Below, one piece after another: positions 1-64,000 of a DNA stretch of 64,000 nucleotides. Both the position numbers and the translations under genes were made by a program. The DNA is taken from NCBI GenBank assembly GCA_964016885.1, contig OZ024760.1, forward strand, positions 23,932,001-23,996,000. Direction: 5' to 3'. Each line of letters opens with the position of its first letter. The stretch's first letter is position 1. The stretch is from Eledone cirrhosa. Its lineage: Eukaryota. Under the pieces are notes generated by a model, which was not told where the DNA came from, did not search any database, and worked only from the letters and a program-made list of their open reading frames with translations.

Positions 1-15846: not shown

Positions 15847-16307
15847 ACAATATATTAATAAATGAAAACTATATTTATAAAACCATATATATTTCATTAT
15901 ACATATTTCAAGGACACCAAAGCAAATTATGGTGCGCTTTCATCAGATAAAATATAATATAGATCAGTTTTATAAACAAATATTGACATACCCTTAAAAG
16001 AAGAAAAAATTAGTCACTCCACTATCCGGGAGCTTCCAACAGACATGGTCGCATTCTTTTAAGAATATAAAATATAAACAATATTTGTTTATATAACTGA
16101 TCTATATTATATTTTATCTGATGAAAGCGCACCATAATTTGCTTTGGTGTCCTTGAAATATGTATAATGAAATAAATATGGTTTTATAAATATAGTTTCC
16201 ATTTATTAATATATTGTATTTTTACTTCAAAAATTTGTTGAGTGCTTTATATCAGTTATAAAAATATTTGCTTGTTGTATCCCAACAAATTAAATATAAC
16301 TTCTACA
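15847..16307. mobile_element. Fold-back HHR element, family A (HHR 15890-15954 on minus; HHR 16110-16174 on plus)
   Basis: Inverted arms of about 155 bp. Plus strand: tattttat-CTGATGA(16118)-aagcgcacca..tggtgtcctt-GAAA(16155)tatgtaTA^atgaaata. The long right arm has the GAGTGCT tail. Confidence 0.85.
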
Positions 16308-16387
16308 TATATATATATATATATTCGTGGATGTCTGTACGCATCTCAGTTCATGTGTGCATGTATGTATATATATATATATATATA

Positions 16388-16611
16388 ATGAAGGAGGTGT
16401 GGTAAGGAACCATATGGACCATATCGCACCAGAGTACTCAATACCTAGGGTAGTAGAGTGGGTAATAAGAAAATGTTTGACCCCGACGGCAGAGTTCAAG
16501 CCGTTTCGACGGCTATTTCAAAAATAGCCGTCGAAACGGCTTGAGGTCTGCCGTCGGGAGTCAAACATTTTCCTATATATATGGTCTGCCGTCGGGAGTC
16601 AAACATTTTCC

Positions 16612-16612
<1 letters not shown>
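16388..16612. mobile_element. Fold-back (TA)n-inserted element, family E (no HHR core recognised)
   Basis: Inverted repeat centred near 16522 (gacggctatttcaaaaatagccgtc). Related pieces at 35221-35375, 36771-36832, 57031-57182 and 62309-62398. Confidence 0.65.
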
Positions 16613-16648
<36 letters not shown>

Positions 16649-16653
16649 ATGCA

Positions 16654-16686
<33 letters not shown>

Positions 16687-16740
16687 CATATATATATATG
16701 CATGTATATATATGCATATATATATATATGCATATATATA

Positions 16741-16774
<34 letters not shown>

Positions 16775-16983
16775 TATACATATATATATATATGCATATA
16801 CATATATACATATATATATGCATATATATATATATATATGCATATATATATATGCATATACATATACATGTATGCATATATATATACATATACATATATA
16901 TACATATATACATATATATGCATATATATATACATATATATATGCATATATATGCATATATATATATACATATATATATATGC

Positions 16984-17016
<33 letters not shown>

Positions 17017-17039
17017 TGCATATATATATATGCATATAT

Positions 17040-17082
<43 letters not shown>

Positions 17083-17530
17083 TATATATATAAATATATA
17101 TATGTATATATATATATATATATATATGCATATACATATATGCATATATATATATGCATATACATATATATATATATGCATATACAAATGCTTAAATGTT
17201 TTTGTATGATTGCATGCATCTGAGAATGGCCTAGACGCATGTTAATGTGCAGCGCTAATCATATATGCATGTATACAAGTGTGCATGCTAATATATGCAT
17301 AATATACATATGCAGATATCGTGTGCGTGTATTGATGCGCGATTGATACGATATAGATCGATATAGATATGTAGAAATATAGGTATACAAACATAAATAC
17401 AAACATATGTGTATAGGTGTGTATGCGTATATATATATATATATATATATATACACGTATATATATATATATATATATACGTATATATATATATATATAT
17501 ACGTATATATATATATATATATATATATAC

Positions 17531-17582
<52 letters not shown>

Positions 17583-17600
17583 GTATATATATATATATAC

Positions 17601-17636
<36 letters not shown>

Positions 17637-17710
17637 GTATATATATATATATATATATATACGTATATATATATATATATATACGTATATATATATATAT
17701 ATATATATAC

Positions 17711-17765
<55 letters not shown>

Positions 17766-17816
17766 TATATATATATATGGATATGTGCGTATATATATAT
17801 ATATATATATATATGC

Positions 17817-17878
<62 letters not shown>

Positions 17879-18029
17879 TATATGCGTATATATATATGCG
17901 TATATATATATATATGCGTATATATATATATATATATGCGTATATATATATATATATATATACATATATATACATAGATGTGCGTATATATATATACATA
18001 TATATATACGCATGTATATATATATATGC

Positions 18030-18086
<57 letters not shown>

Positions 18087-18220
18087 TGTATATATATATA
18101 TGCGTATATATATGCGTATATATATATAAGCGTATATATGTGCGTATATGTATGTATATATATCCATATATATATATATGTATTTATATATATATGCGTA
18201 TATATATATATATATATGCG

Positions 18221-18251
<31 letters not shown>

Positions 18252-18283
18252 GCGTATATATATATATATATATATATATATGC

Positions 18284-18381
<98 letters not shown>

Positions 18382-18523
18382 GCATATATATATATATATA
18401 CGCATATATATATATATATATATACGCATATATATATAAATACATATATATATATGTATTTATATATATATGCGTATATATATATATATATATATATATG
18501 CGTATATATATATATATATATGC

Positions 18524-18590
<67 letters not shown>

Positions 18591-18591
18591 C

Positions 18592-19022
18592 AATGATATT
18601 AAATAAATGGAAACTATATTTATAAAACCATATTTATTCAATTATATATATTTCAAGGATACCAAAATTTTGATGCGCTATCATCAGATAAAATACGAAG
18701 GCTGTTTTATAAATATTTGACATAACCAAGGATAATATACCTTAACGGTTCAAGTTATCCTGACTTTCCAGGGATAACTTGAACCGTTAAGGTATATTAT
18801 CCTTGGTCATGTCAAATATTTATAAAACATTTTGCATTTTATCTGATGATAGCGCACCAAAATGTTTGTATCCTTGAAATATATATTAATTGAATAAATA
18901 TGGTTTTATAAATATAGTTTCCATTTAATATCATTGAATATTTACTCCAGAAAACTGTCGAGTGCTCTGAATCAGTTATAAACATTTGTTGTATTTCCAA
19001 CAAATTAAATATCCTTTCTACT
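18592..19022. mobile_element. Fold-back HHR element, diverged family A' (HHR-like ~18636-18695 on minus; ~18836-18896 on plus)
   Basis: Inverted arms centred near 18765. CTGATGA at 18843 and GAAA at 18876. Stems partly degenerate. GAGTGCT at 18960. Confidence 0.75.
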
Positions 19023-19048
19023 TATATATATATATATAATATATATAT

Positions 19049-19093
<45 letters not shown>

Positions 19094-19242
19094 ATATATA
19101 TATATAAATGGAATAGAATGAAACGAAATTTCATTTCTCACCTTTAGTACGGCACTTACTTAAATATAAGTATGTATGTATGTATACGTACATACATGTA
19201 TGTATACAGACGTACAGTAATATGTATATATATTCATACATG

Positions 19243-19291
<49 letters not shown>

Positions 19292-19387
19292 GTATCGGTT
19301 TTACCGAACATTTATTATAATGCTCGGTTTGTTTGTAAACAAACAAACAGCCCGAATTACGCCGTACAGTCTTTAGGCAACCACATC

Positions 19388-19716
19388 ACCTTTTTGTTCA
19401 ACACTGACCCAGGAACGATGTACTAGTTTCAAACTTATTAGCTATCGTCAGCATCGTATACCTTCCTGCCAAATGGTTGAACGTCTGAAAGTATATACCT
19501 TTTGTTCAACACTGACCCAGGAACGATGTACTAGTTTCAAACTTATTAGCTATCGTCAGCATCGTATACCTTCCTGCCAGATGGTTGAACGTCTGAAAGT
19601 ATATACTTTTTGTTCAACACTGACCCAGGAACGATGTACTAGTTTCAAACTTATTAGCTATCGTCAGCATCGTATACCTTCCTGCCAGATGGTTGAACGT
19701 CTGAAAGTATATACTT
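19388..19716 (-). repeat. 3 x 108-bp tandem repeat, each unit with a minimal type I hammerhead (retrozyme-like)
   Basis: Minus strand: acgatg-CTGACGA-tagct-aata-agttt-GAAA-ctag-TA^catcgt at 19415-19457, 19523-19565 and 19631-19673. Confidence 0.85.
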
Positions 19717-20829
19717 TCCTTATGCATATTAACGGCTGAGCAGCCTAATTTGCATATCGAGTGAGTTCAGTCGGCCGGGTGTACCGAAAACGATAAATGG
19801 ACGGCACTCTTAGTACGGCACTTACTTAAATGTAAATATGTATGTATGTATACGTAGATACATATATGTATACACGTATACATACATACAATAAATGTTC
19901 GGTAAACGATACGTGCATATATATATGTGTGCATGTGTGTATATATATACATACTACTGTACGTCTGTAATCATATATGTATGTACGTATACATACATAC
20001 ATACTTACATTTATATATATATATATGTGTATATATATATGTATGTATACATACATATATGTGTGTGTGCGTATGTATGTGTGTGTTCGTGTGAATGTCT
20101 ATGCAAATGTGTATATGTATGTGAAAGTAAATGTGTATGTGGATGTGTATGTGCATGCATATATATATAGAGAGATATCCGTATGTATGCATATGTTTGT
20201 GTATGTGTGTGCGTATGTATGTATGTGCACGTGCATGTATGTGCACGTGTATGTATGTGACTATAGGCATGTGTATGTGTATGTATGGATGCATATGTTT
20301 GTATGTATAGGTTTCTATGTATGTGACTGTATGTTTGTATGTATAGGTTTCTATGTATGTGACTGTATGTTTGTATGTATAGGTTTCTATGTATGTGACT
20401 GTATGTGTGTATGTCTACATGTGTATATGTGTATATGTGTGTATGTATGCATATGTTTGTATGTATACGTATGTATGTATGTGACTGTATATGTGTATGT
20501 CTATATGTGTATATGTGTATATGTGTGTATGTATGCATATGTTTGTATGTATACGTATGTATGTATGTGACTGTATATGTGTATGTCTATATGTGTATAT
20601 GTGTATATGTGTGTATGTATGCATATGTTTGTATGTATACGGTTCTATGCATGTGACTGTATATGTGTGTGTGTGTATGTGTATATGTGCGTATGTGTAT
20701 GTATGCATATGTTTGTATGTATACGTATGTATGTATGTGATTCCTGCTTTAGATTATTGTTGACATGATAGATGTAATAATGGTTGGTTAATTAAATAAC
20801 ATTTTAATATATAGAGATAGATTGTCACC

Positions 20830-20893
<64 letters not shown>

Positions 20894-20936
20894 ATCATTT
20901 ATACAGGAATATATATGCGTAAATATATAGATAGAA

Positions 20937-20975
<39 letters not shown>

Positions 20976-21243
20976 GAGAGAGAGAGAGAGTGAGTGAGTG
21001 AGAGAGAGAGAGAGAAAGATATATATATATATATATATACATAAATATTTATACAGGAATAATCTATATATATATATACAGAGAGAGAGAGAGAAGCATA
21101 TGTATACATATATATATATATAGAAGAATATGTATACATTCACATATATATAGAAGAATATGTATACATACATATATATATATAGAAGAATATGTATACA
21201 CACATATATATATATATAAGAATATGGATAAACACACATGTAT

Positions 21244-21277
<34 letters not shown>

Positions 21278-21483
21278 CTCTGTTCTGCATATATGATGAA
21301 AGGTGTATTATAACGCGGCTAATTAAACGTCAGAAATAGCTGTGTGTAAGTGTCTTTGAAGGCATATATAGATAATATATATATATATATATATACATAT
21401 ATATATACATGTGTGTGTGTGTGTAGCTTCTTTAGGTACGTTTGTAAATAGCCAATACACACTCACACATATACATATATATA

Positions 21484-22366
21484 CGAGGTGTGTCAGAAAA
21501 GTTCCAGCACTGATGTCGCAAAAGATTTATTTTAAACCCAAACTTCACACTAAGAGTGTTCTCCTTCAAAGTAATCCCCCTGTAATCTTAGGTCTCTGCA
21601 GCGATCAACTTTTTTTCTTCATAATTTTGTATACATGTCCTCTGTTTCAGGTCGTCAAGCAATGAGCACAGAGCAACGAACAAACTTGAAGTTTCTGGTA
21701 CGGTTGGGGAAAACTCCGTTAGAAGCACTGGGATTGCTGCAGAAAGTGTATGGAGATGAGACGATGTCACGCTCACGTGTTTTTGAGTGATGCAAGAGGT
21801 TTAGAGAAGGACGCGAGGACGTGGAAGATGACCCCAGGAACGGAAGGCCCTCAACAACCAGGACTGAGGTCAATGTTGAGCGCGTCAGGCAGATGGTGCG
21901 TAGCGATCGTCGGCTGACTGTTCGACTGATGGCAAATGAGCTGGGCATGAATCGGGACAGCGTCTGGAAGATTATCACTGAAGATTTGGACATGTGGAAA
22001 GTCTGCGCGAAGATGGTGCCAAAACTACTGAACGATGACCAGAAGGGACGACGCATGCAAGTGTGCCAGGGCATCCTCGAGCGTCTTGGAACCGAACCAG
22101 ACTTGCTAGGGACAGTCATCACCGGTGATGAGTCATGGTTCTTCGAATACGACCCGAGGGGGACCCGTTTTGAAGACGTGGACGGCATCAAAAAGGCCGT
22201 GACGACGGAACTGCGGAGGATCCCGGAAGAATCCTTCCAGGAGTGCATGCAAGCGTGGCAGAAAAGGATGGAAAAGTGCATTAGACTCCAGGGGGATTAC
22301 TTTGAAGGAGAAAACTCTTAGTGTGACGTTTGGGTTTGAAATAAATCTTTTGTGACATCACACCTC

Positions 22367-22367
<1 letters not shown>
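21484..22367 (+). mobile_element. Internally deleted mariner (Tc1/mariner) DNA transposon
   Basis: TA|cgaggtgtg...cacctcg|TA ends. Imperfect TIRs of about 100 bp. Contains a transposase remnant. Confidence 0.92.
21662..22321 (+). pseudogene. Mariner transposase pseudogene
   Basis: MSTEQRTNLKFLVRLGKT...SRSRVFE*CKRFREGREDVEDDPRNGRP...KMVPKLL...ITGDESWFFEYDP is fused directly to RGTRFED...QGDYFEG. There is an in-frame stop, and the rest of the DD34D domain including YSPDLAP is missing. Confidence 0.9.
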
Positions 22368-22409
<42 letters not shown>

Positions 22410-22430
22410 GTATAATAAACAATACAATAT

Positions 22431-22508
22431 AATTACCTCATTACCAGAGGTTTCCAGAATAAGACGGATACAAGAAACGTCCGCATTCGTTCGTCAGACA
22501 AGGCAATT
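22431..22508 (-). ncRNA. Type I hammerhead ribozyme (singleton family, in a (TA)n-flanked island at 22408-22555)
   Basis: Minus strand: aattgccttgt-CTGACGA-[long stem II]-GAAA-cc-tct-gg-TA^atgaggtaatt. Stem I is 11 bp including G-U pairs. Confidence 0.8.
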
Positions 22509-23138
22509 TAAACATATTCATTCCACTGACTTTTTCAACGGAAACTTGAACACTTATATATATATATATATTAAAATAACAGATTAAAGTTTCAGCAAAG
22601 AATCGCTGCTTTCACCCTTAACGGGATCTTCTGAAACTAACTATTTGGTCTACGGTTCTTATATATTTGATATATATTTATCCTTATCGAGCCCTCTTTG
22701 GATTTTAGTCTTCAAATTTATTATTATTACTTTTTTCTAAAAGCGCTCATATATTTACCTAGCTTATGCTAAACAGCATAGTTTTAAAGCTTGTTTCTTT
22801 CCCCTACGGTTAGCTATACTCTTTGTTGTTCTCCTGTCTCACTCGCTTTACGCGTTTCAATTGTCCTAATAACTTATTTTGGTTATTATTGCACCGACGT
22901 GAGGTATATGATTTTTAATGCAATGAAATATCTATGATCGTCGGCAAATCACTGATGAGGGACTCATTTTATTACATGTTATCCATGTGCTACCTGCAGT
23001 ATTTTTCTCTATATTTATTATATATATATATATATATTTATTAAAATAACAGATTAAAGTTTAAGCAAAGAATCGCTGCTTTCACCCTTAACGGGATCTT
23101 CTGAAACTAACAAAGTCAATCTGTAAACGCAGTATTAC

Positions 23139-23234
<96 letters not shown>

Positions 23235-23624
23235 TAAGTGAGGAAAGGCCTTGCACTCGACCAATCCCACTCTCTGAGCATCGAAAACACTACCGAAAAG
23301 GAGAACTTTCTAAATATCATCGGATGTTTCCGAAGCCGCAGGTGTTTTTTCAGAGTTTCCCTCTCCTAGAAAGGTTTGTGACAACAACTTGGGGCCCTTC
23401 GATCCCAGGTGAAAAAACAAACAAAAGTACTATTTGGATAGCCGTTGACTCTGCTGAGTTCCTCTGTCCTTTGCTTACATACATACGTACGTATCCACGT
23501 CGGAGTTTCGATTCTTGGGCGGCACATTGTGTCCTTGAGCAAAACCTCTTTACTGAGAGAAACCAGCAGTAATAGATAAGACAATGGGACCATTGCATTC
23601 TTGAGTTTTATATCGAATTATAAT

Positions 23625-24410
23625 AACGGTTTCTCATTTAGACACCAGGGCAACAATTTTGGTGGGGAGGACAAAGTCAATTAAATCGACCCCTGGTACT
23701 TTATTTTATCGACCCTGTGAGGATGAAAGGCAAAGCTAACCACAGCCGAATTTGAACTAAGAACGTAGAGGGACGTAATTGCACCGAGAAGTATGGTACC
23801 CAACGCTCTACCGATACTGACAATAATTGCTTCTACTTTTGGCACAAGGCCAGCAATTATCCCAGTGCATTACTGGTACTTTATTTTATCGCCCCCGTAA
23901 GGCAAAGTTAACCTCGGTGGGATTTGAACTCAGAATGGCAAGGGCCGTAACTCTATGCTGTACTCTACCGATACTGCCAATTCACCCATCTTAATAATGG
24001 TTTCTTATATAGGCACAAGGCCGGCAATTTTGTGGGAGGGGAAAGTCGATTAAATCGATCCCAGTGTATAACTGGTACTTTATTTTATCGCCCCCGTAAG
24101 GATGAAAAGAAAAGTTAACATCGGCGGGATTTGAACACAGAATGGCAAGGGCCGTAACTCTATGCTGCAAAGCATGGCGTCCGACTCTCTACCGATACTG
24201 CCGATTCACTGCTCATCTTAATAAATTGTTTCTACTTTTGGCACAAGGCCAGCAATCAATCCTCAGTACATTACTGGTACTTTATTTTATCGACCCCCGT
24301 AAGGAGAAAAGGCAAAGTTAAACTCGGCGGGATTTGAACTCAGAACGTAAAGGGCCATAACTCTGTGCTGTAAAGCATGCTGTCTGACACCCTACCGATA
24401 CTGCCATAAT
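23625..24410 (-). mobile_element. Tandem cluster of four SINE family 2 copies
   Basis: Four repeats of ggcacaaggcc..ctggtactttattttatcg..ccc..aaggcaaagttaac..gggatttgaactcagaa..ctctaccgatactg. The minus strand has a B-box-like gagttcaaatcc. Confidence 0.8.
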
Positions 24411-24549
24411 AATGCCAGCAACACCTCCACCAACACCAACAACAACAACAGCAATGACAACAACAACACCATCAACAACAACAACAGCAGTGTATTCATG
24501 GATTGAGAAGGAAAATAAATTTTAATGTATGTATTATAAAAATCAGTTT

Positions 24550-24586
<37 letters not shown>

Positions 24587-24701
24587 TACACACATATATA
24601 TATATATATATAAATATATTATATGTATATATATCTATATTATACACATATATATTTATATATATGTGTGTGTGATGTATGCATGTATGTATGTGTGTCA
24701 A

Positions 24702-24752
<51 letters not shown>

Positions 24753-24914
24753 TTCTATGTGTGTGTGTACGTATGTGTGTGTGTGTTCGTGTGTGTGCGT
24801 GTGTGTGTACGCGTGTGTGTGTCATTCCATCTGTGTCTAAGTCATAAAAAATTTGAAAGTAAATGTAAATTTAATGAAAACTCTTTCGGAAAAGTAATTC
24901 AAATCTTTTACAAT

Positions 24915-24950
<36 letters not shown>

Positions 24951-24966
24951 TGTATATAAGTGTATA

Positions 24967-25026
<60 letters not shown>

Positions 25027-25059
25027 TTAAAAAATAATGAATAAAACAATGAAATAGTT

Positions 25060-25139
<80 letters not shown>

Positions 25140-25403
25140 ATATAGATATATATGTCTTCATATCTACATGTATAGATCTACATATATGTATTTGAAAAAT
25201 ATAAGCATATATGTATACGTGTGTATACATATATGCTTATATGCATATATTTGAAATTTATAATAAATATTGCATAAAATATGCATATATATATATATAC
25301 ATATATACATGAATTTATTTATATATATATATATAAATAAATTCATGCATATTTTATATATATATATATATAAATATATACATAAATATATATATATATA
25401 AAT

Positions 25404-25450
<47 letters not shown>

Positions 25451-26057
25451 TATACATAAATATATATATATATATATATATATAAATATATATATATATA
25501 AATTCATACATAAATATATATATATATAAATATATATATATATAAATTCATACATAAATATATATATATATAAATATATACATAAATATATATATATGTA
25601 TATATATATATGATTATATATATAAGCATATATACATATAAATATATATATGCATACATATATACATATATACATACATATATACATAAATATATATATA
25701 TACATATATACATACATACTTATATACATATATACATAAATATACATATATATATACATACATATATATATACATATATACATAAATATACATATATATA
25801 TATATATACATACATATATATATAAATATATACATACATATACATACATATATATATAAATATATACATACATATACATACATATATATATAAATATATA
25901 CATACATATACATATATATATATACATACATATATACATACATATACATATATATATATACATACATATATAAATACATATACATATATATATATACATA
26001 CATACATATACATATATATATATACATACATATATACATACATATACATATATATAC

Positions 26058-26088
<31 letters not shown>

Positions 26089-26111
26089 CATACATATATA
26101 CATACATATAC

Positions 26112-26142
<31 letters not shown>

Positions 26143-26206
26143 CATATATACATACATATATATATATATACATACATATATATATATATACATACATATA
26201 TATGTA

Positions 26207-26274
<68 letters not shown>

Positions 26275-26287
26275 CATACATATATAT

Positions 26288-26318
<31 letters not shown>

Positions 26319-26539
26319 CATACATATATATATATACATATATATATATATATGTATATATATATGTATATATATATATATATGTATGTATATATATATA
26401 CATAGATACATATATATATATACATACATATATACATACATATATATACATACAGATATATATACATACATATATATATACATACATATATATATACATA
26501 CATATATACATATACATACAGATATATATATATATATAT

Positions 26540-26635
<96 letters not shown>

Positions 26636-27267
26636 TGAGTGAAATATCATATATAGACAAAGTAGCTGGGTGGTTTGTGGTTTGATGTATGAAATTAGTG
26701 TAAATATATTTATTGAATATATTCTTCGGAAAAACACTTAAGAAATCATTCCTACCATACTTCATATTGGAAATGGTTTTATATTGAGTGGAATTGTGCT
26801 TGTATGTATGTGTATGTGTGTATGTATGTATTTATGTATGTATGTATGTATGTATGTATGTATGTATGTATGTATGTATGTATGTATGTATGTATGTATG
26901 TACGTGTGTGTGTCTGTGTGTGTGTATGTATGTGTATGTATGTATGTGTGTGTAGGTGCGTGTGTGTATGTATGTATGTATGTATGTGTATGCGTGAAAG
27001 AGCACGATAGATACATATACATACACATATACATTCATATACACACACACACACACATATATATATACACACGTATATACATACTTATATACATATATAT
27101 ATATATATGTATGTATAGATGTGTGTGTAAGTGTGTGTGTGTGTAAGTGTGTATGCATGTGTATGGTTGCATGTGTGTGTGTGTATATACAAATATATTA
27201 ATATTTATATATACTGAGGTCTGGCTGCATCATCAGGTATGACTTTGGTCAAGAGAGCCAAACCACT

Positions 27268-28190
27268 TAACAACAATCACAATAACAAACACCAACACCA
27301 CCACTAATACCAACAGCAATGCCATAAAACTCAACAACACCAACAACACCTCCAACAACACCAACAATACCAACACCACCAACAACAACACCACCAATCC
27401 CAACAACAACAACACCAGCAACAATACCAAAAACACCACCACCAAGCCCAACAACACCACCACCAAACCCACAAACACCACCACTACCACCACCAACAAC
27501 ACCACCAACAACAACATCAGCAACACCACCAACAACAACACTACAAGCCCATCGACACCAACAACAACAACACCAATAGCACCACCACCCAACAAAAATA
27601 CTACAACACCACCAACAGCAACAACACCAACAATACCACCAACAACATCAACGCCAACACCACCACCAACACCAACCAGAACGCCAACACCACCACCACC
27701 AGCACCACCACCAACACCAGTAACAACACCAACAACAACAACAGCACCAACAATACCACCACCAACAACAACAACAACACCAACAACACCAGCAATACCA
27801 AAACCACCACCACCAACAACAACAACAACACCACCAACACCACCAACACCACCAACAACAACACCAACAACACCACCAACATCAACACCACCAACACCAC
27901 CACCAACACCAACATCAACACCAACACCACCACCACCACCACCAACCCCACCAACATCAACACCACCAACACCACCACCACCACCACCACCACCAACACC
28001 ACTAACACCAACACCAACACCACCAACATCAACACCACCAACACCACCAACAACACCACCAACAACACCACCAACACCACCAACAACACCACCAACACCA
28101 CCAACACCACCAACACCACCAACAACACCACCACCAACACCACCAACACCACCACCAACAACACCGCCAACATCAACACCACCAACAACA
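27268..28190. repeat. (CAC/CAA)n compound trinucleotide repeat
   Basis: Seen directly in the sequence. Confidence 0.95.
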
Positions 28191-28432
28191 GCTGATCTAC
28201 TTCAATAGAATTACCATGTCTATTTTGATCAAGGTTTGGTTTTGTTAAAGCATTTTTTTCTTGTCGGAGTCTGAAAATGTCTTTGAAGAATGTTAGAAAA
28301 CTTCATTCTACAATGGCTCTAAGCTTCTGGAAACATCTATTTCAATTTCAGCCTACTTATTCTTCAACTTGTGTGTTCCTACCACAACACACTACCACCA
28401 CAACATTCAGATGTTCACACACGGTCTCACAT

Positions 28433-28465
<33 letters not shown>

Positions 28466-28467
28466 TG

Positions 28468-28500
<33 letters not shown>

Positions 28501-28655
28501 CTGTATATATATTTGAAAGTTAAACAAGGTTCAATGAATACGTCAAAGAATGAGTTTTACAATAGATTGGAAGCACTCAACAAAAAAAAAGGTTTTCCAG
28601 AGTTAATAATATTAATTCAAAATATTAACAAAATAGATATTCTTGTGATCAATTA

Positions 28656-28722
28656 TATTTTATTATACATATTTCAGAGGTACTGAGTTAAGTTCAACAG
28701 TACGTCCTCATCAGATAAAATA
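28656..28722 (-). ncRNA. Type I hammerhead ribozyme (family B), downstream of and co-oriented with the PLE ORF fragment
   Basis: Minus strand: tattttat-CTGATGA-ggacgtactg...cagtacctct-GAAA-t-atgt-a-TA^ataaaata. Tail with GAGTGCT at 28572-28578. Confidence 0.85.
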
Positions 28723-29089
28723 AGATGATGCATGACATACCCTGACATAGTAAATGGTTAAGATTCAGTTATGGTAGTGATTAACTTATGACGAAACTCA
28801 ATATTTATACCCTAATATTGAGAACCTGAGATAACATAATACAAACAATAGAGAGGGTGCGTGTAATAGAGCTTAAGAAATACATGGCATCAATATGACA
28901 GTTATAAATTTTTTTTATTTTTAAAAACTACTGGAGAAAGAGGAGGGAAAGGAAAGCATAAATATATTATCACATAAATATATTATCACATCAGCTGTTT
29001 CTTCCTCTGTGTTTTCCTTTCCCTCCTCTTTCTCCAGTAGTTTTTAAAAATAAAAAAATGTATAACTGTTATATGGTTATAAAATGATC

Positions 29090-29580
29090 CTTTTAAGTGG
29101 ATATTTAAATGTAGAAGAATGGTTATAGAGTCTTGCTTTAAAAGAGGTAGAAGTAGAGCCAATGTAGGTATAGGTATTGGTATTGTTACCACTTTACATT
29201 CGTATACTAGGTTTTTATCGAGACAGAAATTACTAAGAGGACAATTAGTTCTAATAGGGCAGTTACATTTACGATTAAGATTATTAACAGAGTTATTTGC
29301 AAGTGGCCCAGGATTATTTATATTAGGAACTGGAGTGGTGGAATTCCTCAAAGTTACGTTTGACGTCTTATTTATATTTATGTTATTTTGCCTAGAGTTT
29401 ACATTGACGTTGGACCTTACAGTGTTATTATTATGACTCTCGTGGTTGGATGCATATGAGTTATTATTTAATATTTTAGAATTATGTCTTGAGATAATTT
29501 TAGAAATGTTGGAAGTAGTGGAATATGAGAATTTAATGGTATGCTTATTAAAAATCTTGCTATATATATGTGAAGGGGGG
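29090..29580 (-). pseudogene. Penelope-like retroelement ORF fragment: RT thumb end, linker, CxCx5Cx5C and N-terminal GIY-YIG endonuclease
   Basis: Manual translation gives PPSHIYSKIFNKHTIKFSYSTTSNISKIISRHNSKIL...KCNCPIRTNCPLSNFCLDKNLVYECKVVT, then after a frameshift TYTYIGSTSTSFKARLYNHSSTFK. Confidence 0.88.
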
Positions 29581-29658
29581 AGCTGTTATCTGCGTACTTC
29601 GTTGAGTGCTCCAATCTGCATACTGAGGTGTCAGTAAACAACCAACATATACTCAAAA

Positions 29659-29740
<82 letters not shown>

Positions 29741-29791
29741 TGTGTGTTTATATATATATATATGTATGTATGTATATACATACATATATAT

Positions 29792-30399
29792 GTCAGGTCA
29801 CCAGTTGGTGCTACTGGTAACATGTATCCCAGTACAACCTGTCTCATGGTCTGGTCGTTGGCGACTAAACTGGCAACCCCACCAAGGTTTCTTGGTGAGG
29901 GGATTTACTTTGGACATCCTGCAGGACTAAAAACAAAACCTGTCAAAGGGCAAAGGAACTCTTAAGAGTCAATGGCCATCCAAAATCACCGGGAGAGATG
30001 ACCCCTTAGCCTTTGTCAAGGCAGAATTCTAGGAGAACCAAAACTCTGATATAACACCTGCAACCCTGATGGTATCCAATGATGTTGACTTGTTCTTCTT
30101 TTTGGTAAATATCATCTTGGTTAAGAGAGTGGGACTGGCATTGTGCAGTGCCTTTGCTCACTATAAAAGCTTCACGGCACAGGCATTGCTTTATATCTGG
30201 AGATCTCTCTGCACTTGTCATCACATGGTACCATGGGCCCAGCACTATGTGTCAATAATTGTCTCAAGTGTAGTGTTTGTGCCAGAGTTTTCAAGTCGCT
30301 GGCTGGACTAAAAAGTCACACTCGTTCAGCACATCGGTAGGGGTTCTCCTACATGGATATAAAGCAGTGGCCGTACTCGAAAACGAGTAGGCAGCACCA
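29792..30399 (+). mobile_element. Non-autonomous RTE-derived element (~610 bp)
   Basis: Copy of 11806-12411 with the RTE-like 5'UTR and the CSVCARVFKSLAGLKSH 3' end. Confidence 0.75.
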
Positions 30400-30402
30400 T
30401 AT

Positions 30403-30461
<59 letters not shown>

Positions 30462-30779
30462 CATAAATTGAGTTAACTTAAACAATAACAAAATGGCGAC
30501 TTTAGCGTATTCTAGCTGTCGGCTGCACCAGACAAAAATGGCTTCTTTATTTCCACTTTGAAAATATCATAATTATATTAGGTAGAGATGCTATTAGAAT
30601 CGGTCAAGCCAGCTTTTACAATTGTCGAATAACTAATGACTGTTACAAATTACTGGTGGCTTTAACACTAATTATACGCCCATTCATGTTTATTATTACA
30701 ACAGATATATTTGGGGGGTTTTTTTTTTGGGGGGGGGGGGTTCTGTTTGTTGTTGTTTGTTTGTTTTTGTCTCGTTTTG

Positions 30780-33270
30780 TTGTTGTTGTTGCTTTTGTGG
30801 TGTTTGTTGTAGATGTTTGAATTGTTGTAGTTGTTGTTGCTGCTGTTGTAGTTGTTGCTATTGTAGTTATTCCTGCTGCTGCTGCTGTTGTTGTTGTTGC
30901 TGCTGATGTTGTTGTAGTAGTTGTTATTGTTGTTGTAGATATTCTTGTAACTGTAGTTGTTGCTGTAGCTGTTGTGGTTGCTGTTATTATTGTTGTTGTT
31001 GCTGCTATTATTGTTGCTGTAGCTGTTGTTGTTGCTGTTATTATTGTTCTTGCTGTTATTGTTGTTATTACTGTTGTTGCTGTTATTATTGTTGTTGTTG
31101 CTGTTATTTTTGTTGTTGTTGCTGTTATTATTGTTGTTATTATTGTTGTTATTACTGTTGTTGCTGTTATTATTGTTGTTGTTGCTGTTATTTTTGTTGT
31201 TGGTGCTGTTATTATTGTTGCTGTAGCTGTTGTTGTTGCTGTTATTATTGTTTATGTTGCTGTTATTTTTGTTGTTGGTGCTGTTATTATTGTTGCTGTA
31301 GCTGTTGTTGTTGCTGTTATTATTGTTGTTTCGGTTATTATTGTTGTTGCTGTTATTTTGTTGTTATTACTGTTGTTGCTGTTATTATTGTTGTTGTTGC
31401 TGTTACTTTTGTTGTTGTTGCTGTTATTATTGTTGCTGTAGCTGTTGTTGTTGCTGTTATTATTGTTGTTGCTGTTATTATTGTTGTTATTACTGTTGTT
31501 GCTGTTGTTGCTGTTATTGTTGTTGTTGCTGTTATTTTTGTTGTTGCTGTTATTATTGTTGTTATTACTGTTGTTGCTGTTATTATTGTTGTTGCTGTTA
31601 TTATTGTTGTTGTTGCTGTTATTTTTGTTGTTGTTGCTGTTGTTATTGCTGTTATTACTGTTGTTGCTGTTATTATTGCTGTTATTACTGTTGTTGTTTC
31701 TGTTATTGCAGTTGTTGCTGTTATTATTGTTGTTGTTGCTGTTATTATTGTTGTTGTTGTTGTTATTATTGTTGTTGTTGCTGTTATTATTGTTGTTGCT
31801 GTTATTGTTGTTGTTGCTGTTATTATTGCTGTTTTTGCCGTTATTGTTGCTCTTGTTGCTGTTATTATTATTGTTGTTGCTGTTATTATTGCTGTTGTTG
31901 CTGTTATTATTGCAGTTGTTGCTGTTATTATTGCAGTTGTTGCTGTTATTATTGTAGTTGTTGCTGTTATTATTGCAGTTGTTGCTGTTATTATTGCTGT
32001 TGTTGCTGTTATTATTGCAGTTGTTGCTGTTATTATTGCTGTTGTTGCTGTTATTATTGCAGTTGTTGCTGTTATTATTGCAGTTGTTGCTGTTATTATT
32101 GCAGTTGTTGCTGTTATTATTGCTGTTGTTGCTGTTATTATTGCAGTTGTTGCTGTTATTATTGCAGTTGTTGCTGTTATTATTGCAGTTGTTGCTGTTA
32201 TTATTGCTGTTGTTGCTGTTATTATTGCAGTTGTTGCTGTTATTATTGCAGTTGTTGCTGTTATTATTGCAGTTGTTGCTGTTATTATTGCAGTTGTTGC
32301 TGTTATTATTGCTGTTGTTGCTGTTATTATTGCAGTTGTTGCTGTTATTATTGCAGTTGTTGCTGTTATTATTGCAGTTGTTGCTGTTATTATTGCTGTT
32401 GTTGCTGTTATTATTGCAGTTGTTGCTGTTATTATTGCAGTTGTTGCTGTTATTATTGCAGTTGTTGCTGTTATTATTGCAGTTGTTGCTGTTATTATTG
32501 CTGTTGTTGCTGTTATTATTGCAGTTGTTGCTGTTATTATTGCAGTTGTTGCTGTTATTATTGCAGTTGTTGCTGTTATTATTGCTGTTGTTGCTGTTAT
32601 TATTGCAGTTGTTGCTGTTATTATTGCAGTTGTTGCTGTTATTATTGTTGTTGTTGCTGTTATTATTGCTGTTGTTGCTGTTATTATTGCTGTTGTTGCT
32701 GTTATTATTGCTGTTGTTGCTGTTATTATTGCAGTTGTTGCTGTTATTATTGCAGTTGTTGCTGTTATTATTGTTGTTGTTGCTGTTATTATTGCTGTTG
32801 TTGCTGCTATTATTGCAGTTGTTGCTGTTATTATTGCAGTTGTTGCTCTTATTGCTGTTATTATTGCTGTTTTTGCTGTTATTGTTGCTGTTATTATTAT
32901 TGTTGTTGCTGTTATTATTGTTGTTGTTGCTGTTATTATTGCAGTTGTTGCTCTTATTGCTGTTATTATTGCTGTTTTTGCTGTTAATGTTGCTGTTATT
33001 ATTATTGTTGTTGCTGTTATTATTGTTGTTGTTGCTGTTATTATTGTTGTTGTTGCTGTTATTGTTATTGCTGTGGATGTTTTTGTTGCTGTAATTGTTG
33101 TTGTTGTTGCTATTGTTACTATAATTGCCGCAGTTGTGGTTGTTCTTGCTGTTGTTATATATTTTATTGATGTTGTTGCTGCTGCTGCAGTTGTTCTCCT
33201 TCCACTCCTTTCTGTAACTGTTGTTATTCTTCCAGTTGTTGCTTTAGTTGTTTTTGTCATTGTTGTTCTG
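30780..33270. repeat. (GTT/ATT/GCT)n repeat, homogenised centrally to a 21-bp unit gttgttgctgttattattgc[a/t]
   Basis: Seen directly. The long poly-L, poly-C/Y and poly-T/I/A ORFs are artefacts of the 3n periodicity. Confidence 0.95.
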
Positions 33271-33747
33271 ACTGTAGCGCTTCTTTTTCTTCTTCTTCTT
33301 CTTCTCCTTCTCCTCCTTCTTTTTCTCCTCCTCCTTCTCTTCCTTCTTCTCTTCCTTCTTTTCCTCCTCCTATTTCTCCTCTTTCTCCTCCTTCTCCTCC
33401 TCCTCTTCCTTTCCTTCTTCTTCTCCTCTTTCTTTCCCTCCTCCTCCTCCTTCTTGCTGTAGTTTTACTTCTTGTTCTTATTGCTGTACTTGTTGTTACG
33501 ATTGTTATTTACTGCTATTTGCTGTTGTTTACTGCTGTAGTTGTTGTTGTACTTCTCTAGTAGTTGTTACTGTTGTTGTTGTTATATATATTTACAGTTT
33601 CCTTATTCTGTTGTTTTTCTTTGTTTTGTTTATATTTTTTCTTTTTTTTTTCTTTTCTCTCCAACGACTTCGTTTATTTTTAACAAATTCTCGCCATTGT
33701 AAAAGAGAATTATGTCTGTCTGTGTCTCTCCCTCTCTCATAGTCTCT

Positions 33748-33798
<51 letters not shown>

Positions 33799-34008
33799 AT
33801 ACATATATATAAACATACATATACACACGCACATATATATATATATATATATATGAAGAGCAGCGGAAGAAGAAGAAGAAGAAGAAGAAGATAAATACAA
33901 GATGTAAAGAATATGTACAAATATAAGAAAGTAAAAATGAAATAAAGAAATTTTAAGTTCTAAAAAGCATTTTTCGGACATTATATTGGTCTAGGACCAA
34001 AAGTATAA

Positions 34009-34112
<104 letters not shown>

Positions 34113-34321
34113 ATATATGTATATTTATATATATATATATGTATATGTATGTATATATATAAATGTACGTGTGTGTGTATATATATGTACGTATATATAT
34201 ATAATTGAATGTATGTGTGTATATATATATGTATATATAAATGAATATATGTGTATATATATGTATATATAAATGAATATATGTGTATATATATATATGT
34301 ATATATAAATGAATATATGTG

Positions 34322-34355
<34 letters not shown>

Positions 34356-34367
34356 AATGAATATATG

Positions 34368-34421
<54 letters not shown>

Positions 34422-34707
34422 TACCCCGACAACGCAGAGAAAGAAGAATTGGGTAAACCTCAACAAAATATGAAATGAATTTCAATTTTGGACATTTTCC
34501 AAACTCAAAGGAGGAGATCTTACATCGTCTGGAAGAAATAATTTTGTAAAATCAGTGGCAGAATCTGTAGAGTGTCGGAGATATGTTCAGTGCTGCATTA
34601 TTTACCAATCTGTTCTGAGTTCAAATCACGCGTAAGTAGAGGAAATAACGTAGCAGTTACGAACTGCAGTGAGAATATACATATGTATGTATATGTATAT
34701 ATATCTC

Positions 34708-34740
<33 letters not shown>

Positions 34741-34747
34741 GTCTAAA

Positions 34748-35019
34748 GTATGTCTTAAGCCAGAAGGCTCATTTGGCCGGTGCTTATCCCGCTTTCATGG
34801 CGTGAAACGACTGAGAGTACAAGACTCCCCCCTGGACAGGGCGTTAGTCCATCGCAGGGTTAAACCTCCAGCTATTGCTGGTACTCATTTTCAGCTGAGT
34901 ATACTGGAGCAACGTGAAATGAAGTGTTTTGCTCAAGAACACAACACGCAACCCAGGAATCGAACCCACGACATTATGATCGTAAGTCCAACACTCTTAC
35001 CACTAGGCCACGTGCCTCC
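34748..35019 (-). mobile_element. tRNA-derived SINE (family 1)
   Basis: A-box tggcctagtgg and B-box ggttcgattcc on the minus strand. Matches 1100-1510. Confidence 0.82.
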
Positions 35020-35041
35020 ACACGCACACACATAGACACAC

Positions 35042-35220
<179 letters not shown>

Positions 35221-35373
35221 GGAGAAAGTATGACCCGACGGCAGTGCTCAAGCCGTTTCGACGGCTATTTCTGGACTAAATTAGAATTTTTCCTATTACC
35301 CACTCTACTACCCTAAGTATTGAGTACTTTGGTGCGTTATGGTCCATCTGGTTCCTTACCACAAATCCTTCGT

Positions 35374-35481
<108 letters not shown>

Positions 35482-35539
35482 TGTGTATGTGTGTCTGTGT
35501 ATGTGTCTGTGTGTGTGTCTGTGTGTGTGTGCGTGTGTG

Positions 35540-35855
35540 TAAAAGGTAAACAGAAATAACGAAACAAATGGCACAATACATGGAAGAAATATATTAGTTT
35601 GACGCTTGAAATAGAAGGAAGAGCGTCTTAACGTTTCGGACGCTAGTCCTTCATCAGAAGATAGAGTTAGATATAGAAGGTAAAGAATGATAAGAGGAAG
35701 CAATAGAGGAAATGAGAAAATATAGGGAAGTAAAAAAACACAAATGCATATTCAGTGGACCATCATGTGTGTGTGAGAGAGATCTCTTCAGGTGACCACT
35801 CTCCTTATGATCTTTCATGAATGAAAGAGTTCTAGTCCTGTAGAAGTCATTTCTA
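35540..35855 (-). mobile_element. PLE-type 3' terminal repeat with a minimal HHR (35626-35661), ending in (CA)n
   Basis: Minus strand: tctt-CTGATGA-a-ggac-tagc-gtcc-GAAAcgTT^aaga, with a palindromic AACGTT stem III. Confidence 0.7.
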
Positions 35856-35857
35856 GA

Positions 35858-35983
<126 letters not shown>

Positions 35984-36088
35984 GCGTGTGTATGAAAATG
36001 TTATGTGTGTATATACAGACCCATATAGAGTGCACCAGCAGGGTGTATTTACCCATCCTGTTGATGTAAAGTGCAGCAGTCAATTGAA

Positions 36089-36135
<47 letters not shown>

Positions 36136-36153
36136 CATATCGTTACATATAAC

Positions 36154-36188
<35 letters not shown>

Positions 36189-36232
36189 TCGTGTATATAT
36201 ATATATATATATATATCGTTACACATAACGAG

Positions 36233-36294
<62 letters not shown>

Positions 36295-36325
36295 TATATA
36301 TTCATACATACATACATAAATATCG

Positions 36326-36389
<64 letters not shown>

Positions 36390-36926
36390 CGTATGAGTAC
36401 CTATACATACATATACATACATATACATACATACAAATAATTACATACTCACATCTCGTTTCATACGTGTGTATGCATGTGTGTACGCATAGGTGTATGC
36501 AAGAAAGAGGGAGGGACAGACAGACAGACAGACAGAGAGACAGACAGACAGACAGACAGACATACAGACAGACAGACAGAGAGGGGGTGAGAAGTAGTAG
36601 CCTCTTCCGTTACGAAACTTTTCACTAATTACCATACAAACAGCAACCACATGCTGTGAGTTTTACCTCTGTGATGATCACTATATTAACACATGTCTGC
36701 ATATGTGTGTATGTGTGTCTATATATATGTGTGTGTGTGTGTGTAAGTATATATATATATATATATATATAGGAACGAGTAGGACCCCGACGGCTGAGCT
36801 CAAGCCGCTTCGACGGCTAATTCTGGACTAAAAAGTATATATACGTATATATATATATATATATTCATATGACTGTGTTGGTGTGTGTGTGTGTGTGTGT
36901 TTGTATATATTTTCATGTGTATTTCT

Positions 36927-36978
<52 letters not shown>

Positions 36979-37049
36979 ATGTGTATGGGTGTGTGTGTGC
37001 GTGTGTATTTCTATATATTTTTGTATGTGTATTTCTCTAAGAATGCATT

Positions 37050-37107
<58 letters not shown>

Positions 37108-37407
37108 TGTGTGTATTTGTATATATTTTCATATGCGTATATATCTATGTATGTATGTATGTATGTGTATGTGTGCATGTGTTGCAACAACAAAGCTTAA
37201 AACAACACACCAGGCTACACATCAGCTATTCTAAGCGAAGAATAATTCAGTGAGAGTGCTCAACTAATACATAAGTAGAAGGTCATGGTTTATTAATCGG
37301 GGCTATGACCTTTGTATGAAGCGATAAGTGTTGGAGTTGTTGGAAAGAACTAAACTTTGGTACACTACATAAAGAAAACCTGTGTACTACTGGATAAAGA
37401 AATGTAA

Positions 37408-37438
<31 letters not shown>

Positions 37439-37489
37439 AAGAGAGAGAGATGTATATATATATATATATAAGAATATATATAAATCTTT

Positions 37490-37570
<81 letters not shown>

Positions 37571-37824
37571 TTATATTATATATATAAGTATATATATTCT
37601 TATATTATATATATATATATTCTTATATTATATATATAAGTATATATATTCTTATATTATATATATATAAGTATATATATATATATATATACTTATATAT
37701 ATATATATAAGTATATATACATATACATATATATATATATATACTTATATATATATATATAAGTATATATATATATATATATACTTATATATATATATAA
37801 GTATATATATATATATATATACAT

Positions 37825-38372
37825 AGATTTTGAGTTTATGTTGGTTGTATACCAACACCTCAGTATGCAGGCTGGAGCACTCGACGAAGTGCGCAGGTTG
37901 GTTTGGTTACTCCGGAGTAGTGTAAAATAAAGTTAAATAAAAGTCAAATGATTAAAATTTAGCTTCGTTTATTACTGCTATATATATTTCAGTGACAGCC
38001 ATCTTTGGCTGTGACCTCTTCAGGCAGTTTGAATTAGTATGGTATAGACAAGTACATATGTTGTTTAGGTGTATGATATTGTCAATACTCTGATATGCCC
38101 AGTTCCTTGCTGGGTTGTTAATTCACTGGGGAACTGGAGTCATATCACTCCATATGACTCCAGTTCCCCAGTGAATTAACAACCCAACAAGGAACTGGGC
38201 ATATCAGAGTATTGACAATATCATACACCTAAACAACATATGTACTTGTCTATACCATACTAATTCAAACTGCCTGAAGAGGTCACAGCCAAAGATGGCT
38301 GTCACTGAAATATATATGGCAGTAATAAACGAAGCTAAATTTTAATCATTTGACTTTTATTTAACTTTATTT
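37825..38372. mobile_element. Fold-back HHR element, family C (HHR 37974-38028 on minus; 38269-38323 on plus)
   Basis: Near-perfect inverted arms of about 225 bp centred near 38148. actgc-CTGAAGA-ggtcacagcc..ggctgtcact-GAAA-t-atat-a-T(A/G)-gcagt. The left arm carries the GAGTGCT tail. Confidence 0.88.
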
Positions 38373-38479
38373 TATGCATATATACATATATAAGTGTGTA
38401 TATATATATATATTTATATACATATATAAGTGTATATATATATATATACATACATATATGTGTATATATACATATATAA

Positions 38480-38533
<54 letters not shown>

Positions 38534-38550
38534 GTGTAAACTTATCCATA

Positions 38551-38616
<66 letters not shown>

Positions 38617-38792
38617 TACACACACACACACTTTCCTTTTGTTTTCATCGTTTTTACATCACATAAACAACGTTTAAATAATTAAGACATCAAACGAGGT
38701 AAGAACTGTAGGTGTTGGAAGCAGCAGATGGAATTATGAGTTCGCCATGCTTGCTTTTGTGTCTGGGGTGTGTGTGTATATGTGTGTTTATG

Positions 38793-41700
38793 CAAGAGGG
38801 TCGACTGAATAATGCAGAGGCTGACCAAGATACTCTCATGGAATGACCAAATGGTGTTTATTTGTTCAACATAATCCCTGAGTTCATTGCCTGACCAAGA
38901 TTCTCTCCTGGAATTACCAAATGGTGTTTATTTGTTCAACATAATCCCTGAGTTCATTGGGTGACCAAGATTCTCTCCTGGAATGACCAAATGGTGTTTA
39001 TTTGTTCAACATAATCCCTGAGTTCATTGCCTGACCAAGATACTCTCATGGAATGACCAAATGGTGTTTATTTGTTCAACATAATCCCTGAGTTCATTAG
39101 CTGACCAAGATACTCTCATGGAATGACCAAATGGGGTTTAGTTCTTAACCTGAGTTCATTGCCTGACCAAGATACTCTCCTGGAATGACCAAATGGTGTT
39201 TATTTGTTCAACATAATCCCTGAGTTCATTGCCTGACCAAGATACTCTCCTGGAATGACCAAATGGTGTTTATTTGTTCAACATAATCCTTGAGTTCATT
39301 GCCTGACCAAGAGACTCTCCTGGAATGACCAAATGGTGTTTATTTGTTCAACATAATCCCTGAGTTCATTGCCTGACCAAGATACTCTCCTGGAATGACC
39401 AAATGGTGTTTATTTGTTCAACATAATCCTTGAGTTCATTGCCTGACCAAGAGACTCTCCTGGAATGACCAAATGGTGTTTATTTGTTCAACATAATCCC
39501 TGAGTTCATTGCCTGACCAAGATACTCTCATGGAATGACCAAATGGTGTTTATTTGTTCAACATAATCCCTGAATTCATTAGCTGACCAAGATACTCTCA
39601 TGGAATGACCAAATGGTGTTTATTTGTTCAACATAATCCCTGAGTTCATTAGCTGACCAAGATACTCTCATGGAATGACCAAATGGTGTTTATTTGTTCA
39701 ACATAATCCCTGAGTTCATTAGCTGACCAAGATACTCTCATGGAATGACCAAATGGTGTTTATTTGTTCAACATAATCCCTGAGTTCATTAGCTGACCAA
39801 GATACTCTCATGGAATGACCAAATGGTGTTTATTTGTTCAACATAATCCCTGAGTTCATTAGCTGACCAAGATACTCTCATGGAATGACCAAATGGTGTT
39901 TATTTGTTCAACATAATCCCTGAGTTCATTAGCTGACCAAGATACTCTCATGGAATGACCAAATGGTGTTTATTTGTTCAACATAATCCCTGAGTTCATT
40001 AGCTGACCAAGATACTCTCATGGAATGACCAAATGGTGTTTATTTGTTCAACATAATCCCTGAGTTCATTAGCTGACCAAGATACTCTCATGGAATGACC
40101 AAATGGTGTTTATTTGTTCAACATAATCCCTGAGTTCATTAGCTGACCAAGATACTCTCATTGAATGACCAAATGGTGTTTATTTGTTCAACATAATCCC
40201 TGAGTTCATTGCCTGACCAAGATACTCTCCTGGAATGACCAAATGGTATTTATTTGTTCAACATAATCCCTGAGTTCATTGCCAGACCAAGATACTCTCC
40301 TGGAAAGACCAAATGGTGTTTATTTGTTCAACATAATCCCTGAGTTCATTGCCTGACCAAGATACTCTCATGGAATGACCAAATGAGGTTTATTTTTTCA
40401 ACAAAGTTCCGGACTTCATTGCCTGACCAAGATACTCTCATGGAATGACCAAATGGTGTTTATTTGTTCAACATAATCCCTGAGTTCATTAGCTGACCAA
40501 GATACTCTCATGGAATGACCAAATGGTGTTTATTTGTTCAACATAATCCCTGAGTTCATTGCCTGACCAAGATTCTCTCCTGGAATGACCAAATGGTGTT
40601 TATTTGTTCAACATAATCCATGAGTTCATTGCCTGACCAAGATACTCTCATGGTATGACCAAATTGTGTTTATTTGTTCAACATAATCCCTGAGTTCATT
40701 GCCTGACCAAGATTCTCTCCTGGAATGACCAAATGGTGTTTATTTGTTCAACATAATCCCTGAGTTCATTGCCTGACCAAGATACTCTCAAGGAATGACC
40801 AAATGGTGTTTATTTGTTCAACATAATCCCTGAGTTTATTAGCTGACCAAGATACTCTCCTGGAATGACCAAATGGTGTTTATTTGTTCAACATAATCCC
40901 TGAGTTCATTGCCTGACCAAGATACTCTCATGGAATGACCAAATGGTGTTTATTTGTTCAACATAATCCATGAGTTCATTGCCTGACCAAGATACTCTCA
41001 TGGAATGACCAAATGGTGTTTATTTGTTCAACATAATCCCTGAGTTCATTGCCTGACCAAGATACTCTCCTGGAATGACCAAATGGTGTTTATTTGTTCA
41101 ACATAATCCCTGAGTTCATAGGCTGACCAAGATACTCTCATGGAATGACCAAATGGTGTTTATTTGTTCAACATAATCCCTAAGTTCATTGCCTGACCAA
41201 GATACTCTCTTGGAATGACCAAATGGTGTTTATTTGTTCAACATAATCCCTGAGTTCATTGGCTGACCAAGATACTCTCCTGGAATGACCAAATGGTGTT
41301 TATTTGTTCAACATAATCCCTGAGTTCATAGGCTGACCAAGATACTCTCAAGGAATGACCAAATGGTGTTTATTTGTTCAACATAATCCCTGAGTTCATT
41401 GGCTGACCAAGATACTCTCAGGGAATGACCAAGTGAGGTTTATTTATTTCACCTGAGTTGATAGGCTGACCAAGATACTCTGCTGGAATTACCAAATGGG
41501 GTTTATTTTCCAACATAGTTCCTGTTTTCATAGGCTGACCAAGATACTCTCATGGAATGACCAAATGGTGTTTATTTGTTCAACATAATCCCTGAGTTCA
41601 TTAGCTGACCAAGATACTCTCATGGAATGACCAAATGGTGTTTATTTGTTCAACATAATCCCTGAGTTCATTAGCTGACCAAGATACTCTCATGGAATGA

Positions 41701-44700
41701 CCAAATGGTGTTTATTTGTTCAACATAATCCCTGAGTTCATTAGCTGACCAAGATACTCTCATGGAATGACCAAATGGTGTTTATTTGTTCAACATAATC
41801 CCTGAGTTCATTAGCTGACCAAGATACTCTCATGGAATGACCAAATGGTGTTTATTTGTTCAACATAATCCCTGAGTTCATTAGCTGACCAAGATACTCT
41901 CATGGAATGACCAAATGGTGTTTATTTGTTCAACATAATCCCTGAGTTCATTAGCTGACCAAGATACTCTCATGGAATGACCAAATGGTGTTTATTTGTT
42001 CAACATAATCCCTGAGTTCATTAGCTGACCAAGATACTCTCATGGAATGACCAAATGGTGTTTATTTGTTCAACATAATCCCTGAGTTCATTGCCTGACC
42101 AAGATACTCTCCTTGAATGACCAAATGGTGTTTATTTGTTCAACATAATCCCTGAGTTCATTGCCTGACCAAGATACTCTCCTGGAATGACCAAATGGTG
42201 TTTATTTGTTCAACATAATCCCTGAGTTCATTAGCTGACCAAGATACTCTCATGGAATGACCAAATGGTGTTTATTTGTTCAACATAATCCCTGAGTTCA
42301 TTAGCTGACCAAGATACTCTCATGGAATGACCAAATGGTGTTTATTTGTTCAACATAATCCCTGAGTTCATTGCCTGACCAAGATACTCTCCTTGAATGA
42401 CCAAATGGTGTTTATTTGTTCAACATAATCCCTGAGTTCATTGCCTGACCAAGATACTCTCCTGGAATGACCAAATGGTATTTATTTGTTCAACATAATC
42501 CCTGAGTTCATTGCCTGACCAAGATACTCTCCTGGAATGACCAAATGGTGTTTATTTGTTCAACATAATCCCTGAGTTCATTGCCTGACCAAGATACTCT
42601 CATGGAATGACCAAATGAGGTTTATTTTTTCAACAAAGTTCCGGACTTCATTGCCTGACCAAGATACTCTCATGGAATGACCAAATGGTGTTTATTTGTT
42701 CAACATAATCCCTGAGTTCATTAGCTGACCAAGATACTCTCATGGAATGACCAAATGGTGTTTATTTGTTCAACATAATCCCTGAGTTCATTGCCTGACC
42801 AAGATTCTCTCCTGGAATGACCAAATGGTGTTTATTTGTTCAACATAATCCATGAGTTCATTGCCTGACCAAGATACTCTCATGGTATGACCAAATGGTG
42901 TTTATTTGTTCAACATAATCCCTGAGTTCATTGCCTGACCAAGATTCTCTCCTGGAATGACCAAATGGTGTTTATTTGTTCAACATAATCCCTGAGTTCA
43001 TTGCCTGACCAAGATACTCTCCTGGAATGACCAAATGGTGTTTATTTGTTCAACATAATCCCTGAGTTCATAGGCTGACCAAGATACTCTCCTGGAATGA
43101 CCAAATGGTGTTTATTTGTTCAACATAATCCCTAAGTTCATTGCCTGACCAAGATACTCTCATGGAATGACCAAATGGTGTTTATTTGTTCAACATAATC
43201 CCTGAGTTCATTGGCTGACCAAGATACTCTCCTGGAATGACCAAATGGTGTTTATTTGTTCAACATAATCCCTGAGTTCATAGGCTGACCAAGATACTCT
43301 CAAGGAATGACCAAATGGTGTTTATTTGTTCAACATAATCCCTGAGTTCATTGGCTGACCAAGATACTCTCAGGGAATGACCAAGTGAGGTTTATTTATT
43401 TCACCTGAGTTGATAGGCTGACCAAGATACTCTGCTGGAATTACCAAATGGGGTTTATTTTCCAACATAGTTCCTGTTTTCATAGGCTGACCAAGATACT
43501 CTCATGGAATGACCAAATGGTGTTTATTTGTTCAACATAATCCCTGAGTTCATTAGCTGACCAAGATACTCTCATGGAATGACCAAATGGTGTTTATTTG
43601 TTCAACATAATCCCTGAGTTCATTAGCTGACCAAGATACTCTCATGGAATGACCAAATGGTGTTTATTTGTTCAACATAATCCCTGAGTTCATTAGCTGA
43701 CCAAGATACTCTCATGGAATGACCAAATGGTGTTTATTTGTTCAACATAATCCCTGAGTTCATTAGCTGACCAAGATACTCTCATGGAATGACCAAATGG
43801 TGTTTATTTGTTCAACATAATCCCTGAGTTCATTAGCTGACCAAGATACTCTCATGGAATGACCAAATGGTGTTTATTTGTTCAACATAATCCCTGAGTT
43901 CATTAGCTGACCAAGATACTCTCATGGAATGACCAAATGGTGTTTATTTGTTCAACATAATCCCTGAGTTCATTAGCTGACCAAGATACTCTCATGGAAT
44001 GACCAAATGGTGTTTATTTGTTCAACATAATCCCTGAGTTCATTGCCTGACCAAGATACTCTCCTTGAATGACCAAATGGTGTTTATTTGTTCAACATAA
44101 TCCCTGAGTTCATTGCCTGACCAAGATACTCTCCTGGAATGACCAAATGGTATTTATTTGTTCAACATAATCCCTGAGTTCATTGCCTGACCAAGATTCT
44201 CTCCTGGAATGACCAAATGGTGTTTATTTGTTCAACATAATCCATTAGTTCATTGCCTGACCAAGATACTCTCATGGTATGACCAAATGGTGTTTATTTG
44301 TTCAACATAATCCCTGAGTTCATTGCCTGACCAAGATTCTCTCCTGGAATGACCAAATGGTGTTTATTTGTTCAACATAATCCCTGAGTTCATTGCCTGA
44401 CCAAGATACTCTCAAGGAATGACCAAATGGTGTTTATTTGTTCAACATAATCCCTGAGTTTATTAGCTGACCAAGATACTCTCCTGGAATGACCAAATGG
44501 TGTTTATTTGTTCAACATAATCCCTGAGTTCATTGCCTGACCAAGATACTCTCATGGAATGACCAAATGGTGTTTATTTGTTCAACATAATCCATGAGTT
44601 CATTGCCTGACCAAGATACTCTCATGGAATGACCAAATGGTGTTTATTTGTTCAACATAATCCCTGAGTTCATAGGCTGACCAAGATACTCTCATGGAAT

Positions 44701-45352
44701 GACCAAATGGTGTTTATTTGTTCAACATAATCCCTGAGTTCATTGCCTGACCAAGATACTCTCCTGGAATGACCAAATGGTGTTTATTTGTTCAACATAA
44801 TCCCTGAGTTCATAGGCTGACCAAGATACTCTCATGGAATGACCAAATGGTGTTTATTTGTTCAACATAATCCCTAAGTTCATTGCCTGACCAAGATACT
44901 CTCATGGAATGACCAAATGGTGTTTATTTGTTCAACATAATCCCTGAGTTCATTGGCTGACCAAGATACTCTCCTGGAATGACCAAATGGTGTTTATTTG
45001 TTCAACATAATCCCTGAGTTCATAGGCTGACCAAGATACTCTCAAGGAATGACCAAATGGTGTTTATTTGTTCAACATAATCCCTGAGTTCATTGGCTGA
45101 CCAAGATACTCTCAGGGAATGACCAAGTGAGGTTTATTTATTTCACCTGAGTTGATAGGCTGACCAAGATACTCTGCTGGAATTACCAAATGGGGTTTAT
45201 TTTCCAACATAGTTCCTGTTTTCATAGGCTGACCAAGATACTCTCATGGAATGACCAAATGGTGTTTATTTTTTCAACATAATCCCTGAGTTGATAGGCT
45301 GACCAAGATACTCTCATGGAGTGACCAAACGAGGTTTATTTCTTCAAGTTCC
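38793..45352. repeat. 70-bp tandem satellite (~93 units) with higher-order structure
   Basis: Unit ctgaccaagatactctcatggaatgaccaaatggtgtttatttgttcaacataatccctgagttcattag. Diagnostic variant units recur near 41431, 43383 and 45125. Confidence 0.97.
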
Positions 45353-45540
45353 ATGGTCACGAATGACCATGGAACTTGCACCTAGAATGTTACCAGAAAC
45401 ATGAGTCCGGGCAAATTTGTTTGTGAAAGACCAGCCGTCACCCATGCTTTCCCTCCTGCCCTCGCCACACCATCGATGTGGTCCCAGAGAAAGGCAATGG
45501 CCGATAAATTGTGGCACCTATATATATATATATATATATA

Positions 45541-46004
45541 TACGATATTAAACAAATGGAAACTATATTTATAAAACCATATTTATTTCATTATACATAT
45601 TTCAGGGATACCATATTATAAATATGGCATGCCTTCGTCAGATAAAATACAATATATAACCAGTTTTATAAATAATTTTGACGTACCATAAATATAGCAC
45701 CCATTAAAGTAGGAAGATGGCTTGGTAGTGACTACCAAGCCAGCTTCCTACCCTAATGGTCGCTATATTTATGGTACGTCAAAATTATTTATAAAACTGG
45801 TTATATATTGTATTTTATCTGACGAAGGCATGCCATATTTATAATATGGTATCCTTGAAATATGTATAATGAAATAAATATGGTTTTATAAATATAGTTT
45901 CCATTTGTTTAATATCGTATATCTACTCCAAAAACTAGTCGAGTGCTTTATATCAGTTATAAAATATTTACTTGTTGTAACCCAATAATTTTAAATAAAA
46001 CTTT

Positions 46005-46008
<4 letters not shown>
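45541..46008. mobile_element. Fold-back HHR element, family A variant (HHR 45584-45649 on minus; 45811-45876 on plus)
   Basis: Palindrome centred at 45730. CTGACGA-aggcatgccatatt-tat-aatatggtatcctt-GAAAtatgtaTA^atgaaata. GAGTGCT at 45941. Confidence 0.88.
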
Positions 46009-46075
<67 letters not shown>

Positions 46076-46627
46076 TAGTAAGTCTAAAAAGTGATTGTTA
46101 AAACTCCAATTTGGTATTGAGTACACCTTTCTCTCGGCCGTCAACAATACATATATGTGTGTGTGTGTGTGTGTGTGCGTGTGTGTGAATAAGGTATGTT
46201 TCGTATGTATATATGTATGTGTATGCATGTATGTATGCATGTTTTTATGTTTGTTCGTATGCGTCTATGAATGTATTTATGCAAATGTCTGTGTGTGTAT
46301 GTATGTATATGTATTTATCTACGTGTGTATGTATACGTGTGTGTATATACGCGAAGCCACATTCGATCGCAGCGCTGTTAGTTGCTATCGTGTGTGTGTG
46401 TATATATAGATATGTTTATATGTGTGCGTGTGTGTGAATATATATATATATGTATATGTATATTATTATTGTTGTTGTTGTCGTTGTTATTATTGTTGTT
46501 ATTATTATTATTACGGGGTCGATAAAATAAAGTACCAGTAATGTACTGGATAATTGTTAGCCTTGTGCCAAACGTAGTAACAATTATTATTATTATTATT
46601 GTTATTAATATATATATATATATATAT

Positions 46628-46900
46628 ATAAGTTATCGCCGTATTTTGACTAAAGAAATTAAAGAAATTATTTAGCCTGATAGTGGGGTTAAGAACCCTC
46701 GGAGAAATGGAAAAAGATGAGTATTGACGTACATGGGAGTCGACTCCCATGTACGTCAATACTCATATTTTTCCATTTCTCCGAGGGTTCTTTGTACGTC
46801 AATACTCATCTTTTTCCATTTCTCCGAGAGTTCCTAACCCCACAATCAGGCTAAATAATTTCTTTAATTTCTTTAGTCAAAATACGGCGATAACTTACAT
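46628..46900. repeat. Fold-back inverted repeat centred on ggagtcgactcc, with an internal ~47-bp duplication
   Basis: 46628-46740 is the reverse complement of 46742-46900. Adjacent to (TA)n. No canonical HHR core. Confidence 0.8.
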
Positions 46901-47137
46901 TTCTAATAATTTCAAACCCACTCGCTGTTTCGAAAATATTCTTACTTACTTGATATATATTTTTTTTTTTTTCTCGTGCAATGGCCATACTCGATAACGA
47001 GGGGGCAGCCATCATATGATCATGTATATATATATGTATACACACACACACACACGTATACATACAACTTCGATTCATACCGAATATTATTGATATATTT
47101 ATATATACACACACACACACAACTTCGATTCATACCG

Positions 47138-47175
<38 letters not shown>

Positions 47176-47439
47176 GTGTGTGTATATATATATTTTTCTA
47201 TTTTAGATATTTTTGTTTGTTTGTTTTTCTTTTTCTTTTTGTGTCGTTGTTTTTTTTTTCTACCGCCATTAACCAATATTCACAGAATAGAAGAGACGAG
47301 TGGAGAGTTCAGCGTCTGTCAGACACATTTATCTCCACTAGTGCACAGTGCCAACTTTTCTACTACAGCAACAATACAACTAAATAGAGAAGATCTCCAT
47401 TGGAACTTCTAAAAGACTTTGGGGCAGTTTCAGGCGCTT

Positions 47440-48840
47440 CAGACTGGTTGGGGCTGGTTAAGGTTGGTTTGGACTGATTTTGACTGGTTTGGTTTGGTTT
47501 GGTCTGGGTTGGAATGTGTTGGTGTGTGTTGGTATAGGTTGTTCTGTGTTGGTCTGTGTTGGTGTGCTTTGGTGTGTGTTGGTATGGGTTGCTGTGCTTT
47601 GGTCTGTGTTGGTATGGGTTGGTGTGCTTTGGTCTGTGTTGGTATGGGTTGGTGTGCTTTGGTCTGTGTTGGTCTGGGTTAGTCTGGTTAGGTCGAGATT
47701 GGTCTGTGATGGTCTGGGTTGTAAGTGCTGGTCTGGGTTGATCAGGGCTGGTCGAGGTTGGTCTGTCATATGCTGTGTTGGTCTTGGTAGGTCGAGATTG
47801 GTCTGTGATGCTCTGGGTTAGTAAGTGCTGGTCGAGGTTGGTCGAGGTTGGTCTGGGTTGATCGAGGTTGGTCTGTTATAGTCTGTGTTGGTTGGTGTTG
47901 GTAAGTGCTGTTCGAGGTTGATCTGGGTCGGTCTGGAGTGACGTCGACTTGCTGGGATTCTTCTAGTTTCTGGCGGCAAGGATATTTCTGCGAAATGTTT
48001 TGTCGATATAATGAATGGGCTTATGATCGTTATGGTGGTTGTGGTGCTGGTGCTGGTGATGGTGGTAGTGGTGATGGTATGGGTGGCGGTGGTGGTGGTA
48101 GTGGTAGTAGTGGTGGTTGTAGTGGTGGTGGTAGTGTTGCTGGTATTGTTGTTGGTGATGGTGGTAGTGGTGATGGCAGTGGTGGGGAGTAGTGGTGGAG
48201 GTGGTCGTAGGGGTGATGGTGGTGGTGTTGGTGGTAGTGTTGCTGGTATTGTTTGTGGTGGTGGAGGTGGTGGTAGGGTTGGTGATGGTGGTCTTGGTAG
48301 TCCTGGTGGTAGTGATGGTAGTGGTGGTGGTGGTGATGGTTGTAGTGGTGCTGGTGATGTCAGTGGTGGAGAGTAGTAGTGGTGGTGGTGTTGGCAATGG
48401 TGATGGTAGTGGTGATGGTGTTAGCGGTGGTGGTAGTAGTCACCGTCGTCGTGGTGGTGTAGTAGTGGTGGTGTATGTAGTAGTGGTGGTGTATGTGTGG
48501 TAATGGTGTTGTATGTAGTAGTGGTGTATGTAGTAGAAGTGTATGTGTGGTAATGGTGGTGTATGTAGTAGTGGTGGTGTAGTAGTGGTGGTGTATGTAG
48601 GAGTGGTGGTGTATGTAGGAGTGGTGGTGTATGTAGTAGTGGTGGTGTATGTAGTAGTGGTGGTGTATGTGTGGTAATGGTGGTGTAGGAGTGGTGGTGT
48701 ATGTAGTAGTGGTGGTGTATGTGTGGTAAGGGTGGTGTAGTAGTGGTGGTGTATGTAGTAGTGGTGGTGTATGTGTGGTAAGGGTGGTGTAGTAGTGGTG
48801 GTGTATGTAGTAGTGGTGGTGTATGTGTTGGTGGTTTGGG
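47440..48840. repeat. G/T-rich pentamer (ggtct/ggttt) and (GGT/AGT)n low-complexity repeats
   Basis: Seen directly in the sequence. Confidence 0.9.
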
Positions 48841-49142
48841 ATTGGTTTTGGCACTTGTAGAGTAATTTTAGGAGTTCTTTTGTTTCTATAGCCTCAAGCA
48901 AGACGAAGAAGAAGCAATAGTAGTAGTAGTAGTAGGAGGAGGAGGGGGTATAACCCCTTTCTCTATCACTCTATATATATATATAAACGTTATGAAGATT
49001 TAACACTTCGCCCTTTTTATTAGTAGTAGTATTATACTCTGCCTAGTACAACACTATAACACCTACAACGTCTTGAGTTCTGGTGAACTCTGGTGAACTT
49101 ACAGTAGCTGGACCTTACAATCTCTCTCTCTCTCTCTCTCTC

Positions 49143-49182
<40 letters not shown>

Positions 49183-49185
<3 letters not shown>

Positions 49186-49600
49186 GGAGGTGAGTTTTAT
49201 TGTAGTACAATAAAGCAATGCAGATATCGGGTAAGAAGCACTCTACAGTTGTAGGACTGGAGTATACATAATATAAGATCAAAAGATGGTTAAAGGAGTT
49301 CCATGTATTTTATTATGCGCATTTCAAAAACAAACATCATCATGCAATAATATTTGTGTTTTCATCAGATAAAACAGGAGAACATGATATGAAGGCTAAA
49401 AAACACTTGTGGATAGTGCAGTTTTAAATCAACATATCATATGTTGATTTAAAACTGCACTATCCACAAGTGTTTTTTAGCCTTCATATCATGTTCTCCT
49501 GTTTTATCTGATGAAAACACAAATATTATTGCATGATGATGTTTGTTTTTGAAATGCGCATAATAAAATACATGGAACTCCTTTAATCATCTTTTGATCT

Positions 49601-49608
<8 letters not shown>
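49183..49608. mobile_element. Fold-back HHR element, family D (HHR ~49308-49375 on minus; 49501-49569 on plus)
   Basis: gttttat-CTGATGA-aaacacaaatattat..atgatgatgtttgttttt-GAAA-t-gcgc-a-TA^ataaaat. Centre catatcatatg near 49437. Confidence 0.88.
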
Positions 49609-49646
<38 letters not shown>

Positions 49647-49650
<4 letters not shown>

Positions 49651-49780
49651 AAATCAAATCGAAAATGCAACTGGAGTCTTTTAAAGAATATTTATTTATT
49701 TCCTTTACCGGTTTCACAGTTCTTATGCTTTTCAAAAGTAGAATTGAGATGGAAGGTTTGTGTTTTTTCTTGCGAGAAAT
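49647..49780 (-). mobile_element. Family F element with a U3-A8 variant HHR (49702-49738)
   Basis: Minus strand: ctt-TTGAAAA-gcataagaactgt-GAAA-ccgg-TA^aagg. Confidence 0.65.
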
Positions 49781-49884
49781 ATAGGGAATGTAACGTCCAG
49801 TTAGTGTAGGTTCACCCGAGTTACCTCTCAATACGTAGTTTCCAGTCGCTAAAGAGGTGTAGAACTAAGCAGAGTGTAAATATA

Positions 49885-50068
49885 ATAATTATTTCTACTT
49901 TTGGCTCAAGGCCGACAATTATCCAAGTGCATTACTGGTACTTTATTTTATCGACCTCGTAAGGATGAAAGGCAAAGTTAACCTAGGCGGGACTTGAACT
50001 CAGACCATAAAGGGTCGTAACTCTTTGCTGCAAAGCATGGCGTCCGACCCTCTACCGAAACTGCCAAT
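49885..50068 (-). mobile_element. SINE family 2 copy
   Basis: Matches the units at 23625-24410. Confidence 0.75.
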
Positions 50069-50282
50069 ATAATATTAAAAGTACGAGTGGTTATGTCTTC
50101 ATTACGTTTATTGAGTAGTGACGCGCGTTTCACTGTTCATCAGCTCAAGGTTTGATCTGTATTGCCTAGCCCGACTCTGGAATCAGAAGCTCGTCAGACC
50201 TCTGCTACATCGATACAGATCGAGCCTTGAGCTGTTCAATAGTGAAACGTACGTCACAATTCAATAAACGTAATGAAGACAT

Positions 50283-50500
50283 ATCTATCTATCTATCTAG
50301 GGCGGGTAAAATTCCCAAGATCCATGGACGAGTTCTCTCCAACGGTCTCTGTCCCTCATCATCGCTGCCATGTCCTGCCTGCGTATCCAAGAGACCAGTG
50401 TTTGTACTTAGGGCATATTAACCTCGGTCTTCACGTAGGGACTCCCACGGGAAGACAGAGTGCAGTGACAACTCTGGTTGTCGGTGAACATGTCTAGCTA
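50283..50500 (-). mobile_element. RTE/RTEX-like LINE 3' fragment with (GATA)n tail
   Basis: The minus strand encodes LARHVHRQPELSLHSVFPWE... and QDMAAMMRDRDRWRELVHG...* (the M.DR..WR..V motif), followed by (GATA)n. Confidence 0.65.
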
Positions 50501-50559
50501 ACCTCAGTCTCCTCTGTGTTACTTTCGAACTGACTTTTATATATATCGACAGTCGATTG

Positions 50560-50741
50560 GCTTTCGTCGAACCGTTGGTCTTTCCAATTGCGAGTACTAT
50601 CTATCGGTCGCAACTCCAGGTAGAAGGAGCAACGTGAAATAAAGTGTCTTGCCCAAGGACATAACGCATCATCCGGTCTGGGAATCAAATTCACAACCTC
50701 ACGATTGAATCCAATTCGCTAACCACTCAGTCACGCGCCTT
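50560..50741 (-). mobile_element. tRNA-derived SINE (family 1-related)
   Basis: aaggcgcgtgactgagtggttagc...gcgttatgtccttgggcaagacac on the minus strand. Confidence 0.7.
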
Positions 50742-50751
50742 CATATATAAG

Positions 50752-50783
<32 letters not shown>

Positions 50784-51003
50784 GACGCACGCGCGCGCGC
50801 GCGCGTACAGACAGGGAGAGCCGCAGGAAGTCGTCTTTAAAATATATTTTTTTAATCATAAATATGTATATATACACATACATATATATATATATATATT
50901 TATGTGTGTGTGTGTGCGTGCGTATGTGTGTGTGTATAAATATACCAGTGTGTTTGGCGAATGTGTGTGTATTGTTTGACGTATGTGTGTGTGTGTGTGT
51001 ATG

Positions 51004-51221
<218 letters not shown>

Positions 51222-51228
51222 TATATAT

Positions 51229-51284
<56 letters not shown>

Positions 51285-51494
51285 ATATATGTAGGTATGT
51301 ACATACAGATGTAAATCAATACATGTGTATATACACATGAACATAATAAGATAGACATGTGAATATACATCATATATAAAATATAACGGATATTATTGAA
51401 AAATAATATCCAAATTTCCATTATCAACTAGTATTGTCCTCAGGGGCTCATTGCAAGGTTTGTAGTATATATATATACATACATGTACACACAC

Positions 51495-51540
<46 letters not shown>

Positions 51541-51668
51541 TCAAAACTATCTTCGTTTTATTCAGTATCTATTTCTCTAATGTAATGCATACCTCGTTTA
51601 CATACAGACCGATATGTATATGGACATGTGTGTATATGCATTTATATATATATATATATACATTTGTA

Positions 51669-51781
<113 letters not shown>

Positions 51782-52088
51782 ATATATATATATATATTTG
51801 TATATATATATATATATATATATAAATATTTGTATATATACATTTGTATATATATATATATATTTGTATATATATATATATTTGTATATATATATATATA
51901 TTTGTATATATATATATATATATATTTGTATATATATATATATATATTTGTATATATATATATATTTGTATATCTATATATATATATTTGTATATATATA
52001 TATATATATTTGTATATATATATATATTTGTATATATATGTATATATATATATTTGTATATATATATATATATATATATTTGTATATA

Positions 52089-52119
<31 letters not shown>

Positions 52120-52162
52120 TTGTATATATATATGTGTATATATATATACATTTGTATAGACA

Positions 52163-52207
<45 letters not shown>

Positions 52208-52210
52208 TTG

Positions 52211-52241
<31 letters not shown>

Positions 52242-52330
52242 TTGTATATATATATGTGTATATATATATATATATATATTTGTATATATATATGTGTATA
52301 TATATATACATTTGTATAGACATATATGTG

Positions 52331-52377
<47 letters not shown>

Positions 52378-52405
52378 TATATTTGTATATATATATATAT
52401 ATTTG

Positions 52406-52438
<33 letters not shown>

Positions 52439-52489
52439 GTATACATATATATGTATATATTTGTATACATATATATATGTATATATTTG

Positions 52490-52549
<60 letters not shown>

Positions 52550-52560
52550 TATATGTATAC

Positions 52561-52618
<58 letters not shown>

Positions 52619-52620
52619 AC

Positions 52621-52672
<52 letters not shown>

Positions 52673-52679
52673 ACATATA

Positions 52680-53116
<437 letters not shown>

Positions 53117-53121
53117 ATATA

Positions 53122-53235
<114 letters not shown>

Positions 53236-54088
53236 TGAAGACAAACATAGAATATTCGAAAATATTCTGTATGTTTATAATAAACATTTTGAAGACCCAA
53301 TCGCTATAGAATAGAATACGTCACGTATTACAATTTGAGATTCTCGACAAAAGCAAGGGAAGTAATCTACGCGTTTCATTCTTATTAGAAATCATCAGGA
53401 TTACATATCCAATGCTTTTATCGAGAACGACACAGCTAGAGACTTATAGAATACTTAGCTGTGTACAGGAACTGGTTTGAAAGAGCGGTAGCCGGTCCGG
53501 CAGAAATTAGAATTTGGATTTAATGCTCTGAAATAGCGATATATATGTGAAGACAAACATAGAATATTTGAAAATATTCTGTATGTTTATAATAAACATT
53601 TTGAAGACCCAATCGCTATAGAATAGAATACGTCACGTATTACAATTTGAGATTCTCGACAAAAGCAAGGGAAGTAATCTACGCGTTTCATTCTTATTAG
53701 AAATCATCAGGATTACATATCCAATGCTTTTATCGAGAACGAGACACAGCTAGAGACTTATAGAATACTTAGCTGTGTACAGGAACTGGTTTGAAAGAGC
53801 GGTAGCCGGTCCGGCAGAAATTAGAATTTGGATTTAATGCTCTGAAATAGCGATATATATATGAAGACAAACATAGAATATTCGAAAATATTCTGTATGT
53901 TTATAATAAACATTTTGAAGACCCAATCGCTATAGAATAGAATACGTCACGTATTACAATTTGAGATTCTCGACAAAAGCAAGGGAAGTAATCTACGCGT
54001 TTCATTCTTATTAGAAATCATCAGGATTACATATCCAATGCTTTTATCGAGAACGACACAGCTAGAGACTTATAGAATACTTAGCTGT
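53236..54088 (-). repeat. ~2.7 x 312-314 bp tandem repeat with one minimal type I hammerhead per unit (non-LTR retrozyme-like)
   Basis: Minus strand: gtaatc-CTGATGA-tttct-aata-agaat-GAAA-cgcg-TA^gattac at 53362-53404, 53674-53716 and 53988-54030. Flanked by (TA)n. Confidence 0.9.
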
Positions 54089-54115
54089 ATGTATATATGT
54101 ATATATTTGTATATA

Positions 54116-54154
<39 letters not shown>

Positions 54155-54165
54155 ATATATATATT

Positions 54166-54233
<68 letters not shown>

Positions 54234-54363
54234 TATATACAAATATATACATATATATATGTCTATATATATATATATATATTTACATTATATAAATGTG
54301 TGTATTGGAAGTAGCATTGTAAATTGCACTAAACACACTCTGGCATCCTGTGTTTATTTTCTC

Positions 54364-54401
<38 letters not shown>

Positions 54402-54483
54402 TAAAACATATATATATACATATATATATACATGCCTAAAACATATATATACATATATATATGCCTAACATATATATATACCT

Positions 54484-54545
<62 letters not shown>

Positions 54546-54627
54546 TAAAACATATATATATACATATATATATATATGCCTAAAACATATATATACATAT
54601 ATATATGCCTAACATATATATATACCT

Positions 54628-54672
<45 letters not shown>

Positions 54673-54723
54673 ATATGTATATATATAAGTATATCTTTCC
54701 AGTTTTTATTTTGTTTCTTGAAA

Positions 54724-54770
<47 letters not shown>

Positions 54771-54802
54771 CGTGTGTGTGTGTGTGTGTTGTGTGTTGTG
54801 TG

Positions 54803-54850
<48 letters not shown>

Positions 54851-54959
54851 TATGGGAACGGTATAGTAATTAGATCTTTTAATAAACCTTTCGTAGAAGG
54901 AATTTCCTCAAGATATATAGCATTCTGTCTGTATGTCTTGTTGCCTTTGGTGTCTATGT

Positions 54960-55470
54960 ATGTAGCAGTTTGTATATATATGTGTGTGTGTGAAGCTGTT
55001 TGACTATGGGAGAGTGTGTGTGTGTGTGTAGCTGTCTGAATGTGTGAGTGTGTGTGTGTGTAGCTGTCTGAATATGTGAATGTGTGTGTTTAGCTGTCTG
55101 AATATGTGAGTGTGTGTGTGTGTGTAGATGTCTGAATATGTGAGTGTATGTGTGTAGCTGTCTGAATATGTGAGTGTGTGTGTGTAGGTAGCTGTCTGAA
55201 TATGTGAGTGTGTGTGTAGCTGTCTGAATATGTGAGTGTGTGTGTGTGTGTAGATGTCTGAATATGTGAGTGTATGTGTGTAGCTGTCTGAATATGTGAG
55301 TGTGTGTGTGTAGGTAGCTGTCTGAATATGTGAGTGTGTGTGTAGCTGTCTGAATATGTGAGTGAGTGTGTGTGTGTGTAGCTGTCTGAATATGTGAGTG
55401 TGTGTGTGTGTGTAGCTGTCTGAATATGTGAGTGTGTGTGTTTAGCTGTTTGAACATGTGAGTGTGTCAG
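54960..55470. repeat. Minisatellite tagctgtctgaatatgtgag(tg)n
   Basis: About 15 variable-length units. Confidence 0.9.
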
Positions 55471-55621
55471 ATGTTCACTGCACGTGCTCAGTCTCTCTCT
55501 CTATATATATATGTGTGTGTGTGTGCGTGTGCGTGTGTGTGTGTGTGTGTCCCTTTGTTCGTGTGTGTTTTTTTCATTTTACGTTTTAATTAAATGTATG
55601 TATGTGTGTATATATATATAT

Positions 55622-55681
<60 letters not shown>

Positions 55682-55682
55682 A

Positions 55683-55770
<88 letters not shown>

Positions 55771-55771
55771 T

Positions 55772-55817
<46 letters not shown>

Positions 55818-56062
55818 GTGTGTGTGTGTGTTTGTTTGATATACGTCTAAATGTATGTATATATATATATATATATATATGTACATATGTTTGTGTCAAT
55901 ATGTTCATAATAGTACAAAATCGATATCTAATTGTACTACTATATGATACAGTGAAGTATCGTATTGTGATTGCCTAGTACATACATACATACATACATA
56001 CATACATACATACATACATACATACATACATACATACATACATACATACATACATACATACA

Positions 56063-56139
<77 letters not shown>

Positions 56140-56218
56140 CCGACCTCTATTGACAATTGTCAATACCTGAAATAAAGCCCCTTGTTGTACAGCCAACCAT
56201 GTTACTCTTCATTCTTTC

Positions 56219-56253
<35 letters not shown>

Positions 56254-56256
<3 letters not shown>

Positions 56257-56264
56257 TGTTAAAT

Positions 56265-56301
<37 letters not shown>

Positions 56302-56309
56302 TGTTAAAT

Positions 56310-56355
<46 letters not shown>

Positions 56356-56516
56356 ATTTAACACTTCACTGCTCGCAAGTGTTTTTTAAGCTTCATATCA
56401 TGTCTCCCTATTTTATCTGATGAAAACGCAAATATCATCCCATGATGATATTTGTTTTTGAAATGCGCATAATAAAGTACTTGGAACTCTTTTAACCATC
56501 TTTTGATCTTATATTA

Positions 56517-56520
<4 letters not shown>
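56254..56520 (+). mobile_element. Family D HHR element (HHR ~56410-56477) with its palindrome centre occupied by (TA)n
   Basis: aagtgttaaatcaac(at)n (twice), then gttgatttaacactt... CTGATGA at 56417 and GAAAtgcgcaTA at 56460. Confidence 0.8.
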
Positions 56521-56549
<29 letters not shown>

Positions 56550-56690
56550 ACTACTCTTTCGTGTATCTGTTCTGTCCCTATCCAAACTTCCCTGAAGAAG
56601 AACTTCTGTCCGAAACTTCGAAACCTCCTCCACTTCCACCAAGTGGGAACCTAATATAACTGTGTAAACATTGCCTCTTGTTTCATTTAT

Positions 56691-56766
<76 letters not shown>

Positions 56767-56794
56767 TATATAGTATATCTATATATATATATCA

Positions 56795-57512
<718 letters not shown>

Positions 57513-57529
57513 GTGGTTATTTAGTATTA

Positions 57530-59105
57530 TTAGTGTTGGTGGCGTTGGTGGTCTTGGTGTTGTTGGTGGTGTTGTTCGAGGTGGTGGTGGTAGTGGTGGT
57601 GGTCGTGGTGGTAATGATAGTGGCAGTGGTGGTGGTGGTAGTGGAGGTAGTGGCGGTGGTAGCTATGGTGGTGATAGTTGTGGTGGTGGTAATGGAGGTA
57701 ATGGTGGTAACGGTGGTGGTTGTTGTGATGGTAATAGCGCTAATGGTGGTAATGGTGGTGGTAATGGTGGTGGTAGTTTTGATGGTGATGGTAATGGTGG
57801 TAGTGGTAGTTGTGATGGTGATGGTAATGGTGGTAATGGTGGTGGCAGTTGTGATGATGATGGTGATGGTGATGGTAGTTGTGATGGTGATGGTAGTTGT
57901 GATGGTGATGGTAATGGTAATGGTGGTGGTAGTTGTGATGGTGATGGTGATGGTGGTGGTAGTTGTAATGGTGGTAGTAGTTGAAATGGTGGTGGTAGTT
58001 GAGATGGTGGTGGTAGTTGTAATGGTGGTGGTAGTTGAGATGGTGGTGGTAGTTGAGATGGTGGTGGTAGTTGAAATGGTGGTGGTAGTTGAAATGGTGG
58101 TGGTAGTTGAAATGGTGGTGGTAGTTGTGATGGTGGTGGTAATGGTAATGGTGGTGGTAGTTGTGATGGTGATGGTGATGGTGGTGGTAGTTGTAATGGT
58201 GGTAGTAGTTGAAATGGTGGTGGTAGTTGAGATGGTGGTGGTAGTTGTAATGGTGGTGGTAGTTGTAATGGTGGTGGCAGTTGAAATGGTGGTGGTAGTT
58301 GAGATGGTGGTGGTAGTTGTGATGGTGGTGGTAGTTGTGATGGTGGTGGTAGTTGAAATGGTGGTGGTAGTTGAAATGGTGGTGGTGGTAGTTGTGATGG
58401 TGGTGGTAATGGTAATGGTGGTGGTAGTTGTGATGGTGGTGGTAGTTGTAATGGTGGTAGTAGTTGTAATGGTGGTGGTAGTTGAGATGGTGGTGGTAGT
58501 TGTGATGGTGGTGGTAGTTGAAATGGTGGTGGTAGTTGAAATGGTGGTGGTAGTTGAAATGGTGGTGGTAGTTGAGATGGTGGTGGTAGTTGTGATGGTG
58601 GTGGTAGTTGAGATGGTGGTGGTAGTTGAGATGGTGGTGGTAGTTGAAATGGTGGTGGTAGTTGAAATGGTGGTGGTAGTTGTGATGGTGGTGGTAGTTG
58701 AAATGGTGGTGGTAGTTGTGATGGTGGTGGTAGTTGAAATGGTGGTGGTAGTTGAAATGGTGGTGGTAGTTGAAATGGTGGTGGTAGTTGTGATGGTGGT
58801 GGTAATGGTGGTGGTAATGGTGGTGGTAGTTCTAATGGTGGTGGTAGTTGAAATGGTGGTGGTAGTTGAGATGGTGGTGGTAGTTGTGATGGTGGTGGTG
58901 GTAATGGTGGTGGTGGTAGTTGAGATGGTGGTGGTAGTTGAAATGGTGGTGGTAGTTTAGATGGTGGTGGTAGTTGAAATGGTGGTGGTTTAATTTAAAT
59001 GGTGGTGGTAGTTGTAATGGTGGTGGTAGTTGAAATGGTGGTGGTAGTTGAGATGGTGGTGGTAGTAGTTGTGATGGTGGTGGTGGTAATGGTGGTGGTG
59101 GTAGT
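57530..59105. repeat. (GGT)n-derived repeat with an 18-bp unit atggtggtggtagttg[aa/ag/tg]
   Basis: Seen directly in the sequence. Confidence 0.95.
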
Positions 59106-59331
59106 GTTACCATCGAGAATATACATCAGCGAAGAGATCCTCTTACCGTTTATTGCAGCTTCACACTTCAAGCTGTGTTGACAACTTCTCACTAATAACC
59201 TCAATAACAATCACTGCAGTGAAGCTATACATTCCATTGATATCACTTATGTTATTTAGGTCGATTGATACAGCTAGGGAGGTAAATATGTGGCTGTGTT
59301 GGCGGCGGTGTAGGATTTGTGAGTGTGTGAG

Positions 59332-59371
<40 letters not shown>

Positions 59372-59378
<7 letters not shown>

Positions 59379-59787
59379 AGATCAAAAGATGGTTAAAGGA
59401 GTTCCATGTATTTTATTATGCGCATTTCAAAAACAAACATCATCATGCAATAATATTTGTGTTTTCATCAGATAAAACAGGAGAACATGATATGAAGGCT
59501 AAAAAACACTTGTGGATAGTGCAGTTTTAAATCAACATATGTTGATTTAAAACTGCACTATCCACAAGTGTTTTTTAGCCTTCATATCATGTTCTCCTGT
59601 TTTATCTGATGAAAACACAAATATTATTGCATGATGATGTTTGTTTTTGAAATGCGCATAATAAAATACATGGAACTCCTTTAACCATCTTTTGATCTTA
59701 TATTATGTATACTCCAGTCCTACAAACTGTAGAGTGCTTCTTATCCGATATCTGCATTGCTTTATAAATAAAACTCACCTCCTACAT
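59372..59787. mobile_element. Fold-back HHR element, family D (HHR ~59410-59478 on minus; 59599-59667 on plus)
   Basis: Essentially perfect palindrome centred on catatg at 59536-59541. Near-identical to 49183-49608 in the opposite orientation. Confidence 0.9.
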
Positions 59788-59789
59788 TA

Positions 59790-59822
<33 letters not shown>

Positions 59823-59824
59823 AT

Positions 59825-60585
<761 letters not shown>

Positions 60586-60600
60586 GTATATATATGTATA

Positions 60601-61035
60601 TACGATATATTAACAAATGGAAACTATATTTATAAAACCATATTTATTTCATTATACATATTTCAAGGATACCAAGTTAAATTATGGTGTGCTTTCATCA
60701 AATAAAATATAATATAGAGCAGTTTTATAAATAAATATTGACATACCCTTAAAAAATGCAACTATTAATGTTGGAAGCTCCCGTAATGGTTGCATTTTTA
60801 AGGGTATGTCAATATTTATTTATAAAACTGCTCTATATTATATTTTATTTGATGAAAGCACACCATAATTTAACTTGGTGTTCTTGAAATATGTATAATG
60901 AAATAAATATGGTTTTATAAATATAGTTTCCATTTGTTAATATATCGTATTTTTACTCCAATAATTTTTTGAGTGCTTTATATCAGTTATAAAAATATTT
61001 GCTTGTTGTATCCCAACAATTTAAATATAACTTTT
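60601..61035. mobile_element. Fold-back family A element with a C3-to-U HHR core in both arms
   Basis: Both arms read TTGATGA (60695-60701 on minus; 60849-60855 on plus). GAGTGCT tail at 60971. Confidence 0.85.
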
Positions 61036-61149
61036 TTAAATATAATGGACTGGGAATCGAACTCACACACTTATGATATTGACCTAAATACCTGAACCAC
61101 GAAGCCACGTACCTTAGCCGAGAATTGATTAGAGTGAGCTGTCCAAAAT

Positions 61150-61375
61150 TAGTCTGTATGGCTGCTGGCGACATCATTGAACGCACAGATACACCGGCTA
61201 CAATGTTGAACACAGTTTGTATGGCTGCTGACTACATCATTGAATACACAGGTCTACTGGCTTCAGTGTTGAACACACTGGTCTACCGGCTACAATGTTG
61301 AACACACGTCTACCGGCTACAATGTTGAACACAATTAGTCTATTGGCTATAATGTTGAACACAGTCTATTGGCTG
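61150..61375. repeat. ~30-bp degenerate minisatellite (ctaccggctacaatgttgaacac)
   Basis: Seen directly in the sequence. Confidence 0.8.
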
Positions 61376-61623
61376 TCATCCAGTATTAGATGAATGGACA
61401 CTAATCAAGCGTAACGAAACCTCCGAGCGACCCCTTATCACACATGCACACACTTATAGACATATATACATATACACAGACACACACACACACATATATA
61501 CACAAATATACATAGACACAGAGACACACACATACACACACATACATACACACTGTGAGAATGTTTACATATATACATATATATATACGTATATGTAAAT
61601 AAATATATGTTTATATGTATATA

Positions 61624-61684
<61 letters not shown>

Positions 61685-61766
61685 TATACAAACATATATA
61701 TACATATATATATACATACATATATATACGTATATGTATGTATATATATATATGTTTATATATTCA

Positions 61767-61830
<64 letters not shown>

Positions 61831-61899
61831 TTATATATATACATATTTTATACATACAGAAATACACTCATATATATTTATACATATACACGTATATAT

Positions 61900-61982
<83 letters not shown>

Positions 61983-61989
61983 TAAGTAT

Positions 61990-62283
61990 AAATAAAATAG
62001 ATGTTCTTTTGATCAATTACATTTTATTATACATATTTCGGATGTACAACAGTGCGTCCTCATCAGACAAAATATAATGATACATGACATACCCTGGGAT
62101 GTTAAATGGTACTGTTGTACATCGGAAATATGTATAATAAAATGTAATTGATCAAAAGAAGATCTATATTATTAATACTTATATTAATAACTCGTGAAAA
62201 TTATTTCAGTGGAGTGCTTCCAATCTACTGTAAAACTCATTCTTTGACATAATCTTCGAATATTGTTTAACAACTTAATACTA
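61990..62283. mobile_element. Fold-back family B element (complete HHR ~62020-62073 on minus; only the 3' half of the HHR on plus)
   Basis: Minus strand: CTGATGA-ggacgcac-tgtt-gtacatcc-GAAAtatgtaTA^ataaaat. The plus arm starts within stem II. GAGTGCT at 62212. Homologous to 28515-28760. Confidence 0.8.
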
Positions 62284-62395
62284 AATATATATATATATAT
62301 ATATATATAGGAACGAGTAGGACCCCGACGGCTGAGCTCAAGCCGTTTCGACGGCTAATTCTGGTCCACCGTGGATCCTTACCACATTTCCTTCG

Positions 62396-64000
<1,605 letters not shown>

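What the first reader, a model, noticed from the sequence alone, without database searches (positions are those of the whole stretch)
19388..19716. Very small 108-bp retrozyme-like tandem array
Three near-identical 108-bp units each carry a minimal HHR on the minus strand. Cleavage would release 108-nt monomers, shorter than the roughly 170-400 nt that I recall for animal non-LTR retrozymes. The tandem arrangement permits dimeric HHR folding through ACTAGT. It is a candidate tiny circular RNA.
Basis: partly seen in the sequence, partly recalled or inferred. Interest (0 to 1): 0.75.

Follow-up and report, generated by a model that had tools for sequence, protein, structure and literature searches.

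The report
One-off hammerhead triplication inside a retrozyme
Three head-to-tail copies of a 108-base piece carrying a predicted self-cutting RNA motif were found only at this one spot, inside one copy of a roughly 440-base jumping repeat that occurs thousands of times in the genome, so this is likely a local copying slip in a known kind of element rather than a new family of tiny circular RNAs.

Summary
The array is real: 3.0 x 108 bp, 98% alike, each unit with a type I hammerhead core on the minus strand. It is not a 108-nt retrozyme family. The unit is an internal hairpin of a dispersed non-coding element: 2,416 + 1,196 exact core matches. Its natural repeat is 381-524 bp in 20 of 22 spacings, and none is under 270. 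The parent has Penelope-type insertions: two fixed 3' ends in 51 of 54 copies, usually followed by (TA)n, and inverted 5' arms in 26 of 54. Its hammerhead has a U.U at the base of stem II, like a Hydra-type Penelope element in this genome and an active axolotl retrozyme (PMC7229834). A double-hammerhead fold is possible (2.6 kcal/mol above the minimum), so a 108-nt product is not excluded; cleavage and expression are untested. The scan found such octopus retrozymes before on other DNA. Verdict: ordinary local duplication in a new member of a known kind.

The parts
19104..20013 (.). Whole two-armed insertion of the ~440-bp non-autonomous hammerhead element (non-LTR retrozyme / non-autonomous Penelope-like element)
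   Evidence: Mapped against a natural monomer used as ruler (row L001) and against 27 other loci
19104..19874 (-). Sense arm, about 1.2 monomers plus the two extra 108-bp units; 3' end at the family's distal fixed end, running into (TA)n
19805..19874 (-). 5' partial repeat (tail of a preceding monomer, pLTR-like), direct repeat of 19139-19208
   Evidence: family D3 (91%); (6 differences in 74)
19887..20013 (+). Inverted 5' arm, ending at the family's proximal fixed end
   Evidence: (9 differences in 127 from the main arm)
19606..19713 (-). 108-bp unit A (5'-most), continuous with the parent's upstream flank
19498..19605 (-). 108-bp unit B; both its junctions are unique to this locus
19390..19497 (-). 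108-bp unit C, continuous with the parent's downstream flank
19631..19673 (-). Predicted type I hammerhead of unit A (N17 at 19637)
19523..19565 (-). Predicted type I hammerhead of unit B (N17 at 19529)
19415..19457 (-). Predicted type I hammerhead of unit C (N17 at 19421)
19703..19718 (.). 16-bp palindrome at the 5' foot of the hammerhead hairpin; it holds the 4-nt AAAG microhomology at the duplication breakpoint
   Evidence: self-match of positions 84-99; DNA fold

Best explanation
The array is a single-locus triplication of the hammerhead-bearing hairpin inside one copy of an abundant ~440-bp non-coding repeat, a likely retrozyme that Penelope-like enzymes likely copy around the genome, and it probably arose by a DNA copying slip after the insertion. 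Shown: the unit is colinear with the parent on both sides; the junction is unique; family repeats are mostly 381-524 bp; the parent's copies end at two fixed sites, usually before (TA)n, and often carry an inverted 5' arm. Inferred: (1) the parent is transcribed, cut by paired hammerheads and possibly circularised, and a Penelope-type RT/endonuclease (best guess Hydra clade) starts reverse transcription at one of two fixed sites about 220 and 280 nt downstream of the cut; (2) at this locus the hairpin brought the AAAG at its 3' foot next to the palindrome at its 5' foot, so slippage or fold-back synthesis re-copied exactly this hairpin, and a second slip or unequal exchange gave the third unit; (3) if transcribed, the trimer could release 108-nt pieces, but these lack both start sites, which would explain why no 108-bp progeny were found.
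For: Junction: 2 exact matches in 2,995,841,428 bases, both here; the same 2 with a pattern allowing 96-108-bp units and both main subfamilies; no other hit across the junction among 40 scored of 939 BLAST candidates. Family: 2,416 exact 34-nt cores, 1,196 of a second core pattern, 298 of a third. Spacing: 89 of 92 loci carry the hammerhead, 131 copies; 20 of 22 same-strand spacings are 381-524 bp, the others 270 and 1,301; a long array repeats at 467-525 bp, 8 of 8 spacings. Ends: 51 of 54 copies end at ruler 375-392 or 433-442, usually before (TA)n, and 26 of 54 were flagged with an inverted 5' arm (my tally). These match PLE hallmarks in PMC8557442 and PMC11167929. Structure: 96% of 988 cells paired, against 29-44% when slid; stem I pair 36/72 occurs as AU 20, GU 8, UG 7, GC 1, UA 1. 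Partner: L112 has a 722-aa open frame between 385-bp 96%-identical direct repeats, with RWR, DKT and CxCX5C motifs, a (TA)n end and a U.U-based hammerhead, fitting the Hydra definition. Timing: arms made at insertion differ at 9 of 127 sites, the units at 2 sites over 3 x 108; binomial p 0.012-0.023. Breakpoint fold.
Against: The timing test is weak: Fisher p 0.053 on the most divergent unit pair, and the arms are microsatellite-like and may mutate faster. Against the family majority, the non-microsatellite flank has only about 3 rare changes. Template jumps at insertion are visible in other copies (L030, 270-bp spacing), so a jump during reverse transcription remains possible. No nucleotide homology links the element to the terminal repeats of either autonomous Penelope-like family sampled; BLAST hits in those 40 loci were copies of the element itself. 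The Hydra assignment therefore rests on hammerhead type and target only. The exact and gapped junction patterns miss mutated junctions and other unit lengths, and only 92 loci of over 3,600 cores were examined for spacing. Covariation counts sequences, not events: only 2 pairs change on both sides, no more than in shuffles (357 of 500).
Confidence: 0.85

Rival explanations
1. Same locus-specific triplication, but made during insertion: the Penelope-type reverse transcriptase jumped back twice across the foot of the RNA hairpin while copying the parent RNA.
For: The breakpoints flank the RNA hairpin exactly. Rearranged junctions occur in other insertions (L030, L019). The two junctions differ by one base.
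Against: The units are more alike (2 changes over 324 sites) than the arms made at insertion (9 of 127; p 0.012-0.023). All three units share a rare T-to-G change seen in 1 of 52 other copies, which fits a change that came before the triplication.
Confidence: 0.2
2. One reading: an independent 108-nt retrozyme whose circular RNA is reverse-transcribed by rolling circle and inserted as tandem arrays.
For: Intact cores in all three units; double-hammerhead folds at -90.5 against -93.1 kcal/mol; short retrozyme consensus lengths are reported (51-972 bp).
Against: The junction is unique. The array is continuous with parent sequence on both sides, which a rolling-circle copy of a 108-nt circle would not be. 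The unit lacks both fixed 3' ends of the family. The 108-nt circles fold no better than shuffles (z -1.4 and -0.5), whereas five natural 426-453-nt monomers give z -4.2 to -8.9, partly owing to palindromic microsatellite.
Confidence: 0.03
3. Assembly artefact: the three units are a mis-joined repeat and the locus has one unit.
For: The junction occurs nowhere else in the assembly.
Against: The units are not identical (2 differences), the junction sits on a structurally plausible microhomology, and the flanks form a coherent single insertion.
Confidence: 0.06

Closest known systems
Metazoan non-LTR retrozymes (coral, mussel, axolotl; Cervera and de la Pena 2020, PMC7229834; parts 2-4 of 6 read)
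   Same: Non-coding A+T-rich unit with one type I hammerhead, in monomers, dimers and long arrays. The U.U at the base of stem II matches axolotl HHR_Amex2, which cleaved 22% as a monomer and much better as a dimer.
   Different: The parent monomer (about 430-450 bp, up to about 525) is at or above the 170-400 nt reported there. The 108-bp repeat is a private sub-monomer triplication. No RNA or cleavage data here.
Non-LTR retrozymes as non-autonomous PLE derivatives (Li, Clavereau, Pollet, bioRxiv 10.64898/2026.07.22.740005; parts 1-3 of 5 read, supplements closed)
   Same: This array could pass their screen (tandem repeat with at least 2 consecutive hammerhead units; their fold-energy filter was not run here). 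They report unit lengths of 51-972 bp and propose local tandem amplification of PLE terminal sequence.
   Different: They link retrozymes to PLEs by co-occurrence and pLTR homology; here no pLTR homology was found, but the insertion shape is PLE-like. Only 1 of their 9 tested dimers cleaved, a caution for this one.
Penelope-like elements, Hydra clade (Craig et al. 2021, PMC8557442; passages and section 11 read) and Poseidon PAc mechanism (Frangieh et al. 2024, PMC11167929; parts 1-2 of 4 read)
   Same: Partial tandems, inverted 5' copies, (TA)n targets, hammerhead in the terminal repeat, and two internal reverse-transcription start sites that leave an optional 'tail'.
   Different: No ORF. The two ends lie about 55-60 nt apart (30-40 reported for the tail) and much further from the hammerhead than in the Hydra-type element of this genome (about 220/280 against about 40/110 nt).
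PLE minimal hammerheads (Cervera and de la Pena 2014, PMC4209133; parts 1-2 of 4 read)
   Same: Palindromic vestigial helix III, expected to need a dimer; low activity expected.
   Different: It lacks the G10.1-C11.1 pair that the paper calls highly conserved: U.U in 27, C.A in 8, other in 2 of 37 distinct motifs.

Membership tests
Type I hammerhead ribozyme | CUGANGA and GAAA core, NUH site, helices I and II | tested here: met
   GUA site in all three units
Type I hammerhead ribozyme | G10.1-C11.1 pair closing helix II | tested here: not met
   U.U here and in most of the family; the same mismatch is tolerated in axolotl HHR_Amex2
Type I hammerhead ribozyme | Helix III, in cis or through a dimer | tested here: inconclusive
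   Only through the ACUAGU duplex: constrained fold 2.6 kcal/mol above the minimum, but ensemble probability 0.002; the energy model omits core tertiary contacts
Type I hammerhead ribozyme | Self-cleavage | not testable with these tools
   needs in vitro transcription
Non-LTR retrozyme (parent ~440-bp element) | Multi-copy, non-coding unit with one type I hammerhead, in monomers and tandem arrays | tested here: met
Non-LTR retrozyme (parent ~440-bp element) | Expressed as linear and circular monomer RNA | not testable with these tools
   no RNA run was available to lay
Non-LTR retrozyme (108-bp unit as its own family) | Same unit length at several loci, mobilised as that unit | tested here: not met
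Non-autonomous Penelope-like element | Partial tandem and inverted 5' arms, fixed 3' ends with optional tail, (TA)n target | tested here: met
   two fixed ends in 51 of 54, inverted arm flagged in 26 of 54
Non-autonomous Penelope-like element | Sequence homology to the pLTR of an autonomous PLE | tested here: inconclusive
   none found in 40 loci of two Penelope-like families; other families not sampled; the same U.U hammerhead type is present in the Hydra-type element

The most novel reading that the evidence does not exclude
A miniature retrozyme caught at birth: one copying slip put three hammerheads 108 nt apart, this locus is transcribed from the parent's upstream flank, and it yields a 108-nt circular RNA, smaller than the 150-170-nt lower bound given for animal ribozyme circles in PMC7229834, which cannot spread because it has lost the Penelope start sites.
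Probability: 0.1. Interest if true: 0.55.

Novelty: new member of a known kind. Interest (0 to 1): 0.24.

Why it matters
As it stands it matters little: a private duplication in one of thousands of copies of a known kind of element. It has two modest uses. It shows how a 'short retrozyme family' can be an accident of one locus, a caution for tandem-repeat-plus-hammerhead screens that report very short units. It also offers a ready natural construct to ask whether a bare hammerhead hairpin can be cut and circularised at about 100 nt. The parent family adds another case of a retrozyme with Penelope-shaped insertions, and the U.U hammerhead shared with a Hydra-type element suggests a specific partner to test.

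Tried and rejected
Sequencing runs: no RNA holder listed, which says nothing on expression. Laying contigs of X1-X3 (one sample) and X5 on the junction gave no piece bridging it, with no cover at 19614-19625. A hole in collapsed contigs proves nothing, and these may be other individuals. RAD reads of X8 confirm the family and show that the window's alleles at 19409/19625 and 19433/19649 are minority ones, but do not test the junction. Rfam: nothing relevant. Pfam does not name the Penelope-like proteins beyond a weak RVT_1 hit for L108; their clade was judged from motifs. The idea that the U.U marks a decayed copy was rejected: it is the family state. The window's AAGUUU variant is minor (2 of the first 100 places), and the minimum-energy trimer fold pairs the GAAA cores of two units with each other in a non-catalytic register, which may lower activity. 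The bacterial promoter scan is not applicable and found 0 sites. A Pol III-type promoter (octamer-like word 19748-19755 plus TATATA; motif labels recalled) was considered and not tested. Literature searches listed no paper on this family or on sub-monomer hammerhead duplications; subscription journals, Repbase and the bioRxiv supplements were not visible and may hold both. Earlier-findings look-ups by sequence and by words gave nothing on this array.

Full report
Observation. The array is at 19390-19717: period 108, 3.0 copies, 98% matches, with two differences among the three units. On the minus strand each unit carries CUGACGA and GAAA cores, a 6-bp stem I, a 4-bp stem II with a U.U mismatch at its base, the palindrome ACUAGU in place of stem III, and a GUA site. 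The core pattern matches 12 times in the window against 0.29 expected. Rfam does not see it. The hammerhead caps a long hairpin that fills the unit.

What it belongs to. A search of the window's own 3.0-Gb genome with the unit gave 763 candidates, of which 40 were scored. None of the 27 other loci fetched has a head-to-tail 108-bp repeat; the segment sits in the same flanks as in the window, apart from truncations. Exact core patterns count 2,416 copies of the window's subfamily, 1,196 of a pattern dominated by a sister subfamily with C.A in place of U.U and 298 further variants. Among 92 loci, 89 carry the motif (131 copies). Twenty of 22 same-strand spacings are 381-524 bp, the others 270 and 1,301, and a long array on another contig repeats at 467-525 bp. 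The 108-bp junction matches twice in the genome, both here, with an exact pattern and with a gapped pattern covering 96-108-bp units; BLAST finds no other hit across it among 40 scored candidates. Limits: mutated junctions and other unit lengths could be missed, and only 92 loci were examined for spacing.

The parent element. Mapped on a natural 440-bp monomer, 51 of 54 copies end at one of two sites about 55-60 nt apart, usually followed by (TA)n. Twenty-six of 54 were flagged with an inverted 5' arm (one flag is probably microsatellite noise), and many run more than one monomer (tallied by me). The window's insertion (19104-20013) has this shape: an inverted arm ending at one site and a sense arm ending at the other. 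These are hallmarks described for Penelope-like elements (PMC8557442), and two internal reverse-transcription starts explain such ends in a Poseidon element (PMC11167929). The label 'octopus' also comes from those notes and the repeat landscape and was not tested. The hairpin is kept across 38 copies: 96% of cells paired against 29-44% for slid controls, and one stem I pair takes five forms. Only two pairs change on both sides, which shuffles also reach. The U.U is the family state (27 of 37 distinct motifs) and has a precedent in axolotl HHR_Amex2, which cleaves, best as a dimer (PMC7229834).

Likely partner. Two abundant Penelope-like protein families were sampled. One (L112) has a 722-aa open frame between 385-bp direct repeats, RWR, DKT and CxCX5C motifs and a (TA)n end, fitting the Hydra clade. 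Its hammerhead also has U.U at the base of stem II and a palindromic stem III. The other (L108, 995 aa) carries a different hammerhead-like motif. No nucleotide homology to either terminal repeat was found, so the Hydra link is a best guess.

How the triplet arose. The breakpoints lie at the two feet of the hairpin, on a 4-nt AAAG microhomology, and the 5' foot is a 16-bp palindrome. In a single-stranded DNA fold of the duplicated allele the junction pairs with that palindrome (z -4.1 and -6.5); in a single-unit copy the palindrome folds on itself. Slippage or fold-back synthesis would re-copy exactly this segment. Arms made at insertion differ at 9 of 127 sites, the units at 2 sites over 324 (p 0.012-0.023; Fisher 0.053), which favours a later DNA event but only weakly. 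A jump by the reverse transcriptase remains possible, since other copies show rearranged junctions.

Could it still make a 108-nt RNA? A full double hammerhead between neighbouring units scores -90.5 kcal/mol against a minimum of -93.1, but the ACUAGU duplex has an ensemble probability of only 0.002, and the minimum fold pairs the cores in a non-catalytic register. The 108-nt circles fold no better than shuffles (z -1.4, -0.5), unlike five natural monomers (z -4.2 to -8.9, partly inflated by palindromic microsatellite). The unit lacks both fixed 3' ends, so a released circle would probably not be mobilised, in line with the lack of progeny. In a vertebrate survey only 1 of 9 predicted dimers cleaved, and unit lengths of 51-972 bp were listed (bioRxiv 10.64898/2026.07.22.740005; supplements not seen). 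No expression test was possible.

Verdict. The array works like a retrozyme multimer on paper, but it is a one-off duplication inside a new member of a known kind, of a sort this scan has reported before on other DNA (whether those are the same family was not tested). Interest 0.24.

Noticed in passing
window 53227-54088 (-): A second, different tandem element: 314 bp x 2.8, 98% alike, three hammerhead cores with the same U.U base and an ACGCGU palindrome, ending in (TA)n. It looks more like a typical retrozyme array than the 108-bp one; related sequence is in L085 and L112.
   Followed up: partly
window 18594-18960: A roughly 365-bp inverted repeat between (TA)n tracts, with a CTGATGA...GAAA core-like word in each arm; related copies in L099, L100, L111, L115. 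Probably a two-armed insertion of a third family.
   Followed up: partly
window 35634-35657 (-), 60361-60384 (+), 62036-62066 (-), 56592-56623 (+): Further isolated hammerhead cores; the first two look like the min-HHR type with an extra base before stem II.
   Followed up: no
window 28986-29585 (-): 199-aa open frame resembling the C-terminal linker region of a Penelope-like protein (judged by eye, no Pfam hit).
   Followed up: partly
window 38819-45347: 70-bp satellite, 93.7 copies, 94% alike.
   Followed up: no
L112:2500-5461; L113-L117: Near-complete Hydra-type Penelope-like element with 385-bp terminal repeats; copies end at two sites about 70 nt apart, with inverted arms starting at the other site. 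The sections read of PMC8557442 list Mollusca for this clade.
   Followed up: partly
L108:2037-5021 and 5218: 995-aa Penelope-like open frame followed by a hammerhead-like core without an obvious type I stem III; earlier notes describe re-ordered hammerheads in this genome (e1-8671745), not checked here.
   Followed up: no
L145 (G000:C3, from 12,272,007 to beyond 12,294,000): Long tandem array of a diverged subfamily of the same element, units 467-525 bp in the stretch read.
   Followed up: partly
window 19703-19755 (-): Octamer-like word and TATATA just upstream of the hairpin, kept in both main subfamilies; a possible internal promoter (motif labels recalled, untested).
   Followed up: no
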